A DNA stretch of 64,000 nt from assembly GCA_965248195.1 (NCBI GenBank), contig CBDFIQ010000002.1, forward strand, positions 1,568,001 through 1,632,000, given 5' to 3'. The notes beneath the pieces were generated by a model, which was not told where the DNA came from, searched no databases, and was given only the letters and a program-made list of their open reading frames with translations. The DNA is from Longimicrobiales bacterium (lineage in GTDB: Bacteria > Gemmatimonadota > Gemmatimonadetes > Longimicrobiales > Gaopeijiaceae). The stretch's first letter is position 1. Every line of letters starts with the position of its first letter. The position numbers and the translations under genes are program-made. Of the stretch, positions 1 to 64,000 are shown in pieces.

Positions 1-380
1 GACTCCGTGGCGCCTCCAAGGCCCTCGCTCAGGCGCCCGCGGAGTGTATTCGTCTGCTGAAAATCGGGGTGGTCCGCATAAAGAATGATCGGCTTGGGCT
101 GCTCGAATTCATGTTGGAACAGGCGAGCGAAACGCTCGTACCACCGCTCACCCATGCGCGCGGCGTCCTCGACGGCATCAGCCTCTTCCGGATAAAAGTG
201 GATGTCGTAATGAGGCGTCTTGAGGATCCTGAAGTCGAACGTTTCATACTGGACTTTGTTCCGCCCGAAGTACTGAGCGGACACGGAGGCCGGGAGGGCG
301 GTGACCGACAGAGTCAACAGCAGCGCTGCGAGGAAGCCGCGCCGCGACCCCGGCGTATGCGTACGAGTATCAGAAATCAT
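1..380 (-). CDS. 5' part of a large secreted peptidase-MA/PD40/BamA-type protein (runs off the window)
   Basis: Manual translation from ATG at 380 gives MISDTRTHTPGSRRGFLAALLLTLSVTALPASVSAQYFGRNKVQYETFDF..., with a signal peptide and the QYFGxNKVQY motif. AGGAG RBS upstream. Absent from the ORF track because no stop lies in the window. Confidence 0.75.
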   Translation of the reverse strand, partial: MISDTRTHTPGSRRGFLAALLLTLSVTALPASVSAQYFGRNKVQYETFDFRILKTPHYDIHFYPEEADAVEDAARMGERWYERFARLFQHEFEQPKPIILYADHPDFQQTNTLRGRLSEGLGGATE

Positions 381-653
381 CAGGACTCCTCTTTTTTCCG
401 TTGCTTTCTCGTCCATGCAAGGTACCGCCTGATTCGCGGGTTAACCAATCGACCTGGGCTCCAGCCTCTATTCCGGGAGTACCCCACAAGCCGTTCCACA
501 GTCCCCCGATGTCGAGTCGCCTCCAAAGGAACCCGTGGAACCGGCCCGGGGGTTCCACCCGGGGCCCTTTACGCCGGTCACTCGCCGGTGCAAGATTCCT
601 GCCTGTAACTGGCGCGGCCCGCGTGGTCTGCTTTGTCTTCATGAGAGGGACTG

Positions 654-1892
654 ATGATATCCTTACGGATAGGGATATTGGCGACATGTCTGAGTACGGT
701 GGCCTGCATCGATATGGCTCCGGGTGCGATCAAACTGGGCGAGCTCGAACCGCTGAATCCGCCCCTTGGAGAGGCCAGTCTGTGGCCTAAGCTGTCCACC
801 CATGGGGACAAAGTCGTATTGAGCTGGCAAGAACGAGATGCCACAAATTCCTGGTCCGTTAAAAGTGCCATACTCGATGGGGCCGGGTGGGCCCCGGCGC
901 GGACCGTCGCCCGCTCGACGGAGGAAAGAAGATTTTTTGTCAATTGGGCCGACTTCGCTTCGGTCGATATCTTGGAGACGAATTTACTAGTCGCCCACTG
1001 GCTCCCCCGTGGCCCGGACGGGGTGTACGACTATGGCGTGCGGGTCGGCCGGTCGACGGACGGGGGTCGAACGTGGAGCGAGCCTTGGACGCCGCATACG
1101 GATGACACCCCGACGGAGCATGGATTCGTCTCGAAATTTCCCTTGGACAACGGGGGAATCGGCCTGGTTTGGCTGGACGGCCGCAACTCCGTCGACAGGA
1201 ACGGAGAGAAGGGCATCCCGGGGGCGATGGCGTTACGATACCGGTCGCTCGACCGGGAGGGAGTCCCGGGTTCGGAGCTGCTCATCGACGAGCGAGTCTG
1301 TGACTGCTGTCAAACCGACGCGGCCGTCTCAGCCTCCGGCCCGGTCGTGGTCTACCGGGACCGATCCGCGGAGGAGGTGCGGGACATATATGTAACCCGT
1401 CTTGTCGATGGGCAGTGGACGGAGGGCACGCCGGTCCACCGGGACGGCTGGGTGATTCCAGCTTGCCCGGTCAATGGGCCGGCTGTAGCGGCCCGAGAGA
1501 ACGAACTCGCGGTCGCATGGTTTACCCATGCCCGAGGCGAACCCGAGGCACAGGTGGCTTTTTCCTCCGATGGGGGTGTAAACTTCGGGGAGCCGATCCG
1601 GGTCGACGATGGAAGGGCCCTTGGGCGAGTTGATGTGTTGTGGCTCGAGAGTGGCTCCGCTCTGGTCATGTGGTTAGAGCGGCGGCCCCGAGTGGCCGAG
1701 GTGCTGGTGCGCCAGGTGTGGCCGGATGGCCGAATGGGAGGAGAGGCTGTTGTGACGACGACGTCTGCAGGGCGAGACAGTGGGTTTCCGCGCATGATCC
1801 AAGACGGCATGGGCCGGCTGGTTTTCGCGTGGACCCAGACGGGAAGTGTTCGACGCGTGAGAGTGACCAGGACACGCGAGGCTGTACGATGA
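654..1892 (+). CDS. BNR/Asp-box repeat (sialidase-like) lipoprotein
   Basis: Asp-boxes STDGGRTWS and SSDGGVNFG, VCDCC and ACPVNGP motifs, N-terminal lipobox-like TVAC. Confidence 0.8.
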   Translation: MISLRIGILATCLSTVACIDMAPGAIKLGELEPLNPPLGEASLWPKLSTHGDKVVLSWQERDATNSWSVKSAILDGAGWAPARTVARSTEERRFFVNWADFASVDILETNLLVAHWLPRGPDGVYDYGVRVGRSTDGGRTWSEPWTPHTDDTPTEHGFVSKFPLDNGGIGLVWLDGRNSVDRNGEKGIPGAMALRYRSLDREGVPGSELLIDERVCDCCQTDAAVSASGPVVVYRDRSAEEVRDIYVTRLVDGQWTEGTPVHRDGWVIPACPVNGPAVAARENELAVAWFTHARGEPEAQVAFSSDGGVNFGEPIRVDDGRALGRVDVLWLESGSALVMWLERRPRVAEVLVRQVWPDGRMGGEAVVTTTSAGRDSGFPRMIQDGMGRLVFAWTQTGSVRRVRVTRTREAVR

Positions 1893-2398
1893 CCCGGGCG
1901 TTGTGGGTTTCCGGTGCCCTGTTGCTGTGGGTCTCGGCGTGCGCGCCTGGCGATCTGAGGCCGCCGCAGGTGGGGGATCCGGCTCCTGATTTCCAGGCGA
2001 TGTCGCTCGACGGCGAGCGTACCGTTGCTCTCGGCGACTACGCGGGTCAGACGATCCTCGTAAACCTATGGGCGACTTGGTGCGCCCCGTGCCGGTTCGA
2101 GACGCCCTATCTTCAGTCCGTTTATGAGGAGAATCGGGATCGCGGCCTGATGATCGTGGGAGTTTCTGTCGACTCCCCCTCCGCGCTCGACTTGGTGAAC
2201 GATTTTCTCGAAGAGATGGGGGTTACTTACGACATCCTGCTCGATCCGGATATGGTGAGCACGGATGCCTTCCTGCCCATCGGGTACCCTGCGTCCTACC
2301 TCATCGACGGAGACGGGGTGGTCCGCTTTACCCGACTGGGTCCGATCGCGGAAGGAGACCCTGCGTTTCTCGAAGCGCTGGAACAGACCCTCAAATAG
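1889..2398 (+). CDS. TlpA/redoxin family thiol-disulfide oxidoreductase lipoprotein
   Basis: NLWATWCAPC motif; ATG at 1889 overlaps the upstream stop (ATGA). Confidence 0.9.
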   Translation: MTRALWVSGALLLWVSACAPGDLRPPQVGDPAPDFQAMSLDGERTVALGDYAGQTILVNLWATWCAPCRFETPYLQSVYEENRDRGLMIVGVSVDSPSALDLVNDFLEEMGVTYDILLDPDMVSTDAFLPIGYPASYLIDGDGVVRFTRLGPIAEGDPAFLEALEQTLK

Positions 2399-2600
2399 CG
2401 CGGACGAGAATCTCGACCGTCCGGCTCGCGCTTTTCCCTGCCTCGAACCGAGCCGTCTTCGACGGTTCAGGCGCCGGCGACACGGCGACCGCAGTGGTGT
2501 CGCGGTGGCCCTCGGTGCATCGATGGGCGAGGCGGCCGCCATCGCAAATTACGCCTCCCGGTAAAGATATACGTACGTTTTAGTTAGAGGTGGTAATCGC

Positions 2601-2990
2601 ATGAATGACTTGAAGCTCATTAATACACCCGAGGCGCCGGCGGCCATCGGCCCGTACTCCCAGGCTGTGGTTGCGGGGGAGTGGGTCTTCGCCTCCGGCC
2701 AGATTCCGGTCGACCCCGCCACCGGGGACCTGATCGACGGGGGAATCGCCGAGCAAACCGATCGCGTCATGAAGAACCTCGCTGCCGTACTTCGCGAGGC
2801 GGGTCTCTCTTTGAATCATGTCGTGAAAACCACGGTGTATCTTGCCGACATGGGGACCTTCGCAGAGATGAACGAAGTGTTCGCCAAACATTTCGGGGAT
2901 CATCGTCCTGCACGGGCGACGGTGCAGGCTGGCGCGTTGCCCAAGAGCGCGGGAGTGGAGATCGACGCCATTGCACGCATCCCGTCATGA
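2601..2990 (+). CDS. ridA: RidA/YjgF family enamine deaminase
   Basis: APAAIGPYSQA, SGQIP, PARATV and VEIDAIA motifs; GAGGTG RBS. Confidence 0.92.
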   Translation: MNDLKLINTPEAPAAIGPYSQAVVAGEWVFASGQIPVDPATGDLIDGGIAEQTDRVMKNLAAVLREAGLSLNHVVKTTVYLADMGTFAEMNEVFAKHFGDHRPARATVQAGALPKSAGVEIDAIARIPS

Positions 2991-4042
2991 CCGAACTCCT
3001 CGAGAATCGGTGGGTCCAGCGCGTCGGCTTCGTGGTCGGGGGCCTCGTGGTGGGCATCCTCTTGGAGTTCGTGGTCATCCGGCGGGCACACAAGCTGGCA
3101 GAACAAACACGCTTCAGGTGGGACGACTTGCTCATCGGCTCGCTCCGTGGCGTGGCGACCGTGTGGTTGGGCGCGGGTGGCGTCTACCTCGCGCTCAACG
3201 TCGGGACTCCGGACCCGTTGCTGCTGAGCACGATGCGGAACGTGCTCATGGTGGTCATGATCTGGTCCGTGGTGATTGCTGGGATGCGGTTGGTGGGGGG
3301 GGCGGTCGAGATGCTTTCGGGGCGCACGGGCGGCGCGATCAAGTCGCCGACGTTGGTCATCAACCTCGCTCGGGCCGCCGTCGCCACTCTCGGGCTCTTC
3401 ATCATCCTCCAGAACCTCGGGATCGACATCACGGCGCTGATCACCGCGCTGGGGATCGGAGGAATCGCGGTCGCGCTCGCGCTCCAGGACACACTCGGCA
3501 ACCTCTTCGCCGGAATTCAGATCATCCTGTCCAAGCAGGTGCGTCAGGGGGACTACATCCGCCTCTCTTCAGGAGAAGAGGGGTGGGTAACCGACGTGAA
3601 GGGCCGGAACACGACGATCCAAACCTTTCCTGACGGCAACCTGGTCACGGTGCCCAACTCGATGCTCGCCTCCTCGATCGTGAAGAACCTTTCGATGCCC
3701 AGGAGGGCGTTGTGGGTGACTCTCGAAGTCGGTGTGAGCTACGACAGCGACCTGCAACACGTGGAGGCCGTCGCCTTGGATGTGGCCCAGCAGGTGCTCG
3801 GCGAGGTGGACGGCGGCGTGCCGGGGGAAGACCCTATCGTCCGTTACCACACCTTCGGCGACTCGAGCATAAACTTCGACGTCCGCATGATGGTGCGTGA
3901 GTTCCGGAGCCAAGGTCCCGTGAAACACGAGTTCATCAAGCGGTTACACCGCCGTTTCGGAGACGAGGGCATCGAGATCCCCTTCCCGATCCGCACGGTG
4001 ATGATGCAGGGCGGCACCGACCCGACAGTCGAAGGCGGTTGA
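2987..4042 (+). CDS. small-conductance mechanosensitive channel (MscS family)
   Basis: ALGIGGIAVALALQDTLGNLFAG, GDYI, VGVSYDSDL, GIEIPFP; ATG at 2987 coupled to the ridA stop. Confidence 0.92.
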   Translation: MTELLENRWVQRVGFVVGGLVVGILLEFVVIRRAHKLAEQTRFRWDDLLIGSLRGVATVWLGAGGVYLALNVGTPDPLLLSTMRNVLMVVMIWSVVIAGMRLVGGAVEMLSGRTGGAIKSPTLVINLARAAVATLGLFIILQNLGIDITALITALGIGGIAVALALQDTLGNLFAGIQIILSKQVRQGDYIRLSSGEEGWVTDVKGRNTTIQTFPDGNLVTVPNSMLASSIVKNLSMPRRALWVTLEVGVSYDSDLQHVEAVALDVAQQVLGEVDGGVPGEDPIVRYHTFGDSSINFDVRMMVREFRSQGPVKHEFIKRLHRRFGDEGIEIPFPIRTVMMQGGTDPTVEGG

Positions 4043-4082
4043 GGCCTAAGCCGTCAGGCACCGACAGAGCGAGCGAGACAGC

Positions 4083-6158
4083 TTACCGCCTACTATCCCC
4101 CGGACTCACCAGAACGGTGGTGGCGATCCACGCCTCCAACTCCGACCGGTAGCGGCGCGTGGTGATGAAGGTCAGCACATCTCCAGGCTCGACCCGTGTG
4201 AAGCCCCTCGGAACCACGACGCGATCGCCGCGCCGCAGGAGCGCGATGAGAGCCTCAGCGGGCACCTTGATCTCACGGATGGAGTGGAAGCAGATGTCCG
4301 TGTGACGTGCGGTCACCTCGAGCGCGACGTGCACCGAATCTCCCCCCGCGTCGGGTGGCACCGCGTTGGTGCGCTTCAGCAGCCGTTGATGCTCATCCGC
4401 CAGCTCCTTGAACGCCCACATCATCTCGGCCCGTTTCAACACGCCCACGACCCGACTCCGGTCCTCCGGATCCATCACCGGCATTTGATAGGCACCCAGG
4501 GCACTGAATCGTGCGAAGGCGTTCCGAAGCGTCTCGGCGGGGAAGGTGGTCTCCACCGCCGTGGTCATGACCTCGGCGACCGTTCTCTCGGATCCTCCGG
4601 CCACGATGGACCGTTCGAGATCGGCCAGCGCGACGATCCCCACCAGACGCTCGTCGTCATCGAGCACCAGCCAACTGCGTTCGTGCTCATCCCGCGCCAG
4701 CTCAGCCAGGTGATCGAGGTCCATGGACTCGGGCACGCTCCTCACCTCCTCCTCCATGGCGTCCGCCACGAGAAGGATGTCGAGCGTCCCCATCTCACCC
4801 TCGGAGAGGCGGAACCCACCGAGCCTCCGCAGCTTGATGGAGTAGATGGAGTCCGGATTGAGGCGGGAAGCGATGATCTGCGCCAGCACCACGGCCAACA
4901 TGAGTGGGAGGATGATCCGGTAGTCGTCGGTCATCTCGAAGAGGATGACGATCGCCGTCATGGGTGCGTGGGCTGCCGCGCCGAACACGGCGGCGGCTCC
5001 GACCAGGGCATAGGCTCCAGGAGACGCCGTCACCGTGGGGAACAGTCCACCCATGAACGAGCCGAAGACACCCCCGGTCATCGCCCCGATGAAGAGAGCC
5101 GGAGCGAACACTCCGCCGGAGCCACCGGCGCCGAGGGTGATGGAGGTGGCCAGCATCTTCAGGACGACGAGCATCGCCATCATACCGACGCCGAGGGCCC
5201 CGGCGAGCGCCAGCTCTACGCCCTCATGTCCGATGCCGAAGATGTGTGAGCTTCCGAAGGCCCCCATGGCTCCCACTGCCAGGCCACCCAGGAGCGCCTT
5301 GGCCCAGGCAGGGACCGACCACAGCTCGAACCGCTCCTCCACCTGATACACCATCCACACGTAGGCCAGAGCCACCAAGCCAGCGATCATACCGAGGCCC
5401 AGATAAAGCCCGAACTCCCAGTTGCTCACGAGGGTGAAGCGCTCGACGAGGTTGAACGCCGGTTCGGTCCCCAGGGCCGACTGCACCACCGCCGTGGCCG
5501 CCACCGACGAGACCACCACCAATCCGAAGGATCGGGAGGCGAACCCACCGAGGATCACCTCCATGGCGAAGAGCACCCCTGCGATGGGCGCGCTGAACGT
5601 GCCCCCGATGGCCGCGCCCGCGCCTGCGGCCACCATGATCCGTACCTCGCTGGCTCCCAATCCGGCGATCTGGCCCACGGTGCTGCCGATGGACGAACCG
5701 ATCTGGACGATGGGGCCCTCACGCCCCACGGATCCTCCGGACCCGATGGAGAGCGCGGAAGCCAACGCCTTCACGATGGCCACACGAGGACGGATGCGTC
5801 CCCCGCGCTGTCGCACGGCGAACTGGACTTCCGGGATTCCATGCCCCTGGGCCTCCGGAGCCCAGCGGCGAACCATCCAGGACACCACCACCATGCCGAC
5901 GGCCGGGGCGAACACGAGGGGCACCCACTCCGGCAGCGGAGCCAACAAATCGGAGAGGCGGCCGCCCTGATCGAAGAACAACCACTGCACTGCGGCGATC
6001 ATCCAACGGAGGCCGATCGCGGCGACCCCGGAAAGCAGGCCGATGGCCGTGGCGAGGGCCAGCGGCCCGGCCGTGGTGGAACGGCGCAATTCGAGGCGCA
6101 GGCGATGGAGGATCTTGCCGTTCCGGAGAGCCTTCGGGAGGCCGATGCCAAAGGTCAT
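4083..6158 (-). CDS. CLC chloride channel/antiporter with CBS pair and TrkA-C domain
   Basis: GHGIPE, GREGP and GGVFAP signatures; C-terminal CBS domains and LRRGDRVVVPRG TrkA-C. Confidence 0.92.
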   Translation of the reverse strand: MTFGIGLPKALRNGKILHRLRLELRRSTTAGPLALATAIGLLSGVAAIGLRWMIAAVQWLFFDQGGRLSDLLAPLPEWVPLVFAPAVGMVVVSWMVRRWAPEAQGHGIPEVQFAVRQRGGRIRPRVAIVKALASALSIGSGGSVGREGPIVQIGSSIGSTVGQIAGLGASEVRIMVAAGAGAAIGGTFSAPIAGVLFAMEVILGGFASRSFGLVVVSSVAATAVVQSALGTEPAFNLVERFTLVSNWEFGLYLGLGMIAGLVALAYVWMVYQVEERFELWSVPAWAKALLGGLAVGAMGAFGSSHIFGIGHEGVELALAGALGVGMMAMLVVLKMLATSITLGAGGSGGVFAPALFIGAMTGGVFGSFMGGLFPTVTASPGAYALVGAAAVFGAAAHAPMTAIVILFEMTDDYRIILPLMLAVVLAQIIASRLNPDSIYSIKLRRLGGFRLSEGEMGTLDILLVADAMEEEVRSVPESMDLDHLAELARDEHERSWLVLDDDERLVGIVALADLERSIVAGGSERTVAEVMTTAVETTFPAETLRNAFARFSALGAYQMPVMDPEDRSRVVGVLKRAEMMWAFKELADEHQRLLKRTNAVPPDAGGDSVHVALEVTARHTDICFHSIREIKVPAEALIALLRRGDRVVVPRGFTRVEPGDVLTFITTRRYRSELEAWIATTVLVSPGDSRR

Positions 6159-6235
6159 GAGGGGAAGTTGACAATAAGGGTGTGTTTATCCAACCTGGCC
6201 TGCGCCCTTCTGGCCCAAGAACCGAGGAAAAAACC

Positions 6236-7528
6236 ATGCAGGACTTCCTGTCGAGCATAGCCGCGAACGACTGGCTTCGGGCTGTCGGCGGGTTGTTTGC
6301 CCTCACCATCCTGGCGTGGGCTACCAACGTCGTGGCCCGCCGCTTATTCCTGGGGCTGATCCACCGTGTGGCGAGCAGGACCCAGTCCACCTGGGACGAT
6401 CGCGTCATCGAGCATCGGGTCTTCCACCGGCTGGCCAACGTCGCTCCGGCGCTCGTGACCTACTCCGGGATCGGATTGGCGCTGGGGGTCGCTCCCGACG
6501 CCCTGGCGGAGGGCCCGCCCGTCGACCTGCAGTCGACGAGCTTGGAGGCCCTCGTGCTCACCGGTGCGACCCTGGTGCGCCGGGTATCGATTGCGTGGGT
6601 GGTCGTGGCGCTCTCCACGGCTGCCGCCGGCCTCCTGAATGCCCTGAACGACATCTACGCCGAGACCTACGCCGAGGCCGGCAACCGCCCCATCAAGGGC
6701 TACCTCCAGGTCATCAGCCTCTTCCTGTATGTGGCGGCGGGCGTCGTAGTGATCTCCGTCCTAGCGGATCGCTCGCCCGTGATCTTCCTGTCGGGCCTCG
6801 GGGCGCTCACCGCCGTCCTGATGCTGGTCTTCCGAGACACCATCCTGTCACTCGTGGCCAGCGTCCAGATCATGTCCAACGACATGATCCGCATCGGGGA
6901 CTGGGTCGAGATGCCCCAGGCCAACACCGACGGCGACGTCATCGACATCGCGCTTCACACGGTGAAGATCCAGAACTGGGACAAGACCATCTCCGCGATC
7001 CCCACCCACAAGTTCATCTCCGAGTCGTTCAAGAACTGGCGGGGAATGAGCGAGTCCGGCGGCCGCCGCATGAAGCGCTCGATCCACCTGGACATGAACT
7101 CCATCCATTTCCTGTCGGACCAGGAGGTGGCCCGGCTCTCCCACTTCGAGTTCCTGCACGATTACTTGCAGGCCAAGCGGAGGGATCTGGAGGTCGCCAA
7201 CACCCGGAAGGTGGAGGGCGACGACGTCATTCCAGACGCGCGACGCCTCACGAATGTAGGCACCTTCCGGGCGTACGTGAGGCACTATCTGAGCAATCAT
7301 CCCAAGATCCACCAGGGGATGACGCTGCTCGTGCGGCAGCTCCAGCCGGGGGCCCAAGGCCTGCCCCTCGAGATCTACTGCTTCTCGAACGATACGAACT
7401 GGGAAAACTACGAGGGAATCCACGCAGACATCTTCGACCACCTGATCGCGAGCCTCCCCGAGTTCGGGCTCCGGGCCTTTCAGGAGCCCGCGGGCAGCGA
7501 CCTGAAGGAGTTGCGTGCTTCGGGCTAA
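6236..7528 (+). CDS. MscS family channel, YbdG/MscM-like
   Basis: LGALTAVLMLVFRDTIL, VKIQNWDKTI, NWRGMSESGGRR, GLPLEIYCF. Confidence 0.9.
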   Translation: MQDFLSSIAANDWLRAVGGLFALTILAWATNVVARRLFLGLIHRVASRTQSTWDDRVIEHRVFHRLANVAPALVTYSGIGLALGVAPDALAEGPPVDLQSTSLEALVLTGATLVRRVSIAWVVVALSTAAAGLLNALNDIYAETYAEAGNRPIKGYLQVISLFLYVAAGVVVISVLADRSPVIFLSGLGALTAVLMLVFRDTILSLVASVQIMSNDMIRIGDWVEMPQANTDGDVIDIALHTVKIQNWDKTISAIPTHKFISESFKNWRGMSESGGRRMKRSIHLDMNSIHFLSDQEVARLSHFEFLHDYLQAKRRDLEVANTRKVEGDDVIPDARRLTNVGTFRAYVRHYLSNHPKIHQGMTLLVRQLQPGAQGLPLEIYCFSNDTNWENYEGIHADIFDHLIASLPEFGLRAFQEPAGSDLKELRASG

Positions 7529-7602
7529 AGGGCAGCGTGTGGACAGGTGAGCGAGGTCTGCCTACCGTGTGCCCATGTCAGCCGATGGACGTTCGACTAT
7601 AT

Positions 7603-7699
7603 GGGGGCGGAGGAGGTCTGGTGGCCTCACTGGTCTTCAAAACCAGCTCGCCCGGCTAAACCCCGGGTTGGTGGGTTCGATTCCCACACGTTCCCGCCA
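7603..7699 (+). tRNA. selC: tRNA-Sec (anticodon UCA)
   Basis: 97 nt. 6-bp D stem GAGGTC/GGCCTC with TGGT loop, CTGGT-CTTCAAA-ACCAG anticodon arm, long variable arm, GTGGG-TTCGATT-CCCAC T arm, G-CCA end. Confidence 0.93.
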
Positions 7700-7924
7700 T
7701 CGGTGAAATCGCCTTAAGGGCAATGACTGCGGATACGTGCTCGGGCGCTGCTCGTCGTTAAGGGCGCGATACTTCGAGTTTTGGAACGTGATCCAGAAAT
7801 CCGGTGTCCACGGTGTCTGAAGGAAGCTGCGGCAAGATCATGGTGATCTGCAAGGAGCCGAAGCCGACGCTGATGGAGCTGCTGATCAAGCGGGGGAGAT
7901 CGGGGAGGATAGCGGCTGGCTGGG

Positions 7925-8317
7925 CTACCTGTTGTCGTTTCCGCGTCTGCCGAGTGACGGGACATGGATGGCGATGGCGGTGGTCCTTCGGTCCGCCGAC
8001 GTGCCAAGAAGCGCTCGGGCAACTCGTGCCCCGGTACCCGCCTCTTCGGTGTCACCCCATATGATCGCGTTGGCCCCAAGCTTACCTGCCTCCTGGCGTA
8101 ACTTGTTTAGGAGGTCGCCCTCATCGGTCCAATCGGTGTTCCCCTTGGCATCCAGCATCGCTACGCGGGTGTGTTCAGGGATGCTGTCACCGGCCACGTA
8201 AACGAAGACATCCTCTTCGGCGATGGGACTTGCTTGGAATGATGTATCCAATACTGATTTGCCAACGGAAACGCAGGCGGCGGCCATGACAACAAATAAA
8301 AGCGCGGTCCTTCTCAT
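7925..8317 (-). CDS. small lipoprotein, YbjQ/heavy-metal-binding-like fold
   Basis: MRRTALLFVVMAAAC lipobox, LRQEAGKLGANAII motif, GGAGG RBS. Confidence 0.65.
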   Translation of the reverse strand: MRRTALLFVVMAAACVSVGKSVLDTSFQASPIAEEDVFVYVAGDSIPEHTRVAMLDAKGNTDWTDEGDLLNKLRQEAGKLGANAIIWGDTEEAGTGARVARALLGTSADRRTTAIAIHVPSLGRRGNDNR

Positions 8318-8651
8318 GGTGCCTCCGTCTTGTTTTGCCGCCGGGGCAGAACGGCAGCGTATTACTTGCCCGGCTTCAAAGATTACCCGCACCTGCCAGT
8401 CATACAAGCAAAATATCCGTGCCACTCTGGCGCTCGATGATTGGCTTACTCAGCCTTCCGCGACAGTAGCAATCGCTTGTTCGGAATCAGGCGCACACTA
8501 CGCCAGCCGCTATCATTCCGCGGATCGGCGGCGGCGATTCTCGACCACCTACCCGATCGGGAAACCGACACCTACACGAACGAAGACTGCACCACTCTTC
8601 CCAGGTCGATTCGGAACCTGTCAACGACAATGGGACACTCTACGGGATTAA

Positions 8652-9659
8652 TTAGAGAGCAATATCCTGTGTGGTGAGGGAAGGGATGGGAGGATTGATG
8701 TAGACGGCCTCCGGGAGCGGTTTGGGCTTCGGCACACCTGTGACGAAGCGTTCGGGATGAGCGGCCCATGCTTCGCGGAGCACGGATTTCCTGCCGGCAA
8801 TGACCTGATCGGCGTTCCCGAAGTGGACCTGCTCGGGGGTTAGCATCGAGATACCGCCATGGCGGTGCTCGGCATTGTACCAGCGGAAGAACGATCGACA
8901 CAACGTCTTGGCCTGGCCCTGATCCCCGAACCGCCCGGGAAACGAGGGATGGTACTTCAAGGTTTTGAACTGAGCCTCGGAAAACGGGTTGTCATCCGAC
9001 ACCTGAGGCCGGCTCAACGAGCGAGTCACGCCGAGGTCAGCGAGAAGTTGAGCGGTGCATTGGCTCGTCATTGGAGCTCCCCGATCCGAGTGCAGGGTCA
9101 GGACCCGGGGCTGGACGCCATGCTTCAGGCAGCTCTGCTGGATCAACCGGCCGGCCAGGGCCGAGTTCTCCCGGTCCGCCACCATCCAGCCCACGACGTA
9201 GCGGCTGTAGATGTCCATGATGACGTAGAGGTAGTAATAGCTCCACTTCTTCGGCCCGAGTAGCCGCGTGATATCCCAGGACCACACCTGGTTCGGCGCC
9301 GTGGCCATCAACTCGGGCTTCTTGTACTCGGGATGGGTGCGCTGCGCCCGGCGTTCCTGAACCGGCACCTCGGAGGCCAGAACACGATACATCGTGCGTT
9401 CGCTGCACAGGTAGACCTCTTCGTCGAGCAGCGTGGCCACCACCTCGGCGGGTGAGCGGTCCACGAACCGCTCCGAACACAGCGTGTCGAAGACCTCGCC
9501 TCGTTCCGTCTCGCTCAATGCCCGGGCGGGCGTCGGGCGGGGCTGCCGTTGCCCGGTCGATGGGCCTCGACGACGGTAGAACGTCGATCGGGAGACCTCG
9601 AGAGCCGCGCACGCCGGTTTTACACCGACGTGCTTAGCCAGCTCATCGGCCGCCTTCAA
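8652..9659 (-). CDS. IS3 transposase OrfB (rve/DDE)
   Basis: PNQVWSWDIT, LHSDRG, DNPFSEAQFKTLK, WYNAEHRH. Confidence 0.93.
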   Translation of the reverse strand: MKAADELAKHVGVKPACAALEVSRSTFYRRRGPSTGQRQPRPTPARALSETERGEVFDTLCSERFVDRSPAEVVATLLDEEVYLCSERTMYRVLASEVPVQERRAQRTHPEYKKPELMATAPNQVWSWDITRLLGPKKWSYYYLYVIMDIYSRYVVGWMVADRENSALAGRLIQQSCLKHGVQPRVLTLHSDRGAPMTSQCTAQLLADLGVTRSLSRPQVSDDNPFSEAQFKTLKYHPSFPGRFGDQGQAKTLCRSFFRWYNAEHRHGGISMLTPEQVHFGNADQVIAGRKSVLREAWAAHPERFVTGVPKPKPLPEAVYINPPIPSLTTQDIAL

Positions 9660-10105
9660 GAGTTCGTCCCGTCGTCGAGGCTTATCCCCAGCAGCCCCGC
9701 AACTTTTCCCTGCACGTCGATGATCAGGTGTGCCTTCCTGAGCTCATTCTCGAGCCGTGCGTTTTGCCGCTCCAGCTTGCGTACCTTCTCATCCAGCGGA
9801 TTCCGCTCCGGCTTGCGGCCGCGTTTCTTCGACAGGGCCTTCAGCGACCCGCTATGCGCCGCCTTGCGCCACGTCGTCAGGTGCGACGAGTACAGGCCCT
9901 CGCGCCGCAGGAGCTGACCCACCTCGCCGGGCTCGGTGCACCGGTCCGCTTCTTCGACGATCCGCAGCTTGTACGATGGACTGAACCGCCGGCGTAGCGG
10001 CCTATCTACTACCTCCGGGTCCGCAGGAGCTGCCGCGCTTCGCTTGGCCTCCCCGATTCCAGGGGCACTACCATTCTCTTCCATTCTCTCTCGCAGTCCC
10101 AACAT
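9656..10105 (-). CDS. IS3 transposase OrfA (HTH)
   Basis: RRRFSPSYKLRIVEEAD...LRREGLYSSHLTTWRK plus coiled coil. Confidence 0.88.
   Translation of the reverse strand: MLGLRERMEENGSAPGIGEAKRSAAAPADPEVVDRPLRRRFSPSYKLRIVEEADRCTEPGEVGQLLRREGLYSSHLTTWRKAAHSGSLKALSKKRGRKPERNPLDEKVRKLERQNARLENELRKAHLIIDVQGKVAGLLGISLDDGTNS
9704..9710 (-). promoter_or_regulatory. -1 programmed frameshift heptamer G_GGA_AAA joining OrfA to OrfB
   Basis: X_XXY_YYZ in the OrfA phase (CAG GGA AAA); the -1 frame is open from here into OrfB (GKSCGAAGDKPRRRDELLKAADEL). Confidence 0.7.
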
Positions 10106-10397
10106 GTTCGTTTTCTCTGCCTTCGCCCTACTCTAATTCTTTGCGTGCTCCGTGTCTCACGTACGTTGGCAGAGAGGGATCAGCGAAGATCGTTGTAAGG
10201 CCAAGGCTGTATGACACATCCGCGACGGCGATGAGTCCACTAAACACTCGAACGTCGACCCCAAGGCCCGCTCTGCCGTCAAACTGCACAGCCCTTGGTG
10301 GGGCACAGGGAAATTCAGTCACGTCGGTACCCAGTGGCCGTTCCCCCTTTTGACGCTATAGGGGCTCTACTCGCCCCCGCTCAAGCCGCCCCCCTCT

Positions 10398-10456
10398 TTG
10401 GTGGGTTCGATTCCCACACGTTCCCGCCATCGGTGAAGTCGCTTGAAAGGCAACGA
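10398..10456 (+). repeat. partial tRNA-Sec 3' copy plus flank (att junction)
   Basis: 10398-10437 identical to 7668-7707, followed by about 19 nt of similar flank. Confidence 0.9.
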
Positions 10457-10583
10457 TTTAGGGGCTCCGATGGACCTTGTGGTCGGCGATGGCGTAGCGG
10501 CGGTAGACGAGTTTGCGGAAATGAGTCGGGAAGAGCGGTATGATTATTGTTTCGGTTAACGCAACTCATTTCCAAAATACATA

Positions 10584-11822
10584 TTAATTGGCCACCAATG
10601 TGAGAGTAACCTGTGCATCGGGTGATGTAATATTTGGTGCACCGGATGAAAAGGAACCTCCTGTTGGGGCTGGATCAGTGCTCGTATCCTGGCATTCCAT
10701 GGTGGATGTGCCACCCAGACTCTGGGCTTCATCCATGGCAAAGATGGCCACATAAACATCCCAGGCCAAAGTTTGTGGTCTGGCCCATCCTAAAACACCG
10801 TTGGAATCCAAACCCAAGTAGCCACCGGCGCGGCTGCCACTTGTGTCTTCTGGAGACGTGGACGCATCGGCAGCTGAGGCTTGTGAAGGCACACTGCCGC
10901 CGCCGCAGGATTCACTGCCCACATTGCCGCTTTCTAAAAACAGGAATGTGGGTTGGTCATCGGCGACATAGTAGATGCGGATATCGACGGAAGATTCGTT
11001 ATTAGAAAAAATCGCTTCCTTTCGATACGTGAGTCCGGTTGCCGACCCGGAATAGTAATTAATTTTTCCCAAATCATTTAAGGAAACAAAGACGCGAATG
11101 CCTGCCTGTTGAACGGCCCATAAACCCACATCAAAAGTTGCTGTGCCGGTATTAACTTCCACGAAGAGGGCGTGGGTGAGATCACCGATAATGTTGATGT
11201 TGATGTTATCGCCCTCGCTGAATTCAACAGAGCTGGCCAAGAAAAAACTGCCACCAAAGGTGCCGTCTCCATCAGCCAGGGAATTCCTGAGGGGCACAAA
11301 CTCTGCGCCACCGGCCGGTTCCGTTGTGGATATTAAAGTTGATGAATTGGGATCTGTATAAATACCATTTGTGTCATCATCGATGAGAACTTGGGTTGTT
11401 TCCTCCGCGATGTAACCAATTTTATCGTAAGTGCCTGCTGGAACGTCGATGGAACAGGTATGCGCTTGGGAGAGGGAGGCGGTTGCAAAATCAAAAGTGA
11501 CTTCACAATCATCCACCGTGACCATCTGACCTCCGGAAGGGCCATCAAAGGTGATGGCTGTGAAAGTGACTTTCACTTGATTGGGTGTGACGACCCATTT
11601 GCCATCGCTTGCCGGGGCAGATTCGGGGACGGGAAAAATACCGGGTGATGCGGCCACAGGAGACGCGGTCACGGCTGACGTAGCTCCATTGAAGGCCACC
11701 AGATTGGCTGTGATGGGTTGGGGAGTTCCTGTGTCCACTCCCTGGATGCCGCCGGAACTTTCACCGCAGGCATAAAGCAATATTAAAGTCAATGTTGTTA
11801 GGATAGATCGTGTTGTTTTCAT
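10584..11822 (-). CDS. hypothetical Ser/Thr/Gly-rich lipoprotein of foreign (lower GC) origin
   Basis: 412 aa ORF, LLYAC lipobox, GGGGGA RBS, AT-rich codons. Confidence 0.8.
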   Translation of the reverse strand: MKTTRSILTTLTLILLYACGESSGGIQGVDTGTPQPITANLVAFNGATSAVTASPVAASPGIFPVPESAPASDGKWVVTPNQVKVTFTAITFDGPSGGQMVTVDDCEVTFDFATASLSQAHTCSIDVPAGTYDKIGYIAEETTQVLIDDDTNGIYTDPNSSTLISTTEPAGGAEFVPLRNSLADGDGTFGGSFFLASSVEFSEGDNININIIGDLTHALFVEVNTGTATFDVGLWAVQQAGIRVFVSLNDLGKINYYSGSATGLTYRKEAIFSNNESSVDIRIYYVADDQPTFLFLESGNVGSESCGGGSVPSQASAADASTSPEDTSGSRAGGYLGLDSNGVLGWARPQTLAWDVYVAIFAMDEAQSLGGTSTMECQDTSTDPAPTGGSFSSGAPNITSPDAQVTLTLVAN

Positions 11823-12017
11823 TTTGTCCCCCCCCTTTAGTTAATTTGAGGTTGGGTGAATAGGTGTGTAAACATTTTCTTTCGCTCGTGCCTGAGGTCG
11901 TCGGCCAGGTAGGCCGTGGCGATGCCGCCTTCGCCTAGCTCACGCGAGGATCGCCGTAACCTGTTGCAGAAAAGCGGGATGGTGGACATGGGTGTTCAGC
12001 GGGCCTGACGCATGAAC

Positions 12018-12089
12018 GGTCTTCAAAACCAGCTCGCCCGGCTAAACCCCGGGTTGGTGGGTTCGATTCCCACACGTTCCCGCCATCGG
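12018..12089 (+). repeat. 72-bp tRNA-Sec 3' copy (distal att site)
   Basis: Identical to 7632-7703; lacks the D arm and the 5' acceptor strand. Confidence 0.92.
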
Positions 12090-12680
12090 GCTCCCGCCCT
12101 CGCACTTTCGATCACACTCGCGTGCGCTGCTCACGCTTCAGCCCTCGCGGCTCAGCAACCATTGGCTGGCGCTTCCCAGGATTCCGCCCAAGCCGTGGAG
12201 GCGCCAGCGAGCCCCGGGGGGCCCTCAGCCGCGGGTGCCCTCGTGAGATCGATGGTGGTTCCGGGCTGGGGTCAGGCGGTGGCTGGATCCCCTGGGCGCG
12301 GCACGTTTTACTTCGCGGTCCAATCCGTCGCCGTGTGGATGATCCTCAAGACCACCAAGACGCTCGGGAGCGCGAGCGACATCCTCGCCATGCGACGTCT
12401 CGAAGCATTCGCGCGGCTGAGTGCGGACCCGTCGGTCGATCCCGCCGGCCTCGCTGCGGCCGTCGACGCTGATTCAGGGGTGTCGAGCGCGGTCGAGCTT
12501 CAGCAAATCCGGCGGCAGCAAAGAGAGGATTGGATCGCGTTCGGCGTCTTCTTCCTGCTCCTCGGTGGTGCCGACGCGTTCGTGGCGGCGCATCTGGCGG
12601 ATTTCCCGGAACCGCTCGAGGTCGCCATCCGTCCGCTGCCGGACAGGGGCGTCGAGGTTGGATTCAGACTGGCCTTTTAG
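12057..12680 (+). CDS. DUF5683-like exported/membrane protein (start uncertain: 12012, 12054 or 12057)
   Basis: ALVRSMVVPGWGQ and DAFVAAHLADF motifs; signal peptide. Confidence 0.7.
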   Translation: MGSIPTRSRHRAPALALSITLACAAHASALAAQQPLAGASQDSAQAVEAPASPGGPSAAGALVRSMVVPGWGQAVAGSPGRGTFYFAVQSVAVWMILKTTKTLGSASDILAMRRLEAFARLSADPSVDPAGLAAAVDADSGVSSAVELQQIRRQQREDWIAFGVFFLLLGGADAFVAAHLADFPEPLEVAIRPLPDRGVEVGFRLAF

Positions 12681-13414
12681 GGCTCCCATGTCTCGAGGGA
12701 AGGGGGCTCTCCTTCCCTGAGCACGAGGTAGCTCCGGTGGCTGATCCAATTCCCCAGATTTACGTAGAAGCGCCCTGGCCCGGCTTCATGCAGAAGCGGG
12801 ATGTGCGAGTGACCCAGGACGATGAGGTCGAGATCGCCCTCGGTCGCCAATTTCTCGACGGCCCATGCATACAATATCTTCGAGCGAGCCTGTTCCGCAT
12901 CATCTGGGCCCCCAGCCCGGGCTTCCGTCTGGGAGATGAGGGAGGCCAGAGCCGTGCCGATGTCCGGATGGAGCCAACGGAAGAGCCACCGAGCGCCTCG
13001 ACTGTGGAGCCCGGCCTTCAGGATCCGGTACGGGAGGTCGCCCCTGCCCAGGCCGTCGCCATGAGCGATGAGGGTTCGCATTCCCGCCAAATCCCTTACC
13101 ACCGGGCCTCGCTGGAACGTGAGCCCGATGTCTTCCGTCAAGAATTTGCCGCCCCACCAATCATGGTTCCCCCCCATGAGGGTCACGGGAAGACCCCCAT
13201 CGACGAGATCGGCGAGCGCTCCGAGGGTTCGCGTGTGTCCGCCTGGAATGACCGAGCCGTACTCGAACCAGAAGTCGAACAGATCGCCGTTGAGGATCAA
13301 TTCGGACGCACGGTGTGCGGTGTACTTCAGCCAGCGCACGAACATTCGCTCGGTCTCGGGAGTTACGGCCCCGAGGTGAACGTCGCTGGCCAAATGAATG
13401 GGTTTCTCTGACAT
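12677..13414 (-). CDS. lpxH: UDP-2,3-diacylglucosamine diphosphatase
   Basis: SDVHLG, GDLFDFW, GNHD, AHGDGL and GHSH metallophosphoesterase motifs. Confidence 0.88.
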   Translation of the reverse strand: MSEKPIHLASDVHLGAVTPETERMFVRWLKYTAHRASELILNGDLFDFWFEYGSVIPGGHTRTLGALADLVDGGLPVTLMGGNHDWWGGKFLTEDIGLTFQRGPVVRDLAGMRTLIAHGDGLGRGDLPYRILKAGLHSRGARWLFRWLHPDIGTALASLISQTEARAGGPDDAEQARSKILYAWAVEKLATEGDLDLIVLGHSHIPLLHEAGPGRFYVNLGNWISHRSYLVLREGEPPSLETWEP

Positions 13415-13502
13415 GGGGATCGGAAAGTAAACTGGGTGTATTACCCGGGGAAGGCGGCTTCTCTTTGGTGCGTTCAAGCGATCGGAGGCGTGGGGTAGCT
13501 CT

Positions 13503-14186
13503 ATGAGATTCCAGTCAGTTCTCCCGGCGCTCGGTCTCGTCTTCGCCAACACCGCGTGCGGCGGCGCATCACTGGGAAGTCCCGTTCCGATTCTGGATCC
13601 GGACCAAGCCGTTCTTCGGGCAAGCCGCGACAACCCGTTTCCCACTACCTCACAGGTCATCTTCCGGTGGAGTGTCAGAGAGCCGGACCTCCAGCTCGAG
13701 GGCAGGGGAGTCGTGCGCCTCCAGCATCCGGATCGTGCCCGTCTCGACCTGTTCACGGAGAACGGCGAGGCGGTTTTGGCGGCCAGCTTGGTCGAAGACC
13801 AGCTGAGGGCTCGCGCGGGAACGCGACTAGAGGTCGTGCCTTCCCCGGCTCTGCTGTGGGCCTCCCTCGGCGTGTTCCGGCCGGGTGAGGGTGTGACGTT
13901 GCTCGGCGCGGAAGCCTTCGACGACGATGTCTTCCGTTTACGGTACCGCCTTCCGGACGGCGACGAGCTACGATATGAGCTGCGTTCCGGCTGGGTAACG
14001 GAGGTGGAGTTGCGCCACGAGGGAAGTGCTACGCACCGGGTCGCTTTGACGCGGGAAGGCGGGGGGGAGTTGCCGAAAGAGGCCACCTACCGCAATCTGG
14101 CTTCATTCAGTGAACTCAAGGTGACGGTCGAGACCGTCGAAAGGGTGGATTCCCATCCGTCGGACATCTGGTACCCGGCTCCATAA
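13503..14186 (+). CDS. hypothetical lipoprotein (LolB-like)
   Basis: ANTAC lipobox; RARLDLFTENGE. Confidence 0.6.
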   Translation: MRFQSVLPALGLVFANTACGGASLGSPVPILDPDQAVLRASRDNPFPTTSQVIFRWSVREPDLQLEGRGVVRLQHPDRARLDLFTENGEAVLAASLVEDQLRARAGTRLEVVPSPALLWASLGVFRPGEGVTLLGAEAFDDDVFRLRYRLPDGDELRYELRSGWVTEVELRHEGSATHRVALTREGGGELPKEATYRNLASFSELKVTVETVERVDSHPSDIWYPAP

Positions 14187-14187
14187 C

Positions 14188-14712
14188 TTGGCGCTCTGGC
14201 CGTTGGCGGTGCGCGCGGTCCTCGGCACCCTCACGTTCATTGCGGTGCTCGCCGCGGGTGGGTGCAACTACGGTTTCCGCTCGGGAAGTTTTCCGGACCA
14301 CATCCGAACCGTCGCCATCCTCCCCTTCGACAACGACACGAATCGTTTCGAGCTCACCCAAGAAATCCACGAGGAACTCTTGCGGACGCTGCCGCGTGCT
14401 CTTGGGGTCACCAACGCGGGAGAAGACGTAGCGGACGCCCTGGTCCAGGGACGGATCGTGCGTTACGACATGACGGCTCCTCTCTTTCGGCCGGGCCAAC
14501 AAGCGGGCCAGGTGGATGTGCTCCAGCGCCAGGTGAGCATCCGCGTCCAGGTGGAGCTGATCGACCTCGTCGAGAACTTGATCCTGTGGGATGATCTGGG
14601 CCTGAGCACCCAGGGCCAGTACCTGGAGGGCGAGTCCGAAGAGGTCGGCCGTGTGGAGGCCATCGAGCTTCTCGTGCAGCGCATCGTGGACGGAGCGCAG
14701 TCAAACTGGTAG
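14188..14712 (+). CDS. lptE: LPS assembly lipoprotein LptE
   Basis: GGCNYGF, IRTVAILPFDNDT, C-terminal SNW. Confidence 0.8.
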   Translation: MALWPLAVRAVLGTLTFIAVLAAGGCNYGFRSGSFPDHIRTVAILPFDNDTNRFELTQEIHEELLRTLPRALGVTNAGEDVADALVQGRIVRYDMTAPLFRPGQQAGQVDVLQRQVSIRVQVELIDLVENLILWDDLGLSTQGQYLEGESEEVGRVEAIELLVQRIVDGAQSNW

Positions 14713-14784
14713 GCCACACGCGAAAACCCTGAGCTCAAAAAAACAGGCCCTCCGTCCGGGCTCTCGAGGAACCCCCTAGACCCC

Positions 14785-16116
14785 CTACAAGGGAGCCTCG
14801 AACCACTCCCAGAACACCACCATCAGCACGGTCGCGACCGCTAGGGTCACGAGCATCGCCGGCGTGCCCTTTTTGAACCACAGGCCCGGCGTGATCGCCA
14901 GGCTCGGATCGTTTTCCTCGCGCGCCAAGCGCTCGGAGATCGTGACGATGAACACGTTGGCCGTCGAACCGATGTGGGTGCCATTCCCGCCGAGCCCCAC
15001 GCCCATCGCGAGCCCCCACCATATTGGCGTCACGTTGATCCCCTGCGTCTCCATACCGAGGATGATCGGGATCATCGCCGCGGTGAACGGAATGTTGTCG
15101 ATCGCCGCCGATAGGAAGGCGGCGACCCACATCAGCACAACCGTGGCTACCAGCAGGTCATTTTGGGCGAAAGGCAGGATGAACTGACCTACGTAGACGA
15201 GAAACTCACTGTGCTCCACGCCGCCGACCACCATGAAGAGGCCGATGAAGAAGATCAGCAGTGGGACCTCGAGGTGCTCCACCGCGTGATCCATGAGCAG
15301 GTTCCGGGACGCGAAAACCAACGCGGTCATGCCAAGCGCTGCGACGAACCACGGCTCCCATCCCAAGCGCCCGTGGAGAATGAAGAGGACGACCATGGCG
15401 GCGAGGACGATCAGAGAGGCCTTCCACAGCCTCGGGTCCTTGATCTCCCCCTCTTCATGGAAGGTATCGGCCGGTTCTACAGCCAGCTCTTTCCGGAAGA
15501 GGAACTTGAGAAACAAGAGGACCGCGAGCCAAACCACGGCAACCGGCGGCCCCATGCGGATCACGAAGTCGTTGAACGAAATGTCCGCGGCCGAGCCGAT
15601 CATGAGGTTCGGGGGATCGCCCACGAGCGTGCCGATGCCACCCGTATCGGAAAGCAGTGCCGCCGCCAGGAGGTAAGGAATCGGATTGATCTTCTGCGCC
15701 TTGGCAATCAGGATGATCAGCGGCCCGAAGATCACGACGGTCGTCACGTTGTCGAGCAACAGCGAAAGTACGGTCACAGCCGTGCCGAGCAGCACCATCA
15801 TCAGATAGAGCCGTCCCTTGCTGAACGCAGCCAGCTTGAACGCCAGCCAACCGAAACCCCCGGTCGGGATCATGATCGAGACGATCGTCATCATCGCCGC
15901 GAGCAGGAAGATCACGTTCCAGTCCACCGCTTCGACCGCTTCCTCCGGTGTGTAGAAGCCGTAGATCTGGCCCACGATCACCATCACAAGGGAGCCCCCC
16001 GCGGCGACTTTCGACCGCTCCATTCCATGCAGTTGTTCAGTGAAGATGCCGATGAAGGTCACCGCCAGAACAATGCCCGAGGCGATCATCGCGTTCGTCA
16101 GTACTAGCTCTTCCAT
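14785..16116 (-). CDS. ArsB/NhaD (SLC13-like) anion permease
   Basis: LDNVTT, TLVGDPPN, IDNIPF, GGNGTHIGSTAN. Confidence 0.88.
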   Translation of the reverse strand: MEELVLTNAMIASGIVLAVTFIGIFTEQLHGMERSKVAAGGSLVMVIVGQIYGFYTPEEAVEAVDWNVIFLLAAMMTIVSIMIPTGGFGWLAFKLAAFSKGRLYLMMVLLGTAVTVLSLLLDNVTTVVIFGPLIILIAKAQKINPIPYLLAAALLSDTGGIGTLVGDPPNLMIGSAADISFNDFVIRMGPPVAVVWLAVLLFLKFLFRKELAVEPADTFHEEGEIKDPRLWKASLIVLAAMVVLFILHGRLGWEPWFVAALGMTALVFASRNLLMDHAVEHLEVPLLIFFIGLFMVVGGVEHSEFLVYVGQFILPFAQNDLLVATVVLMWVAAFLSAAIDNIPFTAAMIPIILGMETQGINVTPIWWGLAMGVGLGGNGTHIGSTANVFIVTISERLAREENDPSLAITPGLWFKKGTPAMLVTLAVATVLMVVFWEWFEAPL

Positions 16117-16228
16117 CCCTTTGGTCTCCCCCGTGGTCTCCGGGTATTGAGTCGATAGGTGTGCAAGGCCTCGGGCGGGGGCGTGATGGGATCTCCAGCC
16201 GGATCGCCGCCCGAGGAATCGGGACCCG

Positions 16229-17167
16229 CTACACTTGAATCGGCGTCTGGAAGCCTTCCGGCTTTAGGGTCAAGACTGAGCAGTCTACCGAATTCAGGAT
16301 CTCTTCGGCGGTGTTTCCGATGAGAAGCCCGGGGACCCCGGTACGCCCAACGGTGCCGATGACAACTAGATCCGCCTCGAGCCTCTCGGCGAGGTCTGGA
16401 ATGACGTCTCCGGCCCGACCCTTTACGAGGTGAACGGTTCTCTTGTCGTACGGGTAGGCATCCAGAAGGCGATCTAGCTCGGATTGGTGAGCGGCCTCGA
16501 TACCTCGAACGATCTCGTCGACATCCGTTGTGTCGATCTGCCGCCCCCTCAGCGCTGTCTCAGCCGCGAGCCGCCAAACATGCACGACGTGCAACTCACT
16601 CCCCTCATCCGTAGCCAGCGATGTAGCGAGCTCCATGATCTTCCTGGCCAGCGACTCCGTGTCCGGCTCGGTCGGGTCCAAGTCCACCGCCGCAAGAATT
16701 CTACGGAAGTGCGTTTCCGTCGACGGCTTTACGATCCACACCGGACACGGACACTTCCGCATCAGCTTCTGGTCGCCGGTGCCAAACAACCTCTTCCACT
16801 TCCCCGTATGTCCTTCGGCAGCTTTCATGACGAGATCGTGGTGATTGACGAGCACCGCCCGAATCACCGATAGAGCCATGGCGCCCGTTTCCACTGCCAC
16901 ATCGATGGTCAACTCGGGATGTTCTGAAATAGCCTCCTGGCGCAGGCTCTCGAGCTCCTCGCGGCGCTCCTCGAGGCGGACCTTGTTGATCGCCTCGACC
17001 GCGGAACGAGTCGCCTGGTCGTCGAACTGATAGTCCTCTGCATCGAGCGCAGCGAAGAGCGTGAGGTTCGCGCTATTGGCGCTGGCGAGCCTGAGTGCAC
17101 GTGCCAACACCGACTTGTCGCCCTCACTGCCGTTCGCCACAAAAAGGATGCTCTTGAACCGTCGCAC
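16229..17167 (-). CDS. tandem universal stress protein (UspE-like)
   Basis: LMRKCPCPVWIVK and IGNTAEEILNSVDCSVLTLKP; probable GTG start at 17167. Confidence 0.88.
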   Translation of the reverse strand: MRRFKSILFVANGSEGDKSVLARALRLASANSANLTLFAALDAEDYQFDDQATRSAVEAINKVRLEERREELESLRQEAISEHPELTIDVAVETGAMALSVIRAVLVNHHDLVMKAAEGHTGKWKRLFGTGDQKLMRKCPCPVWIVKPSTETHFRRILAAVDLDPTEPDTESLARKIMELATSLATDEGSELHVVHVWRLAAETALRGRQIDTTDVDEIVRGIEAAHQSELDRLLDAYPYDKRTVHLVKGRAGDVIPDLAERLEADLVVIGTVGRTGVPGLLIGNTAEEILNSVDCSVLTLKPEGFQTPIQV

Positions 17168-17376
17168 TTGGCTATCCGCCTTTGAATGTAGAGTGTAGAC
17201 CCAGAAAAATGTCATGCCTGACCCACGAGGACAGGTATATATCGGGGCGAACGTGCGTGCGTCAAGCTGGCCCAGGAAGCAAGATCCTTTGGGTGGCGAT
17301 ACTTTTGGCTGCGTATCTGGTCTTCTACTTCCGACCACAGACCTGAGAGACTTCTGACCACAGACCTGAGGGCTCA

Positions 17377-18300
17377 ATGACCGTTCTGAGGTTGGGAACT
17401 CGGGGCTCGCTCCTCGCCCAGACCCAGAGCAAATGGGTCGCGGCCGAACTCGAGGCGAACGGCGGGCCCGAGGTCCCAATAGAGATCATCCGCACCGTAG
17501 GCGACGAGCGCCTCGATCTGCCGATTCACGAGATCAGCGGCCAAGGCCTCTTTACCCGGGAGCTCGACGAGGCGCTTCTGGGCGACCGTGTCCAGTTGGC
17601 GGTCCACTCATTGAAGGACCTTCCTACGCTCCTGCCCGAGGGCCTGTGTATCGCGGCCACGCCGGCGCGGCTCGATCCCCGGGACGTTCTCGTGGGGCCA
17701 GAGGGTGACCCAACCACGCTGGCCTCGCTGAAGCAGGACGCGGTGGTCGGTACCAGCTCACTTCGGCGGGTGGCCTTGCTGCGGGCGTTCCGGCAGGATG
17801 TGACGCCACGGACCATCCGTGGCAACGTCGATACGAGACTCCGGAAGCTCGATGAGGGAGAGTTCGACGCCATCATTTTGGCGGGAGCCGGGCTCACTCG
17901 CCTCGGGCTCGCGGGGCGGGCGAGCGAGTGGCTGGAGCGGACGTCCTGGCTGCCGGCCCCCGGACAGGGTGCCCTCGCCATCGTGACCAGGATCGAGGAC
18001 GCCGAAACCCGGCAGTTGGTCGGAGCCTTGAACGATCCGGATTCGTTCGCCGCGGTATCGGCGGAGCGCACGTTCCTCGAGGCCCTGGGTGGAGGGTGCC
18101 AAGTGCCGATCGGAGCCCTAGGCATTCCGTTCGACCAGAAGTTGCGCCTGTGGGGGTTGGTGGCCAGCCCCGACGGAAGGCGTGTCGTCCGGGGTGACCT
18201 CACCGGAAGCTTGGCCGATCCCCAGGTGCTCGGCCAGACGCTGGCGGACCTGCTTCGGGAGCGCGGAGCCGAAGCGATCTTGGCGGAGTTGGACGCATGA
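17377..18300 (+). CDS. hemC: hydroxymethylbilane synthase
   Basis: [40 protein letters not shown]. Confidence 0.96.
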
Positions 18301-18779
18301 CCCTTCCCAGCGGCCCTCGAATTCTATCGAGAGACACGCTCTTGGTGCGCTGGGGCTGGCCCCGCGACCGGACGGTGGTGTTCACCAACGGCTGCTTCGA
18401 CCTTCTCCACCCGGGGCACGTCGAGTACCTCGCTCAGGCGAGGGCCCTGGGGGATGCCCTCGTGGTCGGCCTGAACTCGGATGCCTCCGTGCGACGTCTG
18501 AACGGCGCCGGACGACCGCTGGTGCCCGAGGCCGGTCGGGCTGCCATGCTCGCCGGCTTGAGGAGCGTGGATGCCGTCACGCTGTTCGATGAAGACACGC
18601 CGCTGGAGCTGATCCGCGCCTTGCTCCCCGATGTGCTCGTCAAGGGAGGCGACTACGATCTGGACGGCATCGTCGGTCGGGACGCGGTCGAAAAGGCCGG
18701 CGGCGACGTTCGTGTGCTCCCCTTTGTGGAGGGCTACTCGACCACAGACATCCTGACTCGCTTGAAGCAGATCGAATGA
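18297..18779 (+). CDS. rfaE2: D-glycero-beta-D-manno-heptose 1-phosphate adenylyltransferase
   Basis: [32 protein letters not shown]. Confidence 0.92.
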
Positions 18780-18851
18780 GAGGAGACGCGGTGCGAGGAG
18801 ACGCAGTGCGAGGACACGCGGTGAGAGGACACGCAGTGAGAGGAGACGCAT
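18777..18851 (+). repeat. 5 x 15-bp tandem repeat (TGMGAGGASACGCRK)
   Basis: tgagaggagacgcgg tgcgaggagacgcag tgcgaggacacgcgg tgagaggacacgcag tgagaggagacgcat. Confidence 0.92.
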
Positions 18852-18867
18852 GGAGGTGGACCCAACC

Positions 18868-19581
18868 ATGAGCCGAGCCGACGGACGTTCGGCAGGGCAG
18901 CTCAGGGCCCTGAATCTCGTGTTCGATTCTGCGCCCTACGCTGAGGGTTCCTGCCTCATCAGTGCGGGGCAGACGCGGGTCTTATGCGCCGCATCCGTTC
19001 AGGAAGGCGTTCCAGCTTGGCGGGAAAAAAGCGGCGCCGGCTGGGTGACGGCGGAGTACAGTATGCTCCCCAGGTCGACATACACACGGTCGGCCCGCGA
19101 GCGGGGTAGGGTGGGCGGCCGGACGCAGGAGATCCAGAGGCTGATCGGTCGTTCGCTCCGTTCGGTGGTCGATCTAGACGCGTTGGGCCCCCGGACCGTC
19201 ATCGTGGACTGTGACGTGCTCCAGGCGGACGGAGGCACACGGACCGCTTCGGTCACCGGCGCTGCGGCCGCTCTCTGGATCGCGTTCGACGAGCTGGTGA
19301 AGGAAGGCACGATGGAGCGGAACCCGATGCGTGAGATGGTGGCCGCCGTGAGCGTGGGCATCGTGGACGGCGAGCCCGTGCTCGACCTCGACTACCCTGA
19401 GGACTCCACCGCACAGGTCGACATGAACGTCGTGGCAACCGAGGCGGGGCACTTCATCGAGGTGCAGGGCACGGCCGAAGGGCATCCCTTCAAGCGGGAC
19501 GAACTGGATGAGCTCCTCGGGCTCGCCGTCGAGGGGATCGCCACCCTGGTAAGGGCTCAGAAGGCCTCGCTCGGGATCTAG
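18868..19581 (+). CDS. rph: ribonuclease PH
   Basis: [46 protein letters not shown] before ATG 18868. Confidence 0.96.
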
Positions 19582-19583
19582 TC

Positions 19584-20216
19584 ATGGACCTCGTGTTGGC
19601 GACGCGGAGCACGCACAAGATAAGGGAAATCCGGAGGATCCTCGTAAGGGTTCCGGACCTTCGGGTACTGGATCTGACAGAGGTCGGTGTTCGTTACGAC
19701 GCCGCCGAGGAGGATCTGGAGCCCTACGATACGTTCGAAGAAAACGCCACATCGAAGGCCTCCTATTTTCAGGGGATCACCGGGTTAGCCACGGTGGCCG
19801 ACGATTCCGGAATCGAGATCGACCTCCTGGGCGGCGCTCCTGGAGTCCGATCCAAGCGATTCGCTCCGGACCAAGGCCTTGCCGACCTCGCACTGGATCG
19901 GGCCAACAACGAACATCTTCTCGCGTCCCTCGGCGACGCCCCGCTCGCGGAGCGGACCGGGCGTTACGTCTGCGTCGCGGTCCTGAACCGAGGAGAACCG
20001 GACGACGTGACGGTCGCGCGAGGGGAGGCTCGCGGCCTGATCCTGAATGTGCCCCAGGGCTCAGGCGGTTTTGGCTACGATCCACTTTTTTTCGACGAGG
20101 AGCTGGGAAAAACGTTCGCCGAGATCACTCCGGAAGAAAAGAACACCCGAAGTCACCGGGGCAAGGCATTCCGGGCGCTGGCTGCGCGGCTGGTCTCGGC
20201 TCCACAGCGTTCATGA
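19584..20216 (+). CDS. rdgB: non-canonical purine NTP pyrophosphatase
   Basis: TFEENA, ADDSG, GFGYDPLF, SHRGKA. Confidence 0.93.
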   Translation: MDLVLATRSTHKIREIRRILVRVPDLRVLDLTEVGVRYDAAEEDLEPYDTFEENATSKASYFQGITGLATVADDSGIEIDLLGGAPGVRSKRFAPDQGLADLALDRANNEHLLASLGDAPLAERTGRYVCVAVLNRGEPDDVTVARGEARGLILNVPQGSGGFGYDPLFFDEELGKTFAEITPEEKNTRSHRGKAFRALAARLVSAPQRS

Positions 20217-20241
20217 ACGCTAAACTTTTCTGACCAGTCCC

Positions 20242-20598
20242 ATGCAGACTCCTGCGACGACCCCACGTGACATCAACCCCACCGAGGATGGCGCCGCGCT
20301 CCGGATTGTGTGGGAGGACGGACACGAGTCGATTTACCTCCCCTTTGATCTCCGGATGTCGTGTCCGTGCGCGGGCTGTGTGGATGAAACTTCGGGCCGG
20401 CGCACACTCACTGAAGCGATGGTACCGCCAGGCATCTATCCCACGGCCATCCATTACGTGGGGCGGTATGCGCTCAAGTTCGTGTGGAGCGACGGGCACG
20501 ACACCGGGCTTTACTCGTACGAGCTCTTGCGTGGCCTATGTGGTTGTGCCAAGTGTTCGGTGCCCGCGGACAACTCCATGCCTCAGGAGGGTCAGTGA
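20242..20598 (+). CDS. DUF971 / GBBH-like N-terminal domain protein
   Basis: CPCAGC, VGRYAL...WSDGHDTGLYSY. Confidence 0.88.
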   Translation: MQTPATTPRDINPTEDGAALRIVWEDGHESIYLPFDLRMSCPCAGCVDETSGRRTLTEAMVPPGIYPTAIHYVGRYALKFVWSDGHDTGLYSYELLRGLCGCAKCSVPADNSMPQEGQ

Positions 20599-21581
20599 TC
20601 ATCGTCACCGGCGGTGCCGGCTTCATCGGATCGAATCTGGTCGCGGAGCTCGAGGGCGGGGGCGAAAAAGGCCTGGTGGTCTGCGACCGTCTGCTTAAAG
20701 CCGACAAGTGGAAAAACATCAGTAAGCGCCACCCGGCGGCCCTCGTGTTTCCCGAGCAGCTCCCCGACTTCCTCGAGCGGAACGCGTCGGAGATCCGGGC
20801 GATCTTCCACATGGGCGCGATCTCTTCGACGACCGAGACCGACGTGGATCTGATCGTCGCGACGAATGTGCACCTGTCGACGGATCTGTGGCGGTGGTGT
20901 GCACAGAATAAAGTTCCGTTCATCTACGCCTCTTCCGCTGCCACGTACGGCGACGGCTCGAAGGGCTTCGCCGACGACGGGTCGGTCGCCGGGCTCTCGC
21001 GCCTCCACCCCACGACTCCCTACGGGTGGAGCAAGCACCTCTTCGATCGCATGGTCGCGCGGTGGGTGGAGGAAGGGGCCGCGGCTCCACCACAGTGGGT
21101 GGGCCTCAAATTCTTCAACGTCTACGGCCCTCACGAGTACCATAAAGACCACATGCAGAGCCTGGCGGCAAAAACGTTTTCGGTGGCAGCGGCCGGCGAC
21201 CCGGTGACGCTCTTCCGCTCGCACGACCCCAATTATGCAGACGGCGGGCAGATGCGGGACTTCACGTATGTTCAGGATTGCGTCTCCGTGATGCTCTGGC
21301 TCCTCGACCACCCGGAGGTCTCCGGGCTTTTTAATCTCGGCACGGGCAAGGCACGCACGTTTTTGGATCTGATCGGGAGCGTGTTCGCCGCGCTGGACAT
21401 GGAGCCCTCCATCAAGTGGGTCGATACGCCACCCGAGATCCGGAAGCGATACCAGTACTTCACGCAAGCCGAGATGGGTCGCCTGAGGGAAGCCGGCTAT
21501 CACACGGAGTTCATGTCCGTCGAGGACGGGGTCGGAGCGTACGTGAGGTTATTCTTGGCGACGGACGACCCTTACCGGTAG
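20595..21581 (+). CDS. rfaD: ADP-L-glycero-D-manno-heptose 6-epimerase
   Basis: IIVTGGAGFIGSN, YASSAATYG, YGWSK, FFNVYGPHEYHK, YQYFTQA. Confidence 0.94.
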   Translation: MIIVTGGAGFIGSNLVAELEGGGEKGLVVCDRLLKADKWKNISKRHPAALVFPEQLPDFLERNASEIRAIFHMGAISSTTETDVDLIVATNVHLSTDLWRWCAQNKVPFIYASSAATYGDGSKGFADDGSVAGLSRLHPTTPYGWSKHLFDRMVARWVEEGAAAPPQWVGLKFFNVYGPHEYHKDHMQSLAAKTFSVAAAGDPVTLFRSHDPNYADGGQMRDFTYVQDCVSVMLWLLDHPEVSGLFNLGTGKARTFLDLIGSVFAALDMEPSIKWVDTPPEIRKRYQYFTQAEMGRLREAGYHTEFMSVEDGVGAYVRLFLATDDPYR

Positions 21582-21603
21582 CGGACCGTATCCCGTTCGC
21601 CCG

Positions 21604-23253
21604 TCACAAGGCCGTTGAGGAGGTAAAGTGCCTTCTAGGGCTCCTCCGCGGGACCCACCCCCAGCTCTCGAGCCTGCCCGAGAAGTCGAGCGTCTTCCGG
21701 AAAACGGAGAGACCTTCTTGGACCGCCTCCCGGGCGCGGTCCGGCTGATCGAGTTGGATATGACTTTGCGTGAGATAGACGTCACGGGCCGGATCGGCCG
21801 GGGGTAAGCCGGAGACGAGCGCCACTGCCTCCTCCGATCGGCCAGCCAGCAGGAGTCCACGTACGAAGTCGAGCTGAAGGCGTAGCTCGTTCGGGTTGAG
21901 GTCCACGGCCTGACTCAGCCACTCGAGACCCCGGGTTTGCTCTCCAGCGTCGATGAGCCGCATGCCCATCCACCACTGAGCTCGGAAGGACTCGGGGTGC
22001 TCCTCGGCGAGCGTCATGAAGACGGCTTCCGTGTCGCGCCAAGCCGCGTTCCTCGTCCACGTTCGAGCACCGCCGAGGAGCACGAGGAGCGTCGCCGCGC
22101 CGACCGCACTCCATCGTAGTCGGGCGGGTGGTTCGCGTAGGAAACCCACGGCATACTGTCCAAGGCCCACCGCAAGCAAGGATACGCCCACCGACGGAAG
22201 ATAGAGCGTGCGTTCCGCCACCCAGACGCCGACCGGGAATATGACGTTCCCCACGACGGCGACGGAGAGTACGACCCACAGGACCCCCAGCGTTATCCAC
22301 GGCGAGCGCCGGAGGCTCGAGACCGCCAGCGCCCCCACAGCCAGGAGTACCCCGCCCCCCACCCAGAAGCGGAGCGCTCCGATGCTCGTCGGAAGGATGA
22401 CCCCGGGCCCGTAGTCGGCAACGAGATCGGCGGGAAACAGCAAGAGCCGCGTCAACTCGGTGATGTTGGCCACGGCCGTGCTCATCCTGAGCCAAAGCGG
22501 CAAGATCACGATGTAGGGCGCCGCGTCGCGCTGCAAGAGCGTACCGAGCACCTGGTAGCGAACCGCCAGGTACAGCACGAGAACTCCGGCGAGCGCCGCG
22601 AACACAGGCAGCTGGCTGGCCCATCCCGTGCGTCGCGCCCGCTCGGGGAAGAGAAGCGAGAGGACCACCAGCAGGGCGGGGAGCACCGCCCCGTTCTCCT
22701 TCGAAGCGAGCGCCATCGCATAGGCGAGCGAGACGAGCCCAACGCGGGCCCACTCCGAACGAAAGCCGCGCAGGTAGGCCAGGGCCCCGAGCAGCACGAA
22801 CAGAGCCATCAAGGCGTCGCCTCGCCCCACCGAGTTGGCCACGGCCTCCACGTGGACCGGATGCACCGCGAAAACGGCACCTCCCAGGAGCGCGAGGAGC
22901 GGTGTGGCACCGAGCGTCGTCAGAAGGATCGTGACCAACGCGGTGTTCGCGCCGTGAAGCGCCACGTTGAAGGCATGAAAGGGAACGGGGCTTCCCGATC
23001 CTATGCTCCAGTTGAGCGCGTACGTCAGCGACGTTACCGGCCGATACGGGGAACGCCCCGGCGGCACCCGTCCCCGGTACGGCGAAGTGAGGATTTCGGC
23101 CGTATTGGCCAGGCCGTGGACCGTCGTGTTCTCGACGATGTCGCCGGTGTCGTCGAGAGCGAAGCCGTTGCCGAGTGAGGGGAGGTAGACGACAAGCGCC
23201 AACACCACCGCTACCGCGGCGGCGCTCAGCGGCGACATGCCGATCCTACTCAT
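21604..23253 (-). CDS. TMTC-like GT-C membrane glycosyltransferase with TPR
   Basis: FALDD, YRPVT, FAVHPVHVEAV, SKE, AERTLYLPS; C-terminal TPR-like helices. Confidence 0.8.
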   Translation of the reverse strand: MSRIGMSPLSAAAVAVVLALVVYLPSLGNGFALDDTGDIVENTTVHGLANTAEILTSPYRGRVPPGRSPYRPVTSLTYALNWSIGSGSPVPFHAFNVALHGANTALVTILLTTLGATPLLALLGGAVFAVHPVHVEAVANSVGRGDALMALFVLLGALAYLRGFRSEWARVGLVSLAYAMALASKENGAVLPALLVVLSLLFPERARRTGWASQLPVFAALAGVLVLYLAVRYQVLGTLLQRDAAPYIVILPLWLRMSTAVANITELTRLLLFPADLVADYGPGVILPTSIGALRFWVGGGVLLAVGALAVSSLRRSPWITLGVLWVVLSVAVVGNVIFPVGVWVAERTLYLPSVGVSLLAVGLGQYAVGFLREPPARLRWSAVGAATLLVLLGGARTWTRNAAWRDTEAVFMTLAEEHPESFRAQWWMGMRLIDAGEQTRGLEWLSQAVDLNPNELRLQLDFVRGLLLAGRSEEAVALVSGLPPADPARDVYLTQSHIQLDQPDRAREAVQEGLSVFRKTLDFSGRLESWGWVPRRSPRRHFTSSTAL

Positions 23254-23536
23254 CGTATGCTCCCTTCGGTCGGCCCTCTTCGAGGGTCTCGGCGGGTGAT
23301 CCCGAATGTGGATGTCACCCATGCGATCACATGACTCGGGGGAATCTCACCCGGGATCTTCAATCATCGCTGAGGGACGTGCACGGGGGCAATCATTTTG
23401 GGAGGTGGGGATCCTGCGAGGATCCGGGACACCAGAGAGAGATGTGCACTGTCCGCCCGTGCTTCGCTCCATACATTCAGCGCCGACCCGGCATCACCTC
23501 GATCGAACCCTCGGCCACACCCAGGAGGCTGCGCTC

Positions 23537-24661
23537 ATGACCGACTCCTCTCGCCGCGACTTCTTACGGACCCTGGCTGTGGCAACGGCCGCAGCGGTGC
23601 GGCCTCGGCTGGCCCTCGCACAGGAAGTTGGAGTGCGAACGATCGCAGGGACGGGGGTGGCCGGTTACGAGCCGGAGGGTTCGGGCGGCCTGGTGGCCGC
23701 GCGGACACCGGTGAACAATCCGTATGGTATCGTGGTCGGCCCCGACGGTGCCCTCTATTTTTGTGAGGTCGATACCGGGCGGACCCGGAGGATGGATTTG
23801 GGGACCGGGCGGCTCACCACCGTTTCCGGGAACGGCGAGGCCGCGTACTCGGGGAACGGGGGGCCTGCGATCTCTGCATCCTTTTCGGCGCCGCACGAGA
23901 TCCGGTTCGACCGCGACGGCCACCTTTTCGTGGTGGAGCGCGATGCACACGTAGTGCGTCGGGTAGACGCACAAACAGGACTCGTGTCTACCGTGGCCGG
24001 GACGGGCGAGGCTGGATTTTCGGGAGATGGCGGGCCGGCCGTGGATGCCCAGTTGCGCCAGCCGCACAGCATCGCCTTTGTCGCGAACGGTGACCTGCTC
24101 ATCTGCGATATCGGCAACGGACGGGTCCGTCAGGTGGACGTGCGCACCGGTACGATCTCGACGCTCTCCGGCACCGGGGAACGCCAGCCGACCCCGGACA
24201 CCGGCCCGCTCGCCGGCACACCGCTCAGGGGGCCGCGCTCGCTCGACACCGACAGCGAGGGCAACGCATACCTCGTGCTGCGCGAGGGCAACGCCGTGTT
24301 CCGGCTCGACACCGGGGCCGGACGGCTCCAGCGCATCGCCGGCACCGGCGAGAGGGGCTTCACGGGGGACGGAGGTCCGGGATCGACGGCGACCTTCAAC
24401 GGACCCAAGGGGATCGCCTACTCGGCTTCCGATCATAGTCTTTACATCGTGGATACAGAGAACCATACGATCCGGCGTCTGAGTCTGGCCACGGGGCTTA
24501 TCGAGACGGTCCTGGGCACCGGCGAGCGCGGCGACGGCCCGGATGGTGATCCCATGCAGTGCCGACTGGCTCGGCCGCACGGGGTGTTTGCGCACGAGGG
24601 CGTGGTGTATGTGACGGACAGCGAGAATCATCGCGTCCGGGCGCTGGAGGGAGTTCTCTGA
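23537..24661 (+). CDS. Tat-exported NHL-repeat protein
   Basis: SRRDFL twin-arginine signal; repeated AGTGxxGFSGDGGPA NHL repeats. Confidence 0.88.
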   Translation: MTDSSRRDFLRTLAVATAAAVRPRLALAQEVGVRTIAGTGVAGYEPEGSGGLVAARTPVNNPYGIVVGPDGALYFCEVDTGRTRRMDLGTGRLTTVSGNGEAAYSGNGGPAISASFSAPHEIRFDRDGHLFVVERDAHVVRRVDAQTGLVSTVAGTGEAGFSGDGGPAVDAQLRQPHSIAFVANGDLLICDIGNGRVRQVDVRTGTISTLSGTGERQPTPDTGPLAGTPLRGPRSLDTDSEGNAYLVLREGNAVFRLDTGAGRLQRIAGTGERGFTGDGGPGSTATFNGPKGIAYSASDHSLYIVDTENHTIRRLSLATGLIETVLGTGERGDGPDGDPMQCRLARPHGVFAHEGVVYVTDSENHRVRALEGVL

Positions 24662-24849
24662 GGGTTCTCTGAAGTAGTCTCGTCGCCCGCCTGAAGGCTG
24701 TCCGTGAAGTAGCTCTCCGGCTTGCACGTAGCCTGATGGAGCCCTAGAGTAGCTGCCCCCCCCCAAGAAACCGAGGCGGCCCCGCCCAGCTCGGAGAATT
24801 CCGTTGTCAGAGCCAAGAGGGACTGTCAGCTCGTCCAGGGGGGCTGTCT

Positions 24850-25152
24850 GTGAACTGGTCCAGGGAGCTCCACACGCACATCCGGAGGAGGATTGAGCTC
24901 GGCCTGGGCGATCGCTCATGGAGCTGGTTGTCACGGGCCACAGGCGTGCCGCAGTCGACGCTGGCGTCGCAAGCCGCGAAGCCGAAGTTCAGCCTCCACG
25001 TCCTTCTCCGAGTGGCTTCGGCACTCGAAAGAGATGTGAACTACTTCCTGCCCGATGCGATGCGCCCAGACCCCGGGGGGGGCGCCGCCGAGGATGCGAT
25101 CGATCGGATCGCGGACATCATCTCGCGCGCTCGGCATGGAGGTCCGCGCTAG
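24850..25152 (+). CDS. XRE-like helix-turn-helix protein
   Basis: WLSRATGVPQSTL...LLRVASALERDVNYFL. Confidence 0.6.
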   Translation: MNWSRELHTHIRRRIELGLGDRSWSWLSRATGVPQSTLASQAAKPKFSLHVLLRVASALERDVNYFLPDAMRPDPGGGAAEDAIDRIADIISRARHGGPR

Positions 25153-25428
25153 CGCGACCGCGTTCGATTATCGGGTGTTCGGTACCTCCTTGCCCGCCGA
25201 TGATCTGCGCCCCAGGCTGAATATAGCTCCCCCCGCGACTCGCATGCCACAGGTTCTGATGAGGATTCCGACGCCGGGGGGCGCTGTGCCATCCTCCCGT
25301 ACTGACTCCTATGCCGCCGCGGCGGCAATCCTGATCCAGTGACCGTCGTTTCGTCCTCTATGGGCTCAAACGCTAGGCCAGTGGCGAGTCCTGCTCCGTA
25401 CCGAACACAAGAACGCCCCCCCCATAAC

Positions 25429-27316
25429 ATGAACCGGAGAAACACAGTGAAACTCGGATTCATTCGGTTGGTCACGCTTGGGAGTGCCCTGCTCGTCGCG
25501 GGGTGCATGGACGGTTCTTCACCCACCGACCTCTCGCCGGACCTAGTGATCTTCGATGCCGAGCACGGGGACGACGGCTCTCACTTCTACTTCCTTCCGC
25601 CGATGGTGCCCGATCCAGGTGCCACGGGCGTCTTCGACGCGACTTTACCCGCGGTGGTCGAGATCTGCGAGTTGATAGGTGTAGGTCCGAACTGTGCTGC
25701 GACGATCGTTGAGTTCAGCGTGGGGGCGGGGACGATCGACGTCAGCGGCGATCACTATCACGCGAACTGGCACGCGGGCGACTTCAATCTCGACCTCACC
25801 CAGCTGTATCGGATTAGCGTCTTTGTGGGCGCGCAGGAGCTCGGCTTCGCTGATGTCCAGCCCGTGGCCAACGGCGGCGGGCTGAAAAACGTTGAGACCG
25901 GGGTGGTCATCGGGCTTGTCGATAATCGAACCCTCCCGATCAAGTTCCGTATCGAGGAGGGCGCGCGAGTGGGCTCGCTGAAGGTGATCAAGAACTCGGA
26001 CGCCGACGGCGGCTTCGGCTTCACCGGCTCCGGCACGATCGGCGGCTTCACGCTCAACACCACGGGCGCGCCGGCGGCGACGGCCATGCAGATGTTCGGC
26101 CTTGATCCGCAAGTGACCTACACCGTGACCGAGAGCCTGAATCCGAACTTCGACCTGGCGAGCGCCAGCTGCACACTGGAGGATGGCACCGTGACGGGCA
26201 CAGCGGGCGGAACGGCAGTCACAGGGATTGTGATCGAGCCCGCTAAGACAACCACCTGTACGTTCACAAATACGCTGAAGCCCGGCTCGCTCAAGGTGAT
26301 CAAGAACTCCGACCAAGACGGCAGCTTCGAATTCACGGGGTCCGGCGGCGTCAGCTCTTTCACGCTCAACACCACGGGCGCGCCGGCGGCGACGGCCATG
26401 CAGACGTTCACGGGCCTCGACGCCACGGTGAACATCGACCTCACCGAGACCCTAAATCCGGCTTTCGACTTCGTCAGCGCGGTCTGCGCCACGGAGGGCG
26501 GGATTCCCACGGGCGCGGGCGGTCCGGCGGTCACGGGGATCGACATCGAGCCCGGCAAGACCACCACGTGCACGTTCACGAACACGCGGAGCGGGATTAC
26601 CATCGACGCGACCGCGGTGACCGCCTCCACGTTCTCCATTGGAGGGATTGGCAGCTTCCCCTCGGATACGCCTAAGGTCTTGGATCTGGCCCCCGGACTG
26701 TACACGGTTCAGGAGAGTTCCGGTGGGGTGCATGACTTCGAAATCACTGCGACAGGTCTAGTCAGCTACGCGGCGTCGAAGGAGCCGTTCTTTGACGGCT
26801 TGGGCACGTCGCAGCTGACGCTGGTCGGCTATTCTGTCGACATTGACGCCACCGCAATGACGGCGGGGCAGTACGCTATCGGTGGTCTAGGCCTTTCCCA
26901 GTGCAACCGTGGGTACGTTCACCTTCTTGCCAGGCGTGAAGACTGTTCAGGAGCTTTCCGGCGGCGTGCATGAGTTCACGGTCGAAGAGACGGGTACGGT
27001 CAGCTTTGTGCAGCCGTTCTTCGACGGCGCGGGCACGTCGCAGCTGAAGCTGGTCGGCTACTCCATCGTCATTGATGCCACCGCGATTACGCCGCCGGGG
27101 TCGTTCTTTATCGGCGGTATAGGCGGATTTCCCAGCGCGACCGTCGAAACGCTCACCTTCTTGCCGGGCGACAAGACGATTCAGGATGGTTCCGGCTTGC
27201 TGTTTGACTTCGAAGTCCTGTCAGGCGGATCACTTGATTACGATTCGGGCTTGGAAGGGATACTGACTGGGAAGGGCACCAGTAGTCTTACTTTTGATCC
27301 CTCTTTTGTTCCTTAG
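25429..27316 (+). pseudogene. large repetitive surface lipoprotein (2 prealbumin/SpaA-like repeats plus 3 C-terminal repeats), frameshifted near 26893
   Basis: LVAGC lipobox; duplicated GSLKVIKNSD...CTFTN units; the IDATA...IGG.G.FPS repeat continues in the +1 frame (ORF 26909-27316). Confidence 0.75.
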
Positions 27317-27503
27317 GGATGAACCCGAGACCGGAGCAGCAATGATGCGGTAGAGCGGGGCGGGGTACATGCGCTCGACCAGATAGTGAAGGGGGACTTT
27401 TGGCTCCGTCAATCCTGTCGACCAGGGTGCTTTCATCTGGAGATGTCCGGGACTGTGGTGGCGTTTACATCCATGAGTCCGGAGCCTGGGGGGGGGGGGG
27501 TCG

Positions 27504-27674
27504 CTATTCCTCCAGCCTCTCCTCGATGCGCCTCAAGCGCTCGTCGATCTCCTGCAGTTTGTGCAGGATGATGATGTGGGTCTTTTTCGCGTCGATCCCC
27601 ACGGGGCTCGCCTCGCTGGAGATCTCGCGCTCGATTGCAGTGAAAATGTCGAGGGGTACGTCCATGCCGCTCAT
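27504..27674 (-). CDS. 56-aa hypothetical coiled-coil protein
   Basis: MSGMDVPLDIFTAIEREISSEASPVGIDAKKTHIIILHKLQEIDERLRRIEERLEE*; GGAGGT RBS; too short to appear in the ORF track. Confidence 0.7.
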   Translation of the reverse strand: MSGMDVPLDIFTAIEREISSEASPVGIDAKKTHIIILHKLQEIDERLRRIEERLEE

Positions 27675-27874
27675 GGCCACCTCCGATGGGATATCCGTCT
27701 TGTGTCACCTACCCGAGCACACAGTGTAGACAGCGATGGGCCCTGGCCGAAAGCTGCACGCTGCCCCTGGGACAACCTCCACGGGCCGGACGCTTGCCGC
27801 CCGGCTAGCCCGGGCGCATCTTTTGCGCCATGTCCGATAGGTTCGAGGAGCCGAAGGGAGCGCGTGGGAAACCA

Positions 27875-29704
27875 ATGAACGGCAGACTCTTGGGTGGCTT
27901 TCTTCTCGCTTTAGCCACGTTCGCCGCCCTCGAAGTAGCTGCGCAGAACAGGGGTCAGGATGCTGTCACCGGCGCCCTGGATGCCTTCCGTCCGTTGACA
28001 CAAGCCATGCTGAATGACCCCGACCCATCCGACTGGGTCATGTGGCGCGGCGGGTACGCCAACTGGGGGTACAGCCCGCTCGACCAGATTACCCCCGACA
28101 ACGTGAACGACCTTCGCCTTGTGTGGTCGTGGGCCATCGCCCCGGCCGGTCCCGGATCCACGGGCATGCAGGTCGAGCCGATCGTGTACGACGGCGTCAT
28201 GTATCTCCGCCACGCGAACGAGCGGTACTCGGCGCATGACGCGACTACGGGGGACGTCATCTGGGAGTATTCGCGTCCCGTGCCCGAGGAGGTCGTGGCA
28301 GAGGAGTCCGTGTTCACCGTACACCGGGGCAGGGGCGTCTTCCTTTTCGAGGACAGGCTCATCGGTCACTCGACGGACGGGATGCTCTTCGCTCTGGACC
28401 CACGCACGGGCGAGCTCGTGTGGGAAACGCAGATGGTGGACTACCGCGCCGGCCAGCAGCCGAGCGGCGCGCCCGTGGTGTTCAACGGGGCCATTGCCGT
28501 GCCGTACAACTGCACGGCCTGGGCCGCCCCGGATCCGTGTCACATGTCGGCCTACGATGTCGAGTCGGGCGAGATGCTGTGGCGTTGGTATACGAGTCCC
28601 ACGCCAGAGGATCCGATGCATCAGACGTGGGGCGATGATCCCCAGGTGTACCCGCTCGCGTCGAGGCGGAACATGTCCCCATGGCAGACACCCGCCGTCG
28701 ATACCGAACGCGGGCTGTTCATTTTCGGAATCGGCTCCAGCGCACCGCAACAGCCCGAGTTGGCCGGGACCGATGGCCAGTGGCCCGATCGACTCTACCA
28801 TGGATCGACCGTGGCCCTCGATGCCCGAACGGGTGAGCTCGTGTGGTGGGCCCAGCACCATACGGACATGTGGAACAACGACGCCGCATACGACCGGATT
28901 CTGGTCGATTCGCCGGTAGCGCCCGATCCGCCAGAGGCCCTCGGGATCAATCCCGACATCACGCCGGGCGAAATGCGGCAGCTCGTGGTGGGCTCCTTCT
29001 CGAAGGACGCCATCTTCTACGTCTACGACAGGGGCGACGGCACGTTTCTGTATGCCCGGCCGACCGCCTACCAGAACGTCATTCAGAGCTACGACGGCCG
29101 GACGGGCGCCTTCACCACCAATCCCGACGCGGTCATGATCGCCGATGAGGACCGCGAAACCACGATATGTAGAGAGAACAGACAGATTCCTCAGGGGGCC
29201 TACAGTCCGCTTACGAACGCCTACTACGTCCCGGCCTTCAACGGCCGGTGCTCGGTGATTAGGGTCACGTCGCTCTCGCCCTCGCTGGAGACCGGCTACA
29301 ACACAACGACGCTACGCTTCCAGCCCAGCCCGGTACCCCATCTGGGCCAGCCCGAGGCGATCGACGTCTCGACAGGAAAGACGCTCTGGCGCCTGGACCG
29401 CGAGGCACCTCTGTACGGAATGCTCACAACGGGCGGTGGTCTCCTCTTCGCCGCCGATACGAACCGGCGCTTCTATGCGATCGACCAGTGGACGGGTGAA
29501 GCGCTGTGGGAGACGATCTTGAACGGTGTGAGCGACATGGCGCCCATCACCTATTCTGTCGACGGCCGACAGTACATCGCCGTGATCTCGCCAGGGGGTA
29601 CGGTCGGATCGGCCAGCCACGTCGGCCAGCTGCGCGCTCGGGTGCCGATTGGGCAGAGAAACGTGGGCCACACGCTGTTCGTCTTCGCGTTACCCGAGGA
29701 GTGA
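27875..29704 (+). CDS. PQQ-binding beta-propeller dehydrogenase
   Basis: W..YSPLDQITPDNV.DL, PIVYDGVMY, ALDARTGELVW, PITYSVDGRQYIAV; signal peptide. Confidence 0.88.
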   Translation: MNGRLLGGFLLALATFAALEVAAQNRGQDAVTGALDAFRPLTQAMLNDPDPSDWVMWRGGYANWGYSPLDQITPDNVNDLRLVWSWAIAPAGPGSTGMQVEPIVYDGVMYLRHANERYSAHDATTGDVIWEYSRPVPEEVVAEESVFTVHRGRGVFLFEDRLIGHSTDGMLFALDPRTGELVWETQMVDYRAGQQPSGAPVVFNGAIAVPYNCTAWAAPDPCHMSAYDVESGEMLWRWYTSPTPEDPMHQTWGDDPQVYPLASRRNMSPWQTPAVDTERGLFIFGIGSSAPQQPELAGTDGQWPDRLYHGSTVALDARTGELVWWAQHHTDMWNNDAAYDRILVDSPVAPDPPEALGINPDITPGEMRQLVVGSFSKDAIFYVYDRGDGTFLYARPTAYQNVIQSYDGRTGAFTTNPDAVMIADEDRETTICRENRQIPQGAYSPLTNAYYVPAFNGRCSVIRVTSLSPSLETGYNTTTLRFQPSPVPHLGQPEAIDVSTGKTLWRLDREAPLYGMLTTGGGLLFAADTNRRFYAIDQWTGEALWETILNGVSDMAPITYSVDGRQYIAVISPGGTVGSASHVGQLRARVPIGQRNVGHTLFVFALPEE

Positions 29705-29754
29705 CGGGGTATTCTCGATCGCAGTTTCCGCAGAAATCGCATGAAACCCCAAAG

Positions 29755-30537
29755 TTACCCGTCGCCCTCCCCGGTGAACGTGTTCGACAGTGTCCCGATT
29801 CCGTCGATGTGGATTTCTACCGTGCTGCCCGGCTCCATCGGGAGGGCCCCCAAGGAGGTTCCGCAGGTGATGATGTCTCCAGGTAGGAGCGTCATGCCGC
29901 GGGAGATCCGCTGCACGAGCTCGAGCGGAGAGAAGAACATGTCGCTCACGGGATAGTCCTGCCGAACCTCGCCGTTCAGTTGGGCCGTGACCTGAAGCGA
30001 CTCTGGGTCGAGGTCCGTCGCAATCACGGGGCCGAACGGAGTGAACGTGTCGAAGCTCTTCGCACGACTCCACTGCGGGAACGAAGAATCCTCGAAGATG
30101 ATCGGCAGGGCGGTCGCATCATTGACGCAGGTGTAGCCGAGGACGTAGTCGTCGACTGCCGCCATCGAGACGTCCTTGCAGCGCTTGCCGATCACGACAC
30201 CGAGCTCGCCCTCGAAGATCACCCCGCGGTCGTAGGATTCCGGCCGGACGATCGTGCCGCCGGGGGCGAGGATGCCGGAGGGGGGCTTGTAGAAGTAGAG
30301 CGGCTCCGGGGGCCGGTCCAACCCGTTTTTTGCCGCCGCCGCGCCAAAGTTGTTCCACAGCCCGATTATTTTCGTGGGCAGGCAAGGGGTCAGGACCTCG
30401 ACCGAAGCCAGCGGGATGGATTCGGACGTGGGGCTTGGTCCGTCGAACATGTCGCCGGAATGAACGGAAATCTGCCCGTTATCCAGGGCGCCAAACTTGA
30501 TATCCCCGTTGTGTTTAACACGTATCCATTGAGTCAT
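29755..30537 (-). CDS. fumarylacetoacetate hydrolase family protein
   Basis: FEGELGVVIG, GYTCVND, RAKSFDTF, TLLPGDIITCGT. Confidence 0.92.
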   Translation of the reverse strand: MTQWIRVKHNGDIKFGALDNGQISVHSGDMFDGPSPTSESIPLASVEVLTPCLPTKIIGLWNNFGAAAAKNGLDRPPEPLYFYKPPSGILAPGGTIVRPESYDRGVIFEGELGVVIGKRCKDVSMAAVDDYVLGYTCVNDATALPIIFEDSSFPQWSRAKSFDTFTPFGPVIATDLDPESLQVTAQLNGEVRQDYPVSDMFFSPLELVQRISRGMTLLPGDIITCGTSLGALPMEPGSTVEIHIDGIGTLSNTFTGEGDG

Positions 30538-30696
30538 GACGTTAATCGTGCGGCCTCTTGTGTGACGCTCCGAGCCATCAGCTCTCGACGTCGTGAATGG
30601 AGAACGGTCTCGGTGTAGCCGTTCCGTTAATCATTCGGAACCGTTCCGGGGGTGATCCCGGACCGAACCGATTCGTAGCGGCCCCAGGTCGGGTGC

Positions 30697-32229
30697 TTAC
30701 TCGCCGAAAAGAGGAATCCAGAGCGTCCAGTAGATCAGCACCAGCGTCATCCCGGTGAACACCAGGAGGCTCATCCAGCCGAACCACCGTGCGAAGGTCG
30801 AGGGATAGAACGCCCGGTCCTGCCTAGGGATGATGACCAGGCAGTAGTAGAAATTCAGGAAGAAGATCACCGGCGCGACGAAGGCTGCCAGCGCCGAGGC
30901 CACCAGCACCAGGAAGACGGGGCGTTCCAGGCCGGCCACGATGAGCGTGGATGCCACTAGAGAGTACAACATCGTCACGCGGTAGATGTTGTACTCCGAG
31001 TACCACGTCCCACGATGGACTTCGGTGAGACCCTCGGGGTCGATCCCGCTGAGGTCGGCGGTCCCGCGGAACAGATTGCGGGAGCAGGCGCCTACGATCC
31101 GGGGCCAACCGTCGAAGTAGTTGAAGGCCGTCGAGAAGGTCGCCGCGAACGCCCCAAGCATGAACACGGCCATCCACCGCTGACCGAGGCTCTGCGTGAA
31201 GATGCCAGCGATCTGACCCATGACCGCTCGGCCCTCGACCGGGTTCGGGTAGAGCCACACCGCCGCCAGTAGAAGAAAGATGCACGCGAGCACGAAGGAG
31301 ATCACGTGCCCTTGGCGGAAGTCCCAGATCCCGATCTTGAACCACTTGTGGCAGTACTCCTGAGCGTTCGCCGGAAGCTTGGAGGTATCGACCGCAAGAT
31401 CGTCCCGGTTCGGAGCGAATGGATCGAAGCGGTTGGCGAGCCCCATGTCCTCCATACGATCGCGAATCTTGCTCATGCCCTTCTTCTTGGCCTTGCCCCA
31501 CTCCGAGGCTTGAAGTGACACGTCCATCCCGGTGGGCAACAATCCCAGGAAAGCCGCGATGATCAGCCAGGACCCGTCCGGGATCTCTACCAAGAAGAAG
31601 TGGCTCATCTCCGAGAGAGGGGCAGGCGCAGCGAAGAACACCGCCAGCGTCGAGAGCACGAGAATCGCGGCGAGGAGCTTGGCAGCGAGCTCGACCGCCC
31701 TGTAGCGTCCGCGCAGGATGATCGCCACGGAAACCACACCCAGGAACAGGCCGTACATCGTGAGCGAGATCGGTAGCCCCATCACCTCGGAGCCCACGTA
31801 GTACAGAACGGCCGCAGCGGCAATGAGGCGACCCGCTTGGCCCAGAGCGCACTGGATCAATGTCGTGATCAGCACGTACCAGAGCGGCCACTTCTTCCAC
31901 GCCGTGCTGTACGCCTCGATCATGCTCTTCCCGGTAGCGTTGGTGAACCGGAAGGCCATCTCGAAGCCGTAGTACTTGAACACATATGCGACCGGGATGC
32001 ACCACAGCAGCGCATAAGCGAAGCGGCCCCCCGCGGTCGGGGCCGTGACCAGGTGACTGGTGCCGACCCCGGTCATCATCAGAAGGACGCCGGGACCGAA
32101 GTGGCTCATCAGACCCTTGACGGTCATGTCGGGCATCTCCAGATCGGAGAACGCCTCGTCTGTCTTGGGAAGAGTCTCGGAGGAGCTGCTCAGTTCGGGG
32201 TCCATGGTCTGTGGGCTGAGGGTTTTCAT
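30697..32229 (-). CDS. NRAMP/APC-superfamily transporter
   Basis: GPGVLLMMTGVGTSHLVTAPTAG, FAATFST, multiple TM helices. Confidence 0.78.
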   Translation of the reverse strand: MKTLSPQTMDPELSSSSETLPKTDEAFSDLEMPDMTVKGLMSHFGPGVLLMMTGVGTSHLVTAPTAGGRFAYALLWCIPVAYVFKYYGFEMAFRFTNATGKSMIEAYSTAWKKWPLWYVLITTLIQCALGQAGRLIAAAAVLYYVGSEVMGLPISLTMYGLFLGVVSVAIILRGRYRAVELAAKLLAAILVLSTLAVFFAAPAPLSEMSHFFLVEIPDGSWLIIAAFLGLLPTGMDVSLQASEWGKAKKKGMSKIRDRMEDMGLANRFDPFAPNRDDLAVDTSKLPANAQEYCHKWFKIGIWDFRQGHVISFVLACIFLLLAAVWLYPNPVEGRAVMGQIAGIFTQSLGQRWMAVFMLGAFAATFSTAFNYFDGWPRIVGACSRNLFRGTADLSGIDPEGLTEVHRGTWYSEYNIYRVTMLYSLVASTLIVAGLERPVFLVLVASALAAFVAPVIFFLNFYYCLVIIPRQDRAFYPSTFARWFGWMSLLVFTGMTLVLIYWTLWIPLFGE

Positions 32230-32377
32230 GGAGGGGCCGGCTCACGTTACGCAACGTTTACAAGATCCAACAGCCCCAAGGGACTTTCCATGTCGGAGGA
32301 CCGGTGCCTAGGTTCACCGAAGGGTCGCCTGGTCGGCGGCCATTCGGTTGCACGCTTCTTTCCCTCGATGGAGCTCA

Positions 32378-34039
32378 GTGGCCCACATCAGAGACGACGA
32401 CATCGTTGCCCGGTGGAAGGAAGAGCCGGCACCCCTGCTCCCGATTCTACACGATTTTCACGACCGGGACGGCTACCTCTCCGCGGAGGCCATACGAGCG
32501 GTTGCGCAGGGTCTGCGGATCCCCATCGCCGATCTGTTCGGGACCGTGACCTTCTATCATCATTTTGCCCGCGAGCCGGGGGGACTCGGCGCGCCGAGGG
32601 TCTGCACGGGACCGATCTGCAGGATGAGGGGCGCGGACGCGCTTCTCGGTGCGCTGGACGGCGCCACGGCCATGCCTTGCTCCGGCCGCTGCGACGATCC
32701 CGTTCCGGTGCTGCGAGGCCACGACACGCTGGTGGGGCTTTCGGCGGAGAGCCTGGAGTCGAGGCCGTCCCCTCTTCCACCAGCGGCTCAGGACGGTGTC
32801 GAAGAGTGCGTGTTCGCGGACATACGGGAGCCGGGGCGTGCGGGCCTGGAGGGATACCAGAGCACTGGTGGTTACGAGGGCCTCAGGAAGGCCCTCGACA
32901 TGACGCCGGCGGAGCTGGTCGAGCTCGTCACCGATTCGGGTTTGGCCGGGCGGGGCGGGGCCGGCTTTCCCACGGGTGTGAAGTGGAAGGCGGTGGCGGA
33001 GGCGCCGGGGCACCCGAAGACCATCGTCTGCAACGCCGACGAGGGAGAGCCGGGATGCTTCAAGGACCGTTGCCTGATGGACTACGATCCACACGGCGTG
33101 GTGGAGGGTATGGTTCTGGCAGGGTACGCCTCGGGGGCCACCCGGGGCTTTATCTACCTCCGCTACGAGTATCCGGAGACAGAGCGTGTTCTCGCCCAAG
33201 CACTGAGTGATGCTCGCGACGCCGGGCTTTTGGGCCCCGGCGTTCTGGGCACCGACTTCTCCTTCGAGCTCTATGTTCGGCGCGGGGCAGGGGCGTACAT
33301 CTGCGGCGAGGAGACTTCCCTCCTGAACAGCCTGGAGGGCAAGCATCCATTTCCCCGAAACCGGCCTCCCTATCCCGTTACGCACGGTTTCGAGGATCTG
33401 CCCACAGTGGTGAACAACGTAGAGACGTTGGCCTCTGTGCCGCCCATCGTGCGGTTCGGTGCGGATTGGTATCGAGGACTGGGGCGCGGCGACCAGGCCG
33501 GCACCAAAGTGATCAGCCTCTCGGGTGATGTGACCCGGCCGGGAAACTACGAAGTCCCCCTGGGCTTTCCCCTCATGGAGCTCATCGACGGCTGGGCAGA
33601 GGGGACCGGAGAGGGCCGCACGATTCAGGCGGTCACCATGGCGGGGCTGTCGGGTGGTTTTCTCGCCGGCGAGGACCTGGACGTGACGCTGGACGAGCCG
33701 AACATCCGATCGAAGGGCTCGTTCCTGGGAGCGGGCGGTATTATGGTCTTCGACGACACCCGCGACATGATCGAGGTCTCCCATCAGGCCATGGAGTTCT
33801 TCGCCGACGAGTCGTGCGGCAAATGTTTTCCTTGTCGCATCGGAACCCAAAGGCTCATGGAGCGCCTGGCTGGGAAAGCGGGTCCCAAGGAGTTGGAGCG
33901 CTGGATCGACGAGGTCGCCGATGTGGGTAAGACCATGATGGAAACGAGTGCGTGCGGCCTGGGCATGGCCGCTCCACTGATAACGAACAGCCTGTTGAAG
34001 TATTTTCCCGATCGGGTGTCCGATCACGTGACGAGGTAG
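32378..34039 (+). CDS. NAD-dependent formate dehydrogenase flavoprotein subunit (NuoE+NuoF fusion)
   Basis: N-terminal 2Fe-2S Cys (CTGPIC...CSGRC); GLAGRGGAGFPTG, CNADEGEPG, GAYICGEE, ESCGKCFPCR, SACGLG. Confidence 0.9.
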   Translation: MAHIRDDDIVARWKEEPAPLLPILHDFHDRDGYLSAEAIRAVAQGLRIPIADLFGTVTFYHHFAREPGGLGAPRVCTGPICRMRGADALLGALDGATAMPCSGRCDDPVPVLRGHDTLVGLSAESLESRPSPLPPAAQDGVEECVFADIREPGRAGLEGYQSTGGYEGLRKALDMTPAELVELVTDSGLAGRGGAGFPTGVKWKAVAEAPGHPKTIVCNADEGEPGCFKDRCLMDYDPHGVVEGMVLAGYASGATRGFIYLRYEYPETERVLAQALSDARDAGLLGPGVLGTDFSFELYVRRGAGAYICGEETSLLNSLEGKHPFPRNRPPYPVTHGFEDLPTVVNNVETLASVPPIVRFGADWYRGLGRGDQAGTKVISLSGDVTRPGNYEVPLGFPLMELIDGWAEGTGEGRTIQAVTMAGLSGGFLAGEDLDVTLDEPNIRSKGSFLGAGGIMVFDDTRDMIEVSHQAMEFFADESCGKCFPCRIGTQRLMERLAGKAGPKELERWIDEVADVGKTMMETSACGLGMAAPLITNSLLKYFPDRVSDHVTR

Positions 34040-34043
34040 CCGA

Positions 34044-36767
34044 ATGAGCGGGACCAACGGAAAGGGCCACAACGACCTCACGCTCTTCCTCGACGGCGAG
34101 GAGGTGTCGTTCAGCCGCGGCGAGACCATCTACGAGGTCTCGGAGCGGCACGAAAGAGAGATCCCCACCCTCTGCTACGATCCCCGTCTCGACCCGTTCG
34201 GCGGCTGCCGCCTCTGCATCGTCGAGTTGGAGGGCGCTCGAAACCCGGTCGCCTCGTGTACTACGGAGGCTACCGCCGGCATGAGGGTCAAGACCAGCGG
34301 CGGCCGATTGGACATGCACCGGCGCGTGCTCCTCGAGTTGGTCGCCTCCGAGAATCGCGAGGTGGATGTGGATTCGCTCTCGGGTTACGCGTCGCAGGAG
34401 TTGGCGCAGCTGGTCGACCGATACGAAGCCCGTACGGGGCGGTTCCGCGGGCGCCAGTCGGGCACGAGTCACCCGAACGATCCCAACCCCTTCATCATGC
34501 GGGACTACGAGAACTGCATTTCTTGTTATCGCTGCGTTCGTGTGTGCGCCGAGCAGGAGGGTGACTACGCCATCACGGTGATGAACCGGGGCTTCGAGAC
34601 GCAGATAACGACCGAGTTCGACGGCCTGCTCAAGGACTCCGCGTGCACCTTCTGCGGGCAGTGTGTGCAAACCTGCCCCACCGGGGCCCTGGCCGACCTG
34701 AAGGCGCTACGGAACGTCGAGGTCGCGGGCGCCACCGAGAAGACGCGGACGGTCTGCACGTATTGCGGGGTCGGCTGCTCCATCGACGTCCTGACGAGGG
34801 GCGATGAGATTGTGGGGGTCCTGCCGGGAATGGACGGTCCCGCCAACCACGGCGCCCTGTGTGTGAAGGGCCAATATGCCTACGACTTCGTGGGGCATCG
34901 CGACCGTCTTGCCACGCCTTACGTGCGGGGCGATGACGGCCAGCTCCGGCCCGCATCGTGGGACGAGGCACTCGATCGTGCCGCTGCGGGGCTGGGCGGG
35001 GTCATCGCGGAGCACGGCCGCCACAGCTTTTTCGGGATCGCCTCGGGCCGGGCTCCGAATGAAGCCGCGTACACGATGCAGAAGTTCGTGAGGGCTGGGT
35101 TGGGTACCAACTACATCGACAACTGTAGCCGTGCTTGACACGCTCCTACTGTCGCCGGTCTGGCGGCAAGCATCGGTCGGGGCGCCATGTCGAACCCGTT
35201 GGCGGACATGGACAAGCCCGATGTGATCTTCTGCATCGGGACAAACATGACGGAGACCCACCCCGTGGCCGCCACGGGCCTGAAGAAGGCCTTGGCCAGG
35301 GGGGCGAAGATGATCGTTGCCGACCCCAGGGAGATCGAGCTCGCGAGGCTGGCCCACGTGTACCTGCCCATCCGTGTGGGCTCCGACACGGCGTTGCTCC
35401 TGGCTATGGCGCACGTCATCGTGCGGGAGGGTCTGGTGGACGAGGGCTTCATGGCCGCCCGAACCACCGAGGGCCAGGAGTTCCTGGAGCACGTGGAGCG
35501 CTTCAGCCCCGCCTGGGCCGCAGAGATCTGCGAGGTACAGGCCGAGGACATCGAGAAGGCGGCCCTCTTGTACGGCAAGGCCGAGCGTGGGGCGATCTAC
35601 TACACGCTCGGGATCACCGAGCACATCTGCGGCGTCGAGAATGTGCAAAGTCTCTGCAACCTCGTCCTCCTGACGGGGAACATCGGCCGGGAGGGAACGG
35701 GCATCAACCCCATGCGCGGGCAGAATAACATTCAGGGAGCCGGGGACATGGGCGCGCTGCCCAACAACTACCCGGGGTTCCAGCCGGTCACCGACCCGGC
35801 CCATCAGGAGAAGTTCGAGAAGGCGTGGGGGACCAAGATCGATCTCGAGAAGGGCATCACCAAGGTCACGGCCCTGGACATGTGTGGAGATCAGATCCGG
35901 GCCATGTACATCGACGGTGAGAACACGGTTGTCACCGATCCGGACCGCACGCACTGCGAGCACGCGCTCAGAAGCCTCGACTTCCTGGTGGTCACCGACC
36001 TCTTCATGACCGACACGGCCGAGCTGGCCGATGTCGTTTTCCCGGCCGCCGCCTGGGCCGAGGTGGACGGGACCCAGACGAACACCGAGAGGCGGATCCA
36101 GCGTCTGCGGGCGGCCGTACCGCCTCAGGGCGATGCCATGCCCGACTGGTGGATCACTTCCCAGCTCGCGAAGCGTATGGGATTCCAGGGCTTCGATTAC
36201 GAGGGGCCGGACGATGTTTTTAATGAGTGTTGCGAGCTGTCGCCGATCTACCAAGGGGTGAGCTGGGACACGGTCGAACACGGTGAGTACATATGGCCCA
36301 TCCCCTTCGACGGCCATCCGGGGACACCCCGACTGCACGAAGGAGAGTTCGTCAACGGCCGTGGCATCTTCACAGTCGCGGAATACCGGGATCCGGCTGA
36401 GACCATCGACGACGACTACCCGGTGTGGCTCACCACGGGCCGCAGGCTGGCGTCGTACCACACGCGCACGCAGACCGGGCGATCCGCCGGAATCGAGTAC
36501 CTCCTGTCCGAGGAGGTCCTGGAGGTCCACCCGACGGATGTGGAGGAATGGGGTCTCGAGGACGGAGGCTGCGCGATCGTCTCCAGCCGCCGGGGATCGG
36601 TCCGGGTGAAGGTCCAGGCCAACAACCGCTCGCCGAAGGGGACGGTGTTCACCACGTTCAGCTTCAGCGACGTTCCCGTAAACGTGCTCACCGGATCCGG
36701 GTACGATCCCATCACGCAGACCGCCGAGTTGAAGGTCTGCGCGGTGCGTGTGGAGCCTGCTACGTAA
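34044..36767 (+). CDS. fdhF: selenocysteine-containing formate dehydrogenase alpha subunit (907 aa, Sec365)
   Basis: ORFs 34044-35138 and 35187-36767 share a frame; the junction reads DNCSRA-UGA-HAPTVAGL...GAMSN; NuoG-like Fe-S N-terminus, CTYCGVGC, RGQNNIQG. Confidence 0.93.
35139..35168 (+). promoter_or_regulatory. bacterial SECIS element of fdh
   Basis: TGTCGCC-GGTCT-GGCGGCA hairpin at 35150-35168; loop G 19 nt after UGA; resembles the E. coli fdhF SECIS. Confidence 0.85.
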
Positions 36768-36774
36768 GGATCTT

Positions 36775-38907
36775 TTACAGCAGCCCCGCGCCGCGGGCCC
36801 ACTGGTATTTCGCGCCGAGGATCGCGACGGGTAGCTCCGTCGTGTATGGACAGGCCACGATGCCTCGCTCGTAGAGGTACTCGGAGGCCTCCTCCACTTC
36901 CACGTCACCCACCAGAGAGCACACGATGGGTTTGTCTATGCCTTTGTCTCTGGCTTCCTGAACCACGCGGGCACAGAGCTCGGCGAAGACCATGGGCGGC
37001 GTAACAATGGTATGCCAGTAGCCCAGCATGAGTGCGTGGACACGGTCGTCTTCGAGTCCGAGGCGAATGGTTTTCTCGTACGTGATCGGCGGCTCCCCGC
37101 CCGTGATATCCACCGGGTTTCCCGAAGCACCGAACGGAGGAATGAACTCCTTGAAGGCTTCGTCCAGATCCTGCGGAAATTTCATCAAGGAAAGCCCGTT
37201 ATCCACGGCGGCGTCGGACAGCAGAACGCCTGATCCGCCCGCGCCCGTGATGATCACGATGTCCTCGCCCTTCGGAGTGGGAAGGACCGGAAGGCCGTGC
37301 GCAAACTGCAGCATGTCGTTCAGGCTGTAGGCACGGATCACACCGCTGGCTCGTAGCACGTCATCGTAGATCTTGTCGTTACCCGCCAATGCCCCCGTGT
37401 GCGAAGCCGCTGCCTTCGCGCCGAGCTGCGTGCGGCCCGCCTTCAGCATGACGATGGGCTTCTTCTTGGAAACGCGCTTCGCGACCTCGGCGAAGCTCTG
37501 GCCGTCCTTGAGATCCTCCGCGTGCATCGCGATGACGTCGGTGTTGTCATCCTGCTCGAAGTAGGTGAGCAGATCATCCTCGTCGAGATCCGACTTGTTG
37601 CCCAGTCCGACGATGGCGGAGACGCCCATTTTCGTGGAACGGCTAAAACCGATGATGGACATGCCGACACCACCACTCTGTGAAGACAGCGCGGTTCTGC
37701 CCTTGACGTCATAAGGGGTACAGAAGGTGGCGCAGAGATTCGCAGGCGTGTAGTAGAACCCATAGATGTTGGGTCCCATCATGCGCACGTCATGCTTGCG
37801 TGCCACGGCAAGGAGCTCCTCCTGGAGCTCCGTCTCTCCGACCTCGGCGAAGCCCGAAGGAATCATGATTGCGCCGGCAACGCTCTTCTCACCCACCTCT
37901 TCCATCGCGCCCACGCAAAATTTCGCGGGAACCGCGAATACGGCGATGTCGACGTCACCCGGGACGTCCTTGATGCTCTTGTAGACCTTCTTACCCAGAA
38001 TCTCGTCGGCCTTCGGGTTGATCGGGTAGAGCTCCCCCTCATAACCGCCATTGATGATGTTCTTCATCACCGAGTTCCCGATCTTGCCTTCGCCATCGGA
38101 CGCGCCAATGACGGCGACCGCTTTCGGGTTCATGATGCGATTCATCGCCGAGACGATGTCTTCCTGACTTGGGCGATACAGCTCCTTCGGTGGCGTAAAG
38201 TCGACCGAAATCAGCGTATCGACCGCTGTCGCGCCATTGGCGTCCGCAAGGATCGGGTTGAGGTCGACCTCCTGGATTTCCGGAAATTCGCTGATCAGAT
38301 CGGAGACGTTGACGATGATGCTCGCCAAGGCGTCTCGATCGACGCCTTCCGAGCCCCTGACGCCGTCCAGCACCTCGGCGGCCTGGATGCTGTCCAGCAT
38401 GGACTTCGCGTCGGCACTCGTGGCGGGAGCCAAGCGGAAAGTGATGTCTTTCAGCACTTCCACCAGAATGCCGCCGAGCCCGAACGCCACGAGTTTTCCG
38501 AAGCTCGGGTCCGTGACCGCGCCGACGATCACTTCCAGACGATCGCCGGTCACTTGCTCCTGGATTTGAACGCCCACGATGTCCGCGTCGCCCTTGTACG
38601 CCTTCGCACTACTGACGATGCTCTCGTACGCGGCTGCGGCAGCTTCGGAGTCCGCCACGCCGACGCGTACGCCCCCGGCTTCCGTCTTATGCAGGATGTC
38701 GGGGGAGACGATCTTCATGACCACGGGGTAGCCGATGTCGTCGGCGATGGCAGAAGCCTCCGCGCCAGACTGAGCGAGCCCTTCACGAGGCACGGGGATT
38801 TTGTAGGCGTCGCACACCGTCCTGCATTCCGGAGCGGTCAGAGAGGTGCGCCCCTCGGATTTCACCCGGTCCAACACCGTGCGGACAGCTTCTCGCCGGC
38901 TACTCAT
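36775..38907 (-). CDS. NDP-forming acyl-CoA synthetase (acetate--CoA ligase family, ATP-grasp domain first)
   Basis: KIVSPDILHKTEAGGV, DPSFG, VAVIGAS, catalytic ASHTGALAG, NPVDITG. Confidence 0.9.
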   Translation of the reverse strand: MSSRREAVRTVLDRVKSEGRTSLTAPECRTVCDAYKIPVPREGLAQSGAEASAIADDIGYPVVMKIVSPDILHKTEAGGVRVGVADSEAAAAAYESIVSSAKAYKGDADIVGVQIQEQVTGDRLEVIVGAVTDPSFGKLVAFGLGGILVEVLKDITFRLAPATSADAKSMLDSIQAAEVLDGVRGSEGVDRDALASIIVNVSDLISEFPEIQEVDLNPILADANGATAVDTLISVDFTPPKELYRPSQEDIVSAMNRIMNPKAVAVIGASDGEGKIGNSVMKNIINGGYEGELYPINPKADEILGKKVYKSIKDVPGDVDIAVFAVPAKFCVGAMEEVGEKSVAGAIMIPSGFAEVGETELQEELLAVARKHDVRMMGPNIYGFYYTPANLCATFCTPYDVKGRTALSSQSGGVGMSIIGFSRSTKMGVSAIVGLGNKSDLDEDDLLTYFEQDDNTDVIAMHAEDLKDGQSFAEVAKRVSKKKPIVMLKAGRTQLGAKAAASHTGALAGNDKIYDDVLRASGVIRAYSLNDMLQFAHGLPVLPTPKGEDIVIITGAGGSGVLLSDAAVDNGLSLMKFPQDLDEAFKEFIPPFGASGNPVDITGGEPPITYEKTIRLGLEDDRVHALMLGYWHTIVTPPMVFAELCARVVQEARDKGIDKPIVCSLVGDVEVEEASEYLYERGIVACPYTTELPVAILGAKYQWARGAGLL

Positions 38908-38961
38908 TTCCGATCCGCTTGTTGTTCGCGGCTCGACGGCCGCTCCCGCGATCGCGACGTC

Positions 38962-40200
38962 TCATCTTGTAAAAGCGCCCGCTTCCTTCAACCCATCGAT
39001 CTCGCTGTCCTCGTAGCCCAGTACCTCAGCGAGAATCTCATCGGTATGCTCACCCAGGAGCGGTGAACGCTCGATCTTCACCGGAGAGTCGGAGAGCTTG
39101 ATGGGACACCCCAGATTGTGCCACTTCCCGCGTTCCGGGTGATCGATTTCCACATACATCTCGCGCTGCTTCACGTGCTCGTCGTTGGCCAGGTCCATGG
39201 TGCTCAGCACGGGGCCACAGGGTACGTTGATCTCGTTGAAAATCTCCATGAGCTCGCGCTTCGTGTGGTCGCTTGCGAACTCGGTCAGCACGGCCCACAT
39301 GTCGTCCTGGTTCTGGCGGCGCGCATCGATCTTTTCGAAACGTGGATCCTTGACGAGCTCTTCACCTCCGACCCGCTCCGCCAGCGCGTTCCAGACGTGC
39401 TCCTGGACCACGACGTAGAGATAGTCGTTTGCGCCTCCGGGCTTGCACTGGATCGCGTTGCCGAGCTGGCCTCCACCAGAATCGTTACCGGCTCGAGGCG
39501 TAAAGTCGTCGAACTCCTGCACGGAGTACTCGGTTAGGGGTCCACGCTGAACGCGCTGGTGATCCCGGAACTTCACGCGCGCCAGATTCATCACGCAGTC
39601 CATCATGGCGCACTCCACGTACTGGCCACGCCCCGTGCGCTCCCGCTGGATGAGAGCGGCGAGGATGCCGGCCATCAGGTGTACCCCCGTGCCCGAATCG
39701 CCAATCTGCGCTCCCGCGGCGACCGGAGGACCCTCGTTCAATCCCGTGGTGCCCATGGCACCGCCCATGGCCTGCGCGATGTTCTCGTAGGCCTTGAACT
39801 CCGCGTACGGGCCTTCGCTGCCAAAACCCTTGATGGAGGCCATGACGATTCGGGGATTGATCTCATGGACCCTGTCCCACCCGAAGCCGAGCCGATTCAG
39901 AACGCCCGGCCCGAAGTTCTCCATCAGCACGTCGCAGCTCTCCACCAGCTTCGTAAAGACCTCTTTGCCCCTGTCGTTCTTCAGGTTCACGGTGATCGAG
40001 CGCTTGTTGCAGTTCAGCATCGTGAAGTAGAGGCTGTCGGCGTCCGGGACGTCTCGCAGCTGCTTGCGCGTGGCGTCTCCCATCGGGGATTCGAGCTTGA
40101 TCACGTCCGCACCCAGGAAGGCCATCAGCTGGCTCGAGGTCGGACCCGCCTGTACGTGGGTCATGTCCAGAATGCGAACGTCAGAGAGCGCCTTATCCAT
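38962..40200 (-). CDS. frc: formyl-CoA transferase
   Basis: YFTMLNCNKRSIT, ENFGPG, catalytic QIGDSGTG, RAGNDSGGGQ loop. Confidence 0.9.
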   Translation of the reverse strand: MDKALSDVRILDMTHVQAGPTSSQLMAFLGADVIKLESPMGDATRKQLRDVPDADSLYFTMLNCNKRSITVNLKNDRGKEVFTKLVESCDVLMENFGPGVLNRLGFGWDRVHEINPRIVMASIKGFGSEGPYAEFKAYENIAQAMGGAMGTTGLNEGPPVAAGAQIGDSGTGVHLMAGILAALIQRERTGRGQYVECAMMDCVMNLARVKFRDHQRVQRGPLTEYSVQEFDDFTPRAGNDSGGGQLGNAIQCKPGGANDYLYVVVQEHVWNALAERVGGEELVKDPRFEKIDARRQNQDDMWAVLTEFASDHTKRELMEIFNEINVPCGPVLSTMDLANDEHVKQREMYVEIDHPERGKWHNLGCPIKLSDSPVKIERSPLLGEHTDEILAEVLGYEDSEIDGLKEAGAFTR

Positions 40201-40217
40201 AGTCTGTTATTCTCCGA

Positions 40218-41969
40218 TCACTTGTACATGGTTTGACGTTTGGTTCCGGGTGACCATTCACCAGGGTCCACCCAGATATTGATGACCGCAGATTTGCCGG
40301 AAGTTTTCACGGCTTCCCGCGCGCGTTGCAGCGAAGGTTGGATCTCCGCGGAGTCTCGAACTTCTTCGCCGTATCCGCCGAGCATCTCGGCGAACTTGGA
40401 GAAAGGCACGTTGCCCAGGAGATTGCCGACGTTGCCGCGCTCCTCGCCGTACTTGGCCAATTGCCCGTAACGAATCTGATTCATGGCGGAATTGTTGCCG
40501 ATGACCGCGACGTACGGCGCACCGAATCGATTGGCCGTCTCCATATCGAAAGCAGTCATCCCGAAAGAGCCGTCGCCGTAGTAGCAAAGGACCTCTTTCT
40601 CGGGATGCACCAGCTTCGAGGCCAGCGCGAAACCGGTGCCGACACCCAGGCCGCCCAGCGCGCCCGGATCCATCCAGTTGCCCGGCGCTCGGGGCTGAAC
40701 CGCCTGGGCGCTGATGGTGACCACATCGCCTCCGTCGCCAATGTAGATGGTGTCCTCGGTGAGGAACTCGTTCAGCTCCCACGCGACGCGATATGGATGG
40801 ATGGGGTTTGCGTCCGACAAAAAGAGCGGCATCAGCTTTTCCGTCTTCTGCAGCTCGATGGCCCGCAATTGCTCGAGCCACTTCTTGCGGCCCTTGGCCC
40901 CGTTGTCCGCGAGACCGGTGGTCGCGTCGTGCACGGCCTTCAGGATCGCGCCGGGATCACCGACGAGCCCGAGCGAAACGTCGCGGTTCTTCGCGACAGT
41001 CCTGTAATCCATGTCGATGTGCACGACCGTGGCTTCAGCACTCAGTCGTCGGCCGTAGCCCATCCGGAAATCGAACGGCGTGCCGACGATAACGATGACG
41101 TCGGCTTCCTTGAAAGCATCGCCGCGGGTGCGGTGGAAATAGTAGGGATCGCCCGGCGGGAGGATTCCGCGCGAAGCGCCGTTCATGTAGCCCGGGATAT
41201 TCAGACCTTTCAGGAGCGCAATGGCCTCTTCGTGGCCGCGGCAGGTCCACACCTGGGTGCCCAGTAGCATGGCTGGTCGTTCGGACTTGACCAGGATCTC
41301 CGCCAGCTTCTCGATATCGTCGGGATCGCCGATGGCCTTCGTGGAGGCCCGATAGTGGCCGGCCTTCGGGATGACGGCGTCGGCCAGGGAGACCTCGCGA
41401 TCCAGGACATCGCGGGGAATCTCCAGATAGCTCGGCCCCGGCGCGCCGGCAAAGCACTCCCTGGCTGCCATGGCTATCATGTCCGGGATTCTCTCCGTGG
41501 ATCGCACGCTCGCGGAGAACTTGGTAATCGGCGCGGCGATGTCCACGTGGGGCAGATCCTGGAGCGACCCCATCTTGTGCTGCGAAAGGGCTCCCTGTCC
41601 GCCGATATGCAGTACCGGACTCTCGGATCGGAACGCCGTTGCGATGCCAGTGAGCGCATTGGTAAAGCCGGGGCCCGCCGTGGTGATCACGCAGCCCAAA
41701 CGGCCGGTCTGGCGGGCGTAGCCGTCCGCAGCATGGGCCGCCACCTGCTCGTGGCGCACATCGATGATGCGAATGTCGTTGTCGATACACCCGTCATACG
41801 TGTCGATGATGTGCCCACCGCAGAGCGTGAAGATCGTATCGATCCCCTCGTTCTTGAGTGCGGCGGCCACCAGATGGCCGCCGGAAATGACGTCGGCGTC
41901 CTTGCTCTTTCTCGCAAGGGTATCTTCCGCCGTCGTGGTTGTCGCTTTTTCCGCGGTGACGCTTGCCAT
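40218..41969 (-). CDS. oxc: ThDP-dependent oxalyl-CoA decarboxylase / 2-hydroxyacyl-CoA lyase-like enzyme
   Basis: RHEQVAAHAADGYAR and GDGSFG...NN ThDP motif; directly upstream of frc; start at Met61 of the track ORF with GGGAG RBS. Confidence 0.72.
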   Translation of the reverse strand: MASVTAEKATTTTAEDTLARKSKDADVISGGHLVAAALKNEGIDTIFTLCGGHIIDTYDGCIDNDIRIIDVRHEQVAAHAADGYARQTGRLGCVITTAGPGFTNALTGIATAFRSESPVLHIGGQGALSQHKMGSLQDLPHVDIAAPITKFSASVRSTERIPDMIAMAARECFAGAPGPSYLEIPRDVLDREVSLADAVIPKAGHYRASTKAIGDPDDIEKLAEILVKSERPAMLLGTQVWTCRGHEEAIALLKGLNIPGYMNGASRGILPPGDPYYFHRTRGDAFKEADVIVIVGTPFDFRMGYGRRLSAEATVVHIDMDYRTVAKNRDVSLGLVGDPGAILKAVHDATTGLADNGAKGRKKWLEQLRAIELQKTEKLMPLFLSDANPIHPYRVAWELNEFLTEDTIYIGDGGDVVTISAQAVQPRAPGNWMDPGALGGLGVGTGFALASKLVHPEKEVLCYYGDGSFGMTAFDMETANRFGAPYVAVIGNNSAMNQIRYGQLAKYGEERGNVGNLLGNVPFSKFAEMLGGYGEEVRDSAEIQPSLQRAREAVKTSGKSAVINIWVDPGEWSPGTKRQTMYK

Positions 41970-42187
41970 GGGATGCTCCCGGTAGACTTTTCTCAGGTCA
42001 GTTAATCCAAGGACGGCTAACGCACGAGGCACCATATTGCGCCGTAGACCATTAGCAGGCAATCTCCGCAAGGCCAAGGGCTGTCGAACACGAAGGACTC
42101 GCGAGTGCGGCGATCGCTTGGTTTGAAGCACACCCGCGGGGCTAGACACCGCCGATCTAGCTCAGCGTCACGTCACTGGAGAGGACT

Positions 42188-42982
42188 ATGCGATTCGCGC
42201 TTATGATATTCGCCGTCGGGTTTCTGCCGGGGGTCGTCTTGGCCCAGGCGACGGACGCCGTGTTTCTCGGGGAGCTCACCTGGACCGAGGTGCGCGACGC
42301 GCTCGCTGCCGGCAGCACAACGGTGATCATCCCGACTGGTGGGACCGAGCAGAACGGGCCCCACATGGTGCTGGGAAAGCACAACTACCTCGTTCGCTAC
42401 AAAGCAGGAGAGGTCGCTCGGCGTCTGGGAAACGCGCTGGTGGCCCCGGTCATGGCGTATGTACCCGAGGGGGACGTGGATCCGCCGAGCGGACACATGC
42501 GCTTTCCCGGCACGATCACGACCCCGCCAGAGGTGTTCGAGCAGGTGCTGGAGTTCGCGGCTCGAAGCTTCAGACAGCACGGGTTCCTCGACATCGCGTT
42601 GCTCGGTGACAGCGGGGGCAATCAAGCGTCGCAGGCCGCTGTGGCTGAGCGACTCAACCAGGAGTGGGCGGCCACGCCGGTCCGCGTGCATCACCTGACG
42701 GACTTCTATCCCGGTCCGGGCGACGCCTGGCTTGTCACGCAGGGCGAACGCGAGGAGGACGTCGGCTCCCACGCCGGCATGCACGACACCGCCAGCCTCA
42801 TGTTCCTCAACCCGGCCTTGCTGCGGCTCGACGAGCTGGGGCCCGGCACGGGCGGCGACGGCAACGGCGTCAACGGAAACCCGGCCCGCTCCACGGCGGC
42901 GTACGGAGAGCAGATCCTGGAGATGCAGATCGACGCTGCCGTTCGCCAGATACGCACGCTTCGCGAACGCAGCCGGCGATAA
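42188..42982 (+). CDS. creatininase family amidohydrolase with signal peptide
   Basis: LTWTEV, GGTEQNGPH, GDSGGN, HAGMHDT. Confidence 0.85.
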   Translation: MRFALMIFAVGFLPGVVLAQATDAVFLGELTWTEVRDALAAGSTTVIIPTGGTEQNGPHMVLGKHNYLVRYKAGEVARRLGNALVAPVMAYVPEGDVDPPSGHMRFPGTITTPPEVFEQVLEFAARSFRQHGFLDIALLGDSGGNQASQAAVAERLNQEWAATPVRVHHLTDFYPGPGDAWLVTQGEREEDVGSHAGMHDTASLMFLNPALLRLDELGPGTGGDGNGVNGNPARSTAAYGEQILEMQIDAAVRQIRTLRERSRR

Positions 42983-43055
42983 CGTCAACCGACTAATGGC
43001 TCCCCTGGTGGTGGGTGCGCCCGCGTTATTGCTCTGGCGGGACCAACGGCAATAA

Positions 43056-43415
43056 CTATCGGGCCTCGCCGTGGCGCCCCTCCGCTGGAGCCGACGCCGA
43101 AACCGGCGTGAAACCGCGGTTCAACACGCTTCTTCGTAGCCATGCGTTCCCTTGGGCACCGATCCAGATCAGCACACCGACCGTAAGGACCAGGTGGACC
43201 ACAATTCCCGCCTCCGCCATGAAATCGATGAAAATCTCGGGTATCAGCTGGAGCGACAGCTCGAGCGCGAGCAAAGCAAAGCCCAAGAGGAACATCCCCT
43301 TCCTCCATGCCCATAAGGGTCCGAAGACGAAGGCTGGCCAGGAGAAACCATTCTTGATGATTTCGCGTCGTCCATCGGGGTGTTCATAAACACTGTGCGT
43401 CGTGCTCGTTTCCAC
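43056..43415 (-). CDS. DUF2628 membrane protein
   Basis: KNGFSWPAFVFGPLWA, GAQGNAW. Confidence 0.78.
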   Translation of the reverse strand: METSTTHSVYEHPDGRREIIKNGFSWPAFVFGPLWAWRKGMFLLGFALLALELSLQLIPEIFIDFMAEAGIVVHLVLTVGVLIWIGAQGNAWLRRSVLNRGFTPVSASAPAEGRHGEAR

Positions 43416-43678
43416 AGGTCAGGCTCCTCCTTCGAGCTCCTCAAGCGCACCGACTTCTCCCGTGTCCCCAACGAATGAGGCTTACTCAAAGCTATACCGC
43501 CGACGCACTAGCTGTGGGAGCTTTACTTGAGGAGCCCCTCGAACGGCCCTTGCTCGACAACCCCACGTTCGGAGCGGGAGCCCGCATGAACCTCGTAGCC
43601 CCGCTGTGGTCGCTTGCGCCATTCCACTCGCGGATGGATGTTGACGTCGATCTGATCCTCCGAAGTGAGGACTGCTCG

Positions 43679-43753
43679 ATGTCCGATGCCGTCTCACGTC
43701 TGAACGCTGGGCTCGAAGGGCGCTACAGGATGCGGCGCGAGGTCGGTGAGGGC
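43679..43753 (+). pseudogene. N-terminal remnant of a Ser/Thr protein kinase
   Basis: MSDAVSRLNAGLEGRYRMRREVGEG stops short inside the Gly-rich loop; GAGGA RBS. Confidence 0.65.
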
Positions 43754-43776
43754 GTCCCCAAGGAGCTTTTTGCCCC

Positions 43777-45732
43777 ATGAGATTGCACTCGGTCACGTTC
43801 GCGTTTGCTGGAAGCCTCCTCTTGGTCGCCTGCGGGCCGGCACAGGAGCAGACCGCTCGATTCCAGATCGAGGAAGCCACGATCGGGGACGTTCAGGCAG
43901 CCATCCTCGGAGGCGACCTGACCTCCACCCAGGTGGTCCAGGCGTACCTGGCCCGCATCAAGGCCTACAACGGGCCCTGCGTCAATGAGCCCCAAGGGAT
44001 CCTCGGACGGATCACCACGATCAAGCGCGCAGGTCGCATCAACGCCCTGATCACCTTGAACCTGAGGCCGGCGCGACGCACCGCCTGGGGGTTCGATGCC
44101 CGTAAGGCGCGCAGCATGACGAATGCCGTCGATGACGACCCGGGCATGCCCGACGCGCTGGAGGTTGCCGAGCAGCAGGACGCCCACTTCGCCTCCACCG
44201 GCAGTCTGATCGGACCGCTGCACGGCGTGGTGATGGCCATCAAGGACCAGTTCGACACGTTCGACATGCGCACCACCGCCGGTGCCGATGCCTTCTACGC
44301 CAACGATCGTCCCCCGCGCGACGGGACGTTCGTCACGCGGCTCCGCGAGGCCGGTGCCATCATCCTGGCCAAGGCGAACATGGGGGAGTACGCCGCTGGG
44401 GGCGTCACGGGCGTGCGGAGCTCTTTCGGGGGCACCAACTGCAACGCGTACGACACCGAACGTGATCCTGGTTCGTCGAGCGGCGGCTCCGGCAACTCGG
44501 TTTCGGCGAACCTGGTCACGTGCGCCATCGGAGAGGAGACGGGCACTTCGGTTCGCGAGCCGGCGAAGAACAACAGCGTCGTTGGGCTTGCACCGACACG
44601 TGAGCTGGTCAGTGCCGACGGGATGATCCAGAGGGGGATCACGACCAGGGTCGGACCCATTTGCCGCACCGTGGAAGACGTGGCCCGCGTGCTCGACGCC
44701 TACGCCGGCTTCGACCCGAACGACGAGCTCACTGCCTTCAGCGTGGGCCGCAAGCCCTCAGAGCCCTATCACTCGTTCGCGAGCGAGACGCGGCTCGACG
44801 GAATACGGATCGGCGTAGTTCGCGAGTACATGAGCAAGGATCTGTTTACCATCGCCGACGCGGAAACCATCGACCTGATAAACAGGGCGATCGAAGACCT
44901 TCGCGCACTCGGCGCCACGATCGTCGACCCCGGCCCGGGGGGAGCTCTGTTTCAGGACGCGGTCGACAAGTACGGACCGGTGTGGCGCAGCAACCTCTTC
45001 GTCGGGCAGTTCTCCGAGCACTTTCCGGAACAGGCCGACCACCTGCCCCTTTTGGTGGACATGTTCTTCGACCCATCCCTCGTGCCCCACGATTCGATCG
45101 GACGGCCGAGCATGAGGAACCTGGGTCCGGCCGGTGGCAATGCCGGTGGCGCCAAATACAACCTCAACACGTATCTCCAGGAGCGCGGGGACGCGAACAT
45201 CCGGAGCGTGACGGACCTGATCGACAAGGCGAATTTCTGGGACGACCCCGTGATCGAGAACCGGAAGGAGAGTCTTCAGAGAGCGGACTCGGCCACGACG
45301 CTCGCGGGTCCGGGCACCCTGCAAAATCGATTCGCCGTTCAAACGATCGTCCTCCAGACCTTCGCGGAGCTCCGCCTGGACGCCGTGGTCTACCCGACGG
45401 GCAACATTCCACCGGCGATCATCACGAGTCCTGAGGAACCCAGAAAGAACGACAGGGGCCCTGGACTGTGGACCTACATCAATAGCAGGGGCTTCCCCGC
45501 GATGACTGTCCCGGCCGGCTTCACCACCCAAATCTACGACCGGGTGCGTGACCTCACCGCGCCTGACAGCACCCGCATGACGGGGCCGGTGGCAGCGGAG
45601 CTTCCCGTCGGGATCGACTTCCTCGCGCGACCCTTCGGTGAGCCGACGCTCTTCCGGATCGCTGCGGCCTACGAGGCTAGGACGAATCACCGCATCCCCC
45701 CACCCGATTTCGGACCTCTTCCGGAGCCGTAA
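43777..45732 (+). CDS. amidase signature family lipoprotein
   Basis: LVAC lipobox; GPLHGVVMAIKD, GSSSGGSG, IGEETGTSVREPA. Confidence 0.92.
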   Translation: MRLHSVTFAFAGSLLLVACGPAQEQTARFQIEEATIGDVQAAILGGDLTSTQVVQAYLARIKAYNGPCVNEPQGILGRITTIKRAGRINALITLNLRPARRTAWGFDARKARSMTNAVDDDPGMPDALEVAEQQDAHFASTGSLIGPLHGVVMAIKDQFDTFDMRTTAGADAFYANDRPPRDGTFVTRLREAGAIILAKANMGEYAAGGVTGVRSSFGGTNCNAYDTERDPGSSSGGSGNSVSANLVTCAIGEETGTSVREPAKNNSVVGLAPTRELVSADGMIQRGITTRVGPICRTVEDVARVLDAYAGFDPNDELTAFSVGRKPSEPYHSFASETRLDGIRIGVVREYMSKDLFTIADAETIDLINRAIEDLRALGATIVDPGPGGALFQDAVDKYGPVWRSNLFVGQFSEHFPEQADHLPLLVDMFFDPSLVPHDSIGRPSMRNLGPAGGNAGGAKYNLNTYLQERGDANIRSVTDLIDKANFWDDPVIENRKESLQRADSATTLAGPGTLQNRFAVQTIVLQTFAELRLDAVVYPTGNIPPAIITSPEEPRKNDRGPGLWTYINSRGFPAMTVPAGFTTQIYDRVRDLTAPDSTRMTGPVAAELPVGIDFLARPFGEPTLFRIAAAYEARTNHRIPPPDFGPLPEP

Positions 45733-45775
45733 CCGCTTCTCGACCCCCTGAGAAACCCTTAGTTTCTGCCGACAA

Positions 45776-45849
45776 CGGGGCGTGGCGCAGCTCGGTAGCG
45801 CGCCTGCTTTGGGAGCAGGAGGTCCCCGGTTCGAATCCGGGCGCCCCGA
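45776..45849 (+). tRNA. tRNA-Pro (TGG)
   Basis: CGGGGCG/CGCCCCG acceptor, CCTGC-TTTGGGA-GCAGG anticodon arm, GGTTCGAATCC. Confidence 0.96.
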
Positions 45850-46055
45850 CTTAGGTAACTGGTTGTTAGTCATGTGGTTATAGCATACGGCTCTGCGATA
45901 TTGTCGGGAGGGGTCTCTATGTTTGACTCAATGTTGGGGCCCGAATTGGGCGGTTATAGGGCGGCTTTGGTCGGGGTTGACCTCAGCTGATCAAGGCGTG
46001 ATCGGGCGGTCTTTGAAGGAACCCAATTCACGGTAAAGTCAGTAGTTAGAGCGGA

Positions 46056-47063
46056 GTGGTCCGGATGGAAATCTCTGTCAGTGAGCTTGAGAAGGTCCCA
46101 TACCTTGTACGCATGCCCACGCACGGGCGAGCGGCGGTACTACGGCCGTTCTTCGAGCCAGAGTCTGGGGAGTGGCACTTCTATCATCCAGTCAGGCCCG
46201 GCGAACTCGGGCGAATTGCCGGAGGTGAACCGGTGGTCGGTAGCTACCTGGCTCGCGATGCCGTGGAACCTCACCGTGATTTTCCGTTCGCCCTCGGCAC
46301 GTTCGTTGTGCGCCATATCTCGTTTCCGCGAGTCGTCGAGGCTCTCGACCGATTGCAGGGTGACGTTTGTCGCTTTGCTGAGGTGCTCGCGAAATACGAC
46401 TTGATCGCGGCGCATCGATCGCACAAGACGTTCGCCGTCGGACAACTCCTCTCGTCGGAGCTCGAGTACCTGTTGCTGGTCATCCGGTCTTCGTACGACC
46501 TGTTGCAGAAGGTCGCGAAGGCTGCATCTGAGGTCGTAAAAAGTGTAGAGGACCCCGGTTCTCGCCTGATCTCTGATCTCCCCGATAGCTTCCGGAAAGT
46601 CGTGATGTCGCACGGCCAGGTTAGGACACAACAGGAGATCGAGTCAAGGTTCAACCTTCCGCCGGAACTCGCAGCTTTCTACGCCGAGGAGGCGCCGGTC
46701 TTTGAGCGACTACGTACTCTCCGCGATTCGATTGCCCATCATGGTGCGAGCCCGCCGACGATCTTCGAGACCGCTGACGGGGCGGCGATCCTGATCGCTG
46801 ACGAACCGTGGAGCCATTTCGACATTTGGTCCGAGCGTCGAGGGGCGTCGGGGCAGCTGGGTTCCGCGAGGGCGCTCTTCGCTCATCTTGTTCAACATAC
46901 TCTAGGTATGACAGCCCGGTACGTGGACGCGTATTCAGCGTGCATTGGAGTGCTCCCTGACATGACCGACGAGCTTCACTACTTCATCCGGCACCCACTA
47001 GGTCACCGATTGGTCGATTTGGAGGCGCTGATTACCTCGCCGTGGGAGGGAGCGGGTGTCTAG
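46056..47063 (+). CDS. hypothetical protein with HEPN RxxxxH motif
   Basis: LRTLRDSIAHHG in a helical C-terminal half; followed directly by an attC-like site. Confidence 0.6.
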   Translation: MVRMEISVSELEKVPYLVRMPTHGRAAVLRPFFEPESGEWHFYHPVRPGELGRIAGGEPVVGSYLARDAVEPHRDFPFALGTFVVRHISFPRVVEALDRLQGDVCRFAEVLAKYDLIAAHRSHKTFAVGQLLSSELEYLLLVIRSSYDLLQKVAKAASEVVKSVEDPGSRLISDLPDSFRKVVMSHGQVRTQQEIESRFNLPPELAAFYAEEAPVFERLRTLRDSIAHHGASPPTIFETADGAAILIADEPWSHFDIWSERRGASGQLGSARALFAHLVQHTLGMTARYVDAYSACIGVLPDMTDELHYFIRHPLGHRLVDLEALITSPWEGAGV

Positions 47064-47064
47064 G

Positions 47065-47170
47065 GTCGGCTACAAGCGATTGCTACTGTCGCGGTAGCCA
47101 TAAGGCTCGCACGTTTCGCTTGCGGTCACGACATTAGCCGCGCAGCGGAATCGCAGAGACGTTAGGCGGC
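47065..47170 (+). other. integron attC-like recombination site
   Basis: Degenerate R'' (GGCT-AC); GCGATTGCTACTGTCGCGG pairs with CCGCGCAGCGGAATCGC leaving two unpaired bases; ends GTTAGGC; lies just after a stop codon. Confidence 0.72.
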
Positions 47171-47188
47171 TCGAGTTTTGGGGGCTTG

Positions 47189-47385
47189 ATGGCTGATACA
47201 TCCTTTCTTTCTCTGATCTCGCATCCCGAGAACGCTCTCTTAGAGTTCAAGAGAAAGTGGCACGATCTGTCCAATCGGTCAGGGAAAGCAGAGTTCACAA
47301 AGGACGTGCTAGCGATGGCGAACGCCGTTACAGAGGGTGAGGTCGCACACATCATCTTTGGAATAGACGACCAGAAGGCAGGAGG
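47189..47385 (+). pseudogene. truncated Schlafen/AlbA_2 domain gene
   Basis: ENALLEFKRKW...KDVLAMANA...IIFGIDD, then similarity ends. Confidence 0.72.
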
Positions 47386-47798
47386 GACAGCCGATCGCGA
47401 TCCAGATCGCTCCGGTGTGCCCAGACGCGTAACTTCGGCCGCACCAGGACTCCCGATTCAAGGCCTTCGAGAACCTCGGTTAGATCAAACGAACAGATGA
47501 ACTCCGCAGGCCCGGAGCCTAGGGGGAGCACCAAGACGTCGATCTGCCGGTCCTCAAACATCTTGTCCACTGCGCTGGCAGAGAGCTTCTTGGCTCGCTT
47601 GCCGAGCTTCCTCGCAAAGTCAGAGGCTCCTTCCGCCAGGGCCTGGCTTCTCTCCTTCAGCTGATCCCAACGGGCTGTCTCTTCGCCTTCGTTTTCAGGA
47701 GCAGGGTCAGTTGGCTTAGCAGGGCGACCGCAGTGGATACACGCAGGGGCGAGATCGGAGACGTCCTTACCGCAATCTTCACACTGAACGAGAGCCAA
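47385..47798 (-). pseudogene. zinc-ribbon domain protein, 3' end apparently truncated
   Basis: MALVQCEDCGKDVSDLAPACIHCGRP; runs head-on into the AlbA_2 fragment. Confidence 0.6.
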
Positions 47799-48114
47799 TC
47801 CGAGCAGTCCGGTTGAGAGTTCGGCGACGCGTGATGATACTTATAGTCTGCGCTGGACTGGCTGGATCACGCAACTGGCTCGCCTTGTGTCCATCGACAC
47901 CGTGTGAGAGGGAAGGGGGGCACCTTTTCGCGATCGCCGCCCTACGTATTCAACATGCGGTTGGGATAAACGGCGCACCTCCCTCTCGGGCCTCAACGCC
48001 AATCGTCTGACCGTTCGTCCTGATCACGATATGATCTCCGTCTTCGTCGTTTGCAGCAGTCAGTCCATCGGCTTCGGAACCTGTCAACGACAATGGGACA
48101 CTCTACGGGATTAA

Positions 48115-49122
48115 TTAGAGAGCAATATCCTGTGTGGTGAGGGAAGGGATGGGAGGATTGATGTAGACGGCCTCCGGGAGCGGTTTGGGCTTCGGCACAC
48201 CTGTGACGAAGCGTTCGGGATGAGCGGCCCATGCTTCGCGGAGCACGGATTTCCTGCCGGCAATGACCTGATCGGCGTTCCCGAAGTGGACCTGCTCGGG
48301 GGTTAGCATCGAGATACCGCCATGGCGGTGCTCGGCATTGTACCAGCGGAAGAACGATCGACACAACGTCTTGGCCTGGCCCTGATCCCCGAACCGCCCG
48401 GGAAACGAGGGATGGTACTTCAAGGTTTTGAACTGAGCCTCGGAAAACGGGTTGTCATCCGACACCTGAGGCCGGCTCAACGAGCGAGTCACGCCGAGGT
48501 CAGCGAGAAGTTGAGCGGTGCATTGGCTCGTCATTGGAGCTCCCCGATCCGAGTGCAGGGTCAGGACCCGGGGCTGGACGCCATGCTTCAGGCAGCTCTG
48601 CTGGATCAACCGGCCGGCCAGGGCCGAGTTCTCCCGGTCCGCCACCATCCAGCCCACGACGTAGCGGCTGTAGATGTCCATGATGACGTAGAGGTAGTAA
48701 TAGCTCCACTTCTTCGGCCCGAGTAGCCGCGTGATATCCCAGGACCACACCTGGTTCGGCGCCGTGGCCATCAACTCGGGCTTCTTGTACTCGGGATGGG
48801 TGCGCTGCGCCCGGCGTTCCTGAACCGGCACCTCGGAGGCCAGAACACGATACATCGTGCGTTCGCTGCACAGGTAGACCTCTTCGTCGAGCAGCGTGGC
48901 CACCACCTCGGCGGGTGAGCGGTCCACGAACCGCTCCGAACACAGCGTGTCGAAGACCTCGCCTCGTTCCGTCTCGCTCAATGCCCGGGCGGGCGTCGGG
49001 CGGGGCTGCCGTTGCCCGGTCGATGGGCCTCGACGACGGTAGAACGTCGATCGGGAGACCTCGAGAGCCGCGCACGCCGGTTTTACACCGACGTGCTTAG
49101 CCAGCTCATCGGCCGCCTTCAA
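48115..49122 (-). CDS. IS3 transposase OrfB
   Basis: Identical translation to 8652-9659. Confidence 0.93.
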   Translation of the reverse strand: MKAADELAKHVGVKPACAALEVSRSTFYRRRGPSTGQRQPRPTPARALSETERGEVFDTLCSERFVDRSPAEVVATLLDEEVYLCSERTMYRVLASEVPVQERRAQRTHPEYKKPELMATAPNQVWSWDITRLLGPKKWSYYYLYVIMDIYSRYVVGWMVADRENSALAGRLIQQSCLKHGVQPRVLTLHSDRGAPMTSQCTAQLLADLGVTRSLSRPQVSDDNPFSEAQFKTLKYHPSFPGRFGDQGQAKTLCRSFFRWYNAEHRHGGISMLTPEQVHFGNADQVIAGRKSVLREAWAAHPERFVTGVPKPKPLPEAVYINPPIPSLTTQDIAL

Positions 49123-49568
49123 GAGTTCGTCCCGTCGTCGAGGCTTATCCCCAGCAGCCCCGCAACTTTTCCCTGCACGTCGATGATCAGGTGTGCCTTC
49201 CTGAGCTCATTCTCGAGCCGTGCGTTTTGCCGCTCCAGCTTGCGTACCTTCTCATCCAGCGGATTCCGCTCCGGCTTGCGGCCGCGTTTCTTCGACAGGG
49301 CCTTCAGCGACCCGCTATGCGCCGCCTTGCGCCACGTCGTCAGGTGCGACGAGTACAGGCCCTCGCGCCGCAGGAGCTGACCCACCTCGCCGGGCTCGGT
49401 GCACCGGTCCGCTTCTTCGACGATCCGCAGCTTGTACGATGGACTGAACCGCCGGCGTAGCGGCCTATCTACTACCTCCGGGTCCGCAGGAGCTGCCGCG
49501 CTTCGCTTGGCCTCCCCGATTCCAGGGGCACTACCATTCTCTTCCATTCTCTCTCGCAGTCCCAACAT
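49119..49568 (-). CDS. IS3 transposase OrfA
   Basis: Identical translation to 9656-10105. Confidence 0.88.
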   Translation of the reverse strand: MLGLRERMEENGSAPGIGEAKRSAAAPADPEVVDRPLRRRFSPSYKLRIVEEADRCTEPGEVGQLLRREGLYSSHLTTWRKAAHSGSLKALSKKRGRKPERNPLDEKVRKLERQNARLENELRKAHLIIDVQGKVAGLLGISLDDGTNS

Positions 49569-49762
49569 GTTCGTTTTCTCTGCCTTCGCCCTACTCTAAT
49601 TCTTTGCGTGCTCCGTGTCTCACGTACGTTGGCAGAGAGGGGTGGGCGCAAGCAGGAATGGCGTGATTACCTTTTGTCTCCCTTGCAGCCAACGGGCAAG
49701 TAGACTGATACACTCACCCCGGCCGAAAGCAAAACCCTAGCCCTCAACAAGGAGTATCACCC

Positions 49763-49880
49763 ATGCCCATTACCGATAGCGAGAAGGCCCGACGCCGACG
49801 CCTGCTTAAAGCCCACTATGATGTTGAGAACAGCCACGACATGAGCGGTATTATGGCGACCTTCTCACCCGATGGTGACC
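49763..49880 (+). pseudogene. 5' remnant of a SnoaL/NTF2-like (ester cyclase) gene
   Basis: AAGGAG RBS, then MPITDSEKARRRRLLKAHYDVENSHDMSGIMATFSPDG, then loss of pattern. Confidence 0.55.
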
Positions 49881-50330
49881 GGACGCATCCAGTAAGGGCG
49901 CCCGTTCTGTTATTCTTAGGCACCTAGACTTGACCCTCTGCTCCAAGATCAGGGGTCCGTTGGCTCAGACATTGGGTTACCGGCCTAACTGTGTCAGTTG
50001 ATGTGTCGGTCTGAAGCGTATTCAGAACTTCCTGTGACGTTTGGGGGAGGGACGACGGTCTACCCGGTAAGCTCCTGGGCCACCCGCTATTCCAGCCAGA
50101 GGTCGCCGAAGCGTTTCACCGCGGCCTTGAACCCGGGACCTCCTGCTATGTCAACAGGAGGTGTCAATCTGGTCCACCGGTATCTGAACAGTTGAATACC
50201 CTTGCTCGGTCTCCCCGGATTAAGATTAGGGGGGCGGAGCATCCGACGCGGAGTCTCGGGGTACTGCTGGACCGGAGTAGGTGTTGGGGGGTAGGCGCGA
50301 CGATACTGACTGTTGCTTTGGAGGGGCGTT

Positions 50331-50624
50331 ATGGCAGGAAAGAAGAAGGCCCGGTTTAGTAGAGCGAGCATCGAAGCACTAGCCCAGGAAAAGCCGGTCG
50401 TGTACAAGATCCGCAACCGAAGCGGAACCAACACATATACTGGCGTGGCAAAGAAAGGACGGGTCGCGGATCGGCTAAAGGAACATCTGCCCGGAGGTCC
50501 GGATCCCATCCCGGGTGCCGCGAGTGTGGAGATCAGACAAATGAGCTCGATCGCCGAGGCGAGAGAGGCAGAAGCCCGGAGCATCAAGAGGTCTAAGCCC
50601 AAGCACAACAAGGTGGGGAAGTGA
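50331..50624 (+). CDS. minimal standalone GIY-YIG nuclease-like protein
   Basis: PVVYKI...YTGVAK..R..DRLKEH...AREAE...PKHN; GGAGG RBS. Confidence 0.7.
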   Translation: MAGKKKARFSRASIEALAQEKPVVYKIRNRSGTNTYTGVAKKGRVADRLKEHLPGGPDPIPGAASVEIRQMSSIAEAREAEARSIKRSKPKHNKVGK

Positions 50625-51098
50625 AGCGACGCTGTCTGTTGATCGACCTACACCGAAGTCACGCCACTCGATAGCGATCGGGAAGGTTGGGGATCAACCC
50701 CGATGACGTTCGGGCGCACCTGCTCGCCCAACAGGAGGTCGCCACTAGAGCGCGCTTGCTAAACCAGCAGGAGGTGTCACCGTGGTTCGCCGGTATCAGA
50801 ACCGTCGGAACCCCCTGTGATTACTGGATTTTCGATTCGCCAACCGAAAACGCTCCCATCCAAGACTCAACGTTAGACGAGCTCATGGGGCGTGTTCGGG
50901 TTGCCCGGCAAAGGATCACGGTCCTGGAGGCCGAGGCGGGGTGACTTGGAGGGGGCTCCGTCTCCGGAGTGTCGCCGCCGTCGAAGCGTTTGACCGGGCC
51001 CTGCCGGGAGGATAGTCATGAAGGTTCCTCTCCGATCCCCAGGGTCGTGCCCGGGGGCGAGACACGCAGGCTGTCACCTTCTTCTTCTGGGGGACGTC

Positions 51099-54047
51099 GT
51101 GAGAGCAATTCTCTCCATGCTGGGCTTCGCCCTTCTCCTCACCGGTGGAGTCGAGGCACAACAGGCGACCCGGACCCAGCCGGTGGCGGGCATCCGGGAC
51201 AACGATACCGGTTTCCATGCCCTCGTGGGTGCTCGGGTCTTGACCTCTCCGGGGCAGGTCCTGGAGAACGCCACCATCGTGGTCCGCGACGGGCTCATCC
51301 AGAGTGTGGGACGCAACGAGCAGCCACCCGCCGGAGCCCGGGTCTGGGATCTGGCGGGCCTCACGGTCTATCCGGGCTTCATCGATGCGCACGCCGACCT
51401 GGGCATGGATTCCGTGCCCGAAGGGGGCGACGTTGGGCCCACGCACTGGAATCCCCAGGTGCGTGCCTGGTTCAGCACGACCATGAACTTCGGGGACGAC
51501 GAAGATCGCCGCTCCGCCCTTCGTTCCCAGGGGTTCGGGACCGCCTTGGTGGTTCCGAAGCAGGGCATCTTCCGGGGCACCGCCTCGGTCGTGAACCTCA
51601 CCGACGACGGGGTCCGAGACCGGATCCTCCGACCCGACCTGGTCCATTCAGTCGGCTTCCAGCGCTCGCTCCGGTTGGGAGGTGGGTACCCCAACTCCCC
51701 GATGGGTGTGGCGGCCCTCATGAAGCAGACCTTCATGGACACGGACTGGTACATGCGGGCATGGGAGGGTTATGAGGCCAGCGGGCGGGCGTTCCTCCCG
51801 CCGGAGACCAGTGCGTCCTTGGCGGCACTGGAAGACGTCGTGCTGGGCGATCAGCCGATGTTCTTCGAGACCAACAGTGAGGAGGAGTACCTGCGGGCCT
51901 ACGCGCTGGCAGCGGACTACGGGGTGACCCCCTGGTTCCGTGGGAGCGGCCAGGAATACCGCATCCTCGACGTGCTGGAGGGGCGGATCGAGCCTCTCGT
52001 CATCCCGCTCGACTTCCCCGACGCGCCCGACGTCGATAATCCGGAGCTGGCGCTGAACGCCTCGTTGGCCGAACTGCGCCACTGGTACTTGGCGCCCACC
52101 AGCCCAGGCCAACTATCCGGGGCCGGGGTCCGCTTCGCTATCACCACGGACGGGCTCTCCTCGCTGAACGAGTTTCTACCCAACCTGCGCATCGCCGTGG
52201 CCCGGGGGCTTCCCGCCGACGATGCCCTCGCGGCCCTCACCACCACACCGGCCGACTGGCTGGGCATCGATCGAACCCACGGCACCATCGAGGCGGGTAA
52301 GGTGGCCAACCTCGTCGTGAGCGAGGGCGATCTCTTCACCGAAGAGGCTACGGTCCGCGACGTCTGGGTGCATGGGAAGGCCTACGGCGTCACCCGTCCC
52401 GCGCAGGTCGACCCTCGAGGGACCTGGCGCATCGCCTCCGACGACGAGTGGGGCTTCGATGCGGAGCTCCGTCTCGAGGGCCCGCTGAACCGTTTGGGTG
52501 GTTACATCGATGTCGCCGGCGGGGAGCGGATCGCCCTGTCCTCGGCCAGCGTCGTGGCCGAGACGGGCCGGATCGAGGTGCGTTTCGATGGCGGGGACCT
52601 GGGATACGAGGGGACGGCTCTCTTGGCTGGCTCGGTCGCAGGCGATGAGTTCTACGGCTGGACCTCTCTCCCCAACGGGGCGGATCCTTCGTTCCAAGGC
52701 ACGCGCACCCAGGCGTTCGAAGGGGCTGCGCGCGGCACCGTGGCGATGAACGTTCCCGAGATCGACCTTCCCTTCATCCGCCCCATGATGGAGTACGGAC
52801 GGAGCTCCATCCCCGAGCAGCCCGCCGCGGTTGTCGTGCGCAACGCCACCGTATGGACTCAGGGTCCTCAAGGACGATTGGAAAACGCCGACCTCCTGGT
52901 GCGGGCTGGACAGGTGGCGCTGGTGGGTATCGATCTCGATGCCCCCTCAGGTGCGGTGGAGATCGACGCCACGGGCAAGCACGTGACCCCTGGACTGATC
53001 GACCCCCACATCCATTCGGGAGTCAGCGGGGTGAACGAGAGCGGCTTCGCCATCGTCCCCGAGGTGCAGATGGCGGACGTGGTGACGCACAACAACATCT
53101 GGATGTACCGTCAACTCGCCGGCGGACTGACGACGGCTCACGTGAAGCACGGTTCCGCCAACCCCATCGGGGGCGAGAACGTGTTCGTGAAGATGCGGTG
53201 GGGTTCCCTGCCGGAGGACCTGAAGCTCGACAACGCGCCTCGGACGGTGAAGTTCGCACTGGGCGAGAACCCGAAGCGTCGTCAGGGGCGCTACCCCGAC
53301 ACCCGCATGGGAACTCAGGAGATCATCCGCGACCACTTCATGGCCGCTCGGGACTACGAGCGCGAGTGGCAGCGGTGGGAGGCCAGCGGCGAGGGCATTC
53401 CACCCCGCCGTGACCTTCGGATGGAGTCGATTCTCGACATCCTGAACCAGGAGTTGCTCATCTCGTCGCACGGATACCGCGCCGACGAGTTCCTGGCGCT
53501 GATCCGCCTGGCGGAGGAGTTCGGGTTCCGGGTGCAGACGCTGCAGCACGCGGTCGAGGCCTACAAGATCGCCCCCGAGTTGGCTGCCGCGGGCGTGGCC
53601 GCCGCGGTGTGGAGCGACTGGGGCGGATTCAAACTCGAGGCGTACGACGCGACCGTGTACAACGCTCGCATCCTCATGGAGGCTGGCGTGGTGACGTCGC
53701 TGCACTCCGACAACAGCGAGATCGCCAGCCGCATGAACTGGGAGGCGGGCAAGTTGCTGCGCACCGGACTCACGGAAGAGCAGGCGCTTTCGACGGTGAC
53801 CAACCAGTCGGCCCAGGCCGTGGCCATCGACGACCAGGTCGGCTCTCTGGAGCCGGGTAAGGACGGCGACTTCGTCATCTGGAGCGGCAACCCGCTCTCG
53901 CAGTTCACTCGAGCGGAGCAGACCTGGATCGATGGCCGGCGTTACTTCTCGTTGGAGGAGGACGCGGCCCAACGTGAGGAGATCGAACGGGAGCGGACCC
54001 GACTCATCCAGGCCGTTCTCTCGGTCGAGGGGAGGAATGGACCATGA
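51099..54047 (+). CDS. double-domain amidohydrolase family protein
   Basis: YPGFIDAHAD and TPGLIDPHIH, KFALGENPKR, GSLEPGKDGDFVIW; signal peptide. Confidence 0.9.
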   Translation: MRAILSMLGFALLLTGGVEAQQATRTQPVAGIRDNDTGFHALVGARVLTSPGQVLENATIVVRDGLIQSVGRNEQPPAGARVWDLAGLTVYPGFIDAHADLGMDSVPEGGDVGPTHWNPQVRAWFSTTMNFGDDEDRRSALRSQGFGTALVVPKQGIFRGTASVVNLTDDGVRDRILRPDLVHSVGFQRSLRLGGGYPNSPMGVAALMKQTFMDTDWYMRAWEGYEASGRAFLPPETSASLAALEDVVLGDQPMFFETNSEEEYLRAYALAADYGVTPWFRGSGQEYRILDVLEGRIEPLVIPLDFPDAPDVDNPELALNASLAELRHWYLAPTSPGQLSGAGVRFAITTDGLSSLNEFLPNLRIAVARGLPADDALAALTTTPADWLGIDRTHGTIEAGKVANLVVSEGDLFTEEATVRDVWVHGKAYGVTRPAQVDPRGTWRIASDDEWGFDAELRLEGPLNRLGGYIDVAGGERIALSSASVVAETGRIEVRFDGGDLGYEGTALLAGSVAGDEFYGWTSLPNGADPSFQGTRTQAFEGAARGTVAMNVPEIDLPFIRPMMEYGRSSIPEQPAAVVVRNATVWTQGPQGRLENADLLVRAGQVALVGIDLDAPSGAVEIDATGKHVTPGLIDPHIHSGVSGVNESGFAIVPEVQMADVVTHNNIWMYRQLAGGLTTAHVKHGSANPIGGENVFVKMRWGSLPEDLKLDNAPRTVKFALGENPKRRQGRYPDTRMGTQEIIRDHFMAARDYEREWQRWEASGEGIPPRRDLRMESILDILNQELLISSHGYRADEFLALIRLAEEFGFRVQTLQHAVEAYKIAPELAAAGVAAAVWSDWGGFKLEAYDATVYNARILMEAGVVTSLHSDNSEIASRMNWEAGKLLRTGLTEEQALSTVTNQSAQAVAIDDQVGSLEPGKDGDFVIWSGNPLSQFTRAEQTWIDGRRYFSLEEDAAQREEIERERTRLIQAVLSVEGRNGP

Positions 54048-55426
54048 ACACCATCGAGCGAGGAGCCATGACGGGAGTTCTGTCCCGGGCCGGTTCCCTG
54101 ACCACCCTAGCGGTGATATCGGCCGTCGCTGCACCGTTGTTGCCCTCGGACGCCACAGCACAGGTGCGGATGACGGTCCGGCCCCAATCTGAGCCCATCG
54201 CGCTTCAAGGGGCCACCATCCACACCGTGACGAACGGGGTCATCGAGAACGGTACCATCCTCTTCGACAACGGGGTGATTACCGCGATCGGGACCGACGT
54301 GCGGCTCCCCGCCGGGACGCGGGTGGTGGACGCCTCGGGTAAACACATCTATCCCGGCCTCATCGACGCCTACAGCACCGTGGGGATCAGTGAGATCGGT
54401 TCGGTCGGCGTCTCCAACGACACGAACGAACTGGGCGACTTCAATCCGAACGTTCGAGCGGAGGTCGCGGTCAACGCCGAAAGCCGCCACATCGGCACCA
54501 CACGCTCTGCCGGGGTGCTCGTGAGCTTGACCACCCCCGGGGGTGGCCTCATCTCCGGCATGTCGTCGGCTCTCAATCTCGAGGGCTGGACTTGGGAGGA
54601 GATGTCGTTGGAGTCGGCCGCGGCCCTCAACGTGAACTGGCCCGACCCCAACCCTCGCCGCTCGGGAGGCCGGGGGGTTGGTGCGCGTGGAGGCCCGCCG
54701 CGGGGAGACCCTCCCACCTATGAGGAGCGGGTCCAGGAACTCAAGGACTTCTTCGCGGAAGCACGAGCCTACCGCGACGCCGTCGCCGCGGGTGAGCAAG
54801 TTCGGAGCGACTCCCGCTACGCCGCCATGATCCCAGCGCTGAACGGGGAGATCCCGGTCGTGGTGGCCGCGGACGGGGCGGCCCAGATCAACGACGCGGT
54901 CACCTGGGGCCAGGGGGAAGGACTCCGGATCGTGATCCGTGGAGGACGCGATGCCATTCATGTGGCGGACCGGCTGGTGGCCGAGAACATCCCCGTGATC
55001 CTCACGTCCACCATGGCCGCTCCGGGTCGGGACTACGAGGGGTACGACGGCGCCTATACGATGCCGGCCCGGCTGTATGAGGCGGGCGTGAAATTCGCAA
55101 TCTCAGGCGGCGCGGGTGCTCTCTATACGAACCGTTTGCCTTGGGAGGCGGGGGTGGCCGTGGCCTTCGGGCTTCCGGAGGAGGAAGCCGTCAAGGCAGT
55201 GACCATCAACGCCGCCGAGTTCATGGGTCTGGACGACCGGATCGGTTCGCTGGAAACCGGCAAGCACGCGACGCTCCTCATCACTACGGGGAACCCGCTG
55301 GACATGACTACCAACATCGAGCAGGCCTACATCCAGGGCCGCGAGCTCGACATGAATGACATCCAGAAGCATTTCTTCGAGAAGTACATGGTCAAGGTCA
55401 GGCAGTTCTTGCCGATAGTGTTTTAA
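54044..55426 (+). CDS. amidohydrolase family protein (partner subunit)
   Basis: YPGLIDAYS (metal His absent), IGSLETGKHATL; ATGA-coupled to the upstream gene. Confidence 0.88.
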   Translation: MNTIERGAMTGVLSRAGSLTTLAVISAVAAPLLPSDATAQVRMTVRPQSEPIALQGATIHTVTNGVIENGTILFDNGVITAIGTDVRLPAGTRVVDASGKHIYPGLIDAYSTVGISEIGSVGVSNDTNELGDFNPNVRAEVAVNAESRHIGTTRSAGVLVSLTTPGGGLISGMSSALNLEGWTWEEMSLESAAALNVNWPDPNPRRSGGRGVGARGGPPRGDPPTYEERVQELKDFFAEARAYRDAVAAGEQVRSDSRYAAMIPALNGEIPVVVAADGAAQINDAVTWGQGEGLRIVIRGGRDAIHVADRLVAENIPVILTSTMAAPGRDYEGYDGAYTMPARLYEAGVKFAISGGAGALYTNRLPWEAGVAVAFGLPEEEAVKAVTINAAEFMGLDDRIGSLETGKHATLLITTGNPLDMTTNIEQAYIQGRELDMNDIQKHFFEKYMVKVRQFLPIVF

Positions 55427-55477
55427 GTGGGTCGTCCATGGCCCGGCCAACTCGCACGACAGGAGGCACTCGTGGGC

Positions 55478-56185
55478 CTACGCCACCTTCGTCCCCACGA
55501 TCACGCTCATCGGCCCTTCGCGCCACACGCACCTGGCCTGGAAGCCGGCCCCGGTGAGTGCGGCCAGCTCATCTTCGAGCGGCATGTATGTGTCCTCCGC
55601 CGACCAATCCTCGAAGTGCCTCCAGGCCTCGGCTTCCTCGATGCCGTGGACCGCCATGTGGTCCACCCACATGCCGTATAACTCGTCCCTCTCCTCGGGA
55701 TCCGCCGGCATGGTAGAGTCGGCGTTCACGAAGACGCCTCCACGCCGTAGCGCCTCGAACGCGCGGCCGTAGAGGGCCCGCTTCGCATCCATTGTGGGGA
55801 TGTGATGCAGTGACAGCGACGCCGCCATGGCATCGCACGAGGGGAAGGGATCATCGAACGAGCGAAGCCGAAACTGAGCGCGATACGCGAAGGGGGCGAG
55901 CCGGGAGCGCGCCTTCTCGAGCATCTCCGGATCCACGTCGAGTAGTTCCACCGAACGGATGTCACGGTGTCCGAGGAGCGCGGCGGACAGCGCGCCGGTC
56001 CCCGCGCCGAGGTCGAGCACCAGGCTGGGACCGATCGCCGCGACGGCGGCCGCGGCCTCGGAGAGCATGGGCTCGTAGCCAGGGATGAAGCGGCGGATCG
56101 CCTCGTCATAGGCGTCGATGTCGACACGCAGATGTTGTCGGACGCTGTGGGGCATGATGTGAGACTTCTGCTTGAAGTGGGTCAC
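55478..56185 (-). CDS. class I SAM-dependent methyltransferase
   Basis: VLDLGAGTG, SLHH, GGVFVNAD. Confidence 0.88.
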   Translation of the reverse strand: MTHFKQKSHIMPHSVRQHLRVDIDAYDEAIRRFIPGYEPMLSEAAAAVAAIGPSLVLDLGAGTGALSAALLGHRDIRSVELLDVDPEMLEKARSRLAPFAYRAQFRLRSFDDPFPSCDAMAASLSLHHIPTMDAKRALYGRAFEALRRGGVFVNADSTMPADPEERDELYGMWVDHMAVHGIEEAEAWRHFEDWSAEDTYMPLEDELAALTGAGFQARCVWREGPMSVIVGTKVA

Positions 56186-56297
56186 GTCAACCGGTCCACC
56201 CCATCCCGTGCAGAAAGAAGTGGCTGATTCGCGTACAGATCAGCAAGCCAATAACGCGCCTTTAAGCCACGAAGGCGCTTGAGGCAGTTGCCGCACT

Positions 56298-56363
56298 GCT
56301 CGCGCGCTTCGCTTGGGGTCACCACATTAGCCGCGCAGTAGAATCGCAAATCCGTTAGGCGGC
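56298..56363 (+). repeat. orphan right half of an attC-like site
   Basis: 57/66 nt identical by manual alignment to 47105-47170, ending GTTAGGCGGC. Confidence 0.78.
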
Positions 56364-56452
56364 GCTAAGACTCAGAGCCCCCAGGTTCGTCGATCTGACG
56401 GAGCCTGCGGCTGCGATGCCTTTGGACGGGCAATGGAGGAAACCTACACGTC

Positions 56453-57667
56453 GTGATTTCGGATCCCCTTGCGGTCTTCCTGGTCCTTGCCGTCATCGTC
56501 CTGGTCGCGCTGAGCCTCGAGGCAAGTTTCCCGCTTTTCCGGGCCCTCGGTGCCGCCCTGGTGGGGATCCTCATAGGTATGCTGCTGTCCAATACCGGCG
56601 TGCTTCCTGGGGAGTCGGCGGCTTACGAGCTCCTCATGGGCCCCGGGGTGAGCATTGGCGTCGTGCTCATTCTGCTGAGCGTCGACATGGGGTCCGTCCG
56701 CAAGGCGGGCCCCAAGATGCTCGCCGCGTTCGGAATCGGAACGCTGGGCACGGCGATCGGCGCCCTGGTCGGCGGGCTGAGCTTGGCTGGCATGATCGGT
56801 CCGGACACCTGGAAGCTCACGGGGCAGTTCACGGGTACGTACACCGGGGGTGGCCTCAACTTCGCGGCTCTGGCACAGGCGTTCGAGACCCCCAGCGACC
56901 TGTTCACGGCGGCCGTGGCAGCCGACGTCATCGTGACGGCCGTATGGATGATGACGTGTCTGGTGGTGCCGCTTCTGTTCTCGAGGAGGGGGGTGGATAC
57001 TGGGGCTGCCGTCGGGGCGGATGCTCCGGCTGCGGGCGGCGCCGAAGGCTCCGTGATGGAGCGCGAACCAGGCGCCTCGTCCGCGTCGGGCAGCGCCGCC
57101 GGATCGCCTTCGCTCGCGCACGGTCTCTACAGCTCGGGCAAACCGGTGCCGATCGCCCACACCGCCGCTCTCGTGGTCATCGCCGTCGGTGCGGTGTGGC
57201 TTGCCGGAGTCATCGCCGACGCGGTTCCGGTCCTGCCGGAAATCCTGTGGCTCACAACCCTGGCTCTGATCGTCGCACAGATCCCGGCCGTGAAGTTGCT
57301 GTCGGGAGGCGCCATGTGGGGCAACTATCTGATCCTCCTCTTCCTGGCCAGCAATGGCGCTCGTTCGGTGGTGGCCAACATCGTGGAGGTCGGTCCGGGC
57401 GTCTTCTACTTCGCCGTCATAACGGTGTCGATCCACGGGCTCGTCATCTTCGGGCTCGGGAGGGCCGCCGGCATCGACGCCCCGACGCTCGCAGTGGCCT
57501 CCCAGGCGAACATCGGGGGCCCCGCGTCGGCCATGGCCCTCGCCAGCGCGAGAGGGTACACGGATCGCCTGCTCCCCGGAGTCGCGGTGGGCCTGCTTGG
57601 ATACGCGGCGGGCAACTACGCGGGCTTCGCCGTAGCGGCTCTAGCCCGGGTGCTGCTCGGGGTCTAG
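56453..57667 (+). CDS. DUF819 family membrane protein
   Basis: GTYTGGGLNF, ASQANIGGPASA, VGLLGYAAGNY. Confidence 0.88.
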   Translation: MISDPLAVFLVLAVIVLVALSLEASFPLFRALGAALVGILIGMLLSNTGVLPGESAAYELLMGPGVSIGVVLILLSVDMGSVRKAGPKMLAAFGIGTLGTAIGALVGGLSLAGMIGPDTWKLTGQFTGTYTGGGLNFAALAQAFETPSDLFTAAVAADVIVTAVWMMTCLVVPLLFSRRGVDTGAAVGADAPAAGGAEGSVMEREPGASSASGSAAGSPSLAHGLYSSGKPVPIAHTAALVVIAVGAVWLAGVIADAVPVLPEILWLTTLALIVAQIPAVKLLSGGAMWGNYLILLFLASNGARSVVANIVEVGPGVFYFAVITVSIHGLVIFGLGRAAGIDAPTLAVASQANIGGPASAMALASARGYTDRLLPGVAVGLLGYAAGNYAGFAVAALARVLLGV

Positions 57668-57675
57668 CCGCAGCC

Positions 57676-58125
57676 TCAGCGGCCCCTCCTCGTCGTCACT
57701 TCTATGACCCCGCCAGCATAGCCGGTGTCGTATTTGGTGGTGGCGTCGGAGGCGGAGAGGTACCGCATGGTTTCGATGTTTTCAGTGCTCATTTGGTCGA
57801 GGTAAGTGAGCACGCGACGGACCGTTCCATCGACCACGACTCGCGCATACGAGGGTCCATAGTTGACACTGACGCTTCGGGATCGGAGCCAGCGCGGGTT
57901 TAGGATCTCGACCGCCCGCCAGGCGCTCTGGCCCGCGAATCGTTCGAGCTGGGCTCGGACGATGAGACGCGAGTTCCCTTGGGAGGCCGCGGCGGAAGTT
58001 TCGAATTCCCGTCCGAAGGGCGTGTCTTGTGACGAAGCACAGGCGGAGACGACGAGGGCTAGGACGACGGATGCGCAACGGCGGAAAGAGATGGTGGCCC
58101 CCCACTTCTCTGGTGTGACTTCCAA
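57676..58125 (-). CDS. standalone TonB plug-like lipoprotein
   Basis: VSAC lipobox; IETMRYLSASDATTKYDTGYAGGVIEVTT. Confidence 0.68.
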   Translation of the reverse strand: MEVTPEKWGATISFRRCASVVLALVVSACASSQDTPFGREFETSAAASQGNSRLIVRAQLERFAGQSAWRAVEILNPRWLRSRSVSVNYGPSYARVVVDGTVRRVLTYLDQMSTENIETMRYLSASDATTKYDTGYAGGVIEVTTRRGR

Positions 58126-58183
58126 ACCCTACTTTCATAACGGTTCTCGGATTCGGCCTTGTCAAGTACCTGCGGTGTCCACC

Positions 58184-59559
58184 GGTAGTGTCCCTAGATT
58201 TGTGTAAAAGCGGATAAGCTGGACAGGAGGGAAAGAAAAACGGAAGCTCCTCTGTTGTTGTTCACTGTCACATGAACCCGGGAGTCCGGGTCTGCAGAGC
58301 AGGCTCGGAACCGGAGAGGAGCTTCCGATGCAAGAGATTGTGGAGATCGGTCGGGCCACGCAAGACGAGCTACGCGATGATTTGCGCGAGCTGTTTCAAG
58401 GCGCGATCCGGCTGACGCTCGAGATGGTGCTGGAAGAGGAGCTGAAGGCCATGGTAGGTGCACGCCGCTTCGAGCGGGTGGGAAGCCGGAAGGACCATAG
58501 GAACGGCACATACCTGAGGCGGCTGCTGACGAGCCTGGGGCAGATCGAGGTCGCCATGCCCCGGAGCCGGGACAACGGTTCGCCGGCCGACGTGATCGGC
58601 CGCTACCAGCGCAGGAGCCCCGAGCTCGACGAGATGATGGTCGAGGCGTATGTGAGCGGCGTGTCACAGCGCAAGATGGGCGACGTCACCGAGGCGCTGA
58701 TGGGCGAGCGTGTTGGGCGCTCGACGGTGAGTCGTGTGGCAAAACGGCTCGACGAGGCCGTGGAAGGGCTGCGCCGTGCGCCGATCGAGGGGCCTCACCC
58801 CTATCTGTACCTGGACGCCACGTTCTTGGACGCCCGCTGGGCCCGCAAAGTCGAGAACGTGAGTGCGCTCGTGGCGTATGCAGTGGGCCCTGAGGGTCAC
58901 CGACGGCTCCTGGCCGTCACACTGGGCGCTGAGGAGTCGCAGCAGAGCTGGTCGGAGCTCCTCGAGCAACTCCAGGACCGCGGCCTCGGCGGTGTCGAGC
59001 TCGTGATCGCCGATGAGCACGCAGGCCTGGCAGCTGCGGTCCGCCGCTTCCTGCCCGAGGCACGCCGTCAGAGGTGTACGGTCCATCTGCAGCGTAATGT
59101 GGGGGCGAGGGTCCCCCACCGCCTACGCAAGCGCGTGGCGCGTGAGGTCTCGGTGATCTTCCAGACATCCGGACTCGCCGAGGCGAAGAAGCTCCTGGGC
59201 GAGTTCGGCGCACGCTGGAAGAAGGAGCTGCCCGAGGCCGTGGAGGTCCTGGAGCGGGGCTTCGGGGCAGCGACGCAGTTCTACGCGTTCCCCGAGGCGC
59301 ACTGGCCCCGGCTGCGTACCACCAACAGCCTCGAGCGGCTGCACGGCGAGATCAAACGCAGGATCAAGGCCGCCGGCGCCTTCCCGGACCGGGCCAGCGC
59401 CCTCAGGCTCATCACGGCCGTCGCACTCAGGACCACACACGTCTGGGGCGACCGGCGTTACCTCGACCTCTCACTCCTCCAGAAACAGGAGGTCGCCCAA
59501 GCAGCCTAGCCGAAGGCGAGGAGCTTCCTCCGCTTTTACACACAAATCGGGACTTGACC
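58184..59559 (+). mobile_element. IS256-family insertion sequence
   Basis: 31-bp imperfect IRs (GGTAGTGTCCCTAGATTTGTGTAAAAGCGGA vs reverse complement GGTCAAGTCCCGATTTGTGTGTAAAAGCGGA); flanks GTGTCCACC/GTGTCCGAC form an imperfect duplication. Confidence 0.9.
58328..59509 (+). CDS. IS256 (Mutator) transposase
   Basis: RNG, YLYLDAT, IADEHAGL, QRCTVH, RTTNSLERLHGEIKRR. Confidence 0.95.
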   Translation: MQEIVEIGRATQDELRDDLRELFQGAIRLTLEMVLEEELKAMVGARRFERVGSRKDHRNGTYLRRLLTSLGQIEVAMPRSRDNGSPADVIGRYQRRSPELDEMMVEAYVSGVSQRKMGDVTEALMGERVGRSTVSRVAKRLDEAVEGLRRAPIEGPHPYLYLDATFLDARWARKVENVSALVAYAVGPEGHRRLLAVTLGAEESQQSWSELLEQLQDRGLGGVELVIADEHAGLAAAVRRFLPEARRQRCTVHLQRNVGARVPHRLRKRVAREVSVIFQTSGLAEAKKLLGEFGARWKKELPEAVEVLERGFGAATQFYAFPEAHWPRLRTTNSLERLHGEIKRRIKAAGAFPDRASALRLITAVALRTTHVWGDRRYLDLSLLQKQEVAQAA

Positions 59560-59745
59560 GTGTCCGACTCCGTCGAGAACGGGTAGAATCCCGACGGTAT
59601 TCCCCAGCTTTGTGGCGAACTGGGGGACTAACGGCCTTCCAGCAGTCGATGCCCCCGTGAGTGGTACGCACAGATTGCGGCTCTGAGCGCCCGGCCATAC
59701 GTTACTGCGACCGCCGCCTATAACCTTACAGATGGAGGTGAAGGA

Positions 59746-60234
59746 ATGGCTTTCGGGAAAGTCACGAAGTTGGGAGTAGGAGCCGCAGCGCTTACCCTTA
59801 TCGGGATCGCGGGTATCGGGTTCGCTCCTGCGCCGACTCAGCTTCCGACCGTCACGGTGCACCTCAGCCCTACCTGAGGATGCTGCAGCCAGTGGGTGGG
59901 TCACCTACGAGACAACGGTTTTGAAGTAGCACTCTTCGAGGTCGATGACATCGCGGCACACCAAGAGGAGCACGGAGTCCCTGCCGAGTTCAGAGGGTGT
60001 CACTCGGCCCAGGTGGGAGGCTACATGGTCGAGGGCCACGTTCCCGCGGATTTGCTCAAGCGCTTCTTGGAGGAGCATTCGAGCATGGCAGGCATCACCG
60101 TGCCCGGCATGATCATGGGTCCACCAGGGATGGAAGGGTCGGTGTCGGTGCCCTATGCCGTTCTGACGTTCGACCGGGAAGGCAAGAGCACGATCTACGA
60201 GTCGCGACGTTCTGAAGTTCGAGTAGGAAGGTAA
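59746..60234 (+). CDS. DUF411 metal-binding protein, predicted selenoprotein (Sec44, UGCC motif)
   Basis: GGAGGTG RBS, ATG, signal peptide, then VTVHLSPT-UGA-GCCSQWVGHL in frame with ORF 59896-60234 (GCHSA, VEGHVPA, VPGM..G.PGMEG). Confidence 0.8.
59878..59908 (+). promoter_or_regulatory. candidate SECIS element
   Basis: GTGGGTG-GGT-CACCTAC hairpin at 59892-59908; loop G 22 nt after UGA; GGTC apex as in the fdh SECIS. Confidence 0.65.
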
Positions 60235-60398
60235 TAGCACGATCTGCGAGTCGCGCTGACGGCTCAGCTTAGGCTTCAGGTAACCCCGCTCGAGGCTCCG
60301 GCCCCGGGCGGGGCTTCTGTTGTCGCCTCAGGCCCCCGACGCGTCCGGTCGCAACGCAGGCTTGGCCTGCCTATCGCTCTGACACTAGGACGGGATCT

Positions 60399-60866
60399 AT
60401 GTCGAAGGTTGTTCCGAAGCGTGTGACGGCTGAGATCGAGGGTGACTTCGTCGTCTTCCTTATCGGGATGCGAATCAACAAGCTCTGGAAGGTCCACAAG
60501 TGGCTCCCCGTCTTCCGAGCCATGCCCAGAATGATCCGCGAGCTCGAGCAGCGTCCTGAATCAGGGTTCCTCGGACACATCATGAGCCTTGGCGTGATCG
60601 TGCAGTATTGGCGGTCCTTTGACGACTTGGAGACATACGCCCGGAACGCCGACCAACTGCACTGGCCCGCCTGGGTCGACTTCAACAAGCGCATCGGCGG
60701 GAGTCGTGGCGACGTGGGTATCTGGCACGAGACGTACCGAGTCCGCGCTGGAGAGTACGAGTGCGTGTACAGCGGAATGCCACCCCTTGGTCTGGCGAAA
60801 GCGACCGCGACCACGGACGCCGTGGGCGAACTCGAGTCAGCACGGGGTCGGATCGAGCGTAACTGA
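60399..60866 (+). CDS. DUF4188 (monooxygenase-like) protein
   Basis: [36 protein letters not shown]. Confidence 0.88.
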
Positions 60867-60875
60867 GACGCTGAC

Positions 60876-61359
60876 TTGTTGATTCGTGCCGCTGTAACGG
60901 AGGACTCTGAGGCCATCTGGGGCATCTTCCACGAGGTAGTCTCGACTGGTGACACCTATGCCTACGCTCCTGACACTGGCCGAAGCGAAGCGCTGCGGCT
61001 TTGGATCGAGGAACCCCAATCGACCTACGTGGCGGTGGACGAGGGGGGAGTCGTTGGCACGTATTACCTGAAGCCCAATAAACCTGGGCTGGGCGCACAT
61101 GTGTGCAACGCGGCGTACATGGTTACGAGTCAAGCACGGGGCCAGGGCCTGGGACGCGCAATGTGCGAACACTCGATTGCCGAGGCACGCCGACTCGGCT
61201 ATCGGGGCGATGCAGTACAATCTGGTCGTGGCTACGAACGAAGGAGCTATCCGGCTCTGGGAGAGGTTGGGGTTCACGATCACCGGCAGATTGCCGGAGG
61301 CGTTTCGTCACGCCGAGCATGACTTCGTGGACGCAGTGGTGATGTACCGGCTGCTCTAA
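60876..61359 (+). pseudogene. GNAT acetyltransferase with a one-base insertion in a G run at 61204-61207
   Basis: ARGQGLGRAMCEHS...LGYR continues as AMQYNLVVATNEGAIRLWERLGF in the next frame. Confidence 0.8.
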
Positions 61360-61426
61360 GCCGTTCTCACCACCTGGATCCGACCTGAGGATGTGAGGGC
61401 GCCACGTAAACAGGAGGGTAGCCCCA

Positions 61427-62116
61427 GTGAAGCCTCGGCTAGCTGTGTTGGACATGGTCGGAACGACGGTCGAAGCAGGGCCGGAAGTGTCGGAAGCGTT
61501 CCGTGAGGCGTTCGGCCGGGTGGGGGTCACCCTCCCGGAGGACGCGATAGATGGGGTGCGTGGCCGGTCGAAGGAAGAGGCCGTTGCGGCGCTGGCCGCG
61601 GCCTATCTCCCTGAGCTGGATGACCCGACGAAGGCGGCTGGCGAGATCTTCTCGACGTTTCGTTCGATTCTCCTCGTCCGTTACGAGACGGGGTCGAGGC
61701 CGGTCTCAGGAGCTCGCGCCGTTATGGAAGATCTCAAGCGTCTTGGCGCTCACGTCGTTCTGACGACCGGCCTGGATCGAGAGACCGCGAATCGAATCCT
61801 GCGAAACCTCAGCTGGGAGTCCCTGGGTCTCAGCGGGGTCGTCACCGGCGACGATGTCGAACGAGGTCGCCCGGCACCTGACCTGATTCATGCGGCTATG
61901 GCGTTGGTCGGCGAGGACGAGTCGGCGTCCGTGTTGGTCGTGGGTGACACGATCTCGGATCTCGAGGCCGCCGCTCGGGCTGAAGCGGGCTGGAGTGTCG
62001 GCGTGCTCAGCGGCGCGCACAATCGATCGCAGCTGCAGAGTTGTCCACACTCGGTCATTCTCGAGAGCGTGGCCGAGCTTCCGGGCTGGTTAAATCAATC
62101 GGGCGCGTGGATCTGA
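61427..62116 (+). CDS. HAD hydrolase, phosphonatase-like
   Basis: LDMVGTTV, GRPAPDLI, VGDTISD, GVLSGAH. Confidence 0.85.
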   Translation: MKPRLAVLDMVGTTVEAGPEVSEAFREAFGRVGVTLPEDAIDGVRGRSKEEAVAALAAAYLPELDDPTKAAGEIFSTFRSILLVRYETGSRPVSGARAVMEDLKRLGAHVVLTTGLDRETANRILRNLSWESLGLSGVVTGDDVERGRPAPDLIHAAMALVGEDESASVLVVGDTISDLEAAARAEAGWSVGVLSGAHNRSQLQSCPHSVILESVAELPGWLNQSGAWI

Positions 62117-62141
62117 CAAAGCTCTCTGGCTAGGTCGACCA

Positions 62142-64000
62142 CTAAAGCTGAAGCAGCCGGTTGACCTTGATCACGAGCCCACGGTTCGACAGCTCGGACC
62201 ATCGGTCGAGCACGTCGGCGTTGCGATCCTCGGTGTACACGAGAAAGATCTCGCTACCGGGAGCCCACTCCCATCGCAGCCGAATGTTGGTGCTGAACGT
62301 ACCGCTCCCCGAGTTGTATTGGACGAGTCCGCTCAAGAAGGAACGGGGACTCAGGCTGTAGGTGATTCGCGTCCGGGCCACGTGCTGGTTGAACTGCCCG
62401 TCGAACGTTTGCAGCTCGGGCAGGTCAATCCAGTTGAACTCGAGGCTGGGCTCGAAGGATAGCTGCGGGAGGATCTCGATTCGGCCGCGGCTGAAGCCCA
62501 CCGACATGACGTCACCGGAGTAGAAGCTGCCCCTCGTCAACGAGAGGCTGCCCGAGGCTCGGCGATGGGGGCCGAAGAAATAGGTCAACTCTACGTCGCG
62601 GAAGGAGTACCGGCCTGCCGGCATCAGTGCACCGGAGACGCTCGTATCTTCGGTCAATCTCTCAAAGAGGTCCGTGAAGTTCACGGTCAGCCAATCGCTG
62701 TTCTCGAACTCGATCTCGAAGCGGCCCCCCCGACGCCGGCTCTCCAAGAATCCGAGCCGCTCGTTTTCTATGCGGCCTGCGACTCCGGCGAAGGTGAGCC
62801 GACGGATCGAGGGCACGGATGCGACACGGGGGGCGAACCGCCCGAACCAGTTGGTTTCGCGGAAATCGCTCCTCCGAACGAATCCGAGCTCGGGGTTGAA
62901 GTTTTCGCCGACCAGAACGTGATCCAGGGCCGCACTCCACACCTCTCCTCGATAACCGATCCTGGCTCGATAACTCTCCTCTTTGTCATCGAGTCCGTCG
63001 GTCCGGGTTTTCGCGTAATAGCCGAAGATATGAAGGTTTTCCAAGAAGACGAAATTCGCGTCGATGCCGTACGCCTGGTTGGATCCGCCCGGGGCCAGGG
63101 TGGAGTTCGAGCGATCCTCGTACAGGACGCCGACGCTGCTTCGGGCAAGGATGTCCCGACGAACCCTCAGCACGCTGAATGTTGTCGCTTCGGCGCCGAC
63201 GGCCGGCTCGTCCCCCGTCCGGATGCCGACGGCTCCAACCTGAAACGAACCGACCTTCCCGGTGACCCGACCGCCTCCGAGTATGGATACGGGAGCCCCA
63301 CTCTGGAGCCCGATCCGTCGGCTATAAAACAGCGTCGGAGCGCTTATGCTCCGTGCACCGCGTCCCCGGCCGGAGCTGCTGATGCTCGAACTTCCGGGAG
63401 GGCCACCGCCACCGCTGCCGCCTGGGCCTCTGCCACCGTTCCCGAACTCGAAGATCCCCCGACCCTCCAGAAAGAACTCTCTCTTTTCCGGGAAGAAGAG
63501 GTTGAAGCGGGTGAGGTTCACCTGCTGCTCGTCGACTTCCACCTGAGCGAAGTCGGTGTTGAGGGTGAAGTCAGCGGTCAGGTTTTCAGTAATTCCGTAC
63601 TTGACGTCGAGCCCGACGTCGGCGTAACCGTCGTTCGAAATCTGAGGATCTGCGGTCAGGTCCGTTTCGAGACCAGAGATCGCGTAGGGTTTGACCTCCA
63701 GGTTTTTACTCGGAGGCGGCGGCTCGATTCCCACGAGCGTGCCGTAACTCGATACACGTTGCGCCCCCGGAGGCCCGTTCCTGGCCACGGAAATCGGGAG
63801 GAAGGTGAGGTGGTTCCACTCGTTTCTCCGAACGATGGAGCGCCTCATCTGGATGCCCCAGACCTGGTCCCTCCCCCATCGGTAGCGGAGCGATCTGAAC
63901 GGGATCGCCATTTCAACCGTCCAGCCGCCGTCGAAACGACCCGTCCGGATCTCCGTGATGGGATTCCAGTCCGAGTTGGCGTCCTGTTCGTTCGTGATCT
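62142..64000 (-). CDS. DUF5916 / CBM9-like outer-membrane protein (5' end outside the window)
   Basis: GWTVEMAIPFRSLRY, NTDFAQVEVD, FFPEKREFFLEG, LFYSRRIG. Confidence 0.88.
   Translation of the reverse strand, partial: ITNEQDANSDWNPITEIRTGRFDGGWTVEMAIPFRSLRYRWGRDQVWGIQMRRSIVRRNEWNHLTFLPISVARNGPPGAQRVSSYGTLVGIEPPPPSKNLEVKPYAISGLETDLTADPQISNDGYADVGLDVKYGITENLTADFTLNTDFAQVEVDEQQVNLTRFNLFFPEKREFFLEGRGIFEFGNGGRGPGGSGGGGPPGSSSISSSGRGRGARSISAPTLFYSRRIGLQSGAPVSILGGGRVTGKVGSFQVGAVGIRTGDEPAVGAEATTFSVLRVRRDILARSSVGVLYEDRSNSTLAPGGSNQAYGIDANFVFLENLHIFGYYAKTRTDGLDDKEESYRARIGYRGEVWSAALDHVLVGENFNPELGFVRRSDFRETNWFGRFAPRVASVPSIRRLTFAGVAGRIENERLGFLESRRRGGRFEIEFENSDWLTVNFTDLFERLTEDTSVSGALMPAGRYSFRDVELTYFFGPHRRASGSLSLTRGSFYSGDVMSVGFSRGRIEILPQLSFEPSLEFNWIDLPELQTFDGQFNQHVARTRITYSLSPRSFLSGLVQYNSGSGTFSTNIRLRWEWAPGSEIFLVYTEDRNADVLDRWSELSNRGLVIKVNRLLQL

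Follow-up and report, generated by a model that had tools for sequence, protein, structure and literature searches.

Copper resistance protein CopG of Pseudomonas aeruginosa (structures 6WIS and 6WJE) and CutG of Rhodobacter capsulatus are the closest described relatives of the gene discussed here. In the parts of three reviews that treat it (PMC7558416, PMC8456105, PMC8872213), CopG is a periplasmic, thioredoxin-like protein that holds a four-copper cluster through a CxCC motif and two methionines, and it is proposed to oxidise Cu(I) or to hand copper on; for the role of the first cysteine in the cluster we follow those reviews. The sections of PMC8456105 on R. capsulatus describe CutG as largely dispensable, and CutO activity as independent of the CutG cysteine motif.

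Two groups of selenoproteins in Table 1 of PMC13188914 also invite comparison. The first comprises predicted thioredoxin-fold selenoproteins with a UxxC motif (Trx, Grx, DsbA/G-like proteins, and the UGC-containing TlpA), which carry selenocysteine (Sec) at the N-terminal cysteine of CxxC on a thioredoxin-like fold, have an in-frame SECIS element and possess widespread cysteine homologues; UxxC is the most frequent motif in that table. The second comprises predicted selenoproteins in which Sec likewise stands for cysteine in metal resistance: the SO_0444 Cu/Zn efflux transporter, an E1-E2 cation ATPase, a CopZ-family 2Fe-2S protein, and a MerT-like protein.

The gene described here lies in the window, by which we mean the whole 64,000-nucleotide stretch of DNA that was analysed. 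It shares with CopG and CutG the predicted fold, the position of CxCC, the CH, GHVP, and M-x6-M motifs, and a predicted export signal; in contrast to them, it has TGA as the codon of the first cysteine, a hairpin downstream of that codon, and a location outside any cop/cus/cutO cluster. It differs from the UxxC selenoproteins in belonging to another family, with an additional cysteine (UGCC) and a His/Met copper-ligand set. Its sequence is unrelated to those of the metal-handling selenoproteins; here the cysteine homologue CopG has a solved multi-copper structure, which allows selenium to be positioned at a metal site that is already known. The gene is real and very probably recoded—a new Sec variant, widespread and mis-annotated, within a known copper protein family. 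More specifically, the CopG/DUF411 gene is intact and its TGA very likely read as Sec; we think it probable that the product is a copper-binding redox protein, predicted to be exported, with selenium in place of the first cysteine of CxCC. The features of the locus, all on the plus strand, are as follows:

59734..59741, plus strand: Shine-Dalgarno sequence GGAGGTGA, read from the sequence.
59746..60234, plus strand: CopG/DUF411 gene, 162 aa with TGA read as Sec (frame, PF04214, and structure matches).
59746..59835, plus strand: predicted export signal with K5, K8, a hydrophobic stretch, and an Ala/Pro-rich end; boundary approximate (by eye, with a hydropathy/regex count).
59875..59877, plus strand: in-frame TGA, predicted Sec44, aligned with the first Cys of CxCC (homologue comparison).
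59875..59886, plus strand: U44-G45-C46-C47 motif, which is also a UxxC opening helix 47-56 (sequence, model).
59892..59908, plus strand: hairpin of 7 pairs with a GGU loop, a predicted SECIS element of the bacterial type (folding, cross-gene comparison, and the criteria in the Fig. 2 legend of PMC13188914).
59896..59898, plus strand: GTG (Val51), false start of gene callers, giving a product without the signal and without all of UGCC.
59998..60003, plus strand: C85-H86, invariant in our alignment A1.
60031..60045, plus strand: E96-G-H98-V-P100, invariant in A1.
60109..60132, plus strand: M122-x6-M129, invariant in A1, equal to the Met pair of CutG/CopG (motif from the relevant part of PMC8456105).
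60300..60325, plus strand: terminator-like hairpin 3' of copG, weak (1 found against 0.7 expected).

A preliminary description of the window had proposed a ribosome-binding site ahead of an ATG at 59746, and SPT-TGA-GGA-TGC-TGC in frame with an intact DUF411 body; the sequence bears this out, with GGAGGTGA, the ATG, the TGA, and a terminal TAA at 60232-60234 all in place, as does the Pfam match of the read-through protein. At the copG locus, a search for sigma-70 promoter matches returned none and an Rfam search returned nothing meaningful. By hydropathy and regular expressions, a signal-like hydrophobic N-terminus is found in 115 of 116 TGA genes (Tat-like in 31, lipobox-like in 9).

The only Pfam match of the 162-aa read-through is PF04214 (residues 83-129, E 5e-19, 68.2 bits against a curated cut-off of 27), and the only sequence match among solved structures is CopG (6WIS/6WJE). 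An AlphaFold model built with cysteine at position 44 and a 44-row alignment has a pLDDT of 84, falling to 55-67 in residues 1-30; Foldseek places it on 6WJE/6WIS with E 2e-12, rmsd 1.9 A, and 39% identity. The window gene retains the CopG ligands C46, C47, C85, H86, H98, M122, and M129, so that two residues of CxCC are present and the first position, a TGA, is functional only if recoded. Among 108 full TGA genes the ligand set is kept in 102-106, with CH, GHVP, and M-x6-M as strict as in the cysteine (Cys) genes. The metal-binding or redox role suggested at first can be refined: DUF411 is the characterised CopG family, and the metal is therefore most likely copper.

TGA at codon 44 recurs well beyond this genome. 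Among 30 loci of close relatives it is found in 6, with TGC/TGT in 24; in a wider set of 73 CopG loci the position is TGA in 13, TGC/TGT in 60, and no other stop in any. A DNA search for the pattern U-[GA]-C-C-x-x-W-x-x-H matched 16 of 301 genomes of the host's family, against 0 control matches (some CopG is present in 248 of the 301); 13 of these were translated, 2 coincide with tblastn CopG matches, and the remaining one is G197. The same pattern occurs in 21 of 351 Acidobacteriota genomes, where 19 are full CopG frames, and at 120 or more metagenome loci, from which about 1100 stretches are estimated in the collection; of the 120, 109 show homology to the body of CopG and share 31-80% identity with the window protein. 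The name of a homologue at 57% identity suggests that the host is probably a member of Gemmatimonadota. A collection of viral sequences gave 3 pattern matches, none of them a CopG frame, and a scan of genome contigs gave 23 loci with no further TGA form. In a sample of 401 Pseudomonadota genomes the single match was rejected as due to chance; a TGA clade whose shortened database relatives are named Burkholderiales/Betaproteobacteria or Pseudomonadota therefore rests on metagenome contigs and on those names. TGA aligned to cysteine is thus common to relatives rather than peculiar to this assembly, and the form is not lineage-specific, since it also occurs in Acidobacteriota and in this Betaproteobacteria-like clade.

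In a quickly computed tree, from which rows shorter than 85 aa had been removed and in which one spurious row (L061_C2) remained, the window gene sits within an 11-member all-TGA clade with SH-aLRT 98. Sec and Cys forms are mixed over the tree with 19 changes, yet the well-supported branches force only 1, and the 19 do not prove that the switch arose repeatedly. Contigs from four runs of four studies, mostly from relatives, cover the codon, and among the matches listed there is no change at 59875-59877. RNA-library contigs (X15, X17, X19) also bridge the TGA; by themselves they are no sign of transcription.

Downstream of the TGA, bases 59892-59898 pair with 59902-59908 (7 pairs, including one G-U) around a GGU loop at 59899-59901, which starts at the 22nd base after the UGA, leaving a 21 nt spacer; the folding energy is -8.9 to -9.1 kcal/mol. 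The 7 pairs and the spacing agree with the preliminary description; its GGUC apex does not, as the loop is GGU and the C belongs to the closing pair. The Fig. 2 legend of PMC13188914 gives for bacterial SECIS elements a loop of 3-9 nt with G at its first two positions, a stem of 4-16 bp, a distance of 16-37 nt from the UGA, and an energy of at most -7.5 kcal/mol—compared with this published model (rather than by bSECISearch), the window hairpin falls within every range. Taken alone, it is no more stable than chance (z -0.75, with 44 of 200 shuffles folding as well); only when genes are compared with one another does it become significant.

For that comparison we defined a six-pair core, from 18-34 to 23-29 in nucleotides numbered from the U of UGA. 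Of 118 distinct TGA genes, 94 have the whole core, as do 4 of 58 Cys genes, which supports the earlier expectation of a hairpin conserved with the TGA. The hairpin overlaps the WxxHL codons, and the search pattern itself fixes Trp and His codons inside the stem; the control was therefore a resampling of synonymous codons with the protein sequence kept, and over 200 rounds of it the core appeared in 24 TGA genes on average and in 38 at most. Clustering does not remove the difference: at 70% identity the core is the majority state in 28 of 37 TGA clusters and 3 of 30 Cys clusters, and at 65% in 16 of 20 and 3 of 20, respectively. In the Cys set, Vicinamibacterales and the host's own order are over-represented; six of its rows that lack the His, perhaps divergent or spurious, were dropped from the clustered counts. 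The set includes locus L014 of genome G037, and genome G056 enters one tally only, with no conclusion depending on either.

Pair 22-30 is G-C in 84 TGA genes, A-U in 17, G-U in 9, and A-C in 8, swapping between G-C and A-U along with a change of Val to Met/Ile in TGA genes and not in Cys genes; a p-value for this covariation overstates it, because kin are not independent. The rare Leu codon CTA stands in the stem in 27 of the 118 TGA genes and in none of the 58 Cys genes; in the gene bodies it accounts for 22 of 697 Leu codons. The loop residue shifts from E/D in 43 of 58 Cys genes to G/V in 72 of 118 TGA genes. The full core is absent in this register from 24 of 118 TGA genes; of these, some have a fold whose register is shifted, and in a few the fold is weak. 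By these comparisons selection acts on the hairpin in TGA genes, and the TGA would very likely direct Sec insertion, with SelB binding the GGU-loop hairpin and delivering Sec-tRNA to the UGA. In four loci of an Acidobacteriota-like TGA clade (L092, L112, L180, L197) the hairpin is strong (-12 to -16 kcal/mol) and its register is shifted, possibly a second SECIS solution.

If Sec is inserted, what does the protein do? Retention of the copper-cluster ligands makes a selenolate-ligated copper redox protein the likeliest function, and we regard it as probable. The most likely place for selenium is the copper site, judging from the strictness of the His/Met ligands in TGA genes and from one TGA clade that lies amid copper genes. 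The precursor would be exported, as predicted, and the mature protein would bind copper via U44/C46/C47 and the Met pair; it could then interconvert Cu(I) and Cu(II), or pass copper to cuproproteins, as the reviews cited above describe for CopG in their sections on it. Given Sec, we consider copper binding with either of these activities quite probable, by analogy with that protein. More speculatively, a selenolate might bind Cu(I) more tightly and withstand over-oxidation. Because synthesis would need Sec-tRNA, the amount of protein would be expected to track selenium supply.

The most serious competitor accepts the selenoprotein and disputes the copper: the product could be a glutaredoxin-type UxxC thiol-disulfide oxidoreductase, or a general periplasmic soft-metal scavenger, in which Sec44 attacks and there is no copper-specific role. 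Glutaredoxins and thioredoxins do follow CopG in the Foldseek results, far more weakly (E 5e-3 and worse), and a profile aligns the first cysteine with the N-terminal CxxC cysteine of Grx and DsbC, with E 0.08-0.14, which is not significant; the frequency of UxxC in the PMC13188914 table points the same way. So does the neighbourhood, called by a heuristic gene pick plus Pfam. The window copG is solitary, between IS256 and a monooxygenase-like gene, with no linkage to cop/cus/cueO genes and about 1.48 Mb from the genome's heavy-metal ATPase; no copper gene stands immediately beside 73 of 83 TGA loci, including the window gene and its whole clade. An immediate copper- or metal-handling neighbour (CusF, cupredoxin, P-type ATPase, YHS, or MerR) is found at the other 10, and one TGA clade lies inside cusF/cupredoxin/P-type ATPase clusters, which argues against a purely thiol-based role, as does the equal strictness of the CopG His/Met ligands in TGA and Cys genes. 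A second CopG match would permit a division of labour. On balance we find this alternative unlikely and prefer the selenolate-ligated copper redox protein.

In five genomes of the family (G018, G131, G157, G237, G280) the TGA gene is accompanied by another, weaker match to CopG; among the second matches listed, none has an internal stop. The Betaproteobacteria-like clade (L098, L099, L115, L126, L129, L130, L155), amid cusF, cupredoxin, and YHS/HMBD P-type ATPase genes, uses the A-U version of the hairpin and offers the best material for tests of copper function.

Public databases hold this protein in a shortened form, as the preliminary description anticipated of gene callers. Among the best 120 database matches, every one of the 94 that reach 60% identity begins beyond the TGA and lacks the motif (81 of the 94 begin at Val51, the GTG at 59896), and all 26 CGCC-bearing matches are below 60%. 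For a second clade, the best 120 comprise 62 shortened proteins, 54 full Cys forms, and 4 others, two of which read W; none of the retrieved database proteins contains U. These records, and the gene callers' prediction of a product from GTG 59896, are what would favour taking the TGA as a true stop, with a 43-aa leader, a separate 112-aa cytoplasmic protein, and a hairpin governing re-initiation. That arrangement leaves unexplained both the invariant G-C-C-x-x-W between TGA and GTG and the retained signal peptide of CopG length, while other TGA clades have no start codon there, or a different one; we consider it very unlikely, and read-through with Sec far better suited to the data.

The host has what read-through would require. 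selA, selB, and selD all pass profile cut-offs in the genome, selD itself carrying a TGA, and the tRNA-Sec matches Rfam:

7603..7699, plus strand: selC tRNA-Sec (UCA); ARAGORN found no other tRNA with a UCA anticodon in the genome.

This tRNA and a formate dehydrogenase TGA near window position 35136 (UHAP-type, by the motif label in the PMC13188914 table) agree with the earlier report of selC and a Sec-FDH, and an absence of selA/selB, which would have spoken against Sec, is not what the genome shows. Consistent with an expectation that TGA forms occur only in selA-positive genomes, selA was found in 18 of 19 TGA and 52 of 61 non-TGA genomes of Acidobacteriota, and in 11 of 12 TGA and 27 of 36 comparison genomes among the host's relatives; this co-occurrence does not separate the two kinds of genome, given how common selA is in these phyla (baseline 75-85%). 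The two exceptions are G018, which is 78% complete, has neither selA nor selB found, and also lacks a match of EF-Tu strength, and G584, in which selA was not found.

If the genetic code were altered, or a suppressor tRNA present, the TGA could stand for Trp, Gly, or Cys, and JGI records P0154 and P0185 do give W; however, TGA terminates 543 of 1015 long open frames in this genome, relatives use it as the terminal stop of this very gene, no UCA tRNA was found other than a canonical tRNA-Sec, and the W reading of P0154 runs on into CusF, an apparent false fusion that looks like a gene-caller code error. This explanation is highly improbable beside Sec. Equally improbable is that the genome, rich in insertion sequences, contains a decaying gene whose TGA is a nonsense mutation or an error of assembly. 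An IS256 element that ends 188 bp upstream of the start, with roughly 110 near-identical BLAST matches in the genome, would favour this; conservation of the TGA refutes it, since the codon recurs across phyla in genes whose identity falls to 40%, is followed by open frames with intact ligands, and is the only stop at position 44 in the 73 loci.

The Sec form appears to be uncatalogued in the sources covered. Table 1 of PMC13188914, a 2026 review of 119 families that includes those of Haft and Tolstoy 2025, has no PF04214/DUF411/CopG row in the part consulted; no NCBIfam 20.0 model matches the read-through at E 0.1; and DUF411 is not listed in the portion of deep-Sep consulted. BSepDB, by its partial description, builds on previously reported families. 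A full-text search of openly available literature found no Sec form of CopG/DUF411.

Two lineages each carry the TGA form in about 5% of their genomes, and annotation reduces its product to a cysteine-less fragment. If our reading is true, an abundant family, with its roughly 1100 estimated stored metagenome stretches, would be added to the selenoproteome. To our knowledge, selenium at a copper site has been studied only in engineered proteins; since the Cys form has a solved copper-cluster structure, its effect there is directly testable in natural Sec/Cys pairs, and the presence of both forms within one genus provides a ready comparison. We advance only tentatively the fuller proposal of a widespread, uncatalogued selenoprotein family with an encoded selenolate on a multi-copper cluster, in which a natural Cu-Se redox centre, repeated Sec/Cys switching across phyla, and copper handling tied to selenium supply might come together.

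Several minor observations concern the same genome. Two FDH-type genes with TGA and hairpins, together with the Sec-type selD, are recorded at about window position 35136 (plus strand), at G000 C2 2783465, and at L040; the loops of the two FDH-type genes are GGUCU and GUU, the former resembling the copG loop. A motif-plus-hairpin scan of the genome for further selenoproteins passed 154 of 2982 candidates, mostly noise, and was set aside. The IS256-family element occupies window positions 58183-59558 on the plus strand (ORF 58328-59509), and its BLAST matches, at 99.4% identity or more, lie on both contigs, indicating a very recent expansion. A GNAT gene at 60876-61359 (plus strand) is apparently split over frames 60876-61322 and 61099-61359, possibly by a frameshift or an assembly error. 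Elsewhere, at G000 C1 1071378-1073597, 17 tRNA genes are arrayed in 2.2 kb.
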